DNA of 64,000 bases from Escherichia coli. GTDB taxonomy: Bacteria; Pseudomonadota; Gammaproteobacteria; Enterobacterales; Enterobacteriaceae. How positions within the stretch are numbered: the first letter of the stretch is position 1; each line of letters begins with the position of its first letter. Positions 1 through 64,000 of the stretch are shown piece by piece. Below the pieces are notes generated by a model. The model did not search any database, was not told the origin of the DNA, and saw only the letters and a list, made by a program, of their open reading frames with translations. Position numbers and translations under genes: made by a program. Location of the stretch: NCBI RefSeq assembly GCF_030384885.1, contig NZ_CP128613.1; one strand, written 5' to 3'.

Positions 1-32
1 TAAAAAAGTTATTACAAAAAGGAATAGATAAT

Positions 33-407
33 ATGACTTCAACTGCACGCTCCCTTCGCTACGCGCTGGCAATCCTGACCACTACGTTGGTGACACCTTC
101 CGTCTGGGCACATGCGCATTTAACGCATCAGTATCCTGCGGCAAACGCGCAAGTGACAGCTGCCCCGCAGGCAATCACTTTAAACTTCTCGGAAGGCGTT
201 GAAACAGGATTCAGTGGTGCAAAAATCACGGGGCCAAAAAACGAAAATATTAAAACATTACCGGCGAAGCGGAATGAGCAGGACCAAAAGCAACTGATTG
301 TTCCACTGGCCGATTCGCTGAAACCCGGAACCTACACCGTTGACTGGCATGTTGTTTCGGTGGACGGGCATAAAACGAAAGGACACTACACCTTTAGCGT
401 GAAATAA
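33..407 (+). CDS. yobA: CopC-family periplasmic copper-binding protein YobA
   Basis: ORF 124 aa with signal peptide (MTSTARSLRYALAILTTTLVTPSVWAHAHL...); matches recalled YobA, followed 3 nt later by yebZ. Confidence 0.9.
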   Translation: MTSTARSLRYALAILTTTLVTPSVWAHAHLTHQYPAANAQVTAAPQAITLNFSEGVETGFSGAKITGPKNENIKTLPAKRNEQDQKQLIVPLADSLKPGTYTVDWHVVSVDGHKTKGHYTFSVK

Positions 408-410
408 ATC

Positions 411-1283
411 ATGCTGGCGTTTACCTGGATCGCGCTGCGATTTATCCATTTCACCTCGCTGATGCTGGTTTTTGGCTTCGCAATGTACGGTGCCTGGCTG
501 GCCCCCTTAACGATTCGTCGCTTGCTGACGAAGCGTTTTCTGCGTTTACAACAGCACGCTGCCGTCTGGAGTTTGATCAGTGCCACTGCAATGCTCGCCG
601 TTCAGGGCGGGTTGATGGGAACGGGATGGTCAGATGTATTTTCGCCAAACATTTGGCAGGCTGTTTTGCAAACGCAGTTTGGTGGTGTCTGGTTATGGCA
701 AATTGTTCTCGCCCTCGTAACGTTGATCGTCGCCCTTATGCAACCGCGGAATATGCCACGTTTGCTGTTTATGCTCACTACCGCGCAATTTATTCTGCTG
801 GCGGGAGTCGGGCATGCGACGCTGAATGAAGGGGTAACGGCGAAAATCCATCAGACTAATCACGCGATTCACCTGATCTGTGCGGCGGCGTGGTTTGGAG
901 GATTACTTCCGGTGCTCTGGTGTATGCAACTCATCAAAGGCCGTTGGCGACACCAGGCTATTCAGGCGCTGATGCGTTTTTCCTGGTGCGGGCATTTTGC
1001 GGTGATCGGCGTACTGGCAAGCGGCGTGCTTAATGCATTGTTGATTACCAGATTTCCCCCCACGCTTACGACTTACTGGGGCCAACTCTTATTGCTCAAA
1101 GCCATACTGGTGATGATTATGGTGGTCATCGCGCTGGCTAATCGTTATGTTCTTGTACCGCGCATGAGGCAGGATGAAGATCGTGCGGCTCCCTGGTTTG
1201 TGTGGATGACTAAACTCGAATGGGCGATAGGTGCGGTAGTGCTGGTGATCATCAGCCTGCTTGCGACTCTCGAACCTTTTTGA
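411..1283 (+). CDS. yebZ: CopD-family inner-membrane protein YebZ
   Basis: ORF 290 aa, polytopic hydrophobic product; conserved yobA-yebZ-yebY order. Confidence 0.9.
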   Translation: MLAFTWIALRFIHFTSLMLVFGFAMYGAWLAPLTIRRLLTKRFLRLQQHAAVWSLISATAMLAVQGGLMGTGWSDVFSPNIWQAVLQTQFGGVWLWQIVLALVTLIVALMQPRNMPRLLFMLTTAQFILLAGVGHATLNEGVTAKIHQTNHAIHLICAAAWFGGLLPVLWCMQLIKGRWRHQAIQALMRFSWCGHFAVIGVLASGVLNALLITRFPPTLTTYWGQLLLLKAILVMIMVVIALANRYVLVPRMRQDEDRAAPWFVWMTKLEWAIGAVVLVIISLLATLEPF

Positions 1284-1295
1284 TGGATTACGAAA

Positions 1296-1637
1296 ATGAT
1301 GAAAAAAAGTATTCTGGCGTTTCTGTTACTCACCAGTTCTGCAGCGGCGCTGGCGGCACCGCAGGTGATTACCGTCAGTCGTTTTGAAGTGGGTAAAGAC
1401 AAATGGGCATTTAACCGCGAAGAGGTGATGCTGACATGCCGACCGGGCCATGCGTTGTATGTTATTAATCCGAGTACCCTCGTGCAGTATCCTTTGAACG
1501 ATATCGCACAAAAGGAAGTCGCCAGCGGGAAGACCAATGCCCAGCCCATTTCGGTGATTCAGATTGATGATCCTAACAATCCAGGTGAAAAAATGAGTCT
1601 GGCACCGTTTATAGAGCGAGCTGAAAAACTCTGTTAA
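1296..1637 (+). CDS. yebY: DUF2511 secreted protein YebY
   Basis: ORF 113 aa with signal peptide ([23 protein letters not shown]...); third gene of yobA operon. Confidence 0.9.
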
Positions 1638-1665
1638 TTACCTAAAATAGCCTTTTGATTTCCAA

Positions 1666-1710
1666 TAAAAAACCGCCTCAGTTCTTTCACCAGAACAGGC
1701 GGTTTTTAAC
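1666..1710. terminator. Bidirectional intrinsic terminator (yebY on +, RyeA on -)
   Basis: Stem AACCGCCT...AGGCGGTT (1671..1705) flanked by A-run on the left and T-run on the right. Confidence 0.7.
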
Positions 1711-1794
1711 ATTTAAGCTGATGACCACCACGCTTTTTATTGACCATTTTGCACGCAAACTGGAAAACCTGGCGTCGTCATCTATTCTTAAAGG

Positions 1795-1898
1795 GCAAGG
1801 CAACTAAGCCTGCATTAATGCCAACTTTTAGCGCACGGCTCTCTCCCAAGAGCCATTTCCCTGGACCGAATACAGGAATCGTGTTCGGTCTCTTTTTA
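1795..1898 (+). ncRNA. sdsR: RpoS-dependent small RNA SdsR (RyeB)
   Basis: Sequence GCAAGGCAACTAAGCCTGCATTAATGCCAACTTTTAGCGCACGG...CCGAATACAGGAATCGTGTTCGGTCTCTTTTT matches recalled SdsR (~104 nt); ends in hairpin plus T-run; CTATTCT -10-like element upstream. Confidence 0.85.
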
Positions 1899-2031
1899 TC
1901 TGTTAAAAGCCAGAAGCATTCCCTTCGCTGACTTTATAGTCAACCATAACACACACTCTACTGTCTGAGTCCAGCGTTTTTTAACATTCTTGTTAAGATT
2001 ATGTGATCTTTAGCGCGGGAGGAAAATATTG

Positions 2032-2688
2032 ATGAAACAGCCTGCGCCCGTTTATCAGAGAATTGCGGGTCATCAATGGCGACATATCTGGCTTTCAGGC
2101 GATATACACGGTTGTCTTGAGCAGTTGCGCCGCAAATTATGGCATTGTCGTTTTGAACCGTGGCGAGATTTACTTATCTCAGTGGGAGACGTTATCGATC
2201 GTGGGCCGCAAAGTTTACGTTGCCTGCAGTTACTGGAACAACATTGGGTTCGTGCGGTAAGAGGCAATCATGAACAGATGGCGATGGATGCGCTGGCATC
2301 CCAGCAGATGTCTTTGTGGTTGATGAATGGCGGCGACTGGTTTATTGCGCTGGCAGATAATCAACAGAAACAAGCGAAAACGGCGCTGGAAAAATGTCAG
2401 TATTTGCCCTTTATTCTTGAAGTACACAGTCGCACCGGCAAACATGTTATTGCCCATGCCGATTATCCGGATGATGTTTATGAATGGCAAAAGGACGTCG
2501 ATTTGCATCAGGTCTTGTGGAGCCGCTCACGATTACGTGAAGGCCAAAAAGGGCAGGGAATTACAGGTGCTGATCATTTCTGGTTTGGTCATACACCGTT
2601 GCGCCATCGCGTGGATATTGGCAACCTGCATTATATTGATACCGGTGCTGTCTTTGGGGGAGAACTGACTCTTGTGCAATTGCAATAA
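2032..2688 (+). CDS. pphA: Serine/threonine protein phosphatase 1 (PP1/lambda-phosphatase family)
   Basis: ORF product MKQPAPVYQRIAGHQWRHIWLSGDIHGC...GNHE contains metallophosphatase motifs GDxHG/GDxxDRG/GNHE; 218 aa from second Met. Confidence 0.9.
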   Translation: MKQPAPVYQRIAGHQWRHIWLSGDIHGCLEQLRRKLWHCRFEPWRDLLISVGDVIDRGPQSLRCLQLLEQHWVRAVRGNHEQMAMDALASQQMSLWLMNGGDWFIALADNQQKQAKTALEKCQYLPFILEVHSRTGKHVIAHADYPDDVYEWQKDVDLHQVLWSRSRLREGQKGQGITGADHFWFGHTPLRHRVDIGNLHYIDTGAVFGGELTLVQLQ

Positions 2689-2880
2689 TTAAAAATCACC
2701 GTACTCCTGTGCAGGTCGCCAGAAACCATCTATAAAATCCTCAATCGGAAAACAACCGCCATGGCGGATCCGTTGATCGCTCATAGAATAAAGACACTGT
2801 TGTTCCGTGTTGTAGACATCCACAACAATATCTTCACAACCGCCATCCAGGTAGCAAACAAAAAGTACCAGCGCGAACAT
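2689..2880 (-). CDS. yebW: Small uncharacterized protein YebW (63 aa)
   Basis: Internal Met of ORF 2689..2964 gives the 63-aa product MFALVLFVCYLDGGCEDIVV...; matches recalled YebW. Confidence 0.75.
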   Translation of the reverse strand: MFALVLFVCYLDGGCEDIVVDVYNTEQQCLYSMSDQRIRHGGCFPIEDFIDGFWRPAQEYGDF

Positions 2881-2984
2881 TTCATCCCCGAAGTGTGGTG
2901 CCGTACCGTTAAGTTTAGGAGAGATTTTACAACGGGGGAATAACCAGGACAAATAACCCGCCATGCCGACGGGTTCTTTTTGGA

Positions 2985-3221
2985 TCAGGCAAGACGCATA
3001 ATCCAGGCATCAGATTGTTGATCGTAACGGGTACGGTAAAGGACAGAGTGTTCGCCATTTAGTAGGGCAGGGATACTGGTTTCAGCATCCCAGGCATCCA
3101 GTTGCATACATAAATCGGGGTCTGATTTACAAGGAATGGTTAACGTTCGATCACCCGGCGATTCGCCGTGTAATTCGCCGTCGTCGATTTCAAAAGCGCC
3201 TATGCGCACACTGGTTTTCAT
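2985..3221 (-). CDS. yebV: Small uncharacterized protein YebV (78 aa)
   Basis: Product MKTSVRIGAFEIDDGELHGESPGDRTLTIPCKSDPDLCMQLD... matches recalled YebV; start taken at MKTSV within ORF 2985..3236. Confidence 0.8.
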   Translation of the reverse strand: MKTSVRIGAFEIDDGELHGESPGDRTLTIPCKSDPDLCMQLDAWDAETSIPALLNGEHSVLYRTRYDQQSDAWIMRLA

Positions 3222-3338
3222 CTTCGTGCTCTCCATTTAGCTGCCGGTTGTGGTACGACCAGTCCGATCGCACCATTTTTCAGCCTAGTTGAGGCAGCCG
3301 AATGTGCCAGTCAAAAAGTGCGCTTTTTTTGTGCGCTG

Positions 3339-4778
3339 TCAGGCGTTACCTGTAAAAAGTTTCCCGTCCCGCACCAGTTCACGCGGGTAGCTGTTTTTCA
3401 GTCGCGAACCAATCCGTTTGGCTAAACCAATCGGCTGATGCTGGAAAGTAACCAATACATCATCCGCGACTGGCGCGGCTTGCGGGTAAACATCGCGCCC
3501 GCGATACCACTCTTCCGCTTCCTGCGGTGTCAGTTCAAAAGCGTTCACATTGTCGGGGGAGGCAAGGGCAATAACCGCTTCATGCTGCCAGCGATAACCT
3601 TTGTTATGTGTTTCGGCAAGTTTAATCCCCAACCGAGAAAATCGGACTTTACCGATCAAGGCTTCAATGCCCACCGGGAACAACCACAGTTCTTTGTCGC
3701 GTTGCCAGAGTCGCAGGTTTCCATCCCAGTTTAAGCCAACACTTGCAGCCGCCTGACGAATTTGACCGGCTTCGCGATCTTTCACCGGGCTAAACGGGAA
3801 ATTGCCCACTTTGTATTTTGGGGCGGGTAAGACGGGGATCGCCTGAGTTTTACGCAGACGAGCAACGAAGAAGCCTTCGCAGTCGTAAATTTGTGGGAAA
3901 ACATGCAAAAAGCCTTCTTCGGTCAGCGCCTTATTTGCACCAGGGAAGAGATCGCCAAGCGGTATAAACTCTACTGCGTCGGGGTAAGTCTCTTTCAGCC
4001 ACCGGCAGACGGCTTCATTTTCTTCCTGGTTTAAGGTACAGGTCGAGTAAATCAGCGTACCGCCAGGGCGTAATGCATGAAAGGCGCTGTCGATCAGTTC
4101 CCGTTGGGTAGCTGCGATTTCCTGATTGCTTTCTGGTGACCAGTTTTTTAGCGCATCGGGATCTTTACGCACCACGCCTTCGCCGGAGCAGGGAGCGTCC
4201 AGCAAAATGGCATCGAACATTTCTGGCACTGCCGCACCAAATACACGGCCATCAAAATGCGTGAGCGCAACATTACGGATGCCACAGCGGCTGATATTGG
4301 CATGTAACACTTTTACCCGACTGGCGGAAAACTCATTGGCAAGGATCTCCCCTTCGTTATTCATCCGCGCGGCAATTTGCGTCGTTTTGGAGCCGGGCGC
4401 GGCAGCGACATCCATCACCCGCTGTGGTGCATTACCGTCAGCAAACAAGGCGGCGACGGGCAACATTGAACTGGCTTCCTGAATATAAAACAGGCCACTT
4501 AAATGCTCGGCGGTACTACCCAATGGCAAGGCATCTTCATCGTCGCGTTCAATCCAGAAACCTTCTTCACACCACGGAATTGGCGTAAGCGTCCAGCCAT
4601 AAGGGGCGGTTAATTGCAGGAAATCAGCAACGGAGATTTTCAGCGTATTAACGCGAATACTGCGGCGCAACGGGCGCTGACAGGCGGCAAGAAAATCATC
4701 AAATGAGAGCGTCGAAGGCATTGCTTCGCGCATTTGTGTCAGAAAGGCGTCCGGGAAATAAACGGTGTGTTGGGCCAC
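3339..4778 (-). CDS. rsmF: 16S rRNA m5C1407 methyltransferase RsmF
   Basis: Product (M)[21 protein letters not shown]... with SAM-binding Sun/NOL1 core; 479 aa if initiated at the GTG (4778) rather than the upstream ATG. Confidence 0.9.
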
Positions 4779-4858
4779 GAGCATGTACCACTGGCAAAAA
4801 AAACAGGTGCGCAGTTTAGCATAAACGCTCCGGCGCAGGCACGCCGGAGCAGTGGGCA

Positions 4859-7492
4859 TTATTTGGGAAGCGCTGTTCCCCATTCACGCCACTCTTTCGG
4901 TTCACTTTCCTGCAACAGGAAGTGCTTGCCTTCCTGGGCTTTCGGTGCCAGCGGCGTACCCGGAGGCGTAGCGAAGGCGATGCCGCCACGGATAAACTGG
5001 TTAAAGGTGCCGGTTTTCACGACGCCGCCCGTCAGACCAAAGTCCAGACTGTAACCCGATGCCAACCAGAAGACGGAATTGTTACGCACCAGGTGTTGAT
5101 AGCGTTTACTGATGCGCATCGCAATCATCACGCGATCTGACAATGTCCCCAGCGTCATTCCGGTAACCGTACCGACTTCCAGACCACGGAACAGCACAGG
5201 CGTACCGATGCCTAACGAACCGGCTTCCGGCGCTTCAACAATAATGCTTAAGCCATCCAGGTAACGCGAATCAGTTATGGTGGCCTCTTGTAATTCAAAG
5301 TCGCGGCGAGGATTGCCCCGGCCTGGTTCGACGTTGATATACGGCTGGAGGATAGTATCAAGATGCTCAACGCCAGCTGCCGAAATTTGCGGTGTGACCA
5401 CTGAGAAGCGTGTACCACCGCGTGCAAAGGTCTGGACATATTCCGGATAGAGTACCGCCTTTGCCTGTACTTCATTGCGCGCGGTAATCAGATCCAGCGT
5501 CTGGATTTGCCCGATATCAATACCGAGATAGCGAATTGGCATCCCGACCGCCAGTTTTCCGGCATCGAAAGCGTGAAGCGTAATTTGCCCGCCAACCGCA
5601 CGGGCCGCTGTTTCGGAAGCATACAGAATACGCTTGTCGCCTTTACGCTGACTGGCGCTGGCACCGCTGAGGTTATCGAAGCTAATAGCTCCCTTTAATG
5701 CTCTGGAGAGCGGGGATGCCTGTACAGTCAGACCACTACCATTTAGCTGAACTTTCGCCCCACCTTCTGCCCAGAACACGCTGTTGCTGGTCAGAAGGTT
5801 GCGATACTCCGGCTTAATATGCAGATCGATATCAAACGCGTTAGCTCGCGGACGCACAGTAATAACTTCACCAACTTCAAATTTACGGTACAGCACTACC
5901 GATCCTGCCTGCACATCCGGCAGCGTCTCTGCACTCAAACTCACGGTTGTGGTGGGTAAATCGCTAAGGCTGTTCTCCAGCGCTTTTTCCAGATTGGCAT
6001 ACAGTGGATAGCTGGCTTTCATCTCGCCTTTATCGCCTGGCAGAATACGTATCCCGCCGTTAATCCATTCTGAGGCGCTGGCACCGAGAAACTCAACGCC
6101 ATCCAGCCCCACCTTCACGTCGACACGGCTGTTGACGACAAATTTGCTATCGCCTTTTACCAGTTCGCGATGCTGAGGCTCGATGGCGACGGTAAAGGTG
6201 ACGCCTTTGCTGGTGAGTTTACGATCGATAACCTGGCCTACCTGCACGCCGTGAAGAATGAGCGGCTGACCAGCATCAATACCGTAACTTTCCGGCGCAG
6301 TCAGGGTCAGCGTCAGAACATCTGGCTCATGGAGCAGGGCTTTTTCGCCAGGAACAACAATAAACTCTTTACGTGGCTCACCGTCGCCCGGCACCAACTC
6401 GAAGGTTTTGCCGGTCAGCAAGGTACTGAGATTAGCATCGCTAAGGGATAATTTTGGATTACGTAATTCGATGCGGGTATTTTCCCGTAACAGCGTTACG
6501 ACGCTGGGATCAACGGTCATTTCTCCGGTGACTTTACCGCCAGGATTTAAATCCAGTTTAGTCAGCTGTCCGACTTCCAGCCCCTGATACATTAACGGCG
6601 TAGAGTCGGCGGTTAATCCGGCCCCACTCGGCAGTTCCAGTTTTATTATTACGCCACGCTGGCTGTGGGCGAGATCTTCATACAGACCAAAGGTATCTTC
6701 CGCCTCGGCAGGTTTTGACTCTTCTGGCGAATCGAAGGCAATTGCACCGTTAACCAGTGCCGCCAGACTTTCCAGTTTCACTTTTGCGCCACTGATACTG
6801 ACGTTGGCATCAACGCCGGAAACGTTCCAGAAACGGCTACCTTTTTTCACCAGATCGGTAAAACGTCGCTCGATCAGGACATCAATCACTACGCCTTGCT
6901 TATTGGGATTGATGGCATAGTCGTAGACTTTACCCACCGGGATCTTACGGAAATATACCAATGAACCACTGTTCAGTGAACCGAGATCGGGGGCTTGCAG
7001 GTGGATCATCAGATCGCCGTTATCCAGCCGATATTTCGGTTGGGTATCGAGTGCGACAAAGTGATCCTGCTCTTTACCTTTACCCGGCATCATGCCGATA
7101 TAGTTACCCCCGACGAGGGCGTCCAGCCCGGAGACTCCTGCCAGCGAGGCTTTTGGCGTCACCAGCCAGAACTGTGTCTCCTCGCGCAGCGCATCTTTCA
7201 TATCGGACTTGATGCTGACTTTGACTTCAATCTTACGAAGATCGTCGCTCAGGCTGATATCTTGCACTGTTCCGACCTCAACGCCCTGATAACGAACAGG
7301 TGTGCGGCCCGGGACGATACCGTCCGCCGACATAAAGTCGATGGTGACGGTATTACCCCGATCCTGATAACTGTCCCAAATCAGCCAACCGGCAATCATA
7401 AGCGCGATGAACGGCAGCAGCCAGAAAGGTGAGATACGGCGTTTATTTTTAATCTGCGCTTCAGTCGTCGAAGCGGGCGTTTCCTGACTCAT
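4859..7492 (-). CDS. letB: Multi-MCE-domain periplasm-spanning lipid transport protein LetB (YebT)
   Basis: 877-aa product [36 protein letters not shown]... with repeated MCE domains; start at internal Met of ORF 4859..7534. Confidence 0.9.
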
Positions 7493-8744
7493 GTGCATCC
7501 CAAAGTAAGCGGCTGTCCAGCCATTCCACAGCAAGAATAGTCAAAATTACCGCTGCGCCGAAATAAAACGCAGCCGGTCCCATAGTAAAAGCGAGGATCT
7601 GATCGCGATTAATCAGCGACATGGTTAAAGATATGACAAACAGGTCGAGCATCGACCAGCGACCGATCCAGGTCACCATCCGCAGTAACAGAATCCGTGT
7701 GCGTAAACCTTGCTGGCATTTAAAATGAATGCTCAACAGTAAAGTGAACATGACGATCACTTTGGTAAATGGCACCAGAATACTGGCGATAAACACGATT
7801 CCGGCGACCGCAATGTTGCTACTTGCCAGCGACATAATCCCGGAAAGAATCGTATCTTCCTGCCGGCCACCATTCAGATAAATGATAGAAATAGGTAACA
7901 GGTTGGCAGGTAACAACAACACGATTGATGCTAACAGCGCCGCCCAGCACTTTTGCAGACTATGACGGCGACGCAGGCGTAGCGGGATATGGCAACGCGG
8001 GCAGCGACCACGCTGATCGGGATAGCCGGTAAAATGGCATCCCAGGCAGACACGAAGTTTCTCGTCCCTACGCGTAGCGGGGCGCTGTGGATAAAATCGC
8101 GCCCACAGTTCCTCGACATTAAGATGTGACAACGTCACCGTGGTCAATATCACTAATGCAACAAAAGAGAACAGACCAATACCCGCCTGAATGTGCGCAT
8201 AATCCTGCACCTTTATAGAAGCAACGCCAATACCGACCAGATAGATGTCCAGCATCACCCACTCTTTCAATCGCTCAAGCATCAGCAGTACCGGGCGTAG
8301 ATTCATTCCCAGTCGGTTACCAAACCATAAATAAGCTATGGAGGTCACCAGAATAAGGGGGGCACCAATAACGCAAAAAAAGACCATCGCCCCCGTTATT
8401 GCATCGCCCTGTTTGGTCATTTGCCAGATGCCTTGCATGACATTGGCGTCAATACGAATACCTAACAGCCAGATATGCAACAGCGGTTCGCCCCAGGCAA
8501 ACGGCATCAGCAACAGCATGGTGAATGCCATTGCTGCCAGGCGCGTTAGCGACCAGTCGCGCCCGTCACGAATTTTTGCCTGACAGCGCGGACAATAGGC
8601 ACTTTGATGAGAGTTTATCTCGGGTAGGCTAAACAGCATGTCACATTGCGGGCAACGTTGGTAATCACCACGCGGCAGTTCCTCGCAAATTGCCCTCACT
8701 GTTATCTTTTTTGTCGGCGTAATTTGTGGTGTGTTAAGAGCCAT
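7461..8744 (-). CDS. letA: PqiA-family inner-membrane protein LetA (YebS)
   Basis: 427-aa product with Cys-rich zinc-ribbon-like segments (CPQCD...CPRCQ; CLGCH...CPRCH) and TM helices; 3' end overlaps letB start by 32 nt. Confidence 0.9.
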
Positions 8745-8873
8745 GACGTGCCAAATGTAATAAGAATTAACATTAATCTTAACCCATGATGGGAATGATC
8801 TTGAGCATTAACGCATTTAATGCTTATTTTAATAGGCTGGCAGTTCCAGGTAAGACAACCAAGTGATTATATA

Positions 8874-9371
8874 ATGAACAAAACAGAATTTTACGCGGAT
8901 TTAAACCGTGACTTTAACGCGCTGATGGCAGGAGAAACCAGTTTTCTGGCAACGCTGGCAAACACCAGTGCGTTGTTATATGAGCGTCTCACTGACGTAA
9001 ACTGGGCAGGTTTTTATTTACTTGAGGACGAGACGTTGGTTCTCGGACCGTTTCAGGGCAAAATTGCTTGTGTACGCATCCCCGTCGGGCGAGGTGTGTG
9101 TGGCACTGCAGTTGCCCGTAATGAAGTGCAGCGAATCGAGGATGTTCACGCTTTTGACGGACATATTGCCTGTGATGCAGCAAGTAATTCTGAAATTGTC
9201 CTACCGCTGGTGGTGAAAAATCAGATTATTGGTGTTCTCGATATCGACAGTACCGTCTTCGGTCGCTTTACAGACGAGGACGAGCAGGGCTTACGTCAGC
9301 TTGTGGCACAGCTTGAAAAGGTGCTTGCAATGACGGATTACAAAAAATTCTTTGCGAGCGTCGCAGGATAA
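8874..9371 (+). CDS. msrC: Free methionine-(R)-sulfoxide reductase (GAF domain)
   Basis: Product MNKTEFYADLNRDFNALMAGETSFLATLANTS... 165 aa from internal Met of ORF 8820..9371. Confidence 0.88.
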   Translation: MNKTEFYADLNRDFNALMAGETSFLATLANTSALLYERLTDVNWAGFYLLEDETLVLGPFQGKIACVRIPVGRGVCGTAVARNEVQRIEDVHAFDGHIACDAASNSEIVLPLVVKNQIIGVLDIDSTVFGRFTDEDEQGLRQLVAQLEKVLAMTDYKKFFASVAG

Positions 9372-9467
9372 TCAACGGATAACGTAGCATTTACTGATGG
9401 CGTCATTATAATGACGCCTGTTCATGCCTGCGCTTGTTGGCTACGTCCGTTGTAATCAGGAAATTTC

Positions 9468-10166
9468 ATGGAAAATCAACCTAAGTTGAATAGCAGTAAA
9501 GAAGTAATCGCGTTTCTGGCCGAACGTTTTCCCCACTGTTTCAGTGCGGAAGGTGAAGCGCGTCCGCTGAAAATCGGTATTTTTCAGGATTTGGTCGATC
9601 GTGTTGCCGGGGAAATGAACCTGAGCAAAACGCAATTGCGATCCGCTTTACGTCTCTATACCTCGAGCTGGCGTTACCTTTACGGTGTTAAACCCGGCGC
9701 AACGCGTGTCGATCTTGACGGCAACCCATGCGGTGAGCTGGACGAGCAACATGTAGAGCATGCTCGCAAGCAGCTTGAAGAAGCGAAAGCACGTGTTCAG
9801 GCACAGCGTGCTGAGCAGCAAGCGAAAAAACGCGAAGCTGCCGCAGCTGCTGGTGAGAAAGAAGACGCACCGCGCCGTGAACGCAAGCCACGTCCGACCA
9901 CGCCACGCCGCAAAGAAGGCGCTGAGCGTAAACCACGTGCGCAAAAGCCGGTAGAGAAAGCGCCAAAAACAGCAAAAGCACCTCGCGAAGAACAGCACAC
10001 CCCAGTTTCTGACATTTCAGCTCTGACTGTCGGACAAGCCCTGAAGGTGAAAGCGGGTCAAAACGCGATGGATGCCACCGTATTAGAAATCACCAAAGAC
10101 GGCGTCCGCGTCCAACTGAATTCGGGTATGTCTTTGATTGTGCGCGCAGAACACCTGGTGTTCTGA
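9468..10166 (+). CDS. proQ: RNA chaperone ProQ
   Basis: 232-aa product [25 protein letters not shown]... with FinO-like N-domain, basic Ala/Lys/Pro/Arg-rich linker and C-terminal Tudor-like domain. Confidence 0.93.
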
Positions 10167-10185
10167 AACGGAGGCCGGGCCAGGC

Positions 10186-12234
10186 ATGAACATGTTTTTT
10201 AGGCTTACCGCGTTAGCTGGCCTGCTTGCAATAGCAGGCCAGACCTTCGCTGTAGAAGATATCACGCGTGCTGATCAAATTCCGGTGTTAAAGGAAGAGA
10301 CGCAGCATGCGACGGTGAGTGAGCGCGTAACGTCGCGCTTCACCCGTTCTCATTATCGCCAGTTCGACCTCGATCAGGCATTTTCGGCTAAAATCTTTGA
10401 CCGCTACCTGAATCTGCTCGATTACAGCCACAACGTGCTGCTGGCAAGCGATGTTGAACAGTTCGCAAAAAAGAAAACCGAGTTGGGTGATGAACTGCGT
10501 TCAGGCAAACTCGACGTTTTCTACGGTCTCTACAATCTGGCACAAAAGCGCCGTTTTGAACGTTACCAGTACGCTTTGTCGGTACTGGAAAAGCCGATGG
10601 ATTTCACCGGCAACGACACTTATAACCTTGACCGCAGCAAAGCGCCCTGGCCGAAAAACGAGGCTGAGTTGAACGCGCTGTGGGACAGTAAAGTCAAATT
10701 CGACGAGTTAAGTCTTAAGCTGACAGGAAAAACGGATAAAGAAATTCGTGAAACCCTGACTCGCCGCTATAAATTTGCTATTCGTCGTCTGGCGCAAACC
10801 AACAGCGAAGATGTTTTCTCGCTGGCAATGACGGCGTTTGCACGTGAAATCGACCCGCATACCAACTATCTTTCCCCGCGTAATACCGAACAGTTCAACA
10901 CTGAAATGAGTTTGTCGCTGGAAGGTATTGGCGCAGTGCTGCAAATGGATGATGACTACACCGTTATCAATTCGATGGTGGCAGGTGGCCCGGCAGCGAA
11001 GAGTAAAGCTATCAGCGTTGGTGACAAAATTGTCGGTGTTGGTCAAACAGGCAAGCCGATGGTTGACGTGATTGGCTGGCGTCTTGATGACGTGGTTGCC
11101 TTAATTAAAGGGCCGAAGGGCAGTAAAGTTCGTCTGGAAATTTTACCTGCTGGTAAAGGGACCAAGACCCGTACTGTAACGTTGACCCGTGAACGTATTC
11201 GCCTCGAAGACCGCGCGGTTAAAATGTCGGTGAAGACCGTCGGTAAAGAGAAAGTTGGCGTGCTGGATATTCCTGGCTTCTATGTGGGTTTGACAGATGA
11301 TGTCAAAGTACAACTGCAGAAACTGGAAAAACAGAATGTCAGCAGTGTGATCATCGACCTGCGTAGCAATGGCGGTGGGGCGTTGACCGAGGCAGTATCG
11401 CTTTCAGGCCTGTTTATTCCTGCAGGTCCGATTGTTCAGGTTCGTGATAACAACGGTAAAGTTCGTGAAGACAGCGATACCGACGGTCAGGTCTTCTATA
11501 AAGGCCCGCTGGTGGTGCTGGTTGACCGCTTTAGTGCTTCGGCTTCAGAAATCTTTGCTGCGGCAATGCAGGATTACGGTCGTGCGCTGGTTGTGGGTGA
11601 ACCGACATTTGGTAAAGGCACTGTCCAGCAGTACCGTTCATTGAACCGTATTTACGATCAGATGTTACGTCCTGAATGGCCAGCTTTGGGTTCTGTTCAA
11701 TACACGATCCAGAAATTCTATCGCGTTAACGGCGGCAGTACGCAACGTAAGGGCGTAACGCCAGACATCATCATGCCGACAGGTAATGAAGAAACGGAAA
11801 CGGGAGAGAAATTTGAAGATAACGCGCTGCCGTGGGATAGCATTGATGCTGCAACCTATGTGAAATCAGGCGATTTAACGGCCTTTGAACCGGAGTTGCT
11901 GAAGGCGCATAATGCGCGTATCGCGAAAGATCCTGAGTTCCAGAACATCATGAAGGATATCGCGCGCTTCAACGCCATGAAGGACAAGCGCAATATCGTT
12001 TCTCTAAATTACGCGGTGCGTGAGAAAGAGAATAATGAAGATGATGCGACGCGTCTGGCGCGTTTGAACGAACGCTTTAAACGCGAAGGTAAACCGGAGT
12101 TGAAGAAGCTGGATGATCTACCGAAAGATTACCAGGAACCGGATCCTTATCTGGATGAGACGGTGAATATCGCACTCGATTTGGCGAAGCTTGAAAAAGC
12201 CAGACCCGCGGAACAACCCGCTCCCGTCAAGTAA
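10186..12234 (+). CDS. prc: Tail-specific periplasmic protease Prc (Tsp)
   Basis: 682-aa product MNMFFRLTALAGLLAIAGQTFAVEDITRADQ... (signal peptide, PDZ and S41 peptidase regions); begins 19 nt after proQ stop. Confidence 0.93.
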   Translation: MNMFFRLTALAGLLAIAGQTFAVEDITRADQIPVLKEETQHATVSERVTSRFTRSHYRQFDLDQAFSAKIFDRYLNLLDYSHNVLLASDVEQFAKKKTELGDELRSGKLDVFYGLYNLAQKRRFERYQYALSVLEKPMDFTGNDTYNLDRSKAPWPKNEAELNALWDSKVKFDELSLKLTGKTDKEIRETLTRRYKFAIRRLAQTNSEDVFSLAMTAFAREIDPHTNYLSPRNTEQFNTEMSLSLEGIGAVLQMDDDYTVINSMVAGGPAAKSKAISVGDKIVGVGQTGKPMVDVIGWRLDDVVALIKGPKGSKVRLEILPAGKGTKTRTVTLTRERIRLEDRAVKMSVKTVGKEKVGVLDIPGFYVGLTDDVKVQLQKLEKQNVSSVIIDLRSNGGGALTEAVSLSGLFIPAGPIVQVRDNNGKVREDSDTDGQVFYKGPLVVLVDRFSASASEIFAAAMQDYGRALVVGEPTFGKGTVQQYRSLNRIYDQMLRPEWPALGSVQYTIQKFYRVNGGSTQRKGVTPDIIMPTGNEETETGEKFEDNALPWDSIDAATYVKSGDLTAFEPELLKAHNARIAKDPEFQNIMKDIARFNAMKDKRNIVSLNYAVREKENNEDDATRLARLNERFKREGKPELKKLDDLPKDYQEPDPYLDETVNIALDLAKLEKARPAEQPAPVK

Positions 12235-12238
12235 CATC

Positions 12239-12270
12239 AATCAGGCACAAGAAATTGTGCCTGATTTTTT
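12239..12270 (+). terminator. Intrinsic terminator after prc
   Basis: Hairpin TCAGGCACA-AGAAAT-TGTGCCTGA followed by TTTTTT. Confidence 0.7.
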
Positions 12271-12425
12271 AACAGCGGCAAGATGCCGTAAATCAGATGC
12301 TACAAAATGTAAAGTTGTGTCTTTCTGGTGACTTACGCACTATCCAGACTTGAAAATAGTCGCGTAACCCATACGATGTGGGTATCGCATATTGCGTTTT
12401 GTTAAACTGAGGTAAAAAGAAAATT

Positions 12426-13307
12426 ATGATGCGAATCGCGCTCTTCCTGCTAACGAACCTGGCCGTAATGGTCGTTTTCGGGCTGGTACTGAGCCTGACA
12501 GGGATACAGTCGAGCAGCGTTCAGGGGCTGATGATCATGGCCTTGCTGTTCGGTTTTGGTGGTTCCTTCGTTTCGCTTCTGATGTCCAAATGGATGGCAT
12601 TACGATCTGTTGGCGGGGAAGTGATCGAGCAACCGCGTAACGAAAGGGAACGTTGGCTGGTCAATACTGTAGCAACCCAGGCTCGTCAGGCGGGGATCGC
12701 TATGCCGCAAGTGGCTATCTACCATGCGCCGGACATCAACGCTTTTGCAACCGGTGCGCGCCGTGATGCCTCTCTGGTTGCTGTCAGCACCGGTTTGCTG
12801 CAGAACATGAGCCCGGATGAAGCTGAGGCGGTAATTGCTCACGAAATCAGTCACATCGCCAATGGTGATATGGTCACCATGACGCTGATTCAGGGCGTGG
12901 TGAACACCTTCGTTATCTTTATTTCCCGTATTCTGGCGCAGTTGGCTGCTGGCTTCATGGGCGGTAACCGTGACGAAGGTGAAGAGAGCAACGGCAACCC
13001 ACTGATCTACTTTGCGGTTGCAACGGTTCTGGAACTGGTGTTTGGTATTCTGGCGAGCATTATCACCATGTGGTTCTCGCGTCACCGTGAATTCCACGCC
13101 GATGCGGGTTCAGCAAAACTGGTTGGTCGTGAGAAAATGATTGCCGCGCTGCAACGCCTGAAAACCAGCTATGAACCACAAGAAGCAACCAGCATGATGG
13201 CTTTCTGTATTAACGGGAAGTCGAAATCGCTCAGTGAGTTGTTCATGACTCACCCGCCGCTGGATAAACGTATTGAAGCTCTGCGTACGGGTGAATACCT
13301 GAAGTAA
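12426..13307 (+). CDS. htpX: Membrane zinc metalloprotease HtpX (M48)
   Basis: 293-aa product with HEISH zinc-binding motif ([11 protein letters not shown]) and TM helices. Confidence 0.93.
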
Positions 13308-13322
13308 TATGAAGTAAATACT

Positions 13323-13352
13323 AAAAAGCGCGTCCTGATCGACGCGCTTTTT
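13323..13352. terminator. Bidirectional terminator between convergent htpX and yebQ
   Basis: Palindrome AAGCGCGTC-CTGAT-CGACGCGCTT with A-run upstream and T-run downstream. Confidence 0.7.
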
Positions 13353-14726
13353 TTATGCCCTGGATCGTGGCTGGGTAATACGTAAGCCACTGACACAGGC
13401 AGCAATCACTGCCAGAATAGCCGCAGCCATCAGCGAGACGTGTGTACCATTATCACCAAACTGATTTAGCATCAGCGCCACCAGCGCCGCGCCACTACTC
13501 TGACCCAATAGACGAGCCGTCCCTAACATGCCACTGGCCCCACCGCTACGTTCGCGCGGAGCGGAGGTAATAATGGTGTGGTTATTGGGTGACTGGAATA
13601 AGCCAAATCCAGCGCCACATAAGATCATCGGCCAGATAATATTGATATCCGCAGGTGACGCGGGCAGCAGAACCAGGGAAAAAAGCCCAGCAGCCATGAT
13701 GAGCAACCCTAAAGCACCCAGCAATCCTGCATGTACGCGTTCAATCAAATAGCCTGCCAGCGGAGCCATCACCATTGTTGCTAACGGCCACGGTGTCAGA
13801 AGTAAACCTGTTTCGACTTCACTACGCCCGAGCACGTTTTGCAGGTAAAAGGGCAGGGAAACCATTGCCAGCATTTGTGCGCAGAAAGAGCAAACAGATG
13901 TGCAAATAGAAAGTGAAAACAGCGGGATACGCAGTAAATCCACCGGTAGCAGCGGTACGGGAAGAGAAAGCTGGCGGCGAATAAAGAAAATACCAACGAC
14001 AACCATTACCACCAGTTCCGCGCCAATCAACGTCAGCGATTGCCCCTGAGCGAAACCACTCAATGCAGTAATAAGCAGGCCGAAGGTTAACGCGTTCATC
14101 ACGGCGCTGGGCAGGTCGAAACGGGGTTTACTGGCACGAGAGCCATTGGGTGGCAGAAAACGCATGGCCAGAAGCAGGGCGATAATACCCAACGGTACGT
14201 TGATTAAAAATAACCATTTCCAGGATGCGATGGAGAGGATTGCTGCAGCAATTGTCGGCCCGGCAGCAGAAGAGACGGCAACAATAAACGAGTTTATGCC
14301 CATCCCTCTACCCAGAAAACGTTGTGGATAGATCAGGCGGATAAGTGCGGTATTAACGCTCATCAACGCTGCACCGCCGAAACCTTGTATGACACGCGCA
14401 AGGGTGAGCATTTGTAGCGAATCAGAAAGGGCACAGAACAGTGAAGACAACAGAAAAACGACCAGACCGCATTTATAAATACGTCGATAGCCAAACATAT
14501 CGCCCAGAAACGAAAACGAGAGCAGGGAGATGACAATGGCGATTTGATAGGCGTTCACTACCCAGATGGAACTGGCCGGTGTGGCATGAAGGTCTGTGGC
14601 GATTGTTGGCAAGGCGACGTTGGCGATTGCGCCGTCAAGCACAGCCATCGAAATACCAATCACAATGGTTAATATCGCACCGTATCGCTGGGGCAACGGC
14701 AGGCCGTCGGCCTGAACTTTTGGCAT
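13353..14726 (-). CDS. yebQ: MFS-family transporter YebQ
   Basis: 457-aa 14-TM-like MFS product starting MPKVQADGLPLPQRYGAILTIVIG...; ORF extends upstream to 14837 but recalled protein starts at this Met. Confidence 0.85.
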   Translation of the reverse strand: MPKVQADGLPLPQRYGAILTIVIGISMAVLDGAIANVALPTIATDLHATPASSIWVVNAYQIAIVISLLSFSFLGDMFGYRRIYKCGLVVFLLSSLFCALSDSLQMLTLARVIQGFGGAALMSVNTALIRLIYPQRFLGRGMGINSFIVAVSSAAGPTIAAAILSIASWKWLFLINVPLGIIALLLAMRFLPPNGSRASKPRFDLPSAVMNALTFGLLITALSGFAQGQSLTLIGAELVVMVVVGIFFIRRQLSLPVPLLPVDLLRIPLFSLSICTSVCSFCAQMLAMVSLPFYLQNVLGRSEVETGLLLTPWPLATMVMAPLAGYLIERVHAGLLGALGLLIMAAGLFSLVLLPASPADINIIWPMILCGAGFGLFQSPNNHTIITSAPRERSGGASGMLGTARLLGQSSGAALVALMLNQFGDNGTHVSLMAAAILAVIAACVSGLRITQPRSRA

Positions 14727-14902
14727 AGGAATTTTATATCTTTGGTGAATAATCAACAGGGGTAAGATTCTAGCACTGATATTCACGGTGGATGTCGCAG
14801 AATTGTAACTAACCGGCAAAAGATGGATTGCGACCACCCAGGTGCGAAATTATAATAAAAAACAGTTCTGATTTTTATAAAACACTCGCAACGAGGTGAT
14901 AA

Positions 14903-15694
14903 ATGGCTAACGCAGATCTGGATAAACAGCCTGATTCTGTATCTTCCGTGCTGAAAGTTTTTGGCATTTTGCAGGCGCTGGGTGAAGAGCGCGAAATAGG
15001 GATAACCGAGCTGTCGCAGCGCGTCATGATGTCAAAAAGCACCGTTTATCGCTTTTTACAGACCATGAAAACCCTGGGTTATGTGGCGCAGGAAGGGGAG
15101 TCGGAGAAATATTCGCTGACCTTGAAATTGTTTGAACTGGGCGCTCGCGCGTTACAAAACGTCGATTTAATTCGTAGCGCAGATATCCAGATGCGTGAGA
15201 TCTCCCGCCTGACGAAAGAAACTATCCACCTCGGCGCACTGGACGAAGACAGTATTGTTTACATCCACAAAATTGACTCTATGTACAATTTGCGCATGTA
15301 TTCACGGATTGGTCGTCGTAATCCGCTGTACAGCACCGCGATTGGTAAGGTACTGCTGGCATGGCGCGATCGCGATGAAGTGAAGCAAATTCTCGAGGGC
15401 GTGGAGTATAAACGCAGTACCGAACGGACCATCACCAGTACAGAAGCGTTATTACCCGTTCTGGACCAGGTGCGCGAGCAGGGGTATGGCGAAGATAACG
15501 AAGAGCAGGAAGAAGGACTGCGTTGCATTGCGGTTCCGGTATTTGATCGCTTTGGCGTGGTCATTGCCGGTCTGAGCATCTCCTTCCCGACGTTGCGTTT
15601 CTCTGAAGAGCGTTTACAGGAATATGTCGCAATGTTGCATACCGCGGCGCGCAAAATTTCTGCCCAAATGGGTTATCACGACTATCCGTTCTGA
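14903..15694 (+). CDS. kdgR: IclR-family transcriptional repressor KdgR
   Basis: 263-aa product MANADLDKQPDSVSSVLKVFGILQALGEE... with N-terminal HTH and IclR effector domain. Confidence 0.92.
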   Translation: MANADLDKQPDSVSSVLKVFGILQALGEEREIGITELSQRVMMSKSTVYRFLQTMKTLGYVAQEGESEKYSLTLKLFELGARALQNVDLIRSADIQMREISRLTKETIHLGALDEDSIVYIHKIDSMYNLRMYSRIGRRNPLYSTAIGKVLLAWRDRDEVKQILEGVEYKRSTERTITSTEALLPVLDQVREQGYGEDNEEQEEGLRCIAVPVFDRFGVVIAGLSISFPTLRFSEERLQEYVAMLHTAARKISAQMGYHDYPF

Positions 15695-15837
15695 TGAGAG
15701 TAAGAACCTGTCTGAATATCAAACAGACAGGTTCTTTATTTAGCATGAGAAAAATAAAGTTGAAGGTGGCGTTATATTAAACGCACTTGCGATAAGAATA
15801 TTTTACTTATGAGTGAGAATCTGGTTATTTATTACCC

Positions 15838-16077
15838 TTAACCATTATCGACCACAATATTGCTTTTACGTAACAACGGGCAATCTGTTATCCCCAGAAA
15901 ACCACTTTTAGTGTGCAGGTATTGTACCGTGCTGGTGCCTCTGGCGGTCAGATAGGTACATTGCAAACCTAATCCCGCGGCATTCTCTTTGCTTCCAATC
16001 AAAACGCCATATCCGCTGAGTAATAATCCTATCCATACCAGTGCTATCAGCATAACTGTGCGAATGATGAATCGCAT
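15838..16077 (-). CDS. yobH: Small membrane/secreted protein YobH
   Basis: 79-aa ORF MRFIIRTVMLIALVWIGLLLSGYG... with N-terminal hydrophobic helix. Confidence 0.8.
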   Translation of the reverse strand: MRFIIRTVMLIALVWIGLLLSGYGVLIGSKENAAGLGLQCTYLTARGTSTVQYLHTKSGFLGITDCPLLRKSNIVVDNG

Positions 16078-16235
16078 TACAACCTCTTCTCTTTTTATGT
16101 TCGCTTAATCGTAGCGGCAATATGCGCTGAAGCAAGCGACTCATTCTGAAAAAGCACGAATATCGACATAGTTAGGCGCTGTTTAACTAACACATGCTAG
16201 TTTAATGACATAAGGTAGGTGAAACGGAGATTGGA

Positions 16236-16379
16236 GTGAAAAAGTTTCGATGGGTCGTTCTGGTTGTCGTGGTGTTGGCTTGCTTGCTGCTTTGGGCGCA
16301 GGTATTCAACATGATGTGCGATCAGGATGTACAATTTTTCAGCGGAATTTGTGCCATTAACCAGTTTATCCCGTGGTGA
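16236..16379 (+). CDS. mgrB: PhoQ-inhibiting small membrane protein MgrB (47 aa)
   Basis: GTG-initiated ORF (not in >=60-aa track) translating to (M)[46 protein letters not shown]; GGAG RBS upstream. Confidence 0.88.
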
Positions 16380-16453
16380 TATCATTTTTTCAGCACTAGA
16401 TTTTCTTCCTCTCCAGCAGTGGTAGAATAGCGCCTCTACTCAGAGGTGGTGAA

Positions 16454-16741
16454 ATGAACGAAGTTGTAAATTCAGGCGTGATGAACATTGCGTCTTTGGT
16501 TGTATCGGTGGTGGTTCTTCTTATCGGGCTCATCTTGTGGTTTTTTATCAATCGTGCCAGTTCACGAACTAACGAACAGATTGAACTGCTTGAGGCGTTG
16601 CTGGATCAGCAAAAACGTCAAAATGCACTGTTACGTCGTTTGTGCGAAGCAAACGAACCTGAGAAAGCAGATAAAAAGACCGTTGAGAGTCAAAAATCGG
16701 TTGAAGACGAAGATATTATTCGTCTGGTCGCCGAACGGTAA
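16454..16741 (+). CDS. yebO: Small membrane protein YebO
   Basis: 95-aa ORF MNEVVNSGVMNIASLVVSVVVLLIGLILWFFINR... TM helix plus charged C-terminus. Confidence 0.85.
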   Translation: MNEVVNSGVMNIASLVVSVVVLLIGLILWFFINRASSRTNEQIELLEALLDQQKRQNALLRRLCEANEPEKADKKTVESQKSVEDEDIIRLVAER

Positions 16742-16754
16742 TCCTTCCTCAATC

Positions 16755-16795
16755 TTGAGTAACCCCGTCGTTGAAGGGTTACTCAATTCATCCTG
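16755..16795 (+). terminator. Hairpin terminator after yebO
   Basis: Perfect inverted repeat TTGAGTAACCC...GGGTTACTCAA immediately after the yebO stop; the T-run is weak. Confidence 0.5.
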
Positions 16796-17410
16796 ATTAT
16801 ACGCACTGTCATGGTGCAACTGCTTCAATTTAAAACTCTGGTCTGACTTCAAATAATTATCATATTATTTATTTGCGTAACGGGATATCAGAAAAAGATA
16901 TTTAGCCCATTAATTTATTAGGATGTTTACATCGGATTTGTGATTAAGCGTGTTATTATTTATTAGCGAAACGTTTCTCTCTTGATTTTTTTGCGCATTC
17001 ATCAATTTTTCTTATTTTAAATTTACAATACCTTTGGGGATTGACTTCTCTTTGGGGTGATTGATAGCCGTTAACTGACTGTTTTATGAGAAAAAGTGAT
17101 ATAACTTTTTATTCATTGCATAGCAGAAAATGTGATATTGCACGCACTATGTAATAACTTCTCCCATTGGCCTGGAACAACTGAACTTATTGAACTATGT
17201 TAGAAAATACGTCAGTTTAAGTATCTGCCTGAACTGGCAAGGTTAAGCACAATGATATATCGGCGCGTATTCCGTTGCATAAGTGTGCAAAAAAAGTGGA
17301 AGACGTATCGAGATTTGTGCGTCTGATCGAGACATGTTTAAAAATGGCTTGCCATAATTAACGTTGTATGTGATAACAGATTTCGGGTTAAACGAGGTAC
17401 AGTTCTGTTT

Positions 17411-17554
17411 ATGTGTGGCATTTTCAGTAAAGAAGTCCTGAGTAAACACGTTGACGTTGAATACCGCTTCTCTGCCGAGCCTTATATTGGTGCCTCATGC
17501 AGTAATGTGTCAGTTTTATCTATGTTATGCCTGCGGGCGAAGAAAACAATCTAA
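17411..17554 (+). CDS. yobF: Small protein YobF (47 aa), co-transcribed with cspC
   Basis: ATG ORF (below track threshold) giving [47 protein letters not shown]; ends 12 nt before cspC. Confidence 0.8.
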
Positions 17555-17566
17555 GGAATTTTTCAA

Positions 17567-17776
17567 ATGGCAAAGATTAAAGGTCAGGTTAAGTGGTTCA
17601 ACGAGTCTAAAGGTTTTGGCTTCATTACTCCGGCTGATGGCAGCAAAGACGTGTTCGTACACTTCTCCGCTATCCAGGGTAATGGCTTCAAAACTCTGGC
17701 TGAAGGTCAGAACGTTGAGTTCGAAATTCAGGACGGTCAGAAAGGTCCGGCAGCTGTTAACGTAACAGCTATCTGA
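17567..17776 (+). CDS. cspC: Cold-shock-domain protein CspC
   Basis: 69-aa product [37 protein letters not shown]... with RNP1/RNP2 motifs. Confidence 0.95.
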
Positions 17777-17822
17777 TCGAATCCACTGATCTGAAGTGTG
17801 AAGACACTTCAATCTCGCTATA

Positions 17823-17849
17823 AAGCCTCGTCGAATGCGAGGCTTTTTA
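17823..17849 (+). terminator. Intrinsic terminator after cspC
   Basis: Hairpin AAGCCTCG-TCGAAT-GCGAGGCTT followed by TTTT. Confidence 0.8.
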
Positions 17850-17941
17850 CTTTGTTTTATCTTCGCTCCTGGCGTTCGGATATTTGCCCGCCGCGTGATT
17901 CGCGTTACACTTGCGGCCTTTAGTATCCTGCCGGAGTTGTC

Positions 17942-18751
17942 ATGTCGTTTTCCTGTCCACTTTGCCATCAGCCTCTTTCGCGTGAAAAAAACAGCTATAT
18001 CTGTCCCCAGCGACATCAGTTTGATATGGCGAAAGAAGGGTATGTCAATCTGCTGCCCGTTCAGCATAAACGGTCTCGTGATCCGGGCGACAGCGCGGAA
18101 ATGATGCAAGCACGCCGCGCATTCTTAGATGCCGGACATTATCAGCCGCTGCGTGATGCAATTGTCGCCCAACTGCGGGAACGGCTTGATGAAAAGGCCA
18201 CGGCGGTGCTGGATATTGGCTGTGGTGAAGGGTATTACACACACGCATTTGCCGATGCGCTGCCCGAAATCACCACGTTTGGCCTGGATGTCTCGAAGGT
18301 AGCGATAAAAGCGGCGGCGAAACGCTATCCGCAGGTCACTTTTTGTGTTGCTTCCAGCCACCGTTTGCCGTTTTCCGATACCAGTATGGACGCCATAATA
18401 CGTATTTACGCGCCGTGTAAAGCAGAAGAATTAGCGCGAGTAGTGAAGCCCGGCGGTTGGGTCATTACTGCCACGCCGGGACCGCGACATTTGATGGAGC
18501 TGAAGGGGCTGATTTACAATGAAGTACATCTTCACGCACCTCATGCAGAACAACTGGAAGGTTTTACATTACAGCAGAGTGATGAGTTGTGTTATCCGAT
18601 GCGTCTTCGCGGTGACGAAGCCGTCGCGTTATTGCAGATGACGCCGTTTGCCTGGCGTGCGAAACCAGAAGTCTGGCAAACGCTGGCAGCAAAAGAAGTG
18701 TTCGACTGCCAGACGGACTTTAATATTCACCTCTGGCAGCGTTCTTATTAA
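17942..18751 (+). CDS. rlmA: 23S rRNA m1G745 methyltransferase RlmA (RrmA)
   Basis: 269-aa product with N-terminal Cys4 zinc-binding element (CPLCHQ...CPQRH) and SAM-MTase motif DIGCGEGYY. Confidence 0.92.
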
Positions 18752-19314
18752 CCGTGGAAGTGCGTCCAGAGGATCTGGACGCCGATGCCGATCAGTACCA
18801 GCCCACCGAGAATTTCCGCTTTCTTCCCAATAATTGAGCCGATAAAGCGACCAACCATCATCCCTAATGTCGACATAATCAAGGTTGCACAACCAATGGC
18901 CAATGCGGTCGCGATAATGTTGACCTGCAGGAAGGCGAGACCAACACCTACAGCCATCGCATCCAGGCTGGTGGCAATCGCGGTGGTTACCAGTAGCCAG
19001 AAACCGTGTCGACGGCGCGGTTCTTCATCTTCATCATCTGCGCCACGAAAACCCTCAATAATCATTCGCCCGCCGAGGAATATCAGCAGCACAAACGCAA
19101 TCCAGTGGTTCCATTCAAGGACAAACCGGCTGGCTAACATGCCCATTCCCCAGCCGATCAGCGGCGTCAGGGTTTCGACGGCACCAAAAATAAGGCCAGT
19201 TCGCAAAGCTTCAGAAAATTTCGGTTTATGGAGGGTGGCACCTTTACCGATTGATGCAGCAAATGCATCCATCGACATACCAAACGCAAGAAGAACAGTA
19301 GCAGTGATATTCAT
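18748..19314 (-). CDS. mntP: Manganese efflux pump MntP
   Basis: 188-aa product [25 protein letters not shown]...; start at internal Met of ORF 18748..19368; overlaps rlmA stop by 4 nt (convergent). Confidence 0.9.
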
Positions 19315-19321
19315 GACAACG

Positions 19322-19536
19322 TCCTGACCGGGGTATCCATAAAACACATCATCGCCCCCAGCAAACATGCATACATGAACAACAAACTGCGATGATTTTC
19401 GCGTTCATGCAGGCATAGCGATTGATGTGCATATGGTCTCGCCTGACTGAAAGTGTTCAGTCCGTACGTGCCACGTTTTGCAACGAGTATGTTGACACGT
19501 ACATTTCCGGAATCTGGAAATCGGCTACTCCCCAAA
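19322..19536 (-). promoter_or_regulatory. yybP-ykoY-family Mn(2+) riboswitch in the mntP 5' leader
   Basis: Minus-strand leader contains the conserved GGGGAGUAGCC element (plus-strand GGCTACTCCCC at ~19523..19533) and downstream GGAUACCCCGG-like segment; E. coli mntP is known to carry this riboswitch; exact ends approximate. Confidence 0.65.
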
Positions 19537-19742
19537 TGAGGGCGCAACATTAACATATTTTTAGAATATAAAACAACTGTTGGGATATATTATTTCAGCA
19601 GTTAATTGATAACGATTGTCATTTAGATTTATATATCAATGAAACGTTAAAATAAATAACAAATAAGGGAAGGGGTAATATAGCCTAAGCTATGTCTGAT
19701 TATTAAAAATACACTAAACATAGCTTTGGCTAAATTGATAAC

Positions 19743-20201
19743 TTATTGAGTTGAAACGAGAAGCTTATAAATTTTTTCCAGATCGTCGATATTTCGAACG
19801 CGAATTAACAGCCGGCGCTGTTCTAATTGCATCACCAACACGCCATCTTCCGACAAGTTCATCGCTTTGATTCGGCTATATTCAATCCAGACATTGGCGA
19901 AGAAAAAACCTTTTTGTTTAAAGATGATCTTCGGAACGCGGATCCAGAATATATAAAACCCCATTAGAGCCAGTGCACTTAATAACCATGTCGTTATTTG
20001 CGCGCCATGATTCGTGACGTTGTTATAGATAAGAATGACAATCAGTCCTACGAAGATAACGCTGTCGATGCGGCCACGTCGGAGCAAAGGAATTGCCAGC
20101 AGGGTGGGGCCGTTGCGGCGGGGCATGATGAACTGATCGTAGATCGCGAAGGTCAGGAGTGCGGCGATAAAAAGAATCAGTACCAGGTCCGTGATTGTCA
20201 T
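19743..20201 (-). CDS. yobD: UPF0266 inner-membrane protein YobD
   Basis: 152-aa [34 protein letters not shown]... with three predicted TM helices. Confidence 0.88.
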
Positions 20202-20211
20202 TAATCCTCCA

Positions 20212-20240
20212 GATAAAAAAACGGGGCCAAAAGGCCCCGG
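20212..20240 (-). terminator. Intrinsic terminator after manZ
   Basis: GGGGCC-AAAA-GGCCCC hairpin with T-run on minus strand (A7 on plus) just downstream of manZ stop. Confidence 0.75.
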
Positions 20241-20255
20241 TAGTGTACAACAGTC

Positions 20256-21116
20256 TTACAGTCCCAGCAGGCCGCAAGCGTAACCAGCGATACCGATGAC
20301 GAAGAAGCCAACGATGATCCACAGCGGGTTAACTTTTTTGCGCAGCAGCCACATACAAGCAAAGGTCAGCAGCAGTGGTACCAGGCCCGGCATTAACTGG
20401 TCAAGAATAGTCTGGACAGTGGTAACGTGTTCTTTGCCCGTCTGGTCAGTAATGCGAGAGACAACCAGCGGGATGTTGACATGTGTCCACTTGTTAACCA
20501 ATGCCCCCATGACAAACAGGCCGAGAATAGACGCCCCTTCCGTCAGTTTTTGCAGGAAGCCGCCACCCATATCTTTAACGATATCGATACCTTTGGAGTA
20601 ACCATACGCTACGCCGTAGTAACGGGTTGCCAGACGCACCAGGTTAAACAGGATGAAGAACAGCAGCGGACCTAACAGGCTGCCGCTCATCGCGATACCG
20701 GCACCCAGCGCTGCAAATACCGGACGTACCGTTCCCCAGAAGATCGGGTCGCCCACACCAGCCAGCGGTCCCATCAAACCAACTTTGATACCGTTGATAG
20801 CACCGTCGTCGATCTCTGCGCCATTAGCACGCTGCTCTTCCAGCGCCAGGGTTACGCCGAGAATCGGCGCAGCCACGAACGGCTGGGTATTAAAGAACTC
20901 CAGGTGACGGCGAATAGCTTGTTTACGAGCTTCGTTGTTCTCAGGGTAGAGGCGACGAATTGCCGGTACCATAGAGAAGCAGAAGCCCAGTGCCTGCATA
21001 CGTTCGAAGTTCCATGAACCCTGGAAGAGGTTAGAACGCAGGAAGACGCCACGAATATCACTTTGAGTGAGTTTTTTCTCGGTGGTAGTTTGAGTTGTAT
21101 CAACCATTTCGCTCAC
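20256..21116 (-). CDS. manZ: Mannose PTS EIID component ManZ
   Basis: Product ...MVDTTQTTTEKKLTQSDIRGVFLRSNLFQGSWNFERMQALGF...; ORF gives 286 aa, true start may be the Met three codons in. Confidence 0.92.
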   Translation of the reverse strand: MSEMVDTTQTTTEKKLTQSDIRGVFLRSNLFQGSWNFERMQALGFCFSMVPAIRRLYPENNEARKQAIRRHLEFFNTQPFVAAPILGVTLALEEQRANGAEIDDGAINGIKVGLMGPLAGVGDPIFWGTVRPVFAALGAGIAMSGSLLGPLLFFILFNLVRLATRYYGVAYGYSKGIDIVKDMGGGFLQKLTEGASILGLFVMGALVNKWTHVNIPLVVSRITDQTGKEHVTTVQTILDQLMPGLVPLLLTFACMWLLRKKVNPLWIIVGFFVIGIAGYACGLLGL

Positions 21117-21119
21117 CTG

Positions 21120-21920
21120 TTAGTCCAGTTCGTTATCGAGATCGTTGTTACCAGCTGCCTGAGCAGGCGCACCGGCTACGCGGTTGTATTTCGGGCTAAG
21201 TTGGATGTAGAGCACTGCCATAACAGTACCAATCACACCCAGAGCAACCAGGTTAAAGTTGGTGAATGCTGCGGTTACGAAGCCGAGGTAGAAGAACGGC
21301 ATCAGGTAGCCAGCACGCATCATGTTGATAACCATCGCATAACCAACCACCACGATCATGCCACCGGCGATATTCAGACCATTGGTTACCACTTCCGGAA
21401 TCGCATTCAGCATGTTCTGTACTTCGCTGGTACCAACAGACAGCGCAACGATGACGGCTGGAATAGCCACACGCATTGCTTGCAGGAACAGAGAAGAAAC
21501 GTGGATCCAGGAAATCGCTGTCAGGTTGCCGTTATCTGCAGCCTTATCCGCAGCGTGCTGGAAAGCAACGGTAATAGTACGAACGATGATGGTCAGTACC
21601 TGACCTGCAGCAGCCAGAGGGATTGCCAGTGCGATACCCGCACCAATGCTCTGATGACCTGCGATAACCAGAATAGTAGAAATGATGGAAGCCAGAGCGG
21701 CGTCAGGCGCAACTGCAGCACCGATGTTCATCCAGCCCAGCGCGATCATTTCCAGCGTACCACCGATAATAATACCGGTTTTCATATCGCCAAGAACGAT
21801 ACCCACCAGGGTACACGCGATTAGCGGACGGTGAAACTGAAATTCATCGAGGATTGATCCCATACCTGCGATACAGGCTACGATAAATACCAGCACAATT
21901 TGAAGAGTGGTAATCTCCAT
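21120..21920 (-). CDS. manY: Mannose PTS EIIC component ManY
   Basis: 266-aa polytopic product MEITTLQIVLVFIVACIAGMGSILDEFQFHRPL... Confidence 0.93.
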   Translation of the reverse strand: MEITTLQIVLVFIVACIAGMGSILDEFQFHRPLIACTLVGIVLGDMKTGIIIGGTLEMIALGWMNIGAAVAPDAALASIISTILVIAGHQSIGAGIALAIPLAAAGQVLTIIVRTITVAFQHAADKAADNGNLTAISWIHVSSLFLQAMRVAIPAVIVALSVGTSEVQNMLNAIPEVVTNGLNIAGGMIVVVGYAMVINMMRAGYLMPFFYLGFVTAAFTNFNLVALGVIGTVMAVLYIQLSPKYNRVAGAPAQAAGNNDLDNELD

Positions 21921-21982
21921 TGTACTTCTCCTGTTTACGTAAGACTTAAGTGTGAAAACTGAGTGATAATCAACACAATACG

Positions 21983-22954
21983 TTACTTATCGATTTTGCT
22001 GATCAGATCCATCATTTTCAGTTTCGGATCGGTGGAAACCTTACGGACTTCCAGCTCAATACCGCGCGCATTCAGTTTCTTGAACGCCTCGATATCTTTT
22101 TCATCAACCGAAACCGCGTTATTCACCTGGGTTTTACCCTGACGGAATGCCATACCACCAACGTTAACAGAGGTGATTTTCACGCCGCCTTCAACGAGAC
22201 GCTCTACATCTGTAGGGTTGGTAAATAACAGCATTACGCGTTCGCCAGCATATTTCGGGTTGTTGTAGACGCGAATCATTTTGGCAACATCAACTACGTG
22301 TGCTGTTACGCCCGGAGGTGCAACCTGGGTGAGCAGTGTCTTACGAACGGTATCCGCAGCCACTTCATCACTAACAACAATAATACGGGAGACATTGGTT
22401 TCTTTGGTCCAACGGGTGGCGACCTGACCGTGAATCAGACGGTCGTCGATACGCGCAAGGCCAATAACCATGTAGTCGTTTGGTCCCATTGGTTTTGCCG
22501 GAGTTGGAGCCGCTTTTGGTGCTGCGGCAACGGGTGCTGGCGCGGCTTTTTCAACCGGTTTGGCTTTCAGTGCTTTCACGCCTTCACGGCCTGTTTCTAC
22601 TGCCAGCGCCACCAGTTCATCAAAGCTTGGGTCATCATCACGGGCCATTAACGTTTCCACGAGCATTGGAATGTTAACGCCTGCAATGACTTCATAATGC
22701 TCTTTGTCGACGACAATGCGGCTGGCAGCATTGAACGGGCTGCCTCCCCATGTATCAACGAGAAACAGCACGCCTTTAGTGGTGTCGAGTTTTGCCAACT
22801 GAGCGTTGTACTTTTCAATCAGCGTTTCGGCATTTTCACCTGGAACGAAATCGATCCAGCCGACGTTTTCCTGCTCGCCTAACAGCATTTCTGCCGTTTT
22901 AAGCAACTGCTCTGCAGCCCAACCATGTGTGCCTATAACAATAGCAATGGTCAC
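21983..22954 (-). CDS. manX: Mannose PTS EIIAB component ManX
   Basis: 323-aa product MTIAIVIGTHGWAAEQLLKTAEMLLGEQ... with Ala/Pro-rich hinge (KAKPVEKAAPAPVAAAPKAAPTPAKP) between IIA and IIB domains. Confidence 0.94.
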   Translation of the reverse strand: MTIAIVIGTHGWAAEQLLKTAEMLLGEQENVGWIDFVPGENAETLIEKYNAQLAKLDTTKGVLFLVDTWGGSPFNAASRIVVDKEHYEVIAGVNIPMLVETLMARDDDPSFDELVALAVETGREGVKALKAKPVEKAAPAPVAAAPKAAPTPAKPMGPNDYMVIGLARIDDRLIHGQVATRWTKETNVSRIIVVSDEVAADTVRKTLLTQVAPPGVTAHVVDVAKMIRVYNNPKYAGERVMLLFTNPTDVERLVEGGVKITSVNVGGMAFRQGKTQVNNAVSVDEKDIEAFKKLNARGIELEVRKVSTDPKLKMMDLISKIDK

Positions 22955-23180
22955 TTGCTACCTCCTTTATTATCGTTAACACCTCAACGTGCCAGATGTA
23001 TTTTTGAATCGTCGTCCACAATCGAATCGATTCAGATAAGGGCTACAACCAAAAACCCCTGCGTTTCGCGATTTATTTTAGATATCGAAAAAATTATTTT
23101 ATGTGATGAAGATCCGTAATTTAACTTTCGATTAGCAGAAATTTCGAAAGGTAAAATATCCTTGTCACATTCGTTTGCAA
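22955..23180 (-). promoter_or_regulatory. manXYZ promoter/operator region (CRP- and Mlc-controlled in E. coli); sites not individually resolved
   Basis: AT-rich 5' region upstream of manX containing TGTGA/TCACA-like half sites; assignment is by position and established regulation, not by a scored motif. Confidence 0.4.
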
Positions 23181-23416
23181 AGGAAGGTAAATCTTTGCCA
23201 AATCAGATGTGTCTCTGATATGTTTAACTCCCGTTTAACAACCATGGAGTATAGGGCAGTAGCCCGCAGTATGGATCGTCACCGACGTCATTTCAGCATC
23301 AGGCCTTTTAACGCCTGCCTTTCTGGCACTCTATGCCGCACCTTTCGTTTGCATTTTGTCGTTACGCCTGCATTATTTCTGGCGTCGAATAGCTATTCCT
23401 TAAGCAGGAGCTTGTC

Positions 23417-24973
23417 ATGGAATTCTTAATGGACCCCTCAATTTGGGCGGGGCTACTCACGCTTGTTGTTCTCGAAATTGTGCTGGGTATCGATAACCTG
23501 GTCTTCATCGCCATTCTTGCTGACAAACTGCCGCCAAAACAACGCGATAAAGCGCGTTTGCTGGGGTTATCACTGGCGCTGATTATGCGTCTGGGGCTGC
23601 TGTCGCTGATTTCATGGATGGTCACGCTGACCAAACCGCTATTTACCGTCATGGATTTCTCCTTCTCCGGACGCGACCTGATTATGTTGTTCGGGGGGAT
23701 ATTCTTGCTGTTCAAAGCAACAACCGAACTGCATGAACGGCTGGAAAACCGCGATCATGATTCCGGCCACGGTAAAGGCTACGCCAGTTTCTGGGTGGTC
23801 GTCACACAGATTGTCATCCTTGACGCCGTCTTCTCGTTGGATGCGGTAATTACTGCAGTAGGGATGGTTAACCATCTGCCGGTGATGATGGCGGCGGTAG
23901 TGATTGCGATGGCGGTTATGTTGCTGGCATCCAAACCGCTGACGCGATTCGTTAACCAGCACCCCACGGTGGTGGTGCTCTGTCTGAGCTTCCTGTTAAT
24001 GATTGGTCTGAGTCTGGTGGCAGAAGGTTTCGGTTTCCACATTCCGAAAGGTTACCTGTATGCCGCGATTGGCTTCTCGATCATCATCGAAGTGTTTAAC
24101 CAGATTGCGCGTCGCAACTTTATTCGCCACCAGTCGACTTTGCCGCTGCGAGCGCGTACTGCCGATGCCATCCTGCGTTTGATGGGCGGGAAACGTCAGG
24201 CCAATGTTCAGCACGATGCCGATAACCCGATGCCGATGCCGATCCCGGAAGGTGCATTTGCCGAAGAAGAACGTTACATGATTAACGGCGTACTGACGCT
24301 GGCGTCGCGTTCTCTGCGCGGGATCATGACGCCGCGCGGTGAAATAAGCTGGGTTGACGCTAATCTCGGGGTCGATGAAATCCGCGAGCAACTGCTCTCT
24401 TCACCGCACAGTCTGTTCCCGGTATGTCGCGGTGAACTGGATGAAATCATCGGTATTGTACGTGCTAAAGAACTGCTGGTGGCGCTGGAAGAGGGCGTTG
24501 ATGTGGCGGCGATTGCTTCGGCGTCTCCGGCGATTATCGTCCCGGAAACCCTCGATCCGATCAACCTGTTGGGCGTGCTGCGTCGTGCTCGCGGGAGCTT
24601 TGTTATCGTGACCAACGAGTTTGGTGTGGTACAAGGTCTGGTCACGCCGCTGGATGTGCTGGAAGCCATTGCGGGTGAATTCCCGGACGCTGACGAAACG
24701 CCGGAAATCATTACCGATGGTGACGGCTGGCTGGTAAAAGGCGGTACAGATTTGCATGCCTTGCAGCAGGCGCTTGATGTTGAGCACCTTGCCGATGACG
24801 ATGATATCGCGACGGTCGCGGGCCTCGTGATCTCGGCAAATGGTCACATTCCCCGTGTGGGCGATGTGATTGATGTAGGGCCACTGCATATCACCATCAT
24901 TGAAGCCAATGATTATCGTGTTGATCTGGTTCGCATTGTTAAAGAGCAACCGGCGCACGATGAAGATGAGTAA
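23417..24973 (+). CDS. yoaE: TerC-family membrane protein with CBS pair and CorC/HlyC domain, YoaE
   Basis: 518-aa product [35 protein letters not shown]... with TerC membrane region followed by CBS/CorC-type cytoplasmic domain. Confidence 0.9.
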
Positions 24974-24976
24974 GCG

Positions 24977-26575
24977 TTAACGTAACGGCATAACGGGCGT
25001 GATATGTCCATTATGCCGGGCGGGCGGCGGTTGGCTGCCCGCCAGCCATTTGGGAAAATCACGTAGCGGCATCGGCTGTGCGTACAAATACCCTTGCAAA
25101 ATATGCACGCCATGACGGCGCAAATACTTCGCCTGTTCTTGTGTTTCCACACCCTCCGCCACCAGTTCAATATTCAGTCTTTGCCCCAGTGCGATGATGA
25201 TATCGGTCACCGTCGAGTTAACCGCGTCAGAACCTATAGCTGCGGTAAATGACTTATCAATTTTCAGCACGTCAGGACGTAATGTTTCAAGCCAGGAAAA
25301 TGAACTGTTGCCGGTGCCGAAGTCATCAATCGCCAGTTTGACGTTTTTACGATGCAGCTCGCGGGCAATCCGATAATCAACATCCAGTAAGGCATCGCGT
25401 TCGGTGATTTCGAGGATCAGTTGCTGAATCGGGTGAGCGCTAAACCAGTACTGATTGAGATCTTTTATCAGCACACCACGGCGAAAATGGCTGGGTGCGA
25501 CGTTAATGCCAACATGAAACTGACTACTCATTGGGAAAACATGCCGCTGACGGATGGTTTCTGCCATCACATAGCGGGTCAGTGGCACAATTAAATGATG
25601 TTCTTCCGCGATAGGAATAAACACATCCGGTGAAATCCAGCCCTGACGTGGATTGTTCCAGCGCAGCAAAATCTCTACACCAATACATTGCTGGCTGCGC
25701 GCATTAAGCAAAGGCTGGCAGAACAATTCGAACTCATGTTGCGCCAGGCCCAGATTGATTTCACGGGAAAAACTCATCCGGTAAGCGGTCGCCAGCCAGG
25801 CGATATAGCCCACAAGTAAACTTAGCAGCACCGCCAGCGGTAATTGTGTTGGAAGATAGTGCCATGCCAGCGCCGTAGCCCCCGGACCATTAACGTTAAT
25901 GGTAAAAGGAAAGCGTTGCGAAGAAACATGATAGTTTTCATTGTCTTCAGGTTGCGGAAGGGAATCTACCAGCCCATTACCATAGAGCAAATGCCGATCG
26001 TCCACCGTCAGGCTGGCGCTACTGATTTGCGGCAGTTGTGGCTCAAGCAGCATTGCCGCCAGTAAGTCGATGTTGATCATCTCCATGACCCCAGCATTGC
26101 TACTGCCCGCTGCAGGCGTCCATTGAATCAAAACCGGACTGCCTTTAATCAGGGCATGGTCGGTCGTCAGTCGTAAAAGTGGTTGCGGTGCAGGAAGTTC
26201 AGCCAGAATGTCCACGACGGGCACATTGCGATAACCAAAAATGCTGGAGCAATAAAGTGTGCCGTCTTGCACCAGGCCAATGGATCGCACAGTTTGGAGT
26301 TTTGCCGCCTGTTTACGTAATGGCAAATGGGCGACAGAGCAGGGCAGACCAATTAGCGGAAGTAAGACTTCGCTACCTGCCTGTAGGGGAAGCAGTACTT
26401 TATCTAATTCCTCTACAGCGTGATTGGCGAATTGTACTACCCGTTGTTGATTTAAGTTACGCTGTGAAATAAATCGCACGCTCAGGGTCGAAGCGAGCGT
26501 AACGAGTGCGCAAATCGTACAAACAATCATTCGATTACGGCGATAGGTTTTAATGATCCGTTGTGCTTTTTGCAT
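24977..26575 (-). CDS. pdeD: CSS-domain c-di-GMP phosphodiesterase PdeD (YoaD)
   Basis: 532-aa product MQKAQRIIKTYRRNRMIVCTICALVTL... with periplasmic CSS motif (YCSSIFGY) and C-terminal EAL domain; convergent with yoaE (3-nt gap). Confidence 0.88.
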   Translation of the reverse strand: MQKAQRIIKTYRRNRMIVCTICALVTLASTLSVRFISQRNLNQQRVVQFANHAVEELDKVLLPLQAGSEVLLPLIGLPCSVAHLPLRKQAAKLQTVRSIGLVQDGTLYCSSIFGYRNVPVVDILAELPAPQPLLRLTTDHALIKGSPVLIQWTPAAGSSNAGVMEMINIDLLAAMLLEPQLPQISSASLTVDDRHLLYGNGLVDSLPQPEDNENYHVSSQRFPFTINVNGPGATALAWHYLPTQLPLAVLLSLLVGYIAWLATAYRMSFSREINLGLAQHEFELFCQPLLNARSQQCIGVEILLRWNNPRQGWISPDVFIPIAEEHHLIVPLTRYVMAETIRQRHVFPMSSQFHVGINVAPSHFRRGVLIKDLNQYWFSAHPIQQLILEITERDALLDVDYRIARELHRKNVKLAIDDFGTGNSSFSWLETLRPDVLKIDKSFTAAIGSDAVNSTVTDIIIALGQRLNIELVAEGVETQEQAKYLRRHGVHILQGYLYAQPMPLRDFPKWLAGSQPPPARHNGHITPVMPLR

Positions 26576-26705
26576 GCGGGCCACCCTGTAAGCGTATGGC
26601 GACAAACGCCTGACGCAACAGTGGAAGTGTAGTGGGGAAAATTACAGCAGACGAGAAAGCGGGGATAAATTCGCCCATCCGTTGCAGATGGGCGAGGATA
26701 AAGTA

Positions 26706-28070
26706 TTAGTCACACTGGACTTTAATTGCCAGACCACCACGAGACGTTTCGCGGTACTTGGCGTTCATGTCTTTACCGGTTTCGTACATCGTTTCGATGA
26801 CTTTATCCAGCGAGACGCGCGGCGCACTGGTGCGACGCAGGGCCATCCGCGCGGCGTTAATCGCCTTGACTGACGCAATGGCGTTACGTTCAATGCACGG
26901 CACCTGAACTTGCCCTGCAACAGGGTCACAGGTCAGACCGAGGTTGTGCTCCATGCCAATTTCCGCTGCCACACAAACCTGTTCCGGGCTACCGCCCAAC
27001 AGCTCGGCAAGGCCCGCAGCAGCCATTGAACAGGCAACACCCACTTCGCCCTGGCAACCGACTTCCGCACCGGAAATAGAGGCGTTCATTTTATACAGTG
27101 CACCAATCGCGCCCGCAGCCATAAAGTAACGGGTATAGATGTCCGGGCTAACCGATTCAATAAAGTGGTCATAATAAGCCAGCACTGCCGGAACAATGCC
27201 ACAAGCACCGTTGGTTGGCGCAGTGACCACACGACCACCGGCGGCGTTTTCTTCGTTAACTGCCAGCGCAAACATGTTTACCCAGTCAATGACATTCATC
27301 GGATCGTTAGACAGTTTATCGCTGGAAACCAGCATCCGGCGCAGGGCCGACGCACGACGCGGCACGCGCAGCGGGCCTGGCAGTACGCCTTCGGTGTTCA
27401 TCCCGCGATCGATACATGCCTGCATGGTTTGCCAGACATGCGCGAAATACTCGTCGATCTCTTTCTTGCTGTGCAGCGCCAGTTCGTTCTGCATAGCGAG
27501 ACCAGACAGCGAATAGCCGGTTTCATTACAGTACGCGAGCAGTTCGGTGGCAGATTTGAACGGATACGGCACGCTCACTTCGTTGGCGGCATCCTGACCA
27601 AAGTGTTCTTCATCGACGATAAAACCGCCGCCGATGGAATAATAAGTTTTGCTGTAGACGACTTCATCGCCGTTATAGGCGTGGATTTGCATACCGTTTT
27701 CATGCAGCGGCAGGTTGCCGTTATGAAAACGCATCCCGTTGTCGCGCGGGAAATCCACTTCATGCCGTCCCTGTGCCAGCAGCAGACGTTCGCGCTCTTC
27801 TACGTCGCGAATAAAACCGGGAATACTGTCGATATCCACGGTGGCAGGTTCGTTACCTGCAAGACCCATAATAATGGCGATATCGGTGTGGTGGCCTTTA
27901 CCCGTCAGCGACAGTGAACCATAAACGTCCACGGCAACGCGAGTAACGCTATCCAGTAAGCCTTTTTCGACCAGATCATCGACGAACTGTTTACCCGCCT
28001 TCATAGGCCCTACGGTATGGGAAGATGAGGGACCAATCCCCACCTTAAACATGTCGAATAGACTAATCAC
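26706..28070 (-). CDS. sdaA: L-serine dehydratase 1 (Fe-S)
   Basis: 454-aa product [29 protein letters not shown]... characteristic of Fe-S L-serine deaminases. Confidence 0.94.
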
Positions 28071-28253
28071 GATAATACTCCTGACAAGGTGACTGGACTT
28101 CCAGTAACGAACGAATAACAGCGCATAGTGTAAGAGGGAACGCGGCGACTGGCTTAACTATTCACATGAATTAAACTAATCAAAAACCGCGATTTAACTA
28201 ATATTGCGATGATTGTCTCAAGTAGTGTTTTGTAGATGTAAAGATAAGTATAG

Positions 28254-28832
28254 TCAGGGTTTCACACCAATTTGCAGCGCCAGCTCACGAATTATGCCTG
28301 CGGTCATTCCCCATACAAAATACTGTTCATACCAGGACAGCCATACCCGATGTGAATCGCCACGGCGGTAGATATCTAAAGGGTGATAACGACCCAGATG
28401 TAATGCCTGGGCGAGCGGCATTTCAAACACAGCGGAGACTTCATCTTCACTGGCGCGATACGGTAGATCGGGCGGGATAATGCCGACCACCGGGGTTACC
28501 TGGTAGCCAGTTACGCTATCGACGGGCGGCAGCACGCCGATAACTTCAACGGCGGAAGGCGGTATAGCGACCTCTTCTTCAGCTTCGCGCAGCGCAGCGG
28601 CGATAACTGACGCGTCCGTATCATCGACTGCACCTCCAGGGAATGCCACTTGTCCGGCGTGTTTACGCAGATGAATCGAACGCTGAGTCAGCAACAACCC
28701 CGGTTGCGGTCGGCGGACGATGGGGATTAACACGGCAGCCTGACGATGATTTAGGGTTTCCCGGTTAATTTGCGGGCGCAAAAGTTGAAAACGCGATAAA
28801 AAATCATCAAGCGTCAGGCTACGGTATTCCAC
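28254..28832 (-). CDS. nudL: Nudix hydrolase NudL (CoA pyrophosphatase-like)
   Basis: 192-aa product with Nudix box ([25 protein letters not shown]). Confidence 0.9.
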
Positions 28833-28835
28833 GTC

Positions 28836-30197
28836 TTACTTCTCCAGTTGGCGTAATATCTTATTAACTTTATCAAAAGTTTCCTGATATTCCGCTTCTT
28901 CCTGGCTATCGGCGACAATTCCACCGCCCGCAGAGCAGTATATTTGTCCGTTAATGGCAGTCAGCGTGCGGATAGTAATGCTGGTATCCATGTTGCCGCA
29001 AAAGCTCAAATAGCCAATGCTGCCGCACCAGGCATTGCGTCGCTGCGGTTCCAGTTCGTCGATAATTTCCATAGCCCGTACTTTCGGTGCTCCAGTTATT
29101 GAGCCACCAGGAAAAGCTGCGCGCAGCAGATCGCTGGTGTGTAACTGTTCTGGTAGTTGCGCCGTTATGGTGCTGACCAGATGATGCACGGCAGGGAAGG
29201 GTTCCACCACGAACAGCTCTGGTACTTTTACCGAACCTGCTACGGCAACACGACCGATATCATTACGCATTAAATCGACAATCATCAGATTTTCGGCACG
29301 ATCTTTCGCTGAGTTCGCCAGTTTTTCTGCTTGTTTGCTATCTTCCTGAGGATCGGGCAGGCGTGGTAGCGTGCCTTTAATCGGGCGGGTCTGGATTTCA
29401 CTATTATCACAAAGAATAAACCGCTCTGGCGAAAGGCTTAAAATCGCGCCCTGTTCAAGACGTAAAAAAGCGCTAAATGGCGCGCGGTTGGCCTGATTAA
29501 GCTGAAGGAATGCCTGCCATTCATCGCCAGAATAGGTCGCATGGAAACGCTGGGCGAGATTCACCTGATAGCAATCACCGCTGTGCAGATATTCCTGTAC
29601 CTGGCGAAATTTTTCGCCGTACAGCTCGCGGGTCATATTGGATTGCCAGTCGGAAGTGAGCGTGAAATCTTCCTGCGGCGAGAATTGCTGGCTTTCCAGC
29701 CAGGCCCGACGGGCATTGACATCATTATGACTCAGCAAAGAAACTGTTTGACGCTGGTGGTCGACAATGAGCGCCCAGTCGTAGATACCCACAGCCATAT
29801 CCGGCAGAACGATATCTTGCTGCGCAATTTCTGGCAGTGACTCAAAACGGCGGCCCAGATCGTAGCCAAACAACCCCAGCGCGCCGCCCTGAAATGGCAA
29901 ATCTTCGTTATGCGCTGGGCGAATGTCTGCGCGATCCAGCACCTGCTGGAGCACCTGTAGCGGGTCATCAGTGGTCGTTGTGCGTTTTTCGCTTTCACTA
30001 ACAACGGTTTCTTTACCGAAAGTGGTTAAAGTGCAAATCGGCTCGGCGACCACAATATCAAAGCGGCTATATGGATGATCGGCATAGCCGGAGTGTAAAA
30101 GCATCGCCCACGGCAGGTGACTTAAGCGGGAGAAATAAAATTCAGCGGCGTCCTGACGCCAGGGTAAAGTAATCACAGCGGGAGATAACGTCTTCAT
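28836..30197 (-). CDS. pabB: Aminodeoxychorismate synthase component I PabB
   Basis: 453-aa product MKTLSPAVITLPWRQDAAEFYFSRLSHLPWAMLLHSG... chorismate-binding enzyme fold; stop 3 nt before nudL start. Confidence 0.94.
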   Translation of the reverse strand: MKTLSPAVITLPWRQDAAEFYFSRLSHLPWAMLLHSGYADHPYSRFDIVVAEPICTLTTFGKETVVSESEKRTTTTDDPLQVLQQVLDRADIRPAHNEDLPFQGGALGLFGYDLGRRFESLPEIAQQDIVLPDMAVGIYDWALIVDHQRQTVSLLSHNDVNARRAWLESQQFSPQEDFTLTSDWQSNMTRELYGEKFRQVQEYLHSGDCYQVNLAQRFHATYSGDEWQAFLQLNQANRAPFSAFLRLEQGAILSLSPERFILCDNSEIQTRPIKGTLPRLPDPQEDSKQAEKLANSAKDRAENLMIVDLMRNDIGRVAVAGSVKVPELFVVEPFPAVHHLVSTITAQLPEQLHTSDLLRAAFPGGSITGAPKVRAMEIIDELEPQRRNAWCGSIGYLSFCGNMDTSITIRTLTAINGQIYCSAGGGIVADSQEEAEYQETFDKVNKILRQLEK

Positions 30198-30270
30198 CAG
30201 TCCTGACTCTACTGGCTATGTGCCGGGTAGCATGAAATAATTAGCGCCAACAATTTAGCAGGAGTTAACA

Positions 30271-30450
30271 ATGTTTGCAGGTTTACCTTCACTCACCCAT
30301 GAACAGCAGCAAAAAGCCGTCGAGCGGATCCAGGAACTGATGGCACAAGGGATGAGCAGCGGCCAGGCAATCGCGTTGGTGGCAGAAGAGCTGCGTGCCA
30401 ACCATTCCGGCGAGCGAATCGTGGCGCGTTTTGAGGATGAAGACGAGTAA
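30271..30450 (+). CDS. yoaH: UPF0181 small protein YoaH (59 aa)
   Basis: ATG ORF (below track threshold) giving [59 protein letters not shown]; GGAG RBS upstream; divergent from pabB. Confidence 0.85.
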
Positions 30451-30456
30451 CACAAA

Positions 30457-30909
30457 ATGATCCGTATCGATTTCGTCACGGATGACGCCCTGTATCTTGA
30501 TACGGATAGCCTCATCGGCTGGGATTTTTCCGGCATGAACTTACATCGTGCCATTTTTGACGGTATGTGCCTGGACGGCGCGCGGTTTAATCATGCGCAT
30601 CTGCGTAATATCAGTTTTATCAACGCGTCCCTGATTGGGGCCGACCTCTCGTCCAGCGCACTGATGTGTGCCTGGTTAAACAGCGCCGATCTGACCAATT
30701 GTAATTTTGCTCAGTCACGACCCATTGATGCTGATTTTAGGCATGCACGACTTTGTGGGGCAGATTTTACCGACACCGATTTAAGAGGTGCTAATTTTTC
30801 ATCGACACATCTTCAGAATGTTTGTTTTAACGGGGCGCATTATGACAAACGAACTGTCTGGCCCGCAGAGTTTTATCCAAGGATTAACGGGGCTGTGTTG
30901 GTTGATTGA
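30457..30909 (+). CDS. Pentapeptide-repeat protein (Qnr/MfpA/McbG-like beta-helix), identity not recognised at this locus
   Basis: 150-aa ORF; residues ~22-131 are ~22 tandem 5-residue units (WDFSG MNLHR AIFDG MCLDG ARFNH AHLRN ISFIN ASLIG ADLSS SALMC AWLNS ADLTN CNFAQ ...) with F/L at the central position; ATG lies 6 nt after the yoaH stop and in the same frame; no strong SD. Confidence 0.65.
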   Translation: MIRIDFVTDDALYLDTDSLIGWDFSGMNLHRAIFDGMCLDGARFNHAHLRNISFINASLIGADLSSSALMCAWLNSADLTNCNFAQSRPIDADFRHARLCGADFTDTDLRGANFSSTHLQNVCFNGAHYDKRTVWPAEFYPRINGAVLVD

Positions 30910-30998
30910 ATTTGGCGGGGTTTATGATGGCAAGAAAAAGACGCTTTTATGTGGTCAACAAAAGCGCCCTGGTCAATTTTTGCTGATAGAGAATTAAC

Positions 30999-31298
30999 TC
31001 AAACCAGTGCTTTGAGTTCTTCCTGCATGTACGACGAAAAGTATTCTGGGTTTTTAATCACAATACGTTCACCAGACTCCATTTTTTTTGCCCATCCCAC
31101 CATTTTTTCCGTGAATCCAGGATTCCAGCCTTCCTGATCGGCTCGCGCAGTAATATCGGCGGAACTGGCGGGTACACCCAGGTCATGCAAATATTTAAAT
31201 ATTCCCTTCGCCGTACTTTCATTCATAGAACTTGGTGTTGATGCTGATACATCCATGGCACCAATAAAATCCAGAGCTTTATCTATTACTGCAGGCAT
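30999..31298 (-). CDS. yoaC: DUF1889 protein YoaC
   Basis: 99-aa product MPAVIDKALDFIGAMDVSASTPSSMNESTAKGIFKYLHDLG... from internal Met of ORF 30999..31322. Confidence 0.8.
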   Translation of the reverse strand: MPAVIDKALDFIGAMDVSASTPSSMNESTAKGIFKYLHDLGVPASSADITARADQEGWNPGFTEKMVGWAKKMESGERIVIKNPEYFSSYMQEELKALV

Positions 31299-31738
31299 AT
31301 TCTTTTCCTTAAAATTAACCATGTGAACAATAAGGCTATATATGACCTTAAATTGCGTCCAATATCAAAGGGATTATAACGATATCTCATTAGTTAACCT
31401 ATTGACATTCAGGTGTTTTAAAGGTAGCAGGTCATAGTCTGTTATGTAGTGATGTACCGCAAATTAACTGTAAGTAGAAACGCTTCAGCCCAGGTTTTCA
31501 AGCAAGAAAGATAGCAAGAAGAAAACCAAAGTAGGCTAATCAGGGAGTTAGCATAATAATTTGATTTTGCTGATTAATATCAATTGTGTATAAATAACAA
31601 CGAATCGATAAAAATGAAGAATAAATGACCTGAAGGGGTATTACACATCTAAAACACTGACCGTTTTATTCAAAGTCGGCCAGTGTTTTCGATAAATTAT
31701 TGTGCGACTTTTGCCGTGACAGAATTCTTTTTCTGAAA

Positions 31739-32083
31739 TTAAACCGCCGCGATAATCTTAATTTCAACCTTGTACTTCGGGTTCATCAAACCCGCTTGTA
31801 CCGTGCAGCGCACCGGCGCATGACCCGCGACAACCCAGGCATCCCACGCTTTATTCATCGCCGCGAAGTCGTTTTTATCAGCCAGGAAAATGGTGGCATC
31901 CAGAATGCTCGATTTATTGCTGCCCTGTTTTTCCAGCACGGCGTCAATCTGCGCCAGCGTGTTGGCGGTTTGCTCAAAGGCATTGGCGTCGAGGTTTTCC
32001 GGTACACCAGTGTAGTAGAGCGTGTTGTTGTGGATTACTACATCAGACCAGCGGGCTTCAGCATCGATACGAACGATAGTCAT
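31739..32083 (-). CDS. yoaB: RidA/YjgF-family protein YoaB
   Basis: 114-aa product MTIVRIDAEARWSDVVIHNNTLYYTGVPENLDANAFEQ...; start at internal Met of ORF 31739..32131. Confidence 0.85.
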   Translation of the reverse strand: MTIVRIDAEARWSDVVIHNNTLYYTGVPENLDANAFEQTANTLAQIDAVLEKQGSNKSSILDATIFLADKNDFAAMNKAWDAWVVAGHAPVRCTVQAGLMNPKYKVEIKIIAAV

Positions 32084-32214
32084 CATTTTGTCCTCATTAT
32101 CCTTCCATTTTCGTGCTGCAAAGACTGCCACAATGTGAGGTCGCCGTCACCACTTCAACTGGCGAAAGCGCCCTCATCCTGACATAATCCCTGTTCAAAT
32201 CAACAGGGGGTAGT

Positions 32215-34125
32215 GTGACGGACGATTTTGCACCAGACGGTCAGCTGGCGAAAGCGATACCAGGCTTTAAGCCGCGAGAACCACAGCGTCAGATGGCGGT
32301 AGCCGTCACCCAGGCAATAGAAACAAGCCAGCCGCTGGTGGTGGAGGCCGGAACCGGTACGGGCAAAACCTACGCTTACCTGGCCCCTGCGCTGCGGGCG
32401 AAAAAGAAAGTCATTATCTCGACCGGCTCAAAAGCGTTGCAGGATCAGCTCTACAGCCGCGATTTGCCAACGGTCTCAAAGGCGTTGAAATACACGGGCA
32501 ACGTGGCGTTGCTGAAAGGGCGCTCAAACTATCTCTGCCTCGAACGACTGGAACAGCAGGCGCTGGCGGGCGGCGATTTGCCGGTACAAATCTTAAGCGA
32601 TGTGATCCTGCTGCGCTCCTGGTCTAATCAAACAGTCGATGGTGATATCAGCACCTGCGTCAGCGTGGCGGAAGATTCACAGGCGTGGCCGCTGGTCACC
32701 AGCACCAACGACAACTGCCTTGGCAGCGACTGCCCGATGTATAAAGATTGCTTTGTGGTCAAAGCACGCAAAAAAGCGATGGACGCCGATGTGGTGGTGG
32801 TAAACCATCATCTCTTTCTGGCGGATATGGTGGTGAAAGAGAGTGGATTTGGCGAACTGATCCCGGAAGCTGACGTGATGATCTTCGACGAAGCCCACCA
32901 ACTGCCTGACATTGCCAGCCAGTATTTTGGTCAGTCACTCTCCAGTCGACAACTGCTCGACCTGGCAAAAGACATCACCATCGCCTACCGCACCGAATTA
33001 AAAGACACCCAGCAGTTACAAAAGTGCGCCGACCGCCTTGCCCAGAGCGCGCAGGATTTTCGCCTGCAATTAGGTGAGCCAGGTTATCGTGGCAACCTGC
33101 GCGAACTGTTAGCTAATCCGCAAATTCAGCGAGCATTTTTACTGCTCGATGACACCCTGGAACTTTGTTATGACGTGGCGAAACTGTCGCTGGGGCGTTC
33201 CGCCTTGCTGGATGCGGCATTTGAGCGCGCCACGTTGTATCGTACGCGGCTGAAACGGCTAAAAGAGATCAATCAGCCGGGCTACAGCTACTGGTATGAA
33301 TGCACTTCGCGCCATTTTACTCTGGCGCTCACGCCGCTTAGCGTGGCGGATAAATTCAAAGAATTAATGGCGCAAAAACCAGGTAGCTGGATCTTCACCT
33401 CAGCAACGCTGTCGGTGAACGACGATCTGCATCATTTCACCTCGCGGCTCGGGATAGAACACGCGGAGTCGTTGCTATTGCCAAGCCCCTTTGATTACAG
33501 CCGCCAGGCATTACTCTGTGTGCCGCGCAACCTGCCGCAAACCAATCAACCGGGTTCCGCTCGGCAGCTGGCGGCAATGCTGCGACCGATCATCGAAGCC
33601 AATAATGGTCGTTGTTTCATGCTTTGTACCTCGCACGCCATGATGCGCGATCTGGCCGAGCAGTTCCGCGCTACCATGACGCTTCCCGTGTTGTTGCAGG
33701 GGGAAACCAGCAAAGGCCAACTGCTACAGCAGTTTGTCAGTGCCGGTAATGCGCTGCTTGTGGCGACCAGCAGTTTCTGGGAGGGGGTGGACGTGCGTGG
33801 CGATACATTGTCACTGGTGATTATCGACAAGTTGCCGTTTACCTCCCCGGATGACCCGTTGTTAAAAGCGCGCATGGAAGATTGCCGTTTGCGCGGTGGT
33901 GACCCGTTCGATGAAGTACAACTGCCGGATGCGGTCATTACTCTCAAGCAGGGAGTAGGGCGACTGATTCGCGACGCCGACGATCGAGGGGTTTTGGTGA
34001 TTTGCGACAATCGGCTGGTGATGCGCCCTTACGGCGCGACGTTTCTCGCCAGTCTGCCGCCAGCGCCGCGCACCCGTGACATTGCCCGTGCGGTTCGTTT
34101 CCTTGCGATACCATCCTCCAGGTAA
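32215..34125 (+). CDS. yoaA: DinG-family ATP-dependent DNA helicase YoaA
   Basis: 636-aa product with Walker A (AGTGTGKT), DEAH box (FDEAHQL) and Fe-S Cys cluster; GTG start. Confidence 0.92.
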   Translation: MTDDFAPDGQLAKAIPGFKPREPQRQMAVAVTQAIETSQPLVVEAGTGTGKTYAYLAPALRAKKKVIISTGSKALQDQLYSRDLPTVSKALKYTGNVALLKGRSNYLCLERLEQQALAGGDLPVQILSDVILLRSWSNQTVDGDISTCVSVAEDSQAWPLVTSTNDNCLGSDCPMYKDCFVVKARKKAMDADVVVVNHHLFLADMVVKESGFGELIPEADVMIFDEAHQLPDIASQYFGQSLSSRQLLDLAKDITIAYRTELKDTQQLQKCADRLAQSAQDFRLQLGEPGYRGNLRELLANPQIQRAFLLLDDTLELCYDVAKLSLGRSALLDAAFERATLYRTRLKRLKEINQPGYSYWYECTSRHFTLALTPLSVADKFKELMAQKPGSWIFTSATLSVNDDLHHFTSRLGIEHAESLLLPSPFDYSRQALLCVPRNLPQTNQPGSARQLAAMLRPIIEANNGRCFMLCTSHAMMRDLAEQFRATMTLPVLLQGETSKGQLLQQFVSAGNALLVATSSFWEGVDVRGDTLSLVIIDKLPFTSPDDPLLKARMEDCRLRGGDPFDEVQLPDAVITLKQGVGRLIRDADDRGVLVICDNRLVMRPYGATFLASLPPAPRTRDIARAVRFLAIPSSR

Positions 34126-34182
34126 TTTGTGATGGAGTATGGTATGATGCGCGCCTTTTTATTGATCTAAGCACGAAGACCC

Positions 34183-34878
34183 ATGCGAATTCTGGCTATC
34201 GATACCGCGACAGAGGCCTGCTCTGTCGCCCTGTGGAACGACGGTACTGTCAACGCTCATTTTGAGCTTTGCCCTCGTGAACATACTCAACGAATCTTAC
34301 CGATGGTGCAGGATATCCTGACCACCAGCGGAACTTCCCTGACGGACATAAATGCTCTGGCTTACGGGCGCGGCCCCGGTAGCTTTACCGGCGTGCGCAT
34401 TGGTATTGGCATTGCGCAAGGGCTGGCGCTTGGCGCGGAATTACCGATGATTGGCGTCTCCACGCTAATGACGATGGCTCAAGGGGCGTGGCGCAAAAAC
34501 GGCGCAACCCGCGTGCTGGCAGCCATTGACGCGCGAATGGGCGAAGTTTACTGGGCCGAATATCAGCGCGATGAAAACGGCGTCTGGCACGGTGAAGAAA
34601 CCGAAGCCGTACTCAAACCTGAACTCGTTCATGAACGGATGCAACAGCTTTCCGGCGAATGGGTGACGGTAGGGACGGGCTGGCAAGCCTGGCCGGATCT
34701 CGGTAAAGAGAGCGGTTTGGCCCTGCGCGATGGCGAAGTGTTACTGCCCGCTGCAGAAGATATGCTGCCGATTGCTTGTCAGATGTTTGCCGTGGGTAAA
34801 ACGGTGGCGGTGGAACATGCCGAACCGGTTTATTTACGTAACAACGTCGCATGGAAGAAACTTCCGGGCAAAGAATGA
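34183..34878 (+). CDS. tsaB: tRNA t6A37 synthesis protein TsaB (YeaZ)
   Basis: 231-aa product [42 protein letters not shown]... (ASKHA fold, Kae1/TsaD paralog). Confidence 0.93.
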
Positions 34879-34916
34879 ATCTTAAGAGTATGCCCTGAGA
34901 AAAAAGGAGTCGCATC

Positions 34917-35498
34917 ATGGCGGTTCAAAAGAATGTTATCAAAGGCATACTGGCAGGTACGTTTGCGCTAATGCTGAGCGGTTGTGTCACTGTGCCGGAC
35001 GCCATTAAAGGCAACAGTCCCACGCCGCAACAAGATTTAGTTCGGGTAATGAGTGCGCCGCAGCTGTACGTTGGTCAGGAGGCACGCTTTGGTGGCAAAG
35101 TGGTTGCGGTACAAAACCAGCAAGGGAAAACCCGCCTGGAAATTGCCACCGTACCGCTGGACAGTGGAGCCAGACCGACGCTGGGAGAACCTTCTCGCGG
35201 TCGCATTTATGCCGATGTGAACGGTTTTCTGGATCCGGTAGATTTTCGTGGACAATTGGTCACGGTAGTTGGACCAATCACCGGTGCGGTTGACGGCAAA
35301 ATCGGCAACACGCCCTATAAATTTATGGTGATGCAGGTAACGGGTTACAAACGTTGGCATTTAACCCAGCAGGTGATTATGCCGCCTCAGCCGATTGATC
35401 CATGGTTTTATGGCGGTCGTGGCTGGCCCTATGGCTACGGTGGATGGGGCTGGTATAATCCCGGCCCCGCGAGAGTACAAACTGTTGTAACTGAATAA
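34917..35498 (+). CDS. yeaY: Slp-family outer-membrane lipoprotein YeaY
   Basis: 193-aa product with lipobox (LMLSGCVTV) and Gly/Trp/Tyr-rich C-terminus. Confidence 0.88.
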
Positions 35499-35702
35499 TT
35501 GCTTGTTTTTAAAGAAAAAGAAACAGCGGCTGGTCCGCTGTTTCTGCATTCTTACGGTAAAGATAAAAATAAATAGTGACGCGCTTCGCAACCTTTTCGT
35601 TGGGTAATTATCAAGCTGGTATGATGAGTTAATATTATGTTAACGGCATGTATATCATTTGGGGTTGCGATGACGACGAACACGCATTTTAGAGGTGAAG
35701 AA

Positions 35703-37388
35703 TTGAAGAAGGTTTGGCTTAACCGTTATCCCGCGGACGTTCCGACGGAGATCAACCCTGACCGTTATCAATCTCTGGTAGATATGTTTGAGCAGTCGGT
35801 CGCGCGCTACGCCGATCAACCCGCGTTTGTGAATATGGGGGAGGTGATGACCTTCCGCAAACTGGAAGAACGCAGTCGCGCGTTTGCCGCTTATTTGCAA
35901 CAAGGGTTGGGACTGAAGAAAGGCGATCGCGTTGCGTTGATGATGCCTAATTTATTGCAATATCCGGTGGCGCTGTTTGGCATTTTGCGTGCCGGGATGA
36001 TTGTCGTAAACGTTAACCCGTTGTATACCCCGCGTGAACTTGAGCATCAGCTTAACGATAGCGGCGCATCGGCGATTGTTATCGTGTCTAACTTTGCCCA
36101 CACTCTGGAAAAAGTGGTTGATAAAACCGCCGTTCAGCACGTTATTCTGACCCGTATGGGCGATCAGCTATCCACGGCAAAAGGCACGGTAGTCAATTTC
36201 GTTGTTAAATACATCAAGCGTCTGGTGCCGAAATACCATCTGCCAGATGCCATTTCATTTCGTAGCGCCCTGCACAACGGCTACCGGATGCAGTACGTCA
36301 AACCCGAACTGGTGCCGGAAGATTTAGCTTTCCTGCAATATACCGGCGGTACCACTGGTGTGGCGAAAGGCGCGATGCTGACTCACCGCAATATGCTGGC
36401 GAATCTGGAACAAGTTAACGCGACTTACGGGCCGCTGTTGCATCCGGGCAAAGAGCTGGTGGTGACGGCACTGCCGCTGTATCACATTTTTGCGCTGACC
36501 ATTAACTGCCTGCTGTTTATTGAACTGGGCGGGCAGAACCTGCTTATCACTAACCCGCGCGATATTCCGGGGTTGGTAAAAGAGTTAGCGAAATATCCGT
36601 TTACCGCGATAACCGGCGTTAACACCTTGTTCAATGCGTTGCTGAACAATAAAGAGTTCCAGCAGCTGGATTTCTCCAGTCTGCACCTTTCCGCAGGCGG
36701 TGGGATGCCTGTTCAGCAAGTGGTGGCAGAACGTTGGGTGAAACTGACAGGACAGTATCTGCTGGAAGGTTATGGCCTGACCGAGTGTGCGCCGCTGGTC
36801 AGCGTTAACCCGTATGATATTGATTATCATAGTGGTAGCATCGGTTTGCCGGTGCCGTCGACGGAAGCCAAACTGGTGGATGATGATGATAATGAAGTAC
36901 CACCGGGTCAACCGGGTGAGCTTTGTGTCAAAGGACCGCAGGTGATGCTGGGTTACTGGCAGCGTCCGGATGCTACCGATGAAATCATCAAAAATGGCTG
37001 GTTACACACCGGCGATATCGCGGTGATGGATGAAGAAGGATTCCTGCGCATTGTCGATCGTAAAAAAGACATGATTCTGGTTTCCGGTTTTAACGTCTAT
37101 CCCAACGAGATTGAAGATGTCGTCATGCAGCATCCTGGCGTACAGGAAGTCGCGGCTGTTGGCGTACCTTCCGGCTCCAGTGGTGAAGCGGTGAAAATCT
37201 TCGTTGTGAAAAAAGATCCATCGCTTACCGAAGAGTCACTGGTGACTTTTTGCCGCCGTCAGCTCACGGGCTACAAAGTACCGAAGCTGGTAGAGTTTCG
37301 TGATGAGTTACCGAAATCTAACGTCGGAAAAATTTTGCGACGAGAATTACGTGACGAAGCGCGCGGCAAAGTGGACAATAAAGCCTGA
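35703..37388 (+). CDS. fadD: Long-chain-fatty-acid--CoA ligase FadD
   Basis: 561-aa product (M)[31 protein letters not shown]... with AMP-binding motif ([12 protein letters not shown]); initiates at TTG 35703, not at the upstream in-frame ATG. Confidence 0.92.
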
Positions 37389-37405
37389 GCGTTAAGTCAG
37401 TCGTC

Positions 37406-37433
37406 AGACGCCGGTTAATCCGGCGTTTTTTTT
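37406..37433 (+). terminator. Intrinsic terminator after fadD, immediately upstream of rnd
   Basis: GACGCCGG-TTAAT-CCGGCGT hairpin followed by T8. Confidence 0.8.
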
Positions 37434-37457
37434 GACGCCCACTAAAGAGAATACAAT

Positions 37458-38585
37458 TTGAATTACCAAATGATTACCACGGACGATGCGCTGGCTTCTT
37501 TGTGTGAAGCTGTCCGTGCCTTTCCGGCGATAGCCCTGGATACTGAATTTGTTCGTACGCGCACCTATTACCCGCAGCTGGGTCTAATTCAACTTTTCGA
37601 TGGCGAGCATCTGGCGCTAATTGATCCTCTCGGGATCACCGACTGGTCACCGCTGAAAGCGATCCTGCGCGATCCGTCCATCACAAAATTTCTCCATGCA
37701 GGCAGTGAAGATCTGGAAGTGTTCCTCAATGTCTTTGGCGAATTACCACAACCCCTGATTGACACGCAAATCCTTGCTGCCTTCTGCGGACGCCCGATGT
37801 CATGGGGTTTTGCTTCCATGGTGGAAGAGTATTCCGGCGTTACGCTGGACAAGAGTGAATCGCGCACCGACTGGCTGGCCAGACCGCTGACTGAACGTCA
37901 GTGTGAATACGCAGCGGCGGATGTCTGGTATCTGTTACCGATCACCGCAAAGCTTATGGTAGAAACGGAGGCCTCCGGCTGGCTACCTGCGGCGCTGGAT
38001 GAATGCCGCCTGATGCAAATGCGTCGTCAGGAAGTCGTTGCGCCGGAAGATGCCTGGCGTGATATCACCAATGCCTGGCAGTTACGCACACGCCAACTGG
38101 CCTGTCTGCAACTGTTAGCCGATTGGCGACTGCGTAAGGCGCGGGAGCGCGATCTGGCGGTGAACTTTGTCGTGCGTGAAGAGCATTTGTGGTCGGTAGC
38201 ACGTTATATGCCGGGAAGTCTTGGCGAACTGGATAGCCTGGGCTTATCCGGTAGCGAAATCCGCTTCCACGGTAAAACGCTGCTGGCGCTGGTGGAAAAA
38301 GCGCAGGCATTGCCGGAAGAGGCGTTACCGCAGCCGATGCTTAACCTGATGGATATGCCGGGTTATCGTAAAGCGTTTAAAGCGATTAAGTCGCTGATTA
38401 CTGACGTGAGCGAAACACACAAGATCAGCGCCGAATTGCTGGCATCGCGTCGGCAAATCAACCAGCTGCTGAACTGGCACTGGAAACTGAAACCGCAGAA
38501 CAATTTGCCGGAGCTGATTTCCGGCTGGCGTGGTGAGCTGATGGCGGAAGCATTACACAATTTATTGCAGGAATATCCACAGTAA
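37458..38585 (+). CDS. rnd: Ribonuclease D
   Basis: 375-aa product MNYQMITTDDALASLCEAVRAFPAIALDTEFVRTRTYYPQLGLIQL... (DEDD 3'-5' exonuclease plus HRDC); initiation codon is TTG at 37458, as known for rnd. Confidence 0.93.
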   Translation: MNYQMITTDDALASLCEAVRAFPAIALDTEFVRTRTYYPQLGLIQLFDGEHLALIDPLGITDWSPLKAILRDPSITKFLHAGSEDLEVFLNVFGELPQPLIDTQILAAFCGRPMSWGFASMVEEYSGVTLDKSESRTDWLARPLTERQCEYAAADVWYLLPITAKLMVETEASGWLPAALDECRLMQMRRQEVVAPEDAWRDITNAWQLRTRQLACLQLLADWRLRKARERDLAVNFVVREEHLWSVARYMPGSLGELDSLGLSGSEIRFHGKTLLALVEKAQALPEEALPQPMLNLMDMPGYRKAFKAIKSLITDVSETHKISAELLASRRQINQLLNWHWKLKPQNNLPELISGWRGELMAEALHNLLQEYPQ

Positions 38586-38598
38586 AATCTTCCGAAGC

Positions 38599-38636
38599 CG
38601 GACTGGGCGCGCTCAGCGCCACATCCGGCTTCGGCA
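38599..38636. terminator. Bidirectional hairpin between convergent rnd and yeaX
   Basis: Extended inverted repeat GAAGCCGGA...TCCGGCTTC between the two stop codons. Confidence 0.55.
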
Positions 38637-38638
38637 AA

Positions 38639-39604
38639 CTACAAATCCAACACCAGGCGTTTACCCTTCGCGCGTGAACAACAGATCAACATACTTTGCT
38701 GGCTGGCACGCTCTTCATCGCTAAAATACTGATCCCGATGGTCAGCTTCACCTTCCAGTATTGCCGTTTCGCAGGTTCCGCATACCCCTTCACGACATAA
38801 ACATTCCACTTTCGCTGCTTTACTATTTTCAATAACCTGCAAAATAGTCATCTCTTCCGCCACCACAAACTCTTTTCCGGAACGGGCAAGCACCAGCGTA
38901 AATGCATCGCCGGTTTTGTCTTCGATAGCAAATTGCTCAAAGTGCAGCGTATCGGTGGCGATGTCCAGACGCGCAGCTTCACTTCTTACCGCCTCATTTA
39001 GCGCCTCGGGGCCACAGGTATAAACATGTGTGCCAGGTTCGATATCCGCCAACAATCGCGCTAATTCCAGTCGTGTTCCGGTTGATGAATGATGCAAATG
39101 GACTTTCTCGGCCTGCGGATGCTGGACTAGCTCATCACGAAATGCGCAACTTTCTGGATTTCGCGAGCAGTAATGTAACTGCCAGTCGACGTCGCTGTAT
39201 TGCAACTCTGCCATGTGCGACAGGAAAGGGGTGATACCAATACCGCCCGCGATAAACAGATGCTTTCTGGCCGAGGGAATTAGCGCAAACAGGTTATTCG
39301 GCGTTGAAATCGTTAACCGATCGCCAGCCTTCACTTTCTGATGTAAAAAACGCGAACCGCCGCGCGAATTTTCTTCCAGTCGAACGGCAATCTGATAACG
39401 AGACGTATCGAGTGGCGAACTCAGCAGTGAGTACGCATTGCTGTACTGGTTATCACCATCGGCCATCTGCACAATGATGTGACTTCCGCCGTTGAACGCA
39501 GGCAGCGGTTTGCCATCGGTTGCCACCAGCGTGAAGCGTTTCACCTGTTCGGTAAGCGGTTCAACCTGGCTCACCTGTACTTCAAATATTTGGTAGTTTG
39601 ACAT
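38639..39604 (-). CDS. yeaX: Carnitine monooxygenase reductase subunit YeaX (CntB); FNR-like flavin reductase with 2Fe-2S ferredoxin domain
   Basis: 321-aa product MSNYQIFEVQVSQVEPLTEQVKRFTL... with C-terminal plant-type ferredoxin Cys motif (CREGVCGTCE). Confidence 0.9.
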   Translation of the reverse strand: MSNYQIFEVQVSQVEPLTEQVKRFTLVATDGKPLPAFNGGSHIIVQMADGDNQYSNAYSLLSSPLDTSRYQIAVRLEENSRGGSRFLHQKVKAGDRLTISTPNNLFALIPSARKHLFIAGGIGITPFLSHMAELQYSDVDWQLHYCSRNPESCAFRDELVQHPQAEKVHLHHSSTGTRLELARLLADIEPGTHVYTCGPEALNEAVRSEAARLDIATDTLHFEQFAIEDKTGDAFTLVLARSGKEFVVAEEMTILQVIENSKAAKVECLCREGVCGTCETAILEGEADHRDQYFSDEERASQQSMLICCSRAKGKRLVLDL

Positions 39605-39659
39605 TGCTGTACTCCATCAAAAATCAGCCCGGCGGCGGAAAATACCGCCGCCGATGTCA

Positions 39660-40784
39660 TTAGTCCTTAAACACCTGCGCCAGCAGATTATGGAAATGGG
39701 CGATACCGTGTTCGGAAATTCCGCTACCGCTACTGTCGGCCATGATGCGCCCCTGACCACGATAGCCACGCGATTTCAGCCCTTTCTGTACGCTTTCAAC
39801 CAGACGTAAATCTTCCGGACGGAACACGTCGCGATACCACTCAATCAGTGATTTTTGCTCGTCGGTTAACTCTTCATTGGTGAAGTAAATATCGTAGTTT
39901 TGCAGGGTAGTTTCAGAATCCACCGGGAATTCATAAATGACCGTCATCATGCCTTTGATCGGGGTGACGTTCAGCATCGTGCACGGCCACAGCCAGAAAC
40001 CATGGAATGCCGCATCCGTGCCCTCTTCGAATTTGAAAGACTGTTCGGACGGTTTGGCGAAACCGTACTGCAGCGTCCAGTTACCGTGCATGGTGTGCCA
40101 GTAACGATCAACCTGAACGGAGTCGGAGAAACCTGGATGCGCCGGACCACAGTGATAGCACTCGAGATAGTTATCGACAATGTTCTTCCAGTTGGCAGGC
40201 GTGCGGGTGGTAAAGCGGGCCGCCAGTTTCAGGTCATGGACTTCCGGGCAGGCTTCCAGCACTTTCTCTCCCAGACCGGGTAACTGATCTTCTACGCTGG
40301 TGGCGTTGGGGTCCATGTTGATGAAGACGAATCCGGCATATTCTTCCAGACGTACTGGAACCAGTTGCGCTTTGTCGCTATCGAAATTGGCGACGTTTTC
40401 GCAGTTACGTGCATGGGCCAGGTTGCCATCGAGTTTGAATGCCCAGGCGTGATACGGGCAGGTAATCACATTTTTCGCTTTCCCTTCGCCGCTCAATAAC
40501 TGATGACCACGGTGCGGGCAAACGTTATAGAACGCGCGCAAAACCTTATCACGACCGCGTACCAGCACGATGCTTTCGCCAATGATCTCACGCGTCACAT
40601 AATCATTGGCATTCGCCAGTTCGCTGCTGTGAGCGACGCAAATCCAGCTTTTGGCGAAGACGTTCTCTTTTTCGTGTTCAAACGCGTTCTGATCGGTATA
40701 AAAACGGGCAGGAATGGTCCACGCCTCTTGTGGGTTAGCGCAAAAATTTTCGGGTAGTACAAAGTCAGGGCTCAGATTGCTCAT
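39660..40784 (-). CDS. yeaW: Carnitine monooxygenase Rieske oxygenase subunit YeaW (CntA)
   Basis: 374-aa product MSNLSPDFVLPENFCANPQEAWTIPARFYTDQ... with Rieske motif (CPHRGH...CPYHAW); start at internal Met of ORF 39660..40904. Confidence 0.9.
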   Translation of the reverse strand: MSNLSPDFVLPENFCANPQEAWTIPARFYTDQNAFEHEKENVFAKSWICVAHSSELANANDYVTREIIGESIVLVRGRDKVLRAFYNVCPHRGHQLLSGEGKAKNVITCPYHAWAFKLDGNLAHARNCENVANFDSDKAQLVPVRLEEYAGFVFINMDPNATSVEDQLPGLGEKVLEACPEVHDLKLAARFTTRTPANWKNIVDNYLECYHCGPAHPGFSDSVQVDRYWHTMHGNWTLQYGFAKPSEQSFKFEEGTDAAFHGFWLWPCTMLNVTPIKGMMTVIYEFPVDSETTLQNYDIYFTNEELTDEQKSLIEWYRDVFRPEDLRLVESVQKGLKSRGYRGQGRIMADSSGSGISEHGIAHFHNLLAQVFKD

Positions 40785-40815
40785 AGGGATACCTTTATCG
40801 TTAGGATGATGGCGT

Positions 40816-42426
40816 TCAGTTGTCGCCTTTGAATACGGTTCCAGCAGGAAGCACTGGCGCTTTTCCCGGGGCTTCAACCGGTGTCTGCGGGAGATAATGT
40901 TCAACTTGATGAGCCGGAATGTCGGCGTAATCCTGTTTCAGCCAGCGAATAAATCCGCCGACTTTCACCAGTAAAATGGCGAGGAAGGGAAGGGCAGTGA
41001 GGACGACGGTAGTTTTCATTGTTTCCAGCGAAGCACCGGTAAACAAGATGGAAAGCGGGATCAGAGTGATCACTACGCACCAGAACAGACGCAGCCCACG
41101 GTCAGGATCGTCACCTTCCTGGAGATTACGCGTGCTGGTCGCCGCCATGGTGTAAGCCACCGCATCCATATGCGAGGCGAGGAAGATAATCATCACGCCC
41201 AGATAGGCCGCGAGGAACAATTTACCGGCTGGTAGAGACATCAGAACTTGCTGCACAGCTGTTTCGCCGCCCAGTGTTTCCAGCACCTGTGGGACGTTGA
41301 TTACGCCATTGATAAACTGATGAATGGCATAGCTTTCCATTACGCCGAAGAAGAACCAGCAACCGACGGTGCTGCCGAGGATCAGTCCCCAGATAACTTC
41401 TTTAATCTTACGACCGCGCGAAACTCGGGTGACAAACATTGCTACGCCAGGGGTGTATGAGATCCACCACAGCCAGTAGAAAACGGTCCAGTTGCGGGTA
41501 AATGAACCATCGCCAAGCGGATCGGTGAATAAGCTCATTTGCAGGAAGTTTTGCGTGGTCAGGCCGATGGCATTGATGATGCTGTTGGTAATAAATTCGG
41601 TTGGACCGACAATCAGCACCAGTAATGGCAGCAGGAATGCGCCCCAGCCAACCATTTTGCTTAGACGTTGCAAACCGTTGTTGATACCAATCCACGAGCT
41701 TAGGCAAAAAATGCCGCCGGAAAGCAGGATCACAAATGCCTGTACGGTAAAGTTATCGGGTAAACCGGTCAGCGCGGAAAGCCCACGGGTAAAGGTTGCT
41801 GCGGTGACAACAAGGGAAATGGTCAGTGCGCCGACAGTGGCGATCAGGAACATCAAATCGACCAGTTTCCCCCACGGGCCTTGCGGGCGAACGCCGGTAA
41901 TAGCAGCAATAATGCCGGAAAGGCTCAGCCCTTTATTTTTCCGCACATGAAAGTGATAAGCCATGATTAATGAGGCCAGCGTATAAGTTGCCCAGGCGCT
42001 GATGCCCCAGTGGAAGAAGGAGTAGGGAACGCTAAATTCGAGTGCCTGTTGTGAACGCGGTGCGATATTTAATCCAGGCGTTTGATAATAATAGGCCCAT
42101 TCAGCAACCCCCCAATAAAGCGTAGAAGAACCTAAACCTGCACAAATAAACATAAACAGCCAGGAGAGCGTGCTGTATTCCGGTTTTCCTTCGCCAAGAC
42201 GAATATTGCCGTATTTACTGGTGGCTAAATAAATCACCAGTCCCATTGCCAGCAAAACCAATACCTGTACGGCGGAACCTAACGTACGCGTAACAAAAGT
42301 GTATATTGCGTTGGCCGCGTCGGCCGATTGTTGTGGGAAAAGGCTTAATGCAGCTGCGATGAAAAGAATGGCCACCAGGCTGATGCTTATCAACGGCACA
42401 TCTTTTTTCTTAACATTGCTCATCAT
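40816..42426 (-). CDS. yeaV: BCCT-family transporter YeaV (CaiT-like)
   Basis: 536-aa ORF aligning from its N-terminus with CaiT-type BCCT transporters; overlaps the yeaW start by ~32 nt; exact start/end not certain. Confidence 0.85.
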
Positions 42427-42627
42427 GAGTCATCTCCTGGGCATAAAAGCCCGTCTCTGGCTTTTGCCAGTTGTAATTATTTGCAGGGTATGAGTTGTAT
42501 GTTGTGTTTAACAAATTGATTATTTACATGTTACATAAATTAAACAATTAAGAATACGGAAAGCCATAAAACACGAAACGGAAACAATAAAAGGTGAAAT
42601 GACGCAGGTTATTTACTGCAAAGAACG

Positions 42628-42657
42628 AATAAAAAAACCGCGTCAGTGACGCGGTTC
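42628..42657 (-). terminator. Intrinsic terminator after dmlA
   Basis: AACCGCGTC-AGTG-ACGCGGTT hairpin with T-run on the minus strand. Confidence 0.7.
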
Positions 42658-42675
42658 AAATAAACTGGTTTGACC

Positions 42676-43761
42676 TTAACGCAAAATAATTTTGCAAATC
42701 GCGTCGGCAACCTGTGGCGTGGTGGCATTGCCTTTCATATCAGGTGTTTTCGGCCCGTGAGCAATCACTTCTTCAATCGCGGCCAGAATACCGTTATGCG
42801 CTTGCTGGAAACGCTCATCGCCATTGCCGAGAAAATCGAGCATCATTGCACCGGCCCAAATTGTGGCGATAGGGTTAGCAATATTTTTCCCGTAGATATC
42901 CGGCGCGGAACCGTGGACTGGCTCGAAGAGCGACGGGAAAGTGCGTTCTGGATTCAGGTTGGCGGATGGGGCAATGCCGATGGTGCCGGTGCAGGCCGGG
43001 CCAAGATCGGAAAGAATATCGCCAAACAAATTAGACGCCACCACCACATCGAAGCGTTCCGGCTGCATCACAAAACGTGCGCAGAGAATATCAATATGCT
43101 GCTTGTCCCAGCGGATCTCCGGGTAATTCTCAGCCATTGCTTCCACTCGCTCATCCCAGTACGGCATGCTGATGGCTAAACCGTTCGATTTAGTGGCAGA
43201 AGTTAGCGTCTTACGTGGGCGGCTTTGCGCAAGTTCAAAGGCATAGCGCAAAATACGATCGACACCACGACGAGTAAATACCGATTCCTGAATGACGACT
43301 TCATGCTCTGTACCTTCATTCACTCTACCGCCGAGCGAGGAATATTCGCCTTCGGTGTTTTCCCTGACCACGTAAAAATCGATGTCGCCAGGCTGTTTTC
43401 CCGCCAGCGGGCAGGGAACGCCAGGAAAGAGACGAACCGGGCGCAGGTTGACGTACTGGTCGAACTCACGACGAAATTTCAGCAGCGAACCCCACAACGA
43501 AATATGGTCCGGAACGGTATCCGGCCAGCCGACGGCACCAAAATAGATGGCGTCGAAACGGCTAAGTTGCTCATGCCAGTCGTCCGGCATCATTTTACCG
43601 TGATGGCTGTAATACTCGCAGCTCGCCCACTCCATTTGCTCAAAACTCAAGGCGAAGCCCCAGCGCTCAGCGGCAGCCTGTAACACGCGAATCCCTTCAG
43701 GAAGGACTTCTTTGCCAATCCCGTCTCCCGGGATCGCAGCAATACGCATCGTTTTCATCAT
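42676..43761 (-). CDS. dmlA: D-malate/3-isopropylmalate dehydrogenase DmlA (YeaU)
   Basis: 361-aa product MMKTMRIAAIPGDGIGKEVLPEGIRVLQAAAERWGF... of the isocitrate/isopropylmalate dehydrogenase family. Confidence 0.92.
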   Translation of the reverse strand: MMKTMRIAAIPGDGIGKEVLPEGIRVLQAAAERWGFALSFEQMEWASCEYYSHHGKMMPDDWHEQLSRFDAIYFGAVGWPDTVPDHISLWGSLLKFRREFDQYVNLRPVRLFPGVPCPLAGKQPGDIDFYVVRENTEGEYSSLGGRVNEGTEHEVVIQESVFTRRGVDRILRYAFELAQSRPRKTLTSATKSNGLAISMPYWDERVEAMAENYPEIRWDKQHIDILCARFVMQPERFDVVVASNLFGDILSDLGPACTGTIGIAPSANLNPERTFPSLFEPVHGSAPDIYGKNIANPIATIWAGAMMLDFLGNGDERFQQAHNGILAAIEEVIAHGPKTPDMKGNATTPQVADAICKIILR

Positions 43762-43863
43762 TGGGTTCTCACTTCCTGACCATCAAAATTGACAATACCC
43801 TCATCCTATAATTGACTGAAAAGGAATTAATCCCCGTAACTGGTGAAACATAAAACACGAATC

Positions 43864-44787
43864 ATGAATAATTTACCGCTGCTGAACGATTTGCGCGTCT
43901 TTATGCTGGTGGCTCGCCGGGCTGGTTTTGCCTCCGTGGCAGAAGAATTGGGTGTTTCACCGGCTTTTGTCAGCAAACGCATCGCCTTGCTGGAGCAAAC
44001 GCTAAACGTGGTGTTGTTACACCGCACCACCCGCCGCGTCACCATTACCGAAGAAGGAGAGCGGATTTATGAATGGGCGCAGCGGATTTTGCAGGATGTC
44101 GGTCAAATGATGGACGAACTTTCTGACGTGCGTCAGGTGCCGCAGGGGATGCTGCGTATTATCAGCAGCTTTGGTTTTGGACGACAGGTAGTGGCTCCGG
44201 CGTTATCAGCGCTGGCGAAAGCGTATCCGCAACTGGAATTACGTTTTGATGTGGAAGACCGGTTGGTCGATTTGGTCAATGAAGGCGTCGATCTCGATAT
44301 TCGCATTGGCGATGACATCGCCCCTAATTTAATCGCCCGCAAACTGGCGACCAATTACCGCATTCTCTGCGCTTCGCCGGAATTTATTGCGCAATATGGC
44401 ACGCCGAAACATTTAACCGACCTTTCTGCATTGCCGTGCCTGGTCATTAAAGAGCGCGATCATCCTTTTGGTATCTGGCAATTACGCAATAAAGAAGGCC
44501 ACCATGCGATTAAAGTCACCGGCCCGCTGTCGTCTAATCATGGAGAAATTGTACATCAGTGGTGTCTTGATGGTCAGGGGATTGCGCTACGCTCCTGGTG
44601 GGATGTCAGCGAAAATATTGCCAGTGGTCATTTAGTGCAAGTGCTACCGGAGTATTACCAGCCAGCAAATGTCTGGGCCGTTTATGTTTCAAGGCTGGCG
44701 ACGTCAGCGAAAGTGCGGATAACGGTAGAATTTTTACGCCAGTATTTTGCCGAGCACTACCCGAATTTTTCACTGGACCACGCCTGA
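43864..44787 (+). CDS. dmlR: LysR-type transcriptional activator DmlR (YeaT)
   Basis: 307-aa product MNNLPLLNDLRVFMLVARRAGFASVAEELGVSPAFVSKRIALLE... ; divergent from dmlA. Confidence 0.9.
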   Translation: MNNLPLLNDLRVFMLVARRAGFASVAEELGVSPAFVSKRIALLEQTLNVVLLHRTTRRVTITEEGERIYEWAQRILQDVGQMMDELSDVRQVPQGMLRIISSFGFGRQVVAPALSALAKAYPQLELRFDVEDRLVDLVNEGVDLDIRIGDDIAPNLIARKLATNYRILCASPEFIAQYGTPKHLTDLSALPCLVIKERDHPFGIWQLRNKEGHHAIKVTGPLSSNHGEIVHQWCLDGQGIALRSWWDVSENIASGHLVQVLPEYYQPANVWAVYVSRLATSAKVRITVEFLRQYFAEHYPNFSLDHA

Positions 44788-44895
44788 TTAATGATTCAAT
44801 TATCGGGTTGATATCAGGTTAAACCCTGATTTTCTCCTTTCTAAGCCGCTAGAGATTGGTTAGCATATTCACCTTTAATCGCGCATGATCGATAG

Positions 44896-45552
<657 letters not shown>

Positions 45553-45724
45553 TGCTTTCAGCCCGCGTTATCGCGGGCTTCCTGCCTGTAATCTTTCCTT
45601 ATTCATCGCTGATACGGTGCTAAAGAGTAACCAATAAATGGTATTTAAAATGCAAATTATCAGGCGTACCCTGAAACGGCTGAAATAAACTGTTTTCAGC
45701 ACATTCATCGAAGGAGGGAAAAGG

Positions 45725-46084
45725 ATGCTGCAAATCCCACAGAATTATATTCATACGCGCTCAACGCCTTTCTGGAATAAACAAACTGCGCCTGCCGGAA
45801 TATTCGAACGTCATCTTGATAAAGGAACGCGCCCAGGGGTATACCCACGCCTTTCCGTTATGCATGGGGCGGTCAAATATCTCGGCTACGCTGATGAACA
45901 CAGTGCAGAGCCTGATCAGGTGATCCTTATCGAAGCGGGGCAGTTTGCGGTGTTTCCGCCAGAAAAGTGGCACAACATTGAAACCATGACTGACGATACT
46001 TATTTCAACATTGACTTCTTCGTTGCTCCTGAAGTCCTGATGGAAGGCGCGCAACAACGGAAAGTCATTCATAACGGGAAATGA
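45725..46084 (+). CDS. yeaR: DUF1971 protein YeaR (nitrate/NO-induced)
   Basis: 119-aa product MLQIPQNYIHTRSTPFWNKQTAPAGIFERHLDKGTRPG... Confidence 0.88.
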   Translation: MLQIPQNYIHTRSTPFWNKQTAPAGIFERHLDKGTRPGVYPRLSVMHGAVKYLGYADEHSAEPDQVILIEAGQFAVFPPEKWHNIETMTDDTYFNIDFFVAPEVLMEGAQQRKVIHNGK

Positions 46085-46087
46085 ATC

Positions 46088-46270
46088 ATGGGCAAAGCAA
46101 CGTATACCGTGACCGTCACCAATAACAGCAATGGTGTTTCTGTCGATTATGAAACAGAGACGCCGATGACTTTGCTGGTGCCAGAAGTGGCGGCTGAAGT
46201 GATAAAAGATCTGGTGAATACCGTGCGTTCTTATGACACGGAAAACGAACATGATGTTTGTGGTTGGTAA
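46088..46270 (+). CDS. yoaG: Small protein YoaG (DUF1869)
   Basis: 60-aa product MGKATYTVTVTNNSNGVSVDYETETPMTLLVPEVAAEVIKDL...; 3 nt after yeaR. Confidence 0.88.
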   Translation: MGKATYTVTVTNNSNGVSVDYETETPMTLLVPEVAAEVIKDLVNTVRSYDTENEHDVCGW

Positions 46271-46417
46271 TTATCACTGATCGTAGATGGCGCAATTTCT
46301 GCGCCATCGCAAAAAAATCCTCCGTGATGCTTGTCACAAATCTTGCCCTCCTGATGTTGTGCTATGCTTTTTATCAGCGACTAACCCGCTAATGCAAAAC
46401 AGATAAGTGAGGAAACA

Positions 46418-46666
46418 ATGGGCATTCTGTCATGGATTATTTTTGGGCTTATTGCCGGTATTCTGGCGAAGTGGATCATGCCAGGTAAAGATGGTGGTGG
46501 ATTCTTTATGACTATCCTGCTGGGGATAGTCGGTGCCGTAGTCGGCGGATGGATCAGCACGCTGTTTGGCTTTGGTAAAGTCGATGGCTTCAATTTTGGC
46601 AGCTTCGTGGTTGCCGTTATTGGTGCGATTGTCGTGCTGTTTATCTACAGAAAGATCAAAAGTTAA
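46418..46666 (+). CDS. yeaQ: GlsB/YeaQ/YmgE-family small membrane protein YeaQ
   Basis: 82-aa Gly-rich two-helix membrane product MGILSWIIFGLIAGILAKWIMPGKDGGGFFMTILLGIVGAVVGGWIS... Confidence 0.9.
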   Translation: MGILSWIIFGLIAGILAKWIMPGKDGGGFFMTILLGIVGAVVGGWISTLFGFGKVDGFNFGSFVVAVIGAIVVLFIYRKIKS

Positions 46667-46680
46667 CGCGTAAATTGCAC

Positions 46681-46716
46681 AAAGGCTGCACACAGGCAGC
46701 CTTTGCTATTTTTTAG
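46681..46716. terminator. Terminator hairpin between convergent yeaQ and yoaJ
   Basis: AAAGGCTGC-ACACAG-GCAGCCTTT followed by TTTTTT. Confidence 0.75.
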
Positions 46717-46724
46717 ATGTGACG

Positions 46725-46799
46725 TTACCACCATCCCAACTCAGTGCCGAGAACGACAATAATCGCTACGCCCATCATAATAATCGTTGTTTTTTTCAT
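46725..46799 (-). CDS. yoaJ: Small membrane protein YoaJ (24 aa)
   Basis: Minus-strand ORF MKKTTIIMMGVAIIVVLGTELGWW (below track threshold); matches recalled size of the Hemm-type small protein; assignment by length and position. Confidence 0.65.
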   Translation of the reverse strand: MKKTTIIMMGVAIIVVLGTELGWW

Positions 46800-46801
46800 C
46801 T

Positions 46802-46900
46802 TTACGCTCCCGGGGCAGCATAGCCGCCAATAAAAAACCATGCTAAAAATACGACCGCTGTAATAAAGATTACAACCGGAAAAATAATACCGATTCGCAT
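46802..46900 (-). CDS. yoaK: Small membrane protein YoaK (32 aa)
   Basis: Minus-strand ORF MRIGIIFPVVIFITAVVFLAWFFIGGYAAPGA ending 2 nt before yoaJ start; single TM helix. Confidence 0.65.
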   Translation of the reverse strand: MRIGIIFPVVIFITAVVFLAWFFIGGYAAPGA

Positions 46901-46932
46901 GTTATCACCAATCAAAAGGATGTGAATACGCC

Positions 46933-47958
46933 TCAGGAATGTAGCGCTGAATGCGCGACAAAAGGTGTTTTCTGTTTGTGTTTTTTCTCCTGATACATCG
47001 CGATATCGGCAGCATGCAGGGCGCTGTCTGCATCGGTCGTTTCAGGATCGACTTCTACTATGCCAAGACTGGCACCAGGATAATACAAATCAACATCACC
47101 TAAGTGATATTCTCCGCGTATTTGCTGTTGAATACGTTCTCGCAGCGATGGAATATCCGCATTCTCATTGTTCAGTGAAACAACCAAAAACTCATCACCG
47201 CCGAGACGACCAATAACTTCGCCATTTTGCTGGAGCGTATTAAGGCGCTCGCCAACCTGAATAAGAAACAGATCGCCACTATTATGACCAAAACGATCAT
47301 TGATTAATTTGAAGTTATCCAGATCGATAAATGCGATCATTATCTTATGGTTAAGATGCCTCGCAAGAGAAAACAGCGTCGTCAGGTTTTCAAAAATCGC
47401 CCGCCGATTCGGTAGCCCGGTTAACGAGTCGGTATACGATTGCGCAATCAGTGCGGCATTGGCTTCGCGCAGCTGTTCAACCAGCGCCTCTTTTTGAATA
47501 TATTGTGCAATCAGTCCGGCGAATAGCTGTAAAACCTGTTCCGCGCGTTCACTCCACTGGCGCTTCTCACTGCTGGCGGCGCAAAGTGTGCCATAGAATG
47601 ATCCATCCGGTAAGTGAATTGGCGTGCTCAGAAATGTGGTGATGCCAAGATTTCGTGCCGCAATACAGTCGCCCCAACGGTCGGGGACTTCATCGCTGAA
47701 AAAGCAGTTTTCATCAATGGCACGCTTGCATAATGAGTAATCCCACGAGACGGTAAAATTCTCCGGGATGTGCATTTTCTGGCTATTACGGGCAAACATA
47801 ATATGCTGCAGGCGCGCTTCGACATCCACTTTGGTCAGGTAGGTTGACTCCATATCAGTGACCATTTCCAGCATCTCCAGAAGCTGTCGGACCAGACTTT
47901 CCAGTGACTGTTCTTTGGCAAGGGATTGCGAGACGCGGGCGATAATCTGATCTGACAC
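46933..47958 (-). CDS. dgcP: Diguanylate cyclase DgcP (YeaP), GAF-GGDEF
   Basis: 341-aa product (M)SDQIIARVSQSLAKEQSLESLVRQL... with intact RLGGDEF active site; GTG start with GGAG RBS; ORF extends upstream to 48087 but known protein starts here. Confidence 0.88.
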   Translation of the reverse strand: MSDQIIARVSQSLAKEQSLESLVRQLLEMLEMVTDMESTYLTKVDVEARLQHIMFARNSQKMHIPENFTVSWDYSLCKRAIDENCFFSDEVPDRWGDCIAARNLGITTFLSTPIHLPDGSFYGTLCAASSEKRQWSERAEQVLQLFAGLIAQYIQKEALVEQLREANAALIAQSYTDSLTGLPNRRAIFENLTTLFSLARHLNHKIMIAFIDLDNFKLINDRFGHNSGDLFLIQVGERLNTLQQNGEVIGRLGGDEFLVVSLNNENADIPSLRERIQQQIRGEYHLGDVDLYYPGASLGIVEVDPETTDADSALHAADIAMYQEKKHKQKTPFVAHSALHS

Positions 47959-48140
47959 AAAACAACTCCAGGATACGGCGGGTAAATGCTGATTATTTAA
48001 TCTTTGCAGGCATGATAAAACATCATCAACAAAGATGAAACAAGGCGTAATATGTTTTGAGTGAATGTAATAAAAATAGTGCTGCAAAACAAAACGATAC
48101 CGCGATACTCTAAGCCTGGATAAATATGTGAGATCAATAA

Positions 48141-48395
48141 ATGAAAATTATCAGTTTTGTTCTGCCTTGCTTGCTGGTCCTGGCTGGTTGTTCAACCCCT
48201 TCTCAGCCAGAAGCACCTAAACCGCCGCAGATTGGTATGGCAAATCCGGCGTCGGTCTATTGCCAGCAGAAGGGCGGGGCGCTCATTCCTGTGCAGACAG
48301 CGCAAGGGGTCTGCAACAATTGCAAATTACCGGGCGGTGAAACGATTGATGAATGGGCATTGTGGCGACGGGACCATCCGGCTGGTGAAAAATAA
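48141..48395 (+). CDS. yoaF: Lipoprotein YoaF (DUF333)
   Basis: 84-aa product MKIISFVLPCLLVLAGCSTPSQPEAPKPPQIGMANPASVYC... with lipobox LAGC. Confidence 0.88.
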   Translation: MKIISFVLPCLLVLAGCSTPSQPEAPKPPQIGMANPASVYCQQKGGALIPVQTAQGVCNNCKLPGGETIDEWALWRRDHPAGEK

Positions 48396-48416
48396 CCGCC
48401 GGATGCTGCACTAAAA

Positions 48417-48764
48417 TCACAAGCTACGTAGCCAGTCGGCCAGCACCAGTGCATGGTTCTGCGTGGTGTTTTTTGCTGAGTAGAGCAGGGTTAGCGGCTG
48501 TTTTTTGGCGATGTCCGCCAGCCGCTTTCCTTCTTGCTCGTGTTGCGTCAGTTCTGCAAGATATTGCTCGCGAAAGGTTGCAAAATCGACGACTTCGCCG
48601 TGAAAGGCTTTGCGCAGTTCCGTTGACGGCGTGATTTCTTTATCCCACTCATCAAGGGCTAAATCGGTTTTCTTGATACCGCGCGGCCAGAGGCGGTCGA
48701 CCAGTACGCGATAACCATCGCTCTGTTCAGCCGGATCATAAACGCGTTTGCACTGAATATTCAT
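48417..48764 (-). CDS. yeaO: DUF488 protein YeaO
   Basis: 115-aa product MNIQCKRVYDPAEQSDGYRVLVDRLWPRGIKK...; start at internal Met of ORF 48417..48785. Confidence 0.88.
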   Translation of the reverse strand: MNIQCKRVYDPAEQSDGYRVLVDRLWPRGIKKTDLALDEWDKEITPSTELRKAFHGEVVDFATFREQYLAELTQHEQEGKRLADIAKKQPLTLLYSAKNTTQNHALVLADWLRSL

Positions 48765-48818
48765 CGTATTTGTTCTCCCTTTCACGCATGATTTGTCACG
48801 TCACTATAGCACCGGATA

Positions 48819-50000
48819 TTAGCGAATTTCTTTGTCTCTCCCGGCGCAAAGTCCGAAAATCGCCATCAGTAGTGAAAGTATTGCAACACCCATCAGTGGT
48901 ACGGACCAGTCACCGTTAGCATCGTGTATTTTACCCATCAGCGGCGGCCCACAGGCTGCCAGCAAATACCCGACGGATTGTGCCATCCCCGAGAGTGCCG
49001 CCGCCTGATGCGCAGAACTTGCCCGCAGACCAATGAACGTCAACCCCAGTATCATTGTTGCGCCGGAACCAAAACCGAAAAGCAGAGTCCAGGTGATCGC
49101 GTGTGCTGGCATAAAGCAGAGCCCAACCGCGCCCACTGCGCACATCAAGGCAACGAATGCTGCAATACCACGCTGATCTTTCACATGATGTAAGAAAAGT
49201 GGGATCAGCAAACCGGGAGCTGCTGTGGCTAGTTGCAGCAAACCATGCAGTGAACCCGCCTGTGCTTCGCTATAGCCGTGACTGATGAGGATCGCCGGAA
49301 GCCAGCCAATAATCACGTAATAGACCAGTGAGTTGATCCCAAGAAACAATGTTACCTGCCAGGCAAGCGGCGAACGCCAGATACCCCGAGTATGTAAGGC
49401 GCGTGAGGTACTCAAATTTGCATGTTGTTGACTTCGCCACTGTGGCAGCCATAAAAAAAGAGCCAGCAGAGGAAAACACATCAGCATGAGCAACGCGCCT
49501 TGCCAGCCAAAACCGTTCAAAGCCAGCGGCACGACCATAGCCGATCCCAGTGCCGCAGCAGCTCCCATTGTCAGGGAATATGCGCCGGTAAGTCTGGCGA
49601 CGGAATGAGGGAAATCGCGTTTAATTAATCCTGGCAGTAAGACATTGCCTAATGCAATCCCACCGCCAATGACCGCTGTACCGCCAAATAATAAGTAAGG
49701 CGAAGGGAGAGAGCGAATTGCAATACCAGCACAGATCAAAAGTAACGCGGCAAACAGGCTACGTTCCATACCAAAACGTCGCGCCACCGGGGCAGCCAGA
49801 GGTGAGATTAGCGCAAAGGCTAATAATGGCAGGGTGGTCAATAAGCCGGTTTGCGCCGTCGTCAGCGAGTAAGCGGAACGAATCGTATCCAGTAACGGTG
49901 CTGCGCCGGTAAAGGTGACGCGTAATGTTGTGGCAATCATCAGAATGCCAGCGATAAGGACAATCCTGTTTTTGCCGCTTAATGAAGTTGAACAGGTCAT
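48819..50000 (-). CDS. nimT: MFS transporter NimT (YeaN), nitroimidazole efflux
   Basis: 393-aa 12-TM MFS product MTCSTSLSGKNRIVLIAGILMIATTLRVTFTGAAPLLD... Confidence 0.9.
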   Translation of the reverse strand: MTCSTSLSGKNRIVLIAGILMIATTLRVTFTGAAPLLDTIRSAYSLTTAQTGLLTTLPLLAFALISPLAAPVARRFGMERSLFAALLLICAGIAIRSLPSPYLLFGGTAVIGGGIALGNVLLPGLIKRDFPHSVARLTGAYSLTMGAAAALGSAMVVPLALNGFGWQGALLMLMCFPLLALFLWLPQWRSQQHANLSTSRALHTRGIWRSPLAWQVTLFLGINSLVYYVIIGWLPAILISHGYSEAQAGSLHGLLQLATAAPGLLIPLFLHHVKDQRGIAAFVALMCAVGAVGLCFMPAHAITWTLLFGFGSGATMILGLTFIGLRASSAHQAAALSGMAQSVGYLLAACGPPLMGKIHDANGDWSVPLMGVAILSLLMAIFGLCAGRDKEIR

Positions 50001-50096
50001 ATGCTTCTCATTGTTACAAACGAGGCTGTACCTTACCGTTTTTATTGTTATGTTGAATCAAGCTAAAATGACAAATTATCGCTAAATTCGGACAAA

Positions 50097-50918
50097 ATGA
50101 TGCACAGGTTGAATCTCAATGGCTATGAACCCGACCGACACCATGAAGCCGCGGTCGCATTTTGTATTCACGCCGGAACGGATGAGTTAACCAGTCCTGT
50201 ACATAAGCACCGCAAAGGGCAGTTGATACTGGCACTACATGGTGCAATTACCTGTACGGTGGAAAATGCTTTGTGGATGGTGCCGCCACAATATGCGGTT
50301 TGGATACCGGGCGGGGTGAAACATAGCAATCAAGTGACAGCTAACGCTGAACTCTGTTTTCTGTTTATCGAACCCAGCGCAGTGACAATGCCGACAACAT
50401 GTTGCACATTGAAAATATCGCCCTTATGCCGGGAATTAATTTTAACCCTGGCAAACAGGACGACGACTCAGCGTGCTGAGCCGATGACCCGCAGATTAAT
50501 TCAGGTCCTGTTTGATGAACTCCCTCAGCAGCCACAACAACAGCTGCACCTGCCCGTTTCTTCTCATCCTAAAATCCGCACGATGGTGGAGATGATGGCG
50601 AAAGAGCCCGTCGAGTGGGGCTCATTGGGGCAATGGGCTGGCTTTTTTGCGATGAGTGAACGCAATCTTGCCCGGCTGATAGTGAAAGAGACGGGGTTGA
50701 GTTTTCGCCAGTGGCGTCAGCAGTTACAGCTGATTATGGCGCTTCAGGGATTAGTGAAAGGCGATACTGTACAGAAAGTTGCTCATACGCTGGGGTATGA
50801 TTCAACAACGGCCTTTATTACTATGTTTAAGAAAGGCCTGGGGCAAACGCCAGGCCGATATATTGCGGGATTAACTACTGTTTCCCCACAATCAGCGAAA
50901 CCAGACCCGCGGCAATAA
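50097..50918 (+). CDS. nimR: AraC-family regulator NimR (YeaM)
   Basis: 273-aa product with cupin-like N-domain and C-terminal AraC HTH; divergent from nimT. Confidence 0.9.
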
Positions 50919-51321
50919 GCGGGCCAACCGGTACGCCGCGAAACAGCGCCACGCCCAAAACAGTGCCCACCAGCAGCCCGGCGACCAGTTGCGGCTGGCT
51001 GCCCATTAACGTCACGCCGCGCCCACCTAGCCAGGAGACAATAACGCCTACTGCAATTGCCACCAGCGATTTCCAGTTCAGAAACGAGTGAATCAGGGTT
51101 GAGGGCGGTAGCGTCCCGCTGGCGATGGGGGCCATAACGCCAATCGTCAGAATGATTATCCCGATACTTAGCCCCTGTTTTTCAATCCACGGGAAAAAGG
51201 TGCTTAACGGTGTGACGCGGACAATGATTAACACCAGAATTGAAACGGCGACAGTGGTGTTATGACTGATAAAGCCCAGCGCAGCTAACCCGAGCAGGAT
51301 CAGCAAAGTGACATCAAACAT
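50875..51321 (-). CDS. yeaL: UPF0756 membrane protein YeaL
   Basis: 148-aa four-TM product [36 protein letters not shown]...; 3' end overlaps nimR 3' end (convergent). Confidence 0.88.
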
Positions 51322-51490
51322 CGTGGTTTCCTTGCCAAAAAATAATAAGCCTGCTTACTTTACGCTTGCTGCAGGAAGGAAGTAGAAAATCTTTACGTTT
51401 TTTGCATAAAAAATCAGGCGAACTGTCATCAAACTGCCATTTGTGCACGCTAACAATAACGTGAAAACAGCTATCTCCCCGGGGCATACT

Positions 51491-51595
51491 ATGAACGATC
51501 AAATGTTTGTCGAGACACTGATTATCACGTCATCGTTTTTTGCCATTGCTGTTGTGCTGGTTTTGTCCGTTCTGCTTATTGAACGGACAGGCTAG
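51491..51595 (+). CDS. yoaI: Small membrane protein YoaI (34 aa)
   Basis: ATG ORF (below track threshold) [34 protein letters not shown]; single TM helix; frame verified by codon-by-codon count. Confidence 0.75.
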
Positions 51596-52099
51596 TTACG
51601 CAGTGCGGCGGAAATTGACCAGTTCTGGTTGCGCAATGCGCAAATAATCCGCGGTTTTCAAAATAACGGATTTATCCAGCATGCCTGCATTGAAGGCGAT
51701 TTCATCAAATCGTTCGAAGAGTAGGGGGTCGGCAACCAGTTTGAGTTTTGGATGGAAGCTGAAAGGGGGGATCGCGCCGAAGACACAGCCTGTGAGTTCA
51801 TCGACTTCCGCCGGGCTGGCCAACGAAGCGCGTAATCCGCCTATATGACTGGCGAGTTGGCTCAGATCGGCCTGTTGATCGGCAGCGAGGATCGCCAGAA
51901 CATGTTGATTTACGCCATTGCCTTTGACTTTACATACCAGTGCCTTAGCCCCCTGGCCTAAAGCGGTGCCACGAATTTCTGACACCGCTTCGCATTTACC
52001 TACCGCCTCATGGGTAACGACGCGGAAGTCAGCTCCTTCTTGTGATAATAAAGCGATTAACCGCTGATGCGTCAAGCTTCCTTTAGCCATTTCAGTCAT
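51596..52099 (-). CDS. yeaK: YbaK/ProX-family aminoacyl-tRNA deacylase YeaK
   Basis: 167-aa product MTEMAKGSLTHQRLIALLSQEGADFRVVTHEAVGKCEAVSEIRG... Confidence 0.88.
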   Translation of the reverse strand: MTEMAKGSLTHQRLIALLSQEGADFRVVTHEAVGKCEAVSEIRGTALGQGAKALVCKVKGNGVNQHVLAILAADQQADLSQLASHIGGLRASLASPAEVDELTGCVFGAIPPFSFHPKLKLVADPLLFERFDEIAFNAGMLDKSVILKTADYLRIAQPELVNFRRTA

Positions 52100-52141
52100 T
52101 TCATGCTCCTGAGATTACAAGCAAACAACCACAGAAGATTA

Positions 52142-53632
52142 TCATGAACGGCTGTTTTTGTTCTGCTTATTGACATATAAACGCTCATCGGAAGCTTTAT
52201 ACGCATCATGTAACGTATCGTTTTCTTTCATCGCGTAAATACCGGAAGAGAAGCCGATCTCTTTTTGCGGCGCGATATGTTGCAGACGTTTTTCGATACG
52301 TTCAGGCAGTTGTGCTGCAATTTGCGGCGTCGAATCGACAAGAATGATGCAGAATTCATCGCCACCGAGTCGGATGGCATAATCACTTTTACGAATCGAC
52401 TGTTTAATCGCCTGAGCTAATAACGTAATCGCTAAATCCCCCTCCTGATGACCGAGGGTGTCATTTATTTGCTTTAACTTGTCCATGTCAATTGCAATAA
52501 ACATCACCGAAGAACCGGATTGCACCAGTTTTTGCAACCGCTGCTCCAGTTCAGGGGTTAATATTTTGCGATTATACAGTCCGGTCATCGCATCACTAAT
52601 ATTTTCTCGCGACACATTTTGGTATAAACGGAAGTGCATCCGGACCATATTCAGCAAAATTAACGCCGTCAAAATCCAGAACAGAACGCTTTTCCACGAA
52701 GACGTGATAAAGTAAAGAATATCAATGGATAACGAGACACGAATACCGCCCGGTAAGTCATGGACGTAACTGACATACTGGAACAGATTATCTTCGCTCT
52801 GGTTGATGATAATGTCGCGCCCTGAATCTGTATCAGTTAGCGTGACATTGAGAAAACGCCAGAGGAGAGGGCGGTCATGAGTATAAAAGATATTCCGCAG
52901 ATTGTTTTTGTTAATATCCAGCAGCACAATTCCTTTTAGCTGCCCTGCAACATACACTGGCGTCAGCAAACTCATCACGTTCTGTTTAGTACGCTGATCC
53001 TGGTAAATGCTCGATAATACGGTACGCCCGGTAAATACCTTTTCAATATCTTTGCGATCGATGCCAATACTTCCTGACTGCAGGAAGGACCAGTTATTCA
53101 TCGCAAAGTACTCAACATTAACCGGCTCATAAAAATAGACATAGCGGTCATTGAGATCGAGATAATAGTGAAATTTCTCTTCGGCCATCCCAAGACCTGA
53201 ACCGTAATCATCCTGGTGGCGGTTGCCTTCCACTGCCTGATCAAAAGCGGGTAATAGTGCTGCAGCTTCCACAATGGTGTCGCAGTCAGTGGATGCGGTT
53301 TGTAGTGTGCCGCGTAAGCCCGGGTATTTATGGGCAGTCAGGTTTAAGCCATGGGTATTATTGGCAGACTCAAAAGCCTCGCAGATGGCGCGCCGCTGTT
53401 CTGGCGACACTTCCGACTGCTCAGCAGCGAGAGCGCGCATCACATGCGCGGCAATACTCTGATTTTGATACTTATCATAAAGAAAGGAGGAATCTGCTCT
53501 CTGCACGATATAGCGCAGATAGGCACTCATTGCTCTGTCGCTGGCGACAAGTTCAAAAATAAGGAAGGAAGATGTCAGCACAATGACACTTGCGGCGATA
53601 AAATGCCGGAGCATTCTATGGTGCAATTTCAT
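52142..53632 (-). CDS. dgcJ: Diguanylate cyclase DgcJ (YeaJ)
   Basis: 496-aa product MKLHHRMLRHFIAASVIVLTSSFLIFELV... with periplasmic sensor region, TM and intact RLGGDEF; start at internal Met of ORF 52142..53812. Confidence 0.88.
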   Translation of the reverse strand: MKLHHRMLRHFIAASVIVLTSSFLIFELVASDRAMSAYLRYIVQRADSSFLYDKYQNQSIAAHVMRALAAEQSEVSPEQRRAICEAFESANNTHGLNLTAHKYPGLRGTLQTASTDCDTIVEAAALLPAFDQAVEGNRHQDDYGSGLGMAEEKFHYYLDLNDRYVYFYEPVNVEYFAMNNWSFLQSGSIGIDRKDIEKVFTGRTVLSSIYQDQRTKQNVMSLLTPVYVAGQLKGIVLLDINKNNLRNIFYTHDRPLLWRFLNVTLTDTDSGRDIIINQSEDNLFQYVSYVHDLPGGIRVSLSIDILYFITSSWKSVLFWILTALILLNMVRMHFRLYQNVSRENISDAMTGLYNRKILTPELEQRLQKLVQSGSSVMFIAIDMDKLKQINDTLGHQEGDLAITLLAQAIKQSIRKSDYAIRLGGDEFCIILVDSTPQIAAQLPERIEKRLQHIAPQKEIGFSSGIYAMKENDTLHDAYKASDERLYVNKQNKNSRS

Positions 53633-53812
53633 GATAAATGGCACTCCTTCGGTTAGTGAAACGAGAAAACCAGATAAAGTTCGATTGCGGCCTGGCACAG
53701 GGGCGCTAATTATACTCATCTCTGCGCCGCTGGGGAGGGGAAATTTAGGGGTAATAGTAATAAATTGTATGCAAAAGCCACGCAAAAAGCATGGCTCTGA
53801 ATATTTTTGCAC

Positions 53813-55288
53813 TTAAATATGATGAATAATCACTTTGTTGCCCCCCTCGCTTTTCGCTTCGCGTAAGGCTTTATCTGCTTCCGTCATGACAAGCGAGATA
53901 TTACGCGTGTCACCCGTTGAAAAAACCGTGCCAATACTGATGGTCATTTGTTCAGGAACATCATATCTGTTACTAAAACCGGTCAGGAGTTCGACATTTT
54001 TACGCATACGTTCCGCAATGATTTTTGCCTGGGCACTATTGAGTTCGGTAAATAGCAAGCCAAACACCTCACCCTCCAGTCGCGCTAAAATATCATCGGG
54101 GCGGATGCTTTGCTGGATAATATCGACAATTGAAACCAGCACTTTATCACCCACACGATGTCCCCATTGGGCATTGATGCGCTTGAACTGATTAATATCA
54201 ACCAGCATGACACAAAAGTCCTTAACAACAGGTCGCGACAATAATGACTCTACGCTGTTGAAAAAGTAGCGCCGATTATAAATATTGGTCAGTACATCAT
54301 GAACTGCCAGTTTGCTGGAGAGTTGCAGTTCCTGAAAAATGTTATAAATCAGAAAAGACACAACAAACAGTTTACTGGAAACTTCAATCCCGCGACTGAT
54401 ATACCAAATGGTGTAATTATACTCATCCAGAGTCAGTAGAAGTAAGTTGCAGCATAGCGATGCCAGACATAATAATGCTATTAACGGCCATAGTTCGCTG
54501 GCTAATCGTGTACGCATGATAATAAAGAACAGTAAAAATGCCCACAAACAAACCAATATTTTTGTATAGTTGATTCCCCAGGTCGCAGTATGGTTGTCCG
54601 GACAGTAATCGACGACATACAAAGAATAGTCAGCGTTATAACTGCTCAGATTGTGTGCCAGAAGGGGAAAAACTAAAAAAGGAATCAGCGCCAGCAACAG
54701 AATGCCAGTTTTTTTCTTATTGTTGTCAAGGATGTTGTCTTTCCCATAACAAAAGAGCGCCAGCGAGGTTAAACAAATGAAACTGAGTTGGCGGAAAATA
54801 TAGAAAATAGAAACATCATTCGACTTTGTCTGGATCAGTGTACTGCCGTTGATTGGTTTATGGATAATTACAATGGTTTCAACTAAATAGATAAGGCCAC
54901 TTAAAAATGCAAGGCTTAAAATGAGTGTTGGTAAAATTTGTTTGTTAGTGAAATACTTCATTAACATGAAAAGAAAAATGACGGCGTTAAGGAAAAACAA
55001 AGCCACAACAACCATCAGGTAATTCATCTGTGGGATGAGTTTTACATTCGTGTTTTCGTTATATAAGGTAGTAATGCACAATAAAATTAACGTCAGCAAT
55101 AAGCTGAAAATAAAAAAGCCTTGAGCTTTTAATTTTTGTGTACCCATAGAAGCCATAAAAAGGAGAGCAATGTGAGTGCTGGATTTTATTGATGGCAGAG
55201 ATATATGGTTTTGACCAGGATCAATTTTCGTTGACGATAAAAAATAATTAAAGAATAACCCCAGGGAAATACGTGTTGACCGAATCAT
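53813..55288 (-). CDS. cdgI: Degenerate GGDEF-domain membrane protein CdgI (YeaI)
   Basis: 491-aa product with multi-TM N-terminal region and GGDEF-like domain in which the active-site motif reads EGEVF; markedly AT-rich coding sequence. Confidence 0.88.
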   Translation of the reverse strand: MIRSTRISLGLFFNYFLSSTKIDPGQNHISLPSIKSSTHIALLFMASMGTQKLKAQGFFIFSLLLTLILLCITTLYNENTNVKLIPQMNYLMVVVALFFLNAVIFLFMLMKYFTNKQILPTLILSLAFLSGLIYLVETIVIIHKPINGSTLIQTKSNDVSIFYIFRQLSFICLTSLALFCYGKDNILDNNKKKTGILLLALIPFLVFPLLAHNLSSYNADYSLYVVDYCPDNHTATWGINYTKILVCLWAFLLFFIIMRTRLASELWPLIALLCLASLCCNLLLLTLDEYNYTIWYISRGIEVSSKLFVVSFLIYNIFQELQLSSKLAVHDVLTNIYNRRYFFNSVESLLSRPVVKDFCVMLVDINQFKRINAQWGHRVGDKVLVSIVDIIQQSIRPDDILARLEGEVFGLLFTELNSAQAKIIAERMRKNVELLTGFSNRYDVPEQMTISIGTVFSTGDTRNISLVMTEADKALREAKSEGGNKVIIHHI

Positions 55289-55434
55289 TTTTCCGAATGA
55301 TTGTTTTCTGAAACTAAATTGTGTAAAGGTTATGCTGTCATATTTAAAGCGATTGTAAGCTAATGTATGTAATAAATGAGATAATTTACAGTGAGCTAAA
55401 AATCAGCCAGGCGATAATGACCCGGCTGACAGTT

Positions 55435-56730
<1,296 letters not shown>

Positions 56731-56830
56731 CTACATTTGCCAACTGTTTGCTACGCCTGTGTTGCCGCTTCTCTGGCCCACGGTTCGCTGTCGTTGTAGG
56801 CCCGGTAGCATGCGTACCGGGCCATGGTTG

Positions 56831-58765
56831 TTAAGACGATTTACGTACGCGCAAATACCATTCGCACAGTAAACGCACCTGTTTACGGGTGTAGCCTTTT
56901 TCCATCATACGGTCGACAAAATCGTCGTGTTTCTTCTGCTCGTCGGTTGACGTTTTGGCGTTAAACGAAATAACCGGCAACAGCTCCTCGGTATTAGAGA
57001 ACATTTTCTTCTCAATAACCGTGCGCAGTTTTTCATAGCTGGTCCAGTTCGGATTGCGTCCGCTGTTATTCGCTCTGGCGCGCAGTACGAAGTTGACAAT
57101 CTCGTTGCGGAAATCTTTTGGATTACTGATCCCCGCCGGTTTCTCAATTTTCTCCAGCTCGGCGTTGAGAGATTCGCGGTCAAATAGCTGCCCGGTATCC
57201 GGGTCGCGATACTCCTGATCCTGAATCCAGAAATCTGCATACGTGACATAACGGTCAAAAATGTTTTGTCCATACTCAGAATAGGATTCAAGATACGCAG
57301 TCTGAATCTCTTTACCGATAAACTCGGCATATTTCGGGATCAGATAACCTTTCAGGAACTCCAGATAGCGTTCTGCCTGCTCTTGCGGGAACTGCTCGCG
57401 CTCGATCTGCTGTTCCAGGACGTAGAACAGATGAACAGGGTTTGCTGCCACTTCCACGTGGTCGAAGTTGAACACGCGAGAGAGGATCTTAAACGCAAAA
57501 CGCGTGGACAGACCGTTCATCCCTTCATCAACGCCTGCGTAGTCACGATATTCCTGATACGACTTGGCTTTCGGATCGGTGTCTTTCAGACTTTCGCCAT
57601 CATAAACCCGCATCTTCGAATAAATGCTGGAGTTTTCCGGCTCTTTCAGACGCGAAAGAATGGAAAAACGAGACAGCGTTTCCAGCGTGCCAGGTGCGCA
57701 GGGGGCGTGAGTCAGTTCACTATGATTAAGCAATTTCTCGTAGATTTTGATCTCTTCGGAAATACGCAAGCAATATGGCACCTTCACGATATAAACACGA
57801 TCGAGGAAGGCTTCGTTGTTCTTGTTATTACGGAAAGTGACCCATTCGGATTCGTTCGAATGGGCGAGAATAATCCCGTTAAACGGCAAGGCGGAGATAC
57901 CTTCCGTACCGTTGTAGTTACCTTCCTGAGTGGCGGTTAACAGGGGATGCAGCACTTTAATCGGTGCTTTAAACATCTCGACAAACTCCATGATCCCCTG
58001 GTTGGCGCGGCACAGTGCACCGGAATAGCCGTAGGCGTCCGGGTCATTCTGCGCGTAGTGTTCGAGTTTACGAATATCGACTTTCCCAACCAGCGCGGAG
58101 ATGTCCTGGTTGTTCTCATCACCGGGTTCCGTTTTGGCGATAGCAATTTGTTGCAGAATTGACGGCCAGACCTTCACTACCCGGAACTTAGTGATATCGC
58201 CACCAAATTCATGCAGGCGTTTTGCCGCCCACGGCGACATGATGGTGCCGAGATAACGGCGAGGAATGCCATACTCTTTTTCCAGAATCTGCGCATCTTC
58301 CTGCGGATTGAAAAGACAGAACGGATGATCGTTGACCGGGCTCCGCTCACCGTTAGCGCTTAATACATAGATCGGCACGAGCTGCATTAATGATTTCAGT
58401 CGCTCAGCAAGCGATGATTTACCCCCACCCACAGGCCCCAGCAGATACAGGATTTGTTTCTTCTCCTCCAGCCCCTGAGCCGCGTGTTTCAGATAAGAGA
58501 CAATCTGTTCAATCGCGTCTTCCATGCCGTAAAACTCTTCAAAGGCCGGGTAACGTGCAATGACCCGGTTAGAAAAGAGTCGAGAAAGTCTGGGTTCCTG
58601 GGCTGTATCGACCATGACAGGCTCACCGATAGCCATCAATAGCCGCTCAGCCGCGTTGGCATAAGCACTGCGATCTTGCCGACAAGTGGTAAGAAACTCC
58701 TGCAGTGTGAACTCTTCGTCCTTGGCAGCTTCATATCGCTGGCGATAGTGATCGAATATATTCAT
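56831..58765 (-). CDS. yeaG: PrkA-family serine protein kinase YeaG
   Basis: 644-aa product MNIFDHYRQRYEAAKDEEFTLQEFLTTCRQD... with Walker A (GPVGGGKSS). Confidence 0.93.
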   Translation of the reverse strand: MNIFDHYRQRYEAAKDEEFTLQEFLTTCRQDRSAYANAAERLLMAIGEPVMVDTAQEPRLSRLFSNRVIARYPAFEEFYGMEDAIEQIVSYLKHAAQGLEEKKQILYLLGPVGGGKSSLAERLKSLMQLVPIYVLSANGERSPVNDHPFCLFNPQEDAQILEKEYGIPRRYLGTIMSPWAAKRLHEFGGDITKFRVVKVWPSILQQIAIAKTEPGDENNQDISALVGKVDIRKLEHYAQNDPDAYGYSGALCRANQGIMEFVEMFKAPIKVLHPLLTATQEGNYNGTEGISALPFNGIILAHSNESEWVTFRNNKNNEAFLDRVYIVKVPYCLRISEEIKIYEKLLNHSELTHAPCAPGTLETLSRFSILSRLKEPENSSIYSKMRVYDGESLKDTDPKAKSYQEYRDYAGVDEGMNGLSTRFAFKILSRVFNFDHVEVAANPVHLFYVLEQQIEREQFPQEQAERYLEFLKGYLIPKYAEFIGKEIQTAYLESYSEYGQNIFDRYVTYADFWIQDQEYRDPDTGQLFDRESLNAELEKIEKPAGISNPKDFRNEIVNFVLRARANNSGRNPNWTSYEKLRTVIEKKMFSNTEELLPVISFNAKTSTDEQKKHDDFVDRMMEKGYTRKQVRLLCEWYLRVRKSS

Positions 58766-59200
58766 GGTATGCCGTCCTTTCGTTTTTTAGCACAGGTTAA
58801 GAGCCGTTCATATGAATAGTAGAGGCTCCCGGAAGAGGTAAACTGAACGACGTCTCTTGCTAAAACACAGCAACTCTCATGCCATTTTATCGACGATGAG
58901 AACAACGTGCCCGGTGATACACCTTCAAAATTAAGCGTAGATGGCAAATGGAAAACTTGCCTGCACGGCTTTCTTAATTTCAATGGCATATCAACAACTC
59001 ATCCATAAAATTTGCATAATTAATGTAAAGACCAGGGTCGCCAGTAACGCGTAATTCATTTGGCTGTAAGCGTGGTGTCATCTGCGTCAGGAAAATTAAA
59101 CAGTTACTTTAAAAAATGAAAACGTAAAAAGGTTGGGTTTCGATGTATTGACGGGTAAACTTTGTCGCCCGCTAAACATTTGTTTAAGGAATGATTAATT

Positions 59201-59947
59201 GTGACCAAACTCAAACTTCTGGCACTTGGAGTGCTTATCGCAACGTCTGCAGGCGTAGCGCACGCTGAAGGTAAATTTTCCCTGGGCGCAGGCGTAGGTG
59301 TCGTTGAACACCCATATAAAGATTACGATACCGATGTTTACCCAGTACCGGTAATCAACTATGAAGGCGATAACTTCTGGTTCCGTGGCTTAGGTGGTGG
59401 TTACTACCTGTGGAATGACGCAACGGATAAACTTTCAATTACCGCTTACTGGTCGCCGCTTTACTTCAAAGCTAAAGACAGTGGCGATCACCAAATGCGT
59501 CACCTGGATGACCGTAAGAGCACCATGATGGCTGGTCTGTCTTATGCTCACTTTACCCAGTACGGTTACCTGCGTACCACCCTGGCTGGCGATACCCTGG
59601 ATAACAGCAACGGCATCATCTGGGATATGGCCTGGTTGTATCGTTACACCAACGGTGGCCTGACCGTGACTCCGGGTATTGGTGTGCAGTGGAACAGCGA
59701 AAACCAGAACGAATACTATTATGGCGTATCGCGCAAAGAGTCTGCGCGCAGCGGTCTGCGTGGCTATAACCCGAACGACAGCTGGAGCCCTTACCTGGAG
59801 CTAAGTGCCAGCTACAACTTCCTCGGTGACTGGAGTGTTTACGGTACCGCGCGCTACACCCGTCTGTCTGATGAAGTTACTGACAGCCCAATGGTGGATA
59901 AATCCTGGACTGGCCTGATTTCTACCGGGATCACCTACAAATTCTGA
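59201..59947 (+). CDS. mipA: MltA-interacting outer-membrane protein MipA
   Basis: 248-aa product with signal peptide (MTKLKLLALGVLIATSAGVAHA) and beta-barrel-like alternation ending ...GITYKF. Confidence 0.92.
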   Translation: MTKLKLLALGVLIATSAGVAHAEGKFSLGAGVGVVEHPYKDYDTDVYPVPVINYEGDNFWFRGLGGGYYLWNDATDKLSITAYWSPLYFKAKDSGDHQMRHLDDRKSTMMAGLSYAHFTQYGYLRTTLAGDTLDNSNGIIWDMAWLYRYTNGGLTVTPGIGVQWNSENQNEYYYGVSRKESARSGLRGYNPNDSWSPYLELSASYNFLGDWSVYGTARYTRLSDEVTDSPMVDKSWTGLISTGITYKF

Positions 59948-60036
59948 TAATGCATCTTTCCAGGGCATTTTGTGCATAAAAACAGGGCGTAACGCCCTGT
60001 TTTGCATTACGGTGGTGCAATACCTGGGAGGAAACA

Positions 60037-60891
60037 ATGCAACAAAAAATGATTCAATTTAGTGGCGATGTCTTACTGCCAGCCATAGGGCAGGGAACAT
60101 GGTATATGGGCGAAGATGCCAGTCAGCGTAAAACAGAAGTTGCTGCACTACGCGCGGGCATTGAACTCGGTTTAACCCTCATTGATACCGCCGAAATGTA
60201 TGCCGATGGCGGTGCCGAAAAAGTGGTTGGGGAAGCATTAATCGGTCTGCGTGAGAACGTCTTTCTCGTCTCTAAAGTCTATCCGTGGAATGCTGGCGGG
60301 CAAAAAGCGATAAATGCATGCGAAGCCAGTTTACGCCGTCTCAATACTGATTATCTCGATCTCTACTTATTACACTGGTCTGGCAGTTTCGCTCTCGAAG
60401 AGACTGTCGCAGCGATGGAAAAATTGATCGCCCAGGGAAAAATCCGCCGCTGGGGCGTTTCTAACCTTGATTATGCCGATATGCAGGAACTCTGGCAGCT
60501 GCCGGGGGGAAATCAGTGTGCCACTAATCAGGTGCTTTACCATCTCGGTTCACGAGGGATTGAGTACGATCTACTGCCCTGGTGCCAGAAACAGCAGATG
60601 CCGGTGATGGCTTACAGTCCATTAGCCCAGGCCGGCCGGTTGCGCAATGGACTGTTAAAAAATGCGGTAGTCAACGAAATTGCACATGCTCACAATATCA
60701 GTGCGGCACAAGTATTGTTGGCGTGGGTAATCAGCCATCAGGGTGTGATGGCGATTCCAAAAGCGGCAACTGTCGCACATGTCCAACAAAATGCGGCTGT
60801 GCTTGAGGTTGAACTTTCGTCAGCGGAATTAGTTATGCTGGATAAAGCGTATCCGGCACCAAAAGGAAAAACTGCGTTGGATATGGTGTGA
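60037..60891 (+). CDS. yeaE: Aldo-keto reductase YeaE
   Basis: 284-aa product MQQKMIQFSGDVLLPAIGQGTWYMGEDASQRKTEVAALRAGIELGLTLIDTAEMY... Confidence 0.92.
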   Translation: MQQKMIQFSGDVLLPAIGQGTWYMGEDASQRKTEVAALRAGIELGLTLIDTAEMYADGGAEKVVGEALIGLRENVFLVSKVYPWNAGGQKAINACEASLRRLNTDYLDLYLLHWSGSFALEETVAAMEKLIAQGKIRRWGVSNLDYADMQELWQLPGGNQCATNQVLYHLGSRGIEYDLLPWCQKQQMPVMAYSPLAQAGRLRNGLLKNAVVNEIAHAHNISAAQVLLAWVISHQGVMAIPKAATVAHVQQNAAVLEVELSSAELVMLDKAYPAPKGKTALDMV

Positions 60892-60898
60892 TGTTGAT

Positions 60899-60930
60899 AC
60901 GTGCCGGATGCATCGCACCCGGCACACAAT
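60899..60930. terminator. Bidirectional hairpin between convergent yeaE and yeaD
   Basis: GTGCCGG-ATGCATCGCAC-CCGGCAC inverted repeat between the two stops. Confidence 0.55.
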
Positions 60931-60941
60931 ATTAACGCAAA

Positions 60942-61826
60942 TTAACGTTTCGCAACGCGAATGGATTGCGCCAGATGTGCAGGTTTCTCTTTGGTGACTT
61001 TTTGCGTTTCTGAAGCGTATGCCGTTTCTACACAAACAAAGGTCTTGTAGCCATCATCCGGCATATCGCCCATGCTAACTGAAAGCGCCGGTCCTGGGTT
61101 CCAGCCTACAACGTTCAGATGATGCTGGTGGCCTACGGCGATAATACGATTCAGCGCTTCGTCATTAATTACGCTGCAATCTTGCGGATTCAGATACACG
61201 CGATCGGTACGGTCAGGGAAGGTCTGAATACCGTCGGTCAGTACATCTTCTTTCGCGTCATTTACTTTATCAATGAAGCGATCGCCTAGTCCACTGACGC
61301 TTACCTTAGCGATATCACCCACGTTAAAGTAGGTATGCAGAGCAGAGGTAGTTTCAAATTCGCCGTGTGCTTCAAGATCGATTTCACAGGTTTTACCCAC
61401 GTGGAAATGCGCTAACAGCGTAAAGTCGTGCGGCCAGAATTTTTTCGTCTCTTCGCTTTGTGTCAATTCAAAAGTCAGCGCTACACCATCAGCATCTTCA
61501 CGATGTGATTTCAGCGTCCACGGCAGGTTGCGGGCAAAACCGTGCGCAGGCAGACCTTGTTGTGCAGCCGGACCAAACCACGGCCAGCAAACCGGTATGC
61601 CACCGCGAATGGCGACGCCATTTTTGAACGGTGTGTTGTTACTCAACCACAGAACTTCTTCTTCACCCGCAGGTTTCCACGAGAGAAGGTGTGCGCCCTG
61701 TAATGCAAAAGAGGCTTTTACCTGGGGATGATCGACCACAATGAGGTCCAGTTCATCCAGTTTACGACGGGAGAGAACAGGGGAGATTTGTTCGATGACC
61801 GGAAGGGCAAAAATTTTCTTAAACAT
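60942..61826 (-). CDS. yeaD: Glucose-6-phosphate 1-epimerase YeaD
   Basis: 294-aa aldose-1-epimerase-like product M(F)KKIFALPVIEQISPVLSRRKLDELDLIVVDHPQVKASF...; start at internal Met of ORF 60942..61847. Confidence 0.88.
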   Translation of the reverse strand: MFKKIFALPVIEQISPVLSRRKLDELDLIVVDHPQVKASFALQGAHLLSWKPAGEEEVLWLSNNTPFKNGVAIRGGIPVCWPWFGPAAQQGLPAHGFARNLPWTLKSHREDADGVALTFELTQSEETKKFWPHDFTLLAHFHVGKTCEIDLEAHGEFETTSALHTYFNVGDIAKVSVSGLGDRFIDKVNDAKEDVLTDGIQTFPDRTDRVYLNPQDCSVINDEALNRIIAVGHQHHLNVVGWNPGPALSVSMGDMPDDGYKTFVCVETAYASETQKVTKEKPAHLAQSIRVAKR

Positions 61827-61873
61827 GACGCAGTCCTTTAACTTCATTTTATCAGGTAAAAAAAAGAGCGACC

Positions 61874-61905
61874 GAAGTCGCTCTTTTTAGATCACAGAGT
61901 CATCT
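61874..61905 (-). terminator. Intrinsic terminator after gapA
   Basis: AAGAGCGAC-CGAAG-TCGCTCTT hairpin with T8 on the minus strand. Confidence 0.8.
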
Positions 61906-61909
61906 CAAC

Positions 61910-62917
<1,008 letters not shown>

Positions 62918-63246
62918 CTATTTGTTAGTGAATAAAAGGTTGCCTGTAAAATTACAAAAACCTTACGCAGCGTCAAGCGGAATCGTGTCAATCATTGCGA
63001 CAAATCAATCCTGTGCCTAAGCATTATGCGACTGACTCGCCTCACTCTTCCTTTGGGCTTGAGACCACATGGGGTCGGCGCCCCGAATTTTAAAGGGCAA
63101 TTACGATAAAAATGTGATTTTCATCACGATTTAGGTGCAGCCATTTCGTCGAGATCAAGTTTAGGACAAAATTTTGCCAGTTGGTGTTAATGTTTTGTTA
63201 GAATCAGTCACGTAATGTGAGCACGATTAAAGTGAGATGTAAGCAA

Positions 63247-63660
63247 ATGGCTAATAAACCTTCGGCAGAAGAACTGAAAAAAAATTTGTCCGAGATGCAG
63301 TTCTACGTGACGCAGAATCATGGGACAGAGCCGCCATTTACGGGTCGTTTACTGCATAACAAGCGTGACGGCGTATATCACTGTTTGATCTGCGATGCCC
63401 CGCTGTTTCATTCCCAAACCAAGTATGATTCCGGCTGTGGCTGGCCCAGTTTCTACGAACCGGTGAGTGAAGAATCCATTCGTTATATCAAAGACTTGTC
63501 ACATGGAATGCAGCGCATAGAAATTCGTTGCGGTAACTGTGATGCCCATCTGGGGCATGTCTTCCCCGACGGGCCGCAGCCAACGGGTGAACGTTATTGT
63601 GTTAACTCAGCCTCTTTACGCTTTACCGATGGCGAAAACGGCGAAGAAATCAACGGTTGA
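63247..63660 (+). CDS. msrB: Peptide methionine-(R)-sulfoxide reductase MsrB
   Basis: 137-aa product [33 protein letters not shown]... with CxxC...CxxC zinc site and SelR fold. Confidence 0.93.
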
Positions 63661-63701
63661 AAAAACGATTCAGCAACTTATTCCACAGGAGCGGAAAAAT
63701 T

Positions 63702-63974
63702 ATGAATCTTGATGACATTATCAACAGCATGACGCCTGATGTATACCAGCGTTTGTCGACTGCCGTTGAGCTGGGGAAATGGCCTGATGGCGTTACGTTG
63801 ACCGAGGAACAAAAAGAGAACTGCCTGCAACTGGTGATGCTGTGGCAAGCCCGCCATAATACCGAAGCTCAGCATATGACAATTGACACAAATGGTCAGA
63901 TGGTTATGAAGAGCAAACAACAGTTAAAAGAAGATTTTGGTATCTCAGCAAAGCCTATTGCCATGTTTAAATGA
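63702..63974 (+). CDS. yeaC: DUF1315 protein YeaC
   Basis: 90-aa product MNLDDIINSMTPDVYQRLSTAVELGKWPDGVTLTEEQKENCLQ...; start at internal Met of ORF 63657..63974. Confidence 0.85.
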   Translation: MNLDDIINSMTPDVYQRLSTAVELGKWPDGVTLTEEQKENCLQLVMLWQARHNTEAQHMTIDTNGQMVMKSKQQLKEDFGISAKPIAMFK

Positions 63975-64000
63975 TTGGTTTATCCCCTTTTTGCCGCGGT

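Follow-up and report, generated by a model that had tools for sequence, protein, structure and literature searches.

The window (the whole 64-kb stretch of DNA analyzed here) carries a pentapeptide-repeat gene in the neighborhood of pabB, yoaH, yoaC and yoaB. The locus is 100% identical to that of Escherichia coli 2013C-4282 (NZ_CP027579.1), where RefSeq labels the product merely as 'pentapeptide repeat-containing protein' (WP_000618093.1). The region contains the following features:

30271..30450, plus strand: yoaH, core gene, 59 aa, TAA at 30448-30450 (RefSeq annotation)
30451..30456, plus strand: 6-nt spacer CACAAA, from the yoaH TAA to the ATG of the repeat gene (sequence, promoter scan)
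30457..30909, plus strand: pentapeptide-repeat gene, intact ORF of 453 nt, 150 aa, in the frame of yoaH
30457..30519, plus strand: N-terminal cap, residues 1-21 (MIRIDFVTDDALYLDTDSLIG) (family alignments, AF2 model)
30520..30849, plus strand: 22 uninterrupted pentapeptide units, residues 22-131 (register analysis, pLDDT 91-97)
30544..30549, plus strand: codons of His30-Arg31, outward-facing, face 2, coil 1
30604-30606, plus strand: codon of Arg50, proposed stripe residue
30664-30666, plus strand: codon of Met70, proposed stripe residue
30850..30906, plus strand: C-terminal cap, residues 132-150 (RTVWPAEFYPRINGAVLVD) (alignments, AF2 model)
30938..30970, minus strand: 13-bp hairpin between the convergent repeat gene and yoaC (terminator scan, K-12 alignment)
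30999..31298, convergent: yoaC, with its stop 89 nt past the end of the repeat gene
30451..31750, no strand: mosaic stretch of about 1.3 kb covering the repeat gene, yoaC and the yoaC-yoaB spacer (per-gene identities, 50-nt sliding comparison)

The first-pass annotation had placed the ATG at 30457, 6 nt past the yoaH TAA and in the same frame, with a 453-nt ORF stopping 89 nt short of yoaC, and all of this was confirmed in the sequence. The two genes share a frame because the spacer is 6 nt long. Short ORFs in other frames overlap 30457..30909 in the mechanical ORF list, none of which is annotated or credible as a gene. On the minus strand the hairpin resembles a terminator, and K-12 has it too; no Rfam family was detected within 29500-32500. 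The spacer contains no promoter-like site in the promoter scan and no canonical Shine-Dalgarno (SD) sequence at 5-9 nt, and its length is identical in Escherichia sp. E4742, Escherichia sp. E1V33 and E. whittamii. With the spacing conserved in four Escherichia lineages in all and no good SD at the optimal distance, the translational coupling with yoaH suggested earlier is plausible. The accompanying idea of a former yoaH fusion finds no support in either protein: YoaH fits the 60-residue NCBIfam YoaH model end to end (residues 1-59 on 60 positions; 114 bits, cut-off 72), and the alignment of the repeat protein with homologues unrelated to yoaH begins at its own Met1. The yoaH gene, 98.3% identical to that of K-12, stands outside the toxin-immunity family described below, but probably supplies the repeat gene with transcription and terminating ribosomes.

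The repeat protein matches the Pfam Pentapeptide families (PF00805, 4.4e-10; PF13599, 4.9e-7). Its unit centers are F, L or Y in one register, with Pro89 as the sole exception, and residues 22-131 make up about 5.5 beta-helix coils. AF2 predicts a right-handed quadrilateral beta-helix (pLDDT 90.3, pTM 0.84), and all 57 significant Foldseek matches listed against the PDB are pentapeptide-repeat structures. The earlier description of about 22 uninterrupted units forming a quadrilateral beta-helix was thus borne out by register analysis, Pfam and Foldseek, and by the structure prediction that had been suggested as a check. At the ends of the protein, the N-cap carries a family-specific signature in the alignments (MI.I...L.L..[DS]L.G) and is modeled as two short strands at lower pLDDT (54-71), while the C-cap is modeled with a short helix (141-144) and, jointly with the unit before it, makes up the family motif A.[YF][DN]..T.WP..F.P.

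Both caps define a family of short repeat proteins. The window protein has the N-cap (MI.I..., LH[RT]A) as well as the C-cap, and it aligns collinearly from Met1 to the C-terminus with P0004, P0005 and P0208 (37-43% identity) and with the Salmonella, P. viridiflava, Cytobacillus and L016 proteins (32-38%). The Hafnia protein is closer (46% identity, E 2e-50; about 68% across the first 60 residues). Other members from different lineages are mutually 30-43% identical, with higher values only for close relatives (L005/L006/L012, Cytobacillus/Paenibacillus), and therefore the Escherichia protein lies inside the family. All members are acidic (net charge -3 to -10; the window protein -7, pI 5.1). 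Mapping of units and faces revealed that His30 is conserved in 11 of 11 diverse members and Arg31 in 10 of 11; with Arg50 and Met70 they form a stripe conserved in 10-11 of 11 members, and the window protein has all four residues. From this pattern we propose that the stripe may be the toxin-contact surface. The Escherichia proteins have 150 aa, compared with 159-162 residues (24 units) in toxin-linked members, all of which contain two units (10 residues) that the Escherichia protein lacks. With these units gone, the C-terminal part would be rotated half a coil, and binding might be altered or abolished. The apparent size of the family depends on the search: when the family alignment was run exhaustively as a profile over 1.84 billion representatives, giant repeat proteins flooded the results, and only P0208 was useful, while a single-sequence search makes the family look tiny, in part through a gap in the collection, which contains neither the exact window protein nor those of E1V33, Hafnia and Salmonella.

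Analysis of gene context revealed a partner for this family. The repeat gene directly follows a toxin domain at eight of the nine toxin loci examined, and its start usually overlaps the toxin stop codon. The gaps in front of the repeat gene were:

L006, CdiA-type: -4 nt
L017, CdiA-type: -4 nt
L016, Rhs-type, GC 39%: +11 nt
L060, Salmonella Rhs orphan: -1 nt
L064, P. viridiflava, downstream of a 5,395-aa CdiA: -4 nt
L066, Cytobacillus YD-repeat locus: -1 nt
L069, Hafnia PAAR-Rhs locus: -4 nt
L071, Paenibacillus: +8 nt

The toxin domain is a C-terminal domain of about 100 residues that has a ParB/sulfiredoxin-like (ParB/Srx) fold and contains a DGNHR motif. Rhs, CdiA and Gram-positive YD-repeat proteins carry it, and among named matches it is found mainly in Enterobacterales. 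It begins right behind the Rhs DPxG[LM] motif or behind an ETENN motif resembling VENN, where toxin domains canonically lie. It matched no Pfam or NCBIfam model (E <= 10) and no PDB sequence, and it is not recognizable as Pfam PF02195 (ParBc). Between lineages the immunity proteins are more divergent than the toxins (30-43% vs. 42-67% identity); toxin and immunity identities co-vary with r = 0.82, but with r = 0.37 once a single near-identical pair is taken out, so the correlation is not robust. Orphan copies of the family occur in arrays with MafI, CdiI_N, Colicin_immun, Imm40 and orphan Fil_haemagg or Rhs C-terminal fragments. No toxin remnants turned up in searches upstream of the orphan copies in L005 and L012 or in the surroundings of yoaH. 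The window gene lies behind yoaH and no toxin domain occurs within the 64-kb window, hence we call it an orphan. At the DNA level, no complete E. coli genome has the Salmonella-type module, and therefore attackers would be other species.

The window gene resembles orphan CdiI/RhsI genes in being a small, toxin-less, strain-variable and easily lost homologue of genes directly behind CdiA or Rhs C-terminal toxin domains, with relatives in poly-immunity arrays. However, such orphans lie in arrays downstream of cdiBAI or rhs loci, which is not the setting of the window gene; it stands alone behind a core gene, at a fixed position in several Escherichia species. In the available part of a catalogue of polymorphic toxins, the immunity families do not include the pentapeptide-repeat fold (the word 'pentapeptide' has 0 occurrences in that text), and Tox-ParB is paired with Imm20, Imm27 and Imm-SuFu (Zhang et al., 2012, PMC3482391). 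ToxB, found via Pfam PF02195, is a ParB-fold CdiA C-terminal domain and a potent ATPase toxin that does not bind DNA; its immunity protein iToxB occludes the active site, giving Arg and His residues to the nucleotide, in a paper that makes no mention of pentapeptide repeats (Kaljevic et al., bioRxiv 10.64898/2026.05.05.722872). The partner toxin here likewise has a ParB/Srx-type fold, a conserved Arg in a G..HR/GxxR-type motif and a CdiA C-terminal position. Compared by description, it differs from ToxB in having no PF02195 match and in occurring also on Rhs and Gram-positive YD-repeat proteins. A precedent for a repeat protein in such a position is DYE20_11255/Tsi6a, the predicted pentapeptide-repeat antitoxin of Rhs-Ct Tse6 (Taillefer et al., bioRxiv 10.64898/2026.07.13.738213). 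Tsi6a is likewise annotated as a pentapeptide-repeat protein in the immunity position of an Rhs/T7SS toxin, a precedent by prediction only; in a comparison by description, Tse6 differs in being presented as a rare domain whose function is not assigned and which is likened to a toxin annotated as an ADP-ribosyltransferase, and no connection with a ParB/Srx fold is drawn there. No experimentally tested member of the pentapeptide-repeat immunity family was found in the searched literature.

The first-pass annotation could not match the gene to the K-12 map and took it for either a strain-variable accessory gene or an under-annotated core ORF. It is missing from K-12 and strain-variable, being carried by only three of 5,426 complete E. 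coli genomes, and intact orthologues occur at the same locus in E. whittamii, Escherichia sp. E4742 and Escherichia sp. E1V33. The other 5,423 E. coli genomes retain a 17-nt relic of its 5' end, and therefore the gene was lost by a deletion of about 430 bp. An origin of the polymorphism by insertion into the three E. coli strains was considered and rejected: K-12 and O157 keep the 17 identical 5' bases at the syntenic site. The mosaic stretch is 92-100% identical to cryptic-clade Escherichia and just 46-94% to K-12, while its flanks are 96-100% K-12-like. In a separate search, an N-cap profile returned short fragments alone and told little about distribution, but it exposed truncated Escherichia alleles, of which there are at least four different ones (P0373, P0384, P0380 and P0003).

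Substitution patterns in the four lineages with an open gene indicate purifying selection: dN/dS is 0.12-0.34 over dS of 0.1-0.3, with no stop codon or frameshift. The values for the neighboring genes are lower (0.00-0.18), and that for the closest orthologue pair is 0.74, from 18 substitutions only. Because truncated alleles occur in several lineages, selection is judged weak or intermittent.

Taken together, the gene is probably functional, as an orphan immunity gene from a polymorphic-toxin system that is directed against a toxin of ParB/sulfiredoxin fold. Some observations count against an immunity function. The gene stands alone between core genes and outside cdi/rhs arrays, which is unusual for orphan immunity genes; in addition, there are the missing toxin gene, the two-unit loss, the dN/dS above that of the neighbors and the truncated alleles elsewhere.

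The functional analogy drawn at first was to Qnr, MfpA, McbG and AlbG, by which the protein would be a DNA mimic that binds gyrase or topoisomerase IV and shields it against poisons such as quinolones and microcin B17. The resemblance in fold is real, as MfpA, QnrB1, AlbG and EfsQnr are among the Foldseek matches to the same right-handed quadrilateral beta-helix; the acidity of the protein agrees, NCBIfam gives weak matches to Qnr families (down to E 5e-10), and McbG and AlbG also confer self-protection from an antibacterial agent. However, every specific NCBIfam score is far under its cut-off (Qnr family NF033086, 39.6 bits vs. 240; Qnr subfamilies, 25-34 vs. 425-500; QnrB, 30.7 vs. 460; MfpA NF000349, 26.4 vs. 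360), and in structure it is best matched by generic repeat proteins (synthetic Beta1, Np275/276 and Rfr23), not by Qnr or MfpA. Qnr proteins are about 210-220 residues long, and loops A and B break up their repeat. The window protein has 22 units and no insertion where Qnr has loops, and its 150 aa fall short of the solved MfpA, AlbG and Qnr chains (about 180-220 aa), which belong to longer dimers that counter gyrase-poisoning small molecules or peptides. Moreover, the genes truly homologous to it over the full length occupy the immunity position in Rhs/CdiA toxin modules, where they pair with a protein toxin, so gyrase protection is very improbable. The Alr5209 family and other small cyanobacterial repeat proteins (Rfr23, Np275/276) are the best NCBIfam and structural matches and share the similar size and uninterrupted repeats, but the window protein scores below the cut-off of the Alr5209 family too (NF052603, 64.6 bits vs. 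125). A type III secretion effector was rejected, as matches to PipB, PipB2 and SopA are far under their cut-offs and come from the repeats alone. A related possibility is that the family does neutralize the ParB/Srx-fold toxin, by shielding a cellular target (a DNA-bound enzyme or DNA) as a DNA mimic. The gene context fits this equally well, all members are acidic, and the repeat-protein immunities McbG and AlbG are generally held to act on gyrase, the target. Nevertheless we regard it as improbable: immunity diverges faster than toxin, as specific toxin binders typically do; the exposed residues whose conservation is peculiar to the family are basic or hydrophobic (His, Arg, Arg, Met) and not acidic; and ToxB is blocked by direct occlusion and has no DNA binding.

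The strain distribution raises another question, whether the ORF is a functionless relic, left over from toxin and immunity genes inserted long ago and open in a few lineages only by chance. Deletion in nearly all complete E. coli, truncated alleles, the 10-residue deletion relative to toxin-linked members, and the lack of its own promoter or a good SD would all agree with decay. Against this stand the low dN/dS in four uninterrupted lineages, the retention of family-invariant residues, the confident and regular beta-helix model and the conserved 6-nt junction, and we consider a relic unlikely, if less so than the readings above. The same junction, which with co-orientation is strict in every Escherichia lineage that has the gene, could instead reflect a domesticated partner of YoaH with a housekeeping role tied to its function. 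Yet YoaH is intact and strongly constrained with or without the repeat gene (dN/dS 0.00-0.13), nearly all E. coli live without the latter, and among the loci examined no family member outside Escherichia was found beside yoaH; the chance of such a partnership is therefore slight in the extreme.

As an orphan immunity gene, its history and action may be pictured as follows. The immunity gene alone would have been fixed 6 nt behind yoaH in an Escherichia ancestor, to be transcribed from the yoaH promoter and translated, probably, by termination-reinitiation. When a neighbor cell injects the toxin, the repeat protein would most likely bind it directly and block its nucleotide-binding active site through the conserved stripe (His30, Arg31, Arg50 and Met70), which lies on one face of the first three coils; neutralization by active-site occlusion is proposed here after the ToxB-iToxB structure. 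The benefit would be confined to encounters with such attackers, and therefore the gene would decay easily: it was deleted from mainstream E. coli and truncated in other lineages, and the three complete E. coli genomes have it on a 1.3-kb cryptic-clade-like patch.

For E. coli, this would make the K-12 yoaH-yoaC spacer the scar of a lost immunity gene, which rare strains hold on a short cryptic-clade-like patch. More broadly, more than 100,000 representative proteins matched the repeat-family profile; to our knowledge, tens of thousands of pentapeptide-repeat proteins are known, of which very few have had a function demonstrated, in nearly every case the protection of gyrase. We give somewhat less than an even chance to the wider proposal that the short pentapeptide-repeat family is the dedicated immunity of an uncatalogued ParB/sulfiredoxin-fold toxin whose pocket is blocked by the His/Arg stripe, and that the Escherichia copy is a yoaH-driven 'vaccination' gene. 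If true, the toxin would be delivered by Rhs, CdiA and YD-repeat proteins across Proteobacteria, Firmicutes and a low-GC (39%) metagenomic lineage, and the Escherichia copy would cross-protect against toxins of gut neighbors, e.g., Hafnia, Salmonella and Providencia. The Rhs, CDI and T6SS field would gain a new toxin-immunity pair, beside the newly described ParB-fold toxin ToxB, and protein-toxin immunity would be a second, well-defined and easily testable role for the pentapeptide-repeat fold.

From yobA to yeaC, the window consists of ordinary core chromosome of E. coli, and its studied locus is 100% identical to that of strain 2013C-4282 (NZ_CP027579.1), in whose annotation at 631608-695607 every gene matches the window coordinates. 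According to RefSeq, yoaE (CNNM family cation transport protein, 23418-24973) is a frameshifted pseudogene in this strain. The features around the 150-aa pentapeptide-repeat gene (hereafter the repeat gene) are:

30271..30450, + strand, yoaH, with its TAA at 30448-30450
30451..30456, + strand, 6-nt spacer CACAAA between the yoaH TAA and the repeat-gene ATG
30457..30909, + strand, repeat gene, a 453-nt ORF from the ATG at 30457
30938-30970, terminator-like hairpin downstream of the repeat gene (terminator scan)

An 89-nt interval separates the end of the ORF from the stop of yoaC, which is convergent. Residues 22-131 of its product form 22 consecutive five-residue units in a single register, the central residue being F, L or Y in all of them except for Pro89. 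The protein is matched by Pfam Pentapeptide models, its AlphaFold2 model (input of seven family sequences) is confident, with a pLDDT of 90.3 and a pTM of 0.84, and the PDB matches of the predicted structure in Foldseek are pentapeptide-repeat beta-helices. The first-pass annotation of this ORF was thus borne out in every detail (coordinates, junction, 22 units and beta-helix signature). Its suggestion of a former yoaH fusion found no support, and the common frame follows from the 6-nt spacer. RefSeq already holds the ORF (WP_000618093.1), labeled only 'pentapeptide repeat-containing protein'.

Family membership was judged by the NCBIfam curated cut-offs, and all specific models scored far below them (Alr5209, 64.6 against 125 bits; HetL, 54.7 against 260; PipB, 47.5 against 274; Qnr, 39.6 against 240; MfpA, 26.4 against 360). 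In the PDB, the predicted model has generic repeat proteins as its structural neighbors, and Qnr, MfpA and AlbG come no nearer than synthetic solenoids. By the family cut-offs the protein does not belong to the gyrase-protecting families, and the Qnr-like mechanism proposed earlier is unsupported.

Of 5,426 complete E. coli genomes, only 3 have the ORF by both megablast and sensitive blastn, while the flanking sequence was found in 5,424. The three carriers were isolated from human stool (USA, Viet Nam and Thailand), and each has the ORF between yoaH and yoaC. The ORF is absent from K-12, and the original suspicion of a strain-variable accessory gene is borne out. The yoaH-yoaC gap of K-12 and O157:H7 spans 119 nt and starts with TAACAC-ACTA-ATCCGTATCGATTTCGT, in which 17 bases are identical to ORF codons 2-7 and the ATG is destroyed. 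This remnant rules out insertion into a virgin site in the three carriers; judging from the bases retained, the gene was lost from mainstream E. coli through a deletion of ~430 bp. Intact orthologues at the same locus with the same 6-nt junction are present in Escherichia sp. E4742, Escherichia sp. E1V33 and E. whittamii (86-92% amino-acid identity); a pattern scan of one genome per species found no further Escherichia species with the gene, which is soft negative evidence.

Truncated alleles occur in other Escherichia assemblies (P0373, 50 aa; P0380, 57 aa; P0003, 108 aa) and in another E. coli (P0384, 60 aa, annotated 'hypothetical protein'). Residues 1-7 of P0384 are the yoaH 3' end in a different frame, read across a K-12-type junction; ~46 N-terminal repeat-gene codons are retained and joined to the C-terminal YDKRT region. 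At the K-12 locus (L002:1788-1880, syntenic to window 30437-30480), an ATG within the yoaH 3' end in the other frame reads MKTSNTLIRIDFVIEADDHLIV across the scar, and P0384 uses this same frame. Loss of the gene is thus recurrent in Escherichia, as the different truncations indicate, and stepwise in E. coli, as the K-12 scar and the P0384 allele together indicate.

Between the window strain and K-12, pabB, yoaH, yoaB and yoaA are 97-98% identical. The segment from ~30451 to 31750 (repeat gene, yoaC and yoaC-yoaB spacer) is 92-100% identical to cryptic-clade genomes and only 46-94% to K-12, and therefore the gene lies on 1.3 kb of cryptic-clade-like sequence. Re-import of this patch via homologous recombination is the most economical reading. 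Within 30999-31750 (yoaC and the yoaC-yoaB spacer), the yoaC allele is 96-97% identical to three cryptic-clade Escherichia genomes and only 88.7% to K-12 (dS 0.54), and the spacer (440 nt) shares only ~72% identity with K-12. Among the cryptic clades, yoaC is far more alike than pabB (dS 0.03-0.26 versus 0.19-0.29), suggesting exchange of this small segment between lineages.

The nearest proteins outside Escherichia (P0004, P0005 and P0208) share 37-43% identity, aligned from Met1 to the C-terminus. Their alignment contains a family-specific N-terminal cap (MI.I...L.L..[DS]L.G, then LHR and FDG) and a C-terminal cap (A.[YF][DN]..T.WP..F.P). The gene contexts of the relatives are polymorphic-toxin loci. 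At locus L006 the repeat gene start and the stop of a CdiA-like ORF overlap in ATGA, and this ORF has ETENN as a VENN-like motif; L017, from a metagenome scan, has the same CdiA type. At L005 and L012 the repeat gene lies amid MafI, MafI2, CdiI_N, DUF7660 and Colicin_immun genes and orphan Fil_haemagg fragments. At L016 (GC 39%, also from the metagenome scan), a YD/Rhs protein carries the same C-terminal toxin domain and ends 220 residues past its DPDGMW motif, followed after 11 nt by the repeat gene and then by an orphan Rhs C-terminal fragment.

A search with this C-terminal toxin domain (~100 residues, with invariant positions including DGNHR and a C-terminal DWGN) matched ~100 proteins, including Salmonella enterica 'RHS repeat-associated core domain' proteins and others from Providencia, Hafnia, Budvicia, Pseudomonas, Paenibacillus, Cytobacillus, Brevibacillus, Clostridium, Sorangium and Pedobacter. 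Six toxins were chosen without knowledge of their neighbors, and for five the next gene is a 159-162-aa repeat-family member: Salmonella (L060), P. viridiflava (L064, downstream of a 5,395-aa CdiA), Cytobacillus (L066), Hafnia (L069, downstream of a PAAR-Rhs) and Paenibacillus (L071). The sixth (L072/L073:3001-3291) is a divergent stand-alone domain of 96 aa without the terminal DWGN or an N-terminal delivery region; it adjoins a sensor kinase gene and an IS fragment, no repeat gene lies in the vicinity, and it may therefore be something other than a toxin. The toxin-repeat gene gaps of eight pairs are -4, -4, +11, -1, -4, -1, -4 and +8 nt. The window protein is 32-46% identical to toxin-linked members, which are 30-43% identical among themselves across lineages; the closest is that of Hafnia (46% overall, ~68% over the first 60 residues). 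The recurrence of one toxin/downstream-gene pair on varied delivery scaffolds and in unrelated genomes classically marks a cognate toxin and its immunity (Zhang et al., 2012, PMC3482391).

The P. viridiflava CdiA (L064/L065, 1-4794) has an EndoU tip and is followed by an 84-aa immunity candidate, an orphan module of the ParB/sulfiredoxin (Srx)-like toxin and repeat protein, and a TreTu_C fragment further downstream. At L063 a frameshift near the C-terminus shortens the repeat gene to 151 aa. In a soil-metagenome Rhs locus (L047:1849-2332 and L048:4932-5415), a family member is frameshift-split into 94-aa and 83-aa ORFs and is another decaying orphan copy. Although RefSeq annotates the repeat proteins of the window, E1V33, Hafnia and Salmonella, none of them is present as an exact full-length entry in a 15-billion-protein collection, and family-size estimates from it are therefore too low.

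Searches of Pfam, NCBIfam, PADLOC, PHROGs and PDB sequences gave no match to the toxin domain. Zhang et al. (PMC3482391) list Tox-ParB and Tox-ParBL1 toxins with the immunities Imm20, Imm27, Imm-SuFu, Imm-SUKH and Imm44; the word 'pentapeptide' is absent from the text searched. ToxB, a ParB-fold CdiA C-terminal domain found via PF02195, is a potent ATPase toxin whose active site is blocked by an iToxB dimer that gives Arg and His contacts to the nucleotide (bioRxiv 10.64898/2026.05.05.722872); that preprint does not mention pentapeptide repeats. A predicted pentapeptide-repeat antitoxin was noted for a different Rhs/T7SS toxin (bioRxiv 10.64898/2026.07.13.738213). Our literature search found no published description of the repeat-protein/DGNHR toxin pair.

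At the level of sequence and gene order, these comparisons establish that the repeat gene is full-length and under constraint and belongs to a family in which the other members hold the immunity position of this toxin domain. We favor, with moderate confidence, the reading that it serves as an orphan immunity gene directed at a polymorphic toxin of ParB/Srx fold. No toxin of the DGNHR class was found within the 64-kb window, and no Salmonella-type toxin-immunity module was found at the DNA level in complete E. coli genomes. The main rival, which we regard as rather unlikely, is that the gene is a decaying relic with no present function. Between Escherichia lineages its dN/dS is 0.12-0.34 (0.74 for the closest pair, with 18 substitutions), versus 0.00-0.18 for yoaH, yoaC and pabB, which points to a constraint that is real yet relaxed.

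As an orphan immunity gene, it would be co-transcribed with yoaH (a promoter scan of the 6-nt gap was negative, and the terminator-like hairpin at 30938-30970 follows downstream) and translated through coupling to yoaH, mimicking the overlapping stop-start behind the toxin elsewhere. The protein would then bind the incoming toxin directly. Family conservation mapped on the repeat register places invariant exposed His30, Arg31, Arg50 and Met70 on one face of coils 1-3, and by analogy with iToxB this stripe might plug the nucleotide pocket of the toxin. Simple DNA mimicry is harder to favor: although the family proteins are acidic overall (net -3 to -10), their conserved exposed residues are basic or hydrophobic. 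The Escherichia proteins lack two repeat units present in every toxin-linked member, which could alter their specificity or activity.

Polymorphic-toxin immunity and orphan immunity genes are a kind of system already known. Two features seem to be new here: a pentapeptide-repeat fold paired with this uncatalogued toxin domain, and an orphan copy fixed behind a core gene.

Follow-up and report, generated by a model that had tools for sequence, protein, structure and literature searches.

The 440-bp gap between yoaC and yoaB in the Escherichia coli DNA analyzed here (31299-31738 of the window, that is, of the whole 64-kb stretch under analysis) is very probably a composite non-coding regulatory spacer, which comprises the 3' untranslated region (UTR) and terminator of yoaB, AT-rich upstream DNA, and the promoter and leader of yoaC. 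In the arrangement that we propose, the yoaB-proximal end would carry the 3' UTR together with a hairpin at which a single-gene yoaB mRNA terminates. Next would come ~200 bp of AT-rich, weakly constrained DNA, corresponding to the place at which, in the common E. coli allele, the LysR-type regulator YhaJ binds; another regulator of the LysR type, YeiE, also binds upstream of yoaC, at an unmapped position. The third part would be an activator-dependent yoaC core promoter with the extended -10 TGCTACCTT and a weak -35, possibly joined by a second promoter at a TATAAT, and the fourth would be a conserved yoaC leader of ~116 nt that ends in the Shine-Dalgarno sequence. This kind of element is already known, and the rare allele is the sole unusual feature of the spacer.

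The gap has a GC content of 33% (0.334), ranging from 0.315 to 0.35 in 200-bp segments, compared with ~0.53 in the flanks. In the RefSeq annotation of the identical locus of E. coli 2013C-4282, yoaC occupies 30999-31298 (-) and yoaB 31739-32083 (-), with yoaH at 30271-30450 (+) and a pentapeptide-repeat gene at 30457-30909 (+); this annotation places no gene between yoaC and yoaB, and the curated K-12 record NC_000913.3 lists none in the orthologous spacer. Matches to Pfam families were DUF1889 for yoaC, Ribonuc_L-PSP for yoaB, and Pentapeptide and UPF0181 for the neighbors. A reading of the locus made earlier from the sequence only had described an AT-rich 440-bp gap without an assignable gene or a callable open reading frame (ORF), and both descriptions were borne out by this composition and annotation and by the ORFs of the gap, which are just 10-34 codons long and of which none is conserved. 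It had counted the gap in the least explained segment of the window; the elements that account for the gap are ordinary ones, namely the terminator of yoaB, the yoaC promoter with its leader, and upstream DNA to which regulators bind (table 1).

Table 1. Features of the yoaC-yoaB spacer, observed or predicted, in window coordinates
Feature	Position	Strand	Remark
yoaB 3' UTR	31694-31738	-	From the stop codon (31739-31741) to the hairpin; aligned to the K-12 mRNA end
yoaB terminator hairpin	31647-31693	-	Supported by inverted repeat, fold, covariation, and K-12 3' end
Exact H-NS high-affinity consensus tCGATAAATT, predicted site	31689-31698	+	Overlaps the hairpin base
Distal AT-rich region upstream of yoaC	31446-31646	.	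59% identity to K-12; YhaJ peak in the common allele
Position aligned with the K-12 predicted YhaJ box TCAATTTTATCTATAA (yoaC strand)	31589-31603	-	Window reads TCGTTGTTATTTAT-A
Direct repeat AGCAAGAA...AGCAAGAA	31501-31520	+	Copies at 31501-31508 and 31513-31520
Extended -10 TGC-TACCTT of the yoaC promoter	31421-31429	-	Upstream of the K-12-equivalent start site 31414
Perfect TATAAT, candidate second, more proximal yoaC promoter	31373-31378	-	Read from the sequence; no recognizable -35
yoaC 5' leader	31299-31414	-	116 nt, assuming the start site of K-12; Shine-Dalgarno AAGGA at 31306-31310
22-nt imperfect direct repeat, copy 1	31299-31320	+	Covers the yoaC Shine-Dalgarno region
22-nt imperfect direct repeat, copy 2	31724-31745	+	Overlaps the yoaB stop codon
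22-codon ORF just past the hairpin	31580-31648	-	Open in 3/4 window-type alleles
34-codon upstream ORF overlapping the yoaC start	31286-31390	-	Open in 4/4 window-type alleles
33-codon frame			Open in related species; first codon ATA in the window

The spacer aligned end to end with the yoaB-yoaC intergenic region of K-12 (NC_000913.3 1,893,712-1,894,132; 421 bp, GC 0.325), which has the same flanking genes in the same orientation and of which it is the orthologue. The hairpin, the extended -10 with its start-site context, the TATAAT, the leader, and TCGATAAATT are common to the two spacers, whereas the predicted YhaJ box of K-12 is only partly kept in the window and the -10 of the K-12 antisense promoter is not conserved there. 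Identity to K-12 was ~90% over the 147 bp adjacent to yoaC and 70% in the hairpin region, compared with 59% in the distal 200 bp (31446-31646), which also differ by 10- and 12-nt insertions/deletions. We took the four-fold degenerate sites of yoaC, 64% identical to K-12 (27/42), as a neutral yardstick; since the identity of the distal spacer is close to this value (59% vs 64%), the distal part is diverging at about the neutral rate and is seemingly unconstrained. Length variation among genomes, which the sequence-only reading had considered, was found (440 bp in the window, 421 bp in K-12, and 271 bp in Escherichia sp. MOD1-EC7003, in which the distal part is absent).

At the yoaB end, the inverted repeat has arms of 17 nt (31647-31663 and 31677-31693) that are 88% complementary and separated by 13 nt, with the core CACTGACCG/CGGCCAGTG, and an equally good inverted repeat arose in just 2 of 300 shuffles. 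On the yoaB strand, the minimum-energy fold contains a 13-bp stem, A4-CACUGGCCG...CGGUCAGUG-U4 (z = -3.3), in which 31655-31663 pair with 31677-31685 as the core and the flanking A4 and U4 of the RNA lie at 31689-31686 and 31654-31651. The 9-bp core has five G-C pairs and one G-U pair, the latter being the one mismatch, turned into a G-U on the yoaB strand. The hairpin lies 46-92 nt past the yoaB stop codon, and its UUUU is followed by AGAUGUGU. Among seven Escherichia alleles, three pairs showed compensatory double changes, and 82% of the hairpin cells were paired, compared with 28-44% in controls slid by 1-3 columns; with these seven sequences, the covariation score was matched by 8 of 500 shuffles.

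Published K-12 RNA ends fall at the orthologous hairpin. A yoaB RNA 3' end was mapped by Term-seq in two conditions at 1893787(+), 4 nt after the hairpin (Adams 2021), and a full-length yoaB transcript was recorded by SMRT-Cappable-seq from 1893335 to 1893785 (Yan 2018), with the yoaB start site in the same place (1893335/6) in an independent map with 448 reads (Kim 2012, PMC3415461). The K-12 yoaB mRNA thus extends ~76 nt beyond the stop codon, a stretch that aligns with 31738-31653 of the window; the 3' ends from the two methods map to 31653-31655, and the Term-seq end, at 31653, falls inside the U-tract. The hairpin resembles intrinsic terminators in being a stable stem-loop that follows the yoaB stop codon and precedes UUUU, and its upstream A-tract gives it a symmetry similar to that of bidirectional terminators; it differs from intrinsic terminators in its large loop (13 nt) and short U-tract (4 U), the two properties because of which a generic promoter/terminator scan missed it. 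The K-12 hairpin has no U-tract, in contrast to the U4 of the window, and termination in K-12 may therefore not be classically intrinsic. By analogy with the K-12 3' ends, and with the fold and covariation found here, the identification of the inverted repeat as the yoaB terminator, which the sequence-only reading had made from its appearance, is supported.

At the opposite end, the yoaC start site of K-12 was mapped with 21 reads to 1892041 in NC_000913.2 (Kim 2012, PMC3415461), which corresponds to 1894017 in version 3 (an offset of +1,976 between the two versions). That position precedes the ATG by 116 nt, and its equivalent in the window is 31414. The TGC-TACCTT is 7 nt upstream of the equivalent position and is preceded by a weak -35, TACATA (3/6), at ~31443-31448; CTGCTACCTTTAAAA was kept in 6 of 7 Escherichia alleles. 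The leader is ~90% identical to K-12, compared with 64% at neutral sites, and its 3' ~80 nt are kept in Pseudocitrobacter and, in part, in Buttiauxella. In these two genera, yoaC stands in other contexts, and just these ~80 nt upstream of the ATG travel along with the gene. RNA structure in the leader was not significant (z = -0.7 and +0.5), and a consensus fold of nine sequences reached just -1.9 kcal/mol; it appears to be at the DNA or promoter level that the leader is so strongly conserved. The expectation that the yoaC-adjacent part holds the yoaC promoter and leader is supported by its ~90% conservation and by the K-12 start site 116 nt upstream of the gene.

Downstream of the mapped start site, the perfect TATAAT is a candidate for a second, and possibly the main, yoaC promoter. 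The surrounding GTTATAATCCCTTTGAT was kept in 6 of 7 Escherichia alleles, with ATGATAAT in E. whittamii and AAGAATCCCTTTGAT in Pseudocitrobacter. The generic promoter scan reported neither the extended -10 nor the TATAAT of yoaC. As the mapped start site rests on 21 reads from a single study, the invariant downstream TATAAT may be the main promoter.

Between these two ends lies the distal region, in which binding of the LysR-type regulator YhaJ is documented in other alleles. Measured from the yoaC 5' end, the YhaJ ChIP-seq peaks are centered at 305 bp in EHEC and at 283 bp in UPEC (Connolly 2019, PMC6765310); yoaC is a documented member of the YhaJ regulon (yqjF, yhaK, ybiJ, yhhW, and yoaC) with its peak in the spacer in EHEC and UPEC. 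The predicted YhaJ box TTATAGATAAAATTGA (PMC6765310 SI Tables S3/S4) is carried by K-12, EHEC, and UPEC; in K-12, it lies at 1893839-1893854, ~170 bp upstream of the yoaC start site, and it is degenerate, with two mismatches to TCAA-N5-TTGA. The box is only partly kept in the window allele, whose aligned sequence retains ~11 of its 16 positions. A search for TCAA-N5-TTGA with at most one mismatch found no site in the window or in any allele and was thus uninformative, and the two-mismatch candidates at 31605-31617 and 31580-31592 are expected by chance in AT-rich DNA. In K-12, yoaC is a YeiE-activated gene, and ChIP-exo showed the regulator bound upstream of the RNA polymerase at this gene (Gao 2018). 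The core promoter of yoaC likewise resembles activator-dependent promoters in having no good -35. At LysR-type-regulated promoters, the activator site is ~65 bp upstream of the start, instead of the ~170 bp found for YhaJ at yoaC; this position is unusually far for a LysR-type activator, and direct activation is therefore uncertain. The RNA ends and YeiE binding described above are K-12 data and YhaJ binding is from EHEC and UPEC, that is, from other alleles only; by analogy, we infer that the same elements work in the window allele.

The sequence-only reading had proposed that the gap might hold an unannotated small RNA or a very small protein, and neither proposal was sustained. That the distal spacer encodes a small RNA is extremely unlikely: although the gap is long, a promoter-like match on the yoaC strand (TTGATA-16-AATTAT, 31583-31556) sits in a 22-nt block that is invariant in four window-type alleles, and a weak antisense start site was mapped next to the hairpin in K-12 (12 reads; Kim 2012, PMC3415461), promoter-like matches occurred at the level of shuffles (2 vs 2.7), and the window has TGTTTT in place of TATTAT, the -10 of that K-12 antisense promoter. 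Moreover, no relevant Rfam match was obtained at E <= 10 when 29500-33500 was scanned, the distal folds were not significant (sense z = -1.8, antisense z = -1.5), and the distal part has diverged from K-12 at the neutral rate. The yoaB end is the sole K-12 Term-seq 3' end in the interval, and a promoter and terminator belonging to a small RNA itself were not found, the sole terminator-like hairpin in the spacer being that of yoaB. The candidates for a very small protein, of 22, 33, or 34 codons, were rejected after ORF enumeration, cross-allele comparison, and codon-position counts, and this reading is most improbable. Variable sites by codon position numbered 8/11/7 in the 33-codon frame, 4/5/9 in the 22-codon frame, and 10/5/6 in the 34-codon frame, with no clear third-position excess, and no ORF is conserved across alleles. 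The 33-codon frame has an ATA in place of a start codon in the window; the 22-codon ORF, open in three of the four window-type alleles, has no Shine-Dalgarno sequence and begins with AGG in the SCPM-O-B-8794 allele. The 34-codon ORF is open in the four window-type alleles and also, from a GTG start, in K-12, and a start codon at 31390, with AGG 8-10 nt upstream, is kept in all seven alleles; yet insertions/deletions break this frame in E. albertii and MOD1-EC7003. K-12 has different ORFs in its spacer, and its curated annotation lists none of them.

The base composition of the spacer has its context in a larger segment. The genes yoaB and yoaH converge at a distance of just 0-11 nt in Salmonella enterica, Klebsiella quasipneumoniae, and Enterobacter asburiae; therefore, the 1,288-bp segment 30451-31738 (GC 0.415 vs 0.529 in the flanks), which spans the pentapeptide gene, yoaC, and the spacer, is an Escherichia-specific insertion between them. 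The AT-richness of the spacer is explained by its place in this low-GC insertion. The yoaC homologue of Klebsiella pneumoniae is located elsewhere in the genome (orthologue table, Kim 2012, PMC3415461). When the complete insertion was searched against phages and plasmids, no phage matched, and the "plasmid" matches were mislabelled chromosomes or Klebsiella yoaC homologues. No decayed gene was seen either: a six-frame translation of the spacer shared just the Shine-Dalgarno/leader region with yoaC loci of other genera and with the rest of the window. The pentapeptide gene is intact beside the window allele, whereas ~10 codons are left in K-12 and N-terminal remnants in Escherichia sp. MOD1-EC7003 and in SCPM-O-B-8794; given these remnants, the intact gene is the older state, and the pentapeptide-repeat gene has been lost from most E. 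coli.

Two further explanations concern the AT-rich DNA. In one, the main role of the spacer would be H-NS nucleation and silencing on DNA that was acquired horizontally, with YhaJ, from its far-upstream site, and YeiE relieving the repression of yoaC; we consider this possible, if rather doubtful. The spacer, with a GC content of 0.33 inside a low-GC insertion, contains an exact match to tCGATAAATT, the high-affinity consensus of H-NS (Lang et al. 2007, PMC2094087), which is the sole copy in the 64-kb window and arises in 0.2% of spacer shuffles. The motif is kept across alleles that are otherwise diverged, being exact in K-12, E. albertii, and SCPM-O-B-8794 and having one mismatch in E. whittamii and E1V33; it is nevertheless single, as H-NS-type sites with at most two mismatches are neither clustered nor enriched in the spacer (2 observed vs 1.2 expected), and it overlaps both the terminator base and the weak K-12 antisense promoter, either of which could explain its conservation. 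A YhaJ site ~170 bp upstream of the start is a poor place for direct activation, and such a position would fit relief of H-NS silencing. Compared with acquired AT-rich DNA that H-NS silences, the locus shares a low-GC, lineage-specific insertion and an exact consensus site, but the insertion is very small (1.3 kb) and its one consensus site has no cluster of near matches. None of the papers searched ties yoaC to H-NS binding. Judged from the motif, H-NS binding at the spacer is plausible. The silencing reading is compatible with the composite-spacer explanation, which it refines. The other explanation starts from a 22-nt imperfect direct repeat whose copies, identical at 18 of 22 positions, stand exactly at the two ends of the spacer and enclose AT-rich DNA; such a repeat was reached by just 1 of 300 dinucleotide shuffles. 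The 425 bp between the copies would then be a discrete insertion into what was once a tight yoaB-yoaC junction, perhaps a non-autonomous element or else the scar of a recombination event. We regard this as very unlikely: the repeat is present in window-type alleles but cannot be recognized in K-12 or in E. albertii, a target-site duplication of 22 bp would be a long one, copy 2 is partly yoaB coding sequence while copy 1 is the conserved yoaC Shine-Dalgarno region, and no Escherichia genome examined has a yoaB-yoaC junction without the spacer. In addition, the spacer is single-copy in every genome searched and has no relative in phages, true plasmids, or the rest of the window. It is equally improbable that the 425-bp insertion brought a regulatory package made up of the yoaB terminator, an H-NS nucleation site, and far-upstream LysR-type sites that relieve yoaC silencing; if true, the locus would illustrate, on a small scale, how regulatory DNA can be gained in one piece. 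The short direct repeat AGCAAGAA, which the sequence-only reading had also singled out, coincides with a 12-nt insertion/deletion relative to K-12 and proved unexceptional, since 20% of dinucleotide shuffles hold an 8-mer repeated within 30 nt; Tandem Repeats Finder reported no tandem repeats for the spacer.

The composite regulatory spacer is thus present in the window in a rare form. A K-12-type spacer, at full length and at least 96% identity, was found in 5,357 of 5,426 complete E. coli genomes, whereas the window-type distal spacer occurs in three; these three carriers were isolated from human stool in the USA, Vietnam, and Thailand, and their flanking protein alleles differ. Strains with this allele include 2013C-4282, 2017-02-2CC, and RMDEC465. 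Among species-representative genomes, the arrangement seen in the window, with its pentapeptide gene, was that of E. whittamii and Escherichia sp. E1V33, and SCPM-O-B-8794, which is labelled E. coli, has a window-type spacer but just a remnant of the pentapeptide gene. Divergence from K-12 is limited to ~30451-31800 of the window, with flanking DNA 95-100% identical. Relative to E1V33, identity is 96-98% from the pentapeptide gene through the proximal spacer, and 91-92% in pabB and yoaA. These identities suggest either that an allele of a related Escherichia lineage replaced ~1.3 kb at this locus or that an old allele was retained here. The spacer looks unfamiliar because the window has the E. 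whittamii/E1V33-type version, which is rare in E. coli. Homology, the pattern of conservation, hairpin covariation, and the rarity of the allele were all observed in this analysis.

These results remove a false lead, in that each element of the spacer has published experimental support in the common allele (K-12, EHEC, or UPEC). For specialists, the apparent replacement of a 1.3-kb allele in a handful of E. coli strains, whose version is closer to other Escherichia species, may be a clean, if minor, example. The two alleles, which are ~40% apart where YhaJ binds in EHEC and UPEC, provide a natural comparison to see if any control of yoaC by YhaJ or H-NS persists despite this distance.

The convergent genes yoaB and yoaH are separated by only 0–11 nt in Salmonella, Klebsiella, and Enterobacter (loci L017, L018, and L019). 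In the window, positions 30451–31738 (1,288 bp, with a low GC of 0.415) comprise a pentapeptide-repeat gene, yoaC, and the 440-bp AT-rich spacer between yoaC and yoaB, and this segment is an Escherichia-specific insertion. Compared with K-12, a 1.35-kb stretch (30451–31800) showed 59–93% identity between flanks of 95–100%; compared with Escherichia sp. E1V33, the same stretch showed 96–98% identity between flanks of 91–92%. These sequence comparisons indicated a localized allele replacement. The allele carried by the window was found in only three of the 5,426 complete E. coli genomes, and the flanking protein alleles differed among the three. The spacer is bracketed exactly by two copies of an imperfect direct repeat, a level of repetition matched by only 1 of 300 shuffles; this repeat is missing in the K-12 allele.

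Features in and around the yoaC–yoaB spacer (window coordinates unless a locus is named).
Feature	Position	Strand	Remark
Pentapeptide-repeat gene, 150 aa	30457–30909; locus L002, 3631–3700	+	Start 6 nt past yoaH stop codon
Hairpin	30938–30970		Between convergent pentapeptide-repeat gene and yoaC
Direct repeat, 22 nt, imperfect (18/22)	31299–31320 and 31724–31745		Copies at yoaC Shine-Dalgarno and yoaB stop codon
Four-codon mini-ORF, ATG TCA AYA GRN TAA	31393–31407	-	MSIG or MSTG
Block TGATATTAATCAGCAAAATCAA	31562–31583	-	No change among four window-type alleles
Candidate H-NS high-affinity consensus, exact, TCGATAAATT	31689–31698	+	

The pentapeptide-repeat gene is intact in the window, in E. 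whittamii, and in Escherichia sp. E1V33. Only approximately 10 of its codons (IRIDFV...) are left in K-12, and N-terminal remnants were observed in MOD1-EC7003 and SCPM-O-B-8794; thus, the gene has been lost from most E. coli. Judging from RNA ends mapped at its K-12 orthologue, the hairpin downstream of this gene probably works in both directions: strong Term-seq 3′ ends have been reported there on both strands, at 1894457 (-) and 1894497/8 (+). Antisense to yoaC, K-12 additionally shows a region of Rho-dependent termination at 1894397 (-).

Within the spacer, all seven Escherichia alleles retain the mini-ORF, which opens 7 nt downstream of the inferred start site of yoaC; its retention may be a simple by-product of the conserved nucleotides around it. 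The H-NS motif, which is kept in K-12 and E. albertii, is the sole copy within the 64-kb window; a related sequence, TCGATAAAAA, lies at 31605–31614. The invariant block lies in DNA that is otherwise variable among window-type alleles (those typical of E. whittamii and E1V33). Its sequence includes a near-palindrome, TGAT-ATTA-ATCA, and a promoter-like match (TTGATA-16-AATTAT) overlaps it. The block might serve either as a binding site or as an upstream promoter particular to these alleles. In MOD1-EC7003, the spacer is 271 bp (locus L007, 2230–2500) and retains the yoaB terminator hairpin and the TATAAT/leader segment, with a diverged extended -10 region. Most of the distal AT-rich part is missing from this spacer, so at least one lineage can do without it.

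Follow-up and report, generated by a model that had tools for sequence, protein, structure and literature searches.

UUG initiation of fadD and rnd and the hairpin between them in Escherichia coli

Introduction

The adjacent genes fadD and rnd both seem to be translated from UUG codons, with a strong hairpin lying between them, which raises the question of where each gene begins and which of the two the hairpin serves. A sequence-only reading of the E. coli DNA analysed here (64,000 nucleotides of contig NZ_CP128613.1, the whole of which we call the window) had placed both starts at TTG and had taken the hairpin for the terminator of fadD. This is almost certainly the well-studied fadD-rnd junction of E. 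coli, with the fadD UUG at 35703, the terminator and SroD, and the rnd UUG at 37458. The two UUG starts, the terminator, SroD and the U-rich enhancer are already published, and the finding is correct and ordinary. The UUG starts and the intervening hairpin reportedly go back to experimental work of about 1988 to 1992. In K-12, fadD (b1805) was reportedly analysed by Black, DiRusso, Metzger and Heimert (J Biol Chem, 1992, as cited in PMC9329746), and the rnd leader, with its UUG start, stem-loop and U8, by Zhang and Deutscher (NAR 1988, J Biol Chem 1989, PNAS 1992). An adjacent pair of TTG genes is in itself unremarkable, as a TTG usage of 2-3% leads one to expect, by rough estimate, a few such pairs per genome.

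The locus and the genomes compared

Positions 35400-38800 are 100% identical to E. coli 2013C-4282, and the locus is present in 5,425 of the 5,426 E. coli genomes used for counts within the species. Conservation across species was scored on 80 Enterobacterales species (81 sequences in the alignment-based counts), and invariance in the region upstream of fadD on 64 distinct aligned sequences. Upstream of fadD and at its start, the sequence differs from K-12 by a single SNP, 220 nt 5' of the TTG. In K-12 coordinates the fadD TTG is at 1889746, the rnd TTG at 1887991 and the ATG of rnd codon 5 at 1887979. The TTG start, the 561-aa length and the FadR and CRP sites are common to both; there is no difference of substance, the window coming from another E. 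coli strain. The hairpin, T8, Shine-Dalgarno sequence (SD) and TTG of the rnd leader are likewise identical to those of K-12. The single difference is a SNP in the spacer between SD and start, T at 37452 here and A in K-12, a T/A polymorphism that divides E. coli (2,149 versus 3,264 genomes).

The fadD promoter

The control elements were mapped upstream of fadD as follows:
35528..35544, + strand: FadR operator 2 of the fadD promoter (GGCTGGTCCGCTGTTTC), covered by an exact match of the FadR-site-2 oligo (PMC3460868) at 35520-35552
35557..35604, + strand: CRP site region of the fadD promoter, an exact match to the CRP-site oligo (PMC3460868)
35614..35630, + strand: FadR operator 1 (AGCTGGTATGATGAGTT), assigned by sequence and adjoining the -10 hexamer TAATAT (35630-35635)

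Operator 2 lies within a palindrome immediately 3' of yeaY, and the CRP site has been validated experimentally, with EMSA oligos published (PMC3460868). The operator 1 block is almost invariant among the 80 species, and the spacing between the two FadR sites, about 68 bp, agrees with the published distance. With its operators at the published positions, the arrangement points to a FadR-repressed promoter of the fad regulon, and fadD would be transcribed under the control of FadR and CRP. We take transcription to start near 35643, going by the position of the -10 hexamer and by what Black et al. 1992 reportedly found.

Generic promoter and terminator scans gave hits that were not above chance in this region and were for that reason left out as evidence. 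One candidate from the promoter scan, TTAATA-18-TATCAT (35629-35658), was unsupported.

The fadD start codon

The start itself could be placed exactly:
35691..35698, + strand: fadD SD (AGAGGTGA), 4 nt 5' of the TTG
35703..37388, + strand: fadD CDS of 561 aa, TTG start (35703-35705) and TGA stop (37386-37388), on which PGAP and the K-12 annotation agree

All 64 distinct sequences have G at -11 and -8 and T at -7 in the SD region. The start codon is TTG in 75 of the 80 Enterobacterales species, GTG in 5 and ATG in 0. A 41-mer around the TTG was found in 5,416/5,426 E. coli genomes; the same 41-mer with ATG or GTG in place of the TTG occurs in none of the 5,426. Third-position entropy in codons 2-15 is about 8.5 times that of positions 1-2, a coding signal that begins right after the TTG. 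The SD distance, the conserved start and the coding signal from codon 2 are those of a UUG-initiated gene. The TTG is the start used in K-12 curation, and fadD is among the N-terminally sequenced proteins of EcoGene, the true site lying 11 codons below an upstream ATG. The coordinates, the curation, the EcoGene entry and the conservation thus bear out the claim that fadD starts at TTG 35703, 3' of an in-frame ATG.

The fadD leader is less structured than its shuffles (folding z = +1.4), so that structure masking the UUG is unlikely. Translation would proceed from an unstructured leader with a strong SD (AGAGGUGA), UUG 35703 giving the 561-aa acyl-CoA synthetase.

In-frame ATG codons upstream of the fadD TTG

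The longest open reading frame in the fadD frame runs from ATG 35637 to the TGA at 37386-37388 (583 aa), and two in-frame ATG codons precede the TTG:
35637..35639, + strand: in-frame ATG heading the longest ORF, at -22 codons, between the -10 hexamer and the presumed transcription start, without an SD
35661..35672, + strand: SD-like GGGG, 5-nt spacer and in-frame ATG 35670 (-11 codons), marked by conservation, tetracycline ribosome profiling (TetRP) and a start-site predictor

ATG 35637 was rejected as the fadD start, given its place 5' of the presumed transcription start and its lack of an SD; it is conserved as part of the promoter block. ATG 35670 was not mentioned in the sequence-only reading. 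Its GGGG-N5-ATG block is possibly a minor or regulatory second initiation site. On this account fadD would have dual starts, the UUG at 35703 and the AUG at 35670, and the upstream one would either yield a 572-aa FadD with an 11-residue extension or tune use of the UUG as a site of ribosome entry or occlusion. We consider such a dual start doubtful. An ATG lies exactly 33 nt upstream, with the frame open, in 71 of the 81 sequences, and 64 of those 71 carry an SD-like 4-mer 4-5 nt 5' of it. In TetRP it is entered as 'alt-N'(new)' with 572 aa and a signal of 4.04 versus 0 with chloramphenicol, so that the UUG may not be the sole initiation site of fadD; this signal is low, however, and the TetRP authors caution that weak sites may be noise. 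A Bayesian start-site predictor assigns a probability of 0.663 to ATG 35670 and 0.013 to the fadD UUG, whereas the N-terminally verified start is the UUG. In codons -10 to -5 the third positions vary slightly more than positions 1-2 (ratio about 1.6), but this periodicity is weak against the 8.5 found within the CDS. Conservation also extends beyond the ATG to the whole 20-nt block, which could therefore be a binding site in DNA or RNA. Moreover, the GGGG-N5-ATG block is missing in three Yersinia species, Rahnella, Rouxiella and Edwardsiella, and is out of frame in Chimaeribacter. We dismissed a small GCG/CGC hairpin around ATG 35670, as it shows no co-variation and has mismatches in most sequences.

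At the protein level the two starts predict different N-terminal peptides, MKKVWLNR from TTG 35703 and MTTNTHFR from ATG 35670. Both fadD and rnd are absent from the searched supplements of an E. coli N-terminomics study (TRAINSPOTTER) and of a Salmonella proteoform study. Evidence for starts upstream of the fadD TTG, which would speak against the earlier placement, is thus weakly positive at the ribosome level (ATG 35670 in TetRP), with none at the peptide level.

The terminator hairpin and SroD

Downstream of fadD, one hairpin closes two transcripts:
37407..37433, + strand: intrinsic terminator of fadD and SroD, with an 8-bp stem including one G-U pair, a 5-nt loop and T8
37347..37432, + strand: SroD sRNA (Rfam RF00370), made up of the last 42 nt of fadD (including the stop codon), the 3' UTR and the terminator

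The stem pairs ACGCCGG (37408-37414) with CCGGCGT (37420-37426), to which G37407-U37427 is added, around the loop UUAAU; six of its eight pairs are G-C, and the T run comprises exactly eight bases (37426-37433). The hairpin has a folding energy of -14.4 kcal/mol (z = -4.2), and none of 200 shuffles folds as well. A generic terminator pattern is not enriched in the 3.5 kb stretch (4 found, 4.1 expected), and the site is distinguished by its position 18 nt past the stop, its conservation and published 3' ends. The core CGCC[AG]G...C[CT]GGCG is present in 69/80 species. Term-seq 3' ends at K-12 positions 1888017, 1888018 and 1888020, from three samples, correspond to 37432, 37431 and 37429 of the window and fall on the 7th, 6th and 4th U of the run. 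A stem-loop with a U run that follows a stop codon and has published 3' ends in vivo is what defines an intrinsic (Rho-independent) terminator. The claim that a strong hairpin and T8 terminate fadD agrees with these data, and fadD transcripts would end there.

The SroD match is full length (model positions 1-86 of 86) and scores 115.2 bits (E = 7e-24), the gathering threshold of RF00370 being 50 bits. Among 20 representative species, 10 are above threshold, all of them Enterobacteriaceae. SroD was found in the RNomics screen of Vogel et al. 2003, as cited in PMC5874903. Its 3' end is the same as the Term-seq ends, and the final 86 nt of terminated or processed fadD RNA would be SroD. That the terminator hairpin doubles as the 3' end of SroD was absent from the earlier reading. 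The 5' domain of the Rfam model showed no co-variation support in a 41-species alignment (68.7% paired, 352/500 shuffles equal or better), a result that concerns the model structure and not membership of RF00370 by sequence.

The rnd start codon

Two starts were considered for rnd:
37444..37451, + strand: rnd SD region (AAAGAGAA), a conserved AAGAGA block
37458..38585, + strand: rnd CDS of 375 aa, TTG start, from the K-12 annotation
37470..37472, + strand: codon-5 ATG, the next in-frame ATG and the start chosen by PGAP (371 aa)

The TTG (37458-37460) sits 25 nt after the last T of T8 and 8 nt after a modest SD (AAGAG), behind which rnd translation would begin. The spacing of the AAGAGA block is constant from E. 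coli to Yersinia and Serratia. Across the 80 species the start is TTG in 76 and GTG in 3; one Edwardsiella locus has CTA at this position, directly after an ATG one codon upstream. Within E. coli, 5,413/5,426 genomes have the TTG, and none of the 5,426 carries the ATG or GTG form. Codons 2-4 vary almost solely at third positions (codon 3 is TAT in 40 sequences and TAC in 35). As for fadD, the SD distance, the conserved start and the coding signal from codon 2 are those of a UUG-initiated gene. The start at TTG 37458, about 25 nt past the hairpin and T8, was confirmed by its coordinates, K-12 curation and conservation. That rnd is known to use UUG holds as well, as reviews cite it as a UUG mRNA (PMC7769764) and the curated K-12 protein has 375 aa.

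It is very improbable that rnd instead starts at ATG 37470, the TTG being merely an in-frame, Leu-like codon of the leader. PGAP does place the start there in 3/3 genomes checked, and ATG is a stronger start codon than TTG, but nothing purine-rich precedes this ATG (…TTGAATTACCAAATG), and the conserved spacing of AAGAGA suits the TTG. Codons 2-4 (N-Y-Q) are conserved with synonymous variation, and residue 5 is Met in 57 of the 81 sequences and Leu in 21 (Leu, Ile, Phe or Tyr in 24/81). Both K-12 curation and the literature also treat rnd as starting with UUG. The PGAP start is probably a mis-annotation. The N-terminal peptides expected are MNYQMITTDDALASLCEAVR for TTG 37458 and MITTDDALASLCEAVR for ATG 37470 (also MNYQMI versus MITTDD).

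Retention of UUG across the order in both genes, with GTG as the sole alternative, is a clean example of selection maintaining weak start codons. In reporters, UUG expression is 6-8 times below that of AUG (PMC3592434). The weak codons may have been selected to hold both proteins low.

The putative rnd promoter and the rnd leader

The 3' end of fadD and the region after it hold two further elements:
37351..37379, + strand: putative rnd promoter inside the 3' end of fadD (GTGACG, 17-bp spacer, GACAAT), suggested by invariant synonymous sites
37402..37437, + strand: extended leader structure, with an outer helix of CGUCA (37402-37406) and UGACG (37433-37437) around the hairpin 37407-37427

Among the synonymous third positions of fadD, those at 37352, 37355, 37358 and 37379 never vary and that at 37376 hardly does; the third positions around them change freely. 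Both CGTGACGAA and ACAATAA are retained even where the FadD C-terminus is divergent. Judged from these patterns, the rnd promoter most likely lies within the last codons of fadD, and rnd transcription would start at about 37386-37388, which corresponds to 1888061-1888063 in K-12. Among the transcription-start coordinates in the Cappable-seq and Adams supplements searched, none lay close to the start of either gene. With its promoter inside fadD, the hairpin and U8 would belong to the rnd leader.

On another reading the hairpin would serve rnd chiefly as a leader attenuator instead of terminating fadD, and the abundant 3' ends and SroD would come from the rnd promoter. We regard this as unlikely. 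A likely promoter does lie 5' of the hairpin, the Term-seq authors also list the same 3' ends as 27-29 nt 5' of the rnd ORF, and in two species with an intergenic insertion a copy of the hairpin and U tract remains beside rnd. In Yersinia and Serratia, on the other hand, the hairpin remains with fadD rather than with rnd. SroD is published as 3'-UTR-derived and FadR-dependent, and its 5' end (37347) lies about 40 nt 5' of the presumed rnd start, so that it derives from fadD transcripts or from another promoter. The two roles are also mutually compatible, and termination of fadD remains the preferred reading of the hairpin.

The extended structure, in which five U (37428-37432) are left as a bulge, has a folding energy of -18.8 kcal/mol (z = -4.7). 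Pairing in its outer helix amounts to 85-90% across Enterobacteriaceae and includes compensatory changes; none of 500 shuffles reaches this level, and slid controls give 28-55%. The strand at 37402-37406 co-varies with bases past the U tract, outside SroD, in which it differs from the RF00370 model. The helix would form in read-through RNA or in RNA from the rnd promoter, closing over the terminator hairpin. The minimum-energy helix predicted for E. coli, GCGUUAAG/UUUGACGC, was discarded as not conserved (69.7% paired, versus 75.7% in one slid control).

Zhang and Deutscher reportedly claimed in 1992 that removing the U-rich tract cuts rnd translation, with the mRNA not lowered. Two papers describe the tract as enhancing translation of the rnd mRNA with its UUG start (PMC7769764; PMC5934652). 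The sequence-only reading held that rnd depends on the upstream stem-loop for its expression; a leader enhancer is indeed published, but what these two papers name is the U-rich tract rather than the stem-loop itself. The tract is described as helping the 30S subunit to bind and would offset the weak start codon, and the outer helix with its five-U bulge could be how the enhancer is offered to the ribosome. Just 5' of the rnd SD, the tract comprises 6-8 U and keeps its position in most Enterobacteriaceae, where the hairpin end is usually 31-35 nt from the rnd start codon (38 nt in Mangrovibacter). Outside this family (Yersiniaceae and others) the hairpin lies beside fadD, 39-194 nt from rnd, and a GU-rich tail replaces the U run, so that dependence of rnd on the hairpin and U8 cannot be order-wide. 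The fepB leader, with a GUG start and an A/U-rich enhancer, likewise has a U-rich single-stranded tract shortly 5' of the SD of a gene with a non-AUG start. The rnd tract differs from enhancers of the fepB type in being also the U tail of a terminator and in being framed by a helix that is conserved in the alignment.

We propose only tentatively that a low-level second initiation region in fadD is joined at this locus by a co-varying helix (37402-37406/37433-37437) that presents the enhancer U tract. Neither was found in the literature searched, as far as we could find. If this is true, both order-wide UUG codons would be parts of tuned low-output initiation regions, and the two elements, if confirmed, would modestly refine the textbook picture of both leaders.

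Other non-AUG starts and gene calling

The practical value of the locus is in annotation, as PGAP shortens RNase D by four codons in the E. coli genomes checked. The warning that gene calling would mis-start here was justified by the PGAP start of rnd and by the preference of the predictor for ATG 35670. With PGAP wrong at rnd and the predictor wrong at fadD, the locus is well suited to testing start-site callers. The five genes said to start at GTG (rsmF, mgrB, yoaA, leuE and dgcP) are all so annotated here, with CDS lengths that agree with K-12; for yoaA, leuE and dgcP the GTG codon was read directly in K-12. Among the 70 annotated CDS of the window, 9 start with GTG and 2 with TTG, about the usual proportion for E. 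coli. Four further GTG genes that the earlier reading did not list are manX, sdaA, nudL and mipA.

Locus and comparison sets

Genes on the + strand at this locus follow the order tsaB, yeaY, fadD, rnd, with yeaX convergent. Over 35400-38800 the sequence matches the E. coli 2013C-4282 chromosome at 100% identity, and 5,425 of 5,426 complete E. coli genomes contain this stretch. Against K-12 MG1655, one base differs in the rnd start region (160 nt) and one in the fadD start region (270 nt), and K-12 coordinates are directly transferable because neither region contains an indel. Orthologous loci were collected from 80 Enterobacterales species, from Citrobacter to Pectobacterium, Yersinia and Edwardsiella (76-99% FadD identity).

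The observations of the sequence-only reading are correct, all match the published K-12 locus, and are already known. The fadD locus of K-12 was reportedly described by Black et al. 1992, the rnd locus by Zhang and Deutscher 1988, 1989 and 1992, and SroD by Vogel et al. 2003. Our additions are the order-wide conservation figures, a mis-start of rnd by PGAP, the connection with SroD and with Term-seq 3' ends, a conserved putative second initiation region in the fadD leader, a likely promoter footprint in fadD synonymous sites, and a helix spanning the U tract.

Translation start of fadD

The longest fadD frame runs from ATG 35637 to TGA 37388 (583 aa), with TTG 35703 in frame 22 codons downstream. 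The sequence-only reading placed the start at this TTG, downstream of an in-frame ATG; all of its coordinates are correct, and the start is backed by a verified N-terminus and by conservation. In the EcoGene set of N-terminally sequenced proteins, the verified fadD site is 11 codons downstream of the one chosen by a Bayesian predictor. Across the 80 species the start codon is TTG in 75, GTG in five and ATG in none. It is preceded at a fixed distance by a Shine-Dalgarno (SD) sequence (AGAGGTGA, CAGGAGT or CGAGGTG), in which G -11, G -8 and T -7 are invariant among 64 distinct aligned sequences. A strong coding pattern begins right after the TTG: column entropies summed over codons 2-15 amount to 2.7 at codon position 1, 1.1 at position 2 and 16.3 at position 3. 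Some genera carry an in-frame stop 6, 13 or 14 codons upstream of the TTG, and therefore a long FadD extension cannot be universal. The TTG-centred 41-mer is present in 5,416 of the 5,426 E. coli genomes, and its ATG or GTG version in none of them. No significant structure was found in the fadD leader (folding z = +1.4).

Two features lie upstream of the TTG:
35630-35635, + strand: fadD -10 hexamer TAATAT, abutting FadR operator 1
35661-35672, + strand: SD-like GGGG and in-frame ATG, at a conserved offset from the TTG

Transcription of fadD would start near 35643, judging from the position of the -10 hexamer and from Black et al. 1992, who reportedly place it there. ATG 35637 was rejected as the translation start: it sits between the hexamer and this putative transcription start and is conserved only within the promoter block. 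A palindrome directly after yeaY (35519-35545, GAAACAGCGG...CCGCTGTTTC) includes FadR operator 2; it is terminator-like on the - strand only, where it has a T-rich tail, and no convergent gene lies there. In Citrobacter amalonaticus AUH_CA_2023_1 (L054), fadD starts with GTG instead of TTG, and an apparent 1-nt indel is followed by a premature stop at about codon 50; an assembly error or a pseudogene is the probable explanation.

A second in-frame ATG in fadD

A single point complicates the account of fadD: a second in-frame ATG at 35670, absent from the sequence-only reading and 11 codons upstream of the TTG. An ATG at exactly -33 nt with an open frame occurs in 71 of 81 sequences, and in 64 of these 71 a GGGG, GAGG or similar 4-mer precedes it by 4-5 nt. 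Nakahigashi et al. (Table S5) list this ATG as a new alternative FadD N-terminus (572 aa), with a tetracycline ribosome profiling (TetRP) value of 4.04 and a chloramphenicol control of 0. The conserved offset, frame and SD-like motif, together with this listing, speak for production of an extended 572-aa FadD from ATG 35670, which we nevertheless consider unlikely. The verified N-terminus is the TTG, codon positions differ only weakly between ATG 35670 and the SD (summed entropies of 4.6, 4.6 and 7.2), several Yersiniaceae and Edwardsiella lack the ATG block, which in Chimaeribacter is shifted out of frame by one base, and the TetRP authors caution that weak sites may be noise. No co-variation was detected in the alignment for a hairpin around the ATG. 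A minor or regulatory role in initiation is possible for ATG 35670 but rather unlikely, with TTG 35703 as the start of fadD.

Translation start of rnd

The second UUG start that had been proposed, that of rnd at TTG 37458, has correct coordinates, and both the comparative data and K-12 curation favour it. This codon lies 25 nt past the last T of the T8 run that follows the intergenic hairpin. The curated K-12 protein, read from the TTG, has 375 aa. In each of the three PGAP-annotated E. coli genomes that were checked, this strain and two others, PGAP places the rnd start at ATG 37470 (codon 5; 371 aa). Among the 80 species the start codon is TTG in 76 and GTG in three. The one exception is an Edwardsiella locus with CTA at this position and an ATG as the codon immediately before it; in the other Edwardsiella locus the same extra ATG precedes a TTG. 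Variation in codons 2-4 (Asn/Thr-Tyr-Gln) is almost confined to third positions (codon 3 reads TAT in 40 distinct sequences and TAC in 35), only 57 of 81 sequences have Met as residue 5, and a conserved AAGAGA block is spaced for the TTG. Nothing SD-like was seen upstream of ATG 37470, and this codon is disfavoured as the start by the pattern of codons 2-4, the unconserved Met5 and the SD placement.

A SNP at 37452, in the spacer between SD and TTG, is T in the window and A in K-12. The TTG is present in 5,413 of the 5,426 E. coli genomes (2,149 with T and 3,264 with A), and no ATG or GTG variant was found on either background among the 5,426. Part of the review literature cites rnd as a UUG-initiated mRNA (PMC7769764). 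Both starts have an ACA triplet upstream, at a distance of 5 nt for rnd (37453-37455) and 23 nt for fadD (35680-35682); rnd (5) and fadD (22) are among the mRNAs listed in a MazF-regulon study as cut near start codons.

Termination of fadD and SroD

The hairpin between the two genes is as follows:
37408-37414 and 37420-37426, + strand: stem ACGCCGG/CCGGCGU plus one G-U pair, loop UUAAU

The T run after it is exactly eight (37426-37433). Alone, the hairpin folds at -14.4 kcal/mol (z = -4.2), and none of 200 shuffles folds as well. Matches to a simple terminator pattern are no commoner in this region than expected (4 against 4.1); the case for a terminator rests on position, conservation and published 3' ends. 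In three Term-seq samples strong 3' ends fall at K-12 1888017, 1888018 and 1888020, corresponding to 37432, 37431 and 37429, the 7th, 6th and 4th U of the run, which bears out the claim that the hairpin terminates fadD. In the Term-seq table these ends are attributed to both sroD and fadD. Rfam RF00370 (SroD) matches 37347-37432 at full length with 115 bits; the match spans the final 42 nt of fadD, counting its stop codon, followed by 3' UTR and terminator. Among 20 representative species, 10 exceeded the threshold for the family, and these 10 are all Enterobacteriaceae. Elsewhere in the literature (including PMC5874903) SroD is described as a FadR-dependent RNA that is encoded at the fadD 3' end and derives from the 3' UTR. 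SroD had not been mentioned in the sequence-only reading, and the RefSeq records examined do not annotate it.

Of the 80 species, 69 carry the hairpin core CGCC[AG]G...C[CT]GGCG. A tail of 6-8 U combined with a nearly fixed spacing to the rnd start (31-35 nt; Mangrovibacter 38) is confined to Enterobacteriaceae. In Yersinia, Serratia and others the hairpin adjoins fadD, 39-194 nt before rnd, and its tail is GU-rich. Loci of two species, L044 (4181-4406) and L049 (4187-4360), carry a 100-150 nt insertion between the genes; a copy of the hairpin and U tract still stands at the usual distance from rnd despite the insertion, and L044 has a second copy of hairpin and U run directly after fadD.

The rnd leader

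Expression of rnd had also been said to depend on the upstream stem-loop. The hairpin would indeed be in the rnd leader, but this wording is slightly off because the published element is the U tract: the title of Zhang and Deutscher (1992) names a uridine-rich sequence.

In about 50 Enterobacteriaceae, synonymous third positions in the last 48 nt of fadD are invariant in two blocks:
37341-37358, + strand: first block, including CGTGACGAA
37374-37381, + strand: second block, GACAATAA

Upstream of the blocks, third-position entropies are 0.5-2.0, and both blocks are kept even where the FadD C-terminal sequence differs. From their sequence, the blocks match a sigma-70 promoter (GTGACG-17-GACAAT) whose transcripts would begin near 37386-37388; this would be the likely rnd promoter inside fadD. 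Zhang and Deutscher are said to have placed the rnd promoter upstream of the hairpin. The SroD 5' processing site may also fall within the first block.

Around the hairpin, CGUCA (37402-37406) pairs with UGACG (37433-37437), leaving five U as a bulge; with this outer helix the structure reaches -18.8 kcal/mol (z = -4.7). The helix is 85-90% paired in 41-44 Enterobacteriaceae sequences, with compensatory changes from C-G to U-A and A-U; slid controls gave 28-55% pairing, and none of 500 shuffles matches the observed pairing or co-variation score. It is possible only in read-through or rnd-promoter RNA because its 3' strand lies beyond the termination point. Neither the Rfam SroD 5' domain, which uses the same 5' strand, nor a longer helix preferred by the E. 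coli sequence alone has comparable support in the alignment. With only 4-5 pairs and related sequences, the alignment is suggestive of an outer helix in the leader.

Expression model and start-codon strength

According to the literature, fadD is transcribed under FadR and CRP control. The open leader and strong SD, seen in sequence and conservation, may offset its weak UUG. Transcripts end inside the U tract, following the literature data mapped onto the window, and SroD arises from the fadD 3' end, as Rfam and the literature indicate. The rnd gene would be transcribed from its own promoter inside fadD, giving a leader that holds the hairpin and U8, where the U tract is reported to aid 30S binding, ahead of a modest SD and a UUG start, both shown by their conservation. 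A joint reading, with low-level initiation at the second fadD region and the U-tract-spanning helix presenting the enhancer, is doubtful, and would be of modest interest if true.

In reporters, UUG expression is 6-8 times below AUG (PMC3592434). Neither UUG is replaced by ATG in the 80 species or the ~5,400 E. coli genomes, and GTG arose about five times; together these suggest, modestly, selection for low initiation strength at fadD and rnd (by our estimate roughly P = 0.03 for five events if ATG and GTG are equally likely).

Other starts and annotations in the window

The GTG starts proposed for rsmF, mgrB, yoaA, leuE and dgcP are all annotated as such in the window; K-12 CDS lengths match for all five, and the GTG itself was read in K-12 for yoaA, leuE and dgcP. 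Further GTG starts are those of manX, sdaA, nudL and mipA; the 70 annotated CDS include 9 GTG and 2 TTG starts.

The best database match, NZ_CP027579.1, is not identical to the window, which has one additional G in a G run at ~23690 (yoaE) and one SNP near 5925. The extra G keeps yoaE intact (518 aa), and the gene is marked frameshifted in the NZ_CP027579.1 record. The gene at 17567-17776 is named cspE by PGAP, and the K-12 gene in the same place, between yobF and rlmA, is cspC. Finally, yeaV (40816-42426, - strand) encodes 536 aa from an ATG in the window and is annotated in K-12 as 481 aa from a TTG; the K-12 copy looks 5'-truncated or rearranged, because the sequence upstream of its annotated TTG is unrelated to the window.

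Follow-up and report, generated by a model that had tools for sequence, protein, structure and literature searches.

The locus analysed here is very probably an ordinary, intact Escherichia coli yeaV-yeaW-yeaX locus, with distinct genes for a transporter, an oxygenase and a reductase that all lie on the minus strand and do not overlap; the gene set itself is already known and there is nothing new in it. The window (the whole 64-kb stretch of DNA that was analysed) was 100% identical to the chromosome of E. coli 2013C-4282, and the yeaVWX region was 100% identical to NZ_CP027579.1, in which PGAP annotates yeaX, yeaW (374 aa) and yeaV (536 aa) with a gap of 31 nt between yeaV and yeaW. By synteny, the three genes belong to a five-gene cluster with dmlR and dmlA (table 1). 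Purifying selection was found on all genes, with dN/dS values of 0.009–0.018 for yeaW, 0.024–0.033 for yeaV and about 0.1 for yeaX. The original prediction was placed at 39660–42426 and had yeaX in its title, though that gene lies outside this interval. An Rfam scan of positions 38400–44000 (E ≤ 1) returned a single sub-threshold match, to anti-hemB on the dmlA terminator hairpin, which at 21.6 bits against a threshold of 49.5 was judged to be a chance match.

Table 1. Features of the dmlR-dmlA-yeaVWX region, in window coordinates.
Feature	Position	Strand	Basis or remark
yeaX (cntB), carnitine monooxygenase reductase, 321 aa	38639–39604	−	PGAP; Pfam Fer2, NAD_binding_1, FAD_binding_6
GC-rich hairpin (10 pairs, 9 G-C) and T-run in the 55-nt yeaW-yeaX spacer	39629–39654	−	terminator-like scan
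yeaW (cntA), carnitine monooxygenase oxygenase subunit, 374 aa	39660–40784	−	PGAP; Pfam Rieske and Ring_hydroxyl_A
yeaV-yeaW spacer, 31 nt, with yeaW ribosome-binding site AAAGG at 40792–40796	40785–40815	−	sequence
False extension of the yeaW frame by 40 codons, up to TTG 40904, outside the gene	40785–40904	−	mechanical ORF
yeaV, BCCT-family transporter, full length, 536 aa	40816–42426	−	PGAP; Pfam BCCT at residues 14–499
Segment deleted in K-12 MG1655 and BL21(DE3), 224 bp	42299–42522	−	alignments
Putative yeaV promoter: −35 TTGTTT (42542–42547), 17-nt spacer, −10 AATAAT (42519–42524)	42519–42547	−	inferred
13-mer TTCGTGTTTTATG, copy 1, upstream of yeaV	42565–42577	−	exact word shared with the dmlR-dmlA intergenic region
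Intrinsic-terminator-like hairpin and T-run after dmlA, separating dmlA from yeaVWX	42635–42657	−	scan and sequence
dmlA, decarboxylating D-malate dehydrogenase	42676–43761	−	annotation
13-mer TTCGTGTTTTATG, copy 2, abutting the dmlR start codon, about 90–100 nt upstream of the dmlA ATG	43849–43861	−	
dmlR, LysR-type regulator, divergent from dmlA	43864–44787	+	annotation

Boundary between yeaV and yeaW

The yeaV frame is closed by TGA at 40818–40816, and the ATG of yeaW at 40784 begins 31 nt further downstream, preceded at a distance of 7 nt by its ribosome-binding site. Overlapping or coupled gene pairs have the downstream start inside the upstream coding sequence or abutting it; here the two are 31 nt apart. 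An overlap, of 89 nt, appears only in the maximal mechanical form of the yeaW frame (414 aa), which begins at TTG 40904, and positions 40816–40904 are the 3' end of yeaV in another reading frame. Automatic longest-ORF calls thereby overstate yeaW by 40 codons and produce a false overlap.

Start codons were compared across five orthologous loci, all taken from the plasmid collection, and these settle the start of yeaW. The frame upstream of ATG 40784 stays open for 51 codons in the window strain, N96 and K-12, and contains TTG codons at −40 and −31. In four other genomes a stop codon interrupts it and the closed frame offers no alternative start: the stop lies at −23 codons in the divergent E. 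coli strain EC42405, at −13 in Klebsiella pneumoniae, at −3 in Klebsiella aerogenes and at −5 in Acinetobacter baumannii. Because about 9% of random sequences show 51 open codons upstream of a start, the open frame above yeaW is unremarkable. A ribosome-binding site was looked for before TTG 40904 and TTG 40877 and none was found. Between the window and K-12, the segment of the supposed overlap carries five substitutions, four of which cause radical amino-acid changes in the extension frame, as read from the alignment. The spacer length and the position of the ribosome-binding site are conserved in K-12, EC42405 and Klebsiella (AAGGAG), the BCCT-cntA spacer of Klebsiella being 36–37 nt. The native Met of A. 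baumannii CntA (PDB 6Y8J) aligns with the Met at 40784, the residues encoded before that Met aligning only to the His tag, and the ligand numbers published for E. coli YeaW are compatible only with a start at this ATG.

The overlap of transporter and oxygenase genes that had been claimed is, as judged from these comparisons, an artefact of extending the yeaW open frame to an unused TTG at 40904. The original prediction had itself named ORF extension, exposed by reference proteins with other termini, as what would count against the overlap, and this is what the comparisons show. That YeaW is in fact made from TTG 40904 or 40877, with an extension of 31–40 residues within the 3' end of yeaV and possibly with translational coupling, is scarcely credible and already effectively refuted by the comparative data: the open frame and its two TTG codons, which are shared by three E. 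coli strains and are no rarity by chance, stand against the stops in relatives, the absence of a ribosome-binding site at either TTG, the radical K-12 changes, the homologous start of CntA and the numbering of the active enzyme on the 374-aa form (PMC9508527).

Oxygenase, reductase and upstream region

YeaW has the ligands and the full-length similarity to a characterized member that are expected of a CntA-type oxygenase. The Rieske ligands are present as C-x-H-x17-C-x2-H (CPHRGH...CPYH, residues 89–112 of 374, with Cys89, His91, Cys109 and His112; Pfam Rieske, E 1e-23), which bears out the motif originally read in the ORF ending at 39660. The mononuclear iron site, including the bridging Glu, is E208-x2-H211-x4-H216 with Asp325, aligned to E205/H208/H213/D323 of CntA. 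Identity to the crystallised A. baumannii CntA is 74% over residues 10–370 (PDB 6Y8J, E 1e-198), and a single residue of 374 differs from K-12 YeaW. The E. coli YeaW and YeaX proteins have been characterized biochemically as a carnitine monooxygenase with carnitine-dependent formation of trimethylamine (TMA), and the active YeaW was described as a trimer with Cys89/His91/Cys109/His112, His211/His216/Asp325 and Glu208 (PMC9508527). By analogy with this near-identical enzyme, the YeaW of the window would produce TMA from carnitine together with its partner reductase; the earlier assignment of YeaW/YeaX to the TMA-forming carnitine monooxygenase CntA/CntB agrees with these data.

YeaX combines an FNR-like flavin/NAD module with a C-terminal plant-type [2Fe-2S] ferredoxin domain whose four cysteines (C270-x4-C275-x2-C278...C308) are the ligands published in PMC9508527, which is the composition of a CntB reductase. 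It is 51% identical to A. baumannii CntB and differs from K-12 YeaX at 14 of 321 residues; in the NCBIfam search it matched no dedicated model at its cut-off. The plant-type ferredoxin motif predicted for the reductase was found, and only the placing of the gene within the predicted interval was wrong. In the spacer before yeaX, the terminator-like hairpin lies directly in front of the ribosome-binding site GGAG and folds with −29.7 kcal/mol (z = −4.66). In the corresponding place before cntB, Klebsiella has a different hairpin with a T-run. A putative role of the E. coli hairpin would be that of an attenuator or mRNA stabiliser.

In the mechanism proposed, YeaV, a 12-helix BCCT transporter, would import L-carnitine or related quaternary amines, and electrons would pass from YeaX to trimeric YeaW (Rieske [2Fe-2S] cluster and mononuclear iron, cofactors taken from the literature). 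YeaW and O2 would then oxidise carnitine to a product that splits into trimethylamine and malic semialdehyde. DmlA converts D-malate to pyruvate, and the LysR regulator DmlR might control yeaVWX. The locus is of medical relevance as one of the routes by which gut bacteria supply trimethylamine, from which TMAO is formed.

DmlA is 72% identical to its orthologue Mdh of the Acinetobacter carnitine operon, whose role in the carnitine pathway is described in PMC11353897, and dmlA adjoins the BCCT gene also in Klebsiella, Acinetobacter and Psychrobacter. A LysR gene occupies the position of dmlR in the same three genera, and DmlR is 45% identical to its A. baumannii orthologue CarR (PMC11353897). 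The 13-mer TTCGTGTTTTATG matches the window twice only, once upstream of yeaV and once in the dmlR-dmlA intergenic region; a shared word of this length was reached in 5 of 3000 dinucleotide-preserving shuffles, and both Klebsiella species have kept the word ahead of their BCCT gene. It is a candidate binding site for DmlR. The yeaV promoter is putative and proposed solely from conservation in Klebsiella: both hexamers are kept across E. coli, K. pneumoniae and K. aerogenes, with variation in part of the spacer, and a consensus promoter scan upstream of yeaV called nothing, the −35 element fitting at only 3 of 6 positions. Hairpins in the leader ahead of the yeaV ribosome-binding site are only modestly more stable than shuffled sequences (z = −2.5 for E. 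coli and −2.2 for Klebsiella), and no RNA element is claimed for them.

Deletion alleles, physiological role and transporter

The segment of 224 bp that is deleted in K-12 and BL21 reaches from within the putative −10 element, across the 5' leader and the ribosome-binding site, into the coding sequence of yeaV, where it takes in codons 1–43, start codon included (TM1). Its end points are ambiguous by about 1 nt (junction ...CAAA|TTTTG...); a 7-bp direct repeat, TTTGTTA, considered to flank the K-12 deletion was dropped on the alignment of K-12, BL21 and the window, which gives that junction. The annotated K-12 YeaV has 481 aa and starts at a TTG that lies within helix 2, and in BL21 PGAP flags yeaV as a pseudogene with its N-terminus missing. 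Comparison with the reference annotation length, which had been suggested as a check, does show a difference from the 536 aa found here, and this is due to the 224-bp deletion, not to another choice of start codon. The 481-aa reference protein is thus a deletion remnant and not the natural protein. Of 5426 complete E. coli genomes, 1441 (27%) had the junction, K-12 and BL21 among them, and 2930 had the 224-bp segment, the intact allele making up 54% of genomes; dmlR, dmlA and yeaVWX were lost together in about 1055 (about 19%).

No growth on carnitine was seen for BL21, B and K12, and BL21 extract had no activity; the authors proposed a different physiological role (PMC11353897). Between the oxygenase and reductase genes, a 1.45-kb dehydrogenase gene is found in Klebsiella, Acinetobacter, Psychrobacter and Burkholderia, and 55 nt in E. 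coli. The missing aldehyde dehydrogenase gene and the negative results with carnitine both weigh against the proposed mechanism in E. coli. The module may not be catabolic at all, trimming intracellular carnitine or other compatible solutes of the quaternary amine type or, with msadh absent, being a decaying remnant. This reading, somewhat unlikely in our judgement, would accommodate the absence of msadh and hyd, the short yeaW-yeaX spacer, the negative growth and extract results and the share of genomes that have lost the cluster or the 5' end of yeaV. Decay is, however, difficult to reconcile with the strong purifying selection on yeaW, yeaV and dmlA. The negative strains K-12 and BL21 carry the deletion allele, so their results may not apply to intact strains, and E. 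coli has, elsewhere in its genome, GabD, which is 62% identical to MSA-DH (PMC11353897). Work on transport, expression and growth confined to K-12 and BL21 may in the same way under-report what E. coli with the intact allele does.

These observations can be joined in a more speculative account, to which we give a lower probability still. A natural deletion in K-12 and B/BL21, not a property of the species, would explain the reported lack of carnitine monooxygenase expression and of growth on carnitine in E. coli. In strains with the intact allele, DmlR would switch on yeaVWX and dmlA through the shared candidate site TTCGTGTTTTATG, and the route would lead from carnitine to TMA plus D-malate and onward to pyruvate, the step without a gene in the cluster being supplied by an unlinked aldehyde dehydrogenase.

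The boundaries of YeaV had been regarded as uncertain at the N-terminus. A ribosome-binding site (AGGAG, 42434–42438) lies 7 nt before ATG 42426, the Klebsiella orthologues begin at the same Met, the ORF list gives 42426 as the most upstream start possible for yeaV, and the NCBIfam equivalog NF007412 covers positions 1–536 of 536 (1028 bits, cut-off 647); on these alignments the start at 42426 is firm in the window strain. Membership of the BCCT family is indicated by full-length profile matches (PF02028, 405 bits over 14–499; TIGR00842, 546 bits, cut-off 408) and by the tryptophan box WTVFYWLWW at residue 313. The C-terminal extension of about 30 residues that had been noticed is present: the alignment to CaiT ends at YeaV 502 (CaiT 504 of 504) and leaves a tail of 34 residues, a normal, variable feature of the YeaV clade.

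The description of YeaV as CaiT-like is accurate as regards homology and less so as regards type. CaiT is a clear homologue (E 1e-69, residues 26–502 aligned, tryptophan box common to both), which would be compatible with a substrate:product antiporter taking carnitine in and releasing gamma-butyrobetaine or another product. Against this, YeaV scores 344 bits with the CaiT equivalog NF002887, below its cut-off of 541, and among solved structures DddT is closer (E 6e-100). The closest characterized relative, the A. baumannii BCCT protein of the same operon position (54% identity), has the PGAP annotation BCCT family carnitine transporter, and PMC11353897 describes Aci01347 as taking up carnitine and choline in an energy-dependent manner. 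TMA and malic semialdehyde would also be atypical substrates of a BCCT protein. An antiporter in place of an energy-coupled importer therefore appears improbable, and YeaV is treated here as a predicted importer. In TCDB, YeaV is listed as uncharacterised, and the only data on its substrate come from untargeted metabolomics (PMC10971958), presumably on the truncated K-12 allele.

Comparison with known systems

The K-12 genes yeaV-yeaW-yeaX (b1801–b1803) form the same locus, with the same order, strand arrangement and 31-nt yeaV-yeaW spacer, and with catalytic residues identical to those of the published E. coli enzyme. K-12 and BL21 lack the 224 bp of yeaV leader and codons 1–43, whereas the window strain has the 536-aa gene and the conserved upstream region.

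In K. pneumoniae and K. aerogenes the cluster is dmlR-dmlA-bcct-cntA-msadh-cntB, with YeaV, YeaW and DmlA 87–91% identical and using the same start codons. Conservation extends over about 200 nt ahead of the BCCT gene, a stretch that holds the 13-mer and both hexamers of the putative promoter. Unlike E. coli, Klebsiella has retained an aldehyde dehydrogenase gene in the interval from cntA to cntB. The A. baumannii operon (carR / mdh-bcct-hyd-cntA-msadh-cntB) has the same order of regulator, dehydrogenase, transporter, oxygenase and reductase, and the identities to it (DmlA/Mdh 72%, YeaV/BCCT 54%, YeaW/CntA 74%, YeaX/CntB 51%) agree with PMC11353897. The E. coli cluster lacks its genes for acylcarnitine hydrolase (hyd) and malic semialdehyde dehydrogenase (msadh) and, unlike it, has dmlA separated from yeaV by a terminator-like hairpin.

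CaiT, the L-carnitine/gamma-butyrobetaine antiporter of E. coli (PDB 2WSX/3HFX), belongs to the same BCCT fold family as YeaV, with a near full-length alignment and the tryptophan box. It lacks the 34-residue C-terminal tail of YeaV, which itself falls under the CaiT equivalog cut-off, and the genomic contexts differ, yeaV lying with an aerobic oxygenase and caiT in the cai operon.

Gene assignments and the start of yeaW

The 6.5 kb around the module matched the E. coli 2013C-4282 chromosome (NZ_CP027579.1) at 100% identity, and a match to at least part of this region was found in all but one (5425) of the 5426 complete E. coli genomes. Gene identities and functions agreed with the original prediction; they are already well known, and nothing new is added here for yeaVWX. 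Pfam domains were Rieske and ring-hydroxylating catalytic for YeaW, and 2Fe-2S ferredoxin and FNR-like flavin/NAD for YeaX. Both predicted motifs were present, the Rieske motif (CPHRGH...CPYH) in YeaW and the ferredoxin motif (C-x4-C-x2-C...C) in YeaX. Of the extent proposed for the module, 39660-42426, the part covering yeaV and yeaW was correct, and yeaX lies outside it.

Features of the dmlR-dmlA-yeaVWX region (window coordinates)
Feature	Position	Strand	Remarks
yeaX	38639-39604	-	PGAP
yeaW	39660-40784	-	374 aa, PGAP
yeaV	40816-42426	-	536 aa, PGAP
TTCGTGTTTTATG copy, upstream of yeaV	42565-42577	-	exact 13-mer
dmlA	42676-43761	-	PGAP
TTCGTGTTTTATG copy, dmlR-dmlA spacer, adjoining dmlR start	43849-43861	-	exact 13-mer
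dmlR	43864-44787	+	PGAP

The transporter and oxygenase genes had been predicted to overlap, because the mechanical ORF list extends the yeaW frame, open back to TTG 40904, to give 414 aa and an overlap of 89 nt with the end of yeaV. This overlap is an artefact, and the start of yeaW was assigned to ATG 40784 on five grounds. The native Met of the crystallised A. baumannii CntA (6Y8J) was aligned opposite the Met encoded at 40784, and the ten residues preceding the latter paired solely with the vector His tag. AAAGG is located 7 nt 5' of this ATG, and inspection of the upstream TTG codons of the frame revealed no comparable ribosome-binding site. The upstream frame is closed by a stop 23 codons before the homologous ATG in the divergent E. 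coli EC42405, and 13, 3 and 5 codons before it in K. pneumoniae, K. aerogenes and A. baumannii, respectively, with no alternative start between stop and ATG in any of these four. Counting YeaW from ATG 40784 gave exactly the ligand positions published for the active trimeric E. coli enzyme (Cys89, His91, Cys109, His112, Glu208, His211, His216 and Asp325; PMC9508527). The chance probability of a 51-codon open stretch was about 9%. With yeaW beginning at ATG 40784, 31 nt separate its start from the yeaV stop (TGA 40818-40816), a spacing also found in K-12 and EC42405 (36-37 nt in Klebsiella).

The yeaV start and allele states among E. coli genomes

The yeaV start, previously regarded as uncertain, was settled at ATG 42426. 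This is the most upstream start available to yeaV in the ORF list, AGGAG is located 7 nt 5' of it, and it aligned with the starts of the Klebsiella orthologues (first ATG kept, second codon different). The K-12 reference YeaV is annotated at 481 aa, and comparison with the 536 aa of the window copy traced the discrepancy to a common natural 224-bp deletion rather than to start-codon choice. In alignments, both K-12 MG1655 and BL21(DE3) lacked 224 bp (window about 42299-42522) comprising the leader and ribosome-binding site of yeaV together with its start codon and codons 1-43. The annotated K-12 start is a TTG at the codon-56 position, within the second hydrophobic helix. PGAP flags BL21 yeaV as a pseudogene with missing N-terminus; the K-12 copy is still annotated as intact. 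In BL21(DE3) (L010:33967-35675) the nearby yeaR is also interrupted by the IS4-like IS421, which is not so in the window strain.

Three allelic states were distinguished across the 5426 complete genomes. The yeaV/yeaW junction was found in 4371 and the 224-bp segment in 2930; the K-12 deletion junction, detected with a 52-nt spanning probe, was found in 1441, exactly the difference. In about 1055 genomes, for example an APEC O1:K1:H7 strain, dmlR, dmlA and yeaVWX were lost as one block, leaving only pseudogene fragments of dmlA (156 nt) and dmlR (168 nt) between rnd and leuE. The block loss spans window about 38600-44700 (compare L011:4587-5128). The deletion allele in laboratory strains is one of only two points worth following up, together with the possible link to DmlR.

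The window copy was compared with K-12 and EC42405 for dN/dS, and all genes were under purifying selection (yeaW 0.009-0.018, yeaV 0.024-0.033, yeaX about 0.1). Relative to the K-12 proteins, 14 of 321 residues differed in YeaX, 1 of 374 in YeaW and none in DmlA. The YeaX reductase is evolving about 10 times faster than its oxygenase partner. In the bovine strain EC42405 (L004), yeaV and yeaW were unusually far from the window copy (dS about 0.31-0.33), whereas flanking dmlA was not (dS 0.03), a pattern suggestive of a recombination boundary within the cluster.

Upstream region, shared 13-mer and yeaW-yeaX spacer

Conservation between E. coli and Klebsiella is striking over the approximately 200 nt 5' of yeaV; noncoding 42427-42620 (minus strand) is nearly as conserved as coding sequence. 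TTGTTT and AATAAT, separated by 17 nt, were read as the -35 and -10 hexamers of a putative promoter, and the K-12 deletion starts within this AATAAT. A small GGGC-loop-GCCC hairpin with variable loop is located immediately 5' of the yeaV ribosome-binding site.

The 13-mer TTCGTGTTTTATG had only two matches within the 64-kb window, oriented alike with respect to the gene downstream of each, and was kept at both positions in Klebsiella. A shared word of this length was reached in only 5 of 3000 dinucleotide-preserving shuffles. Judged from sequence, TTCGTGTTTTATG is a candidate binding site of the LysR regulator DmlR common to both regions. In the mechanical ORF list dmlR begins at GTG 43843, 21 nt 5' of ATG 43864, its annotated start; the added codons span TTCGTGTTTTATG, so the choice of dmlR start sets the motif as coding or leader.

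The 55-nt yeaW-yeaX spacer (39605-39659) contains a very stable hairpin followed by a T-run (z = -4.7), and Klebsiella has a hairpin and T-run at the equivalent position. Where E. coli has this spacer, the position is occupied by a 1.45-kb aldehyde dehydrogenase gene in Klebsiella, Acinetobacter, Psychrobacter and Burkholderia. The final 22 nt 5' of yeaX match the Klebsiella msadh-cntB spacer.

Transporter type and comparison with carnitine clusters

YeaV matched Pfam BCCT over residues 14-499; its match to the NCBIfam equivalog NF007412 (1028 bits, cut-off 647) spanned the full 536 positions. The predicted C-terminal extension of about 30 aa was confirmed, YeaV running 34 residues past the CaiT end. 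Tails of variable length occurred in all YeaV orthologues examined, and such a tail is normal for the family. The likeness to CaiT is limited: YeaV scored 344 bits, below the 541-bit cut-off of the CaiT equivalog model, and solved DddT structures are nearer to YeaV than CaiT is. The A. baumannii BCCT at the same operon position, named carnitine transporter by PGAP, is 54% identical to YeaV. Acinetobacter Aci01347 has been described as an energy-dependent importer of carnitine and choline (PMC11353897). For E. coli YeaV itself, direct evidence on substrates comes solely from an untargeted metabolomics screen (PMC10971958), and we therefore only infer an import role.

The cluster order in K. pneumoniae, K. 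aerogenes, A. baumannii and Psychrobacter was LysR regulator, tartrate/D-malate dehydrogenase, BCCT, cntA, aldehyde dehydrogenase and cntB, with a hydrolase gene directly before cntA in Acinetobacter. In Burkholderia, cntA, the dehydrogenase gene and cntB are retained, but no BCCT gene lies next to them. The Acinetobacter route leads from carnitine to TMA and malic semialdehyde, and on to D-malate and pyruvate; in the same study BL21, B and K12 did not grow on carnitine and BL21 extract had no activity (PMC11353897). K-12 and BL21, negative there, carry the 224-bp deletion allele. The dmlR-dmlA-yeaVWX genes of E. coli form the same cluster, from which the genes for the hydrolase and the aldehyde dehydrogenase are absent, and their correspondence to the Acinetobacter cluster has already been described (PMC11353897).
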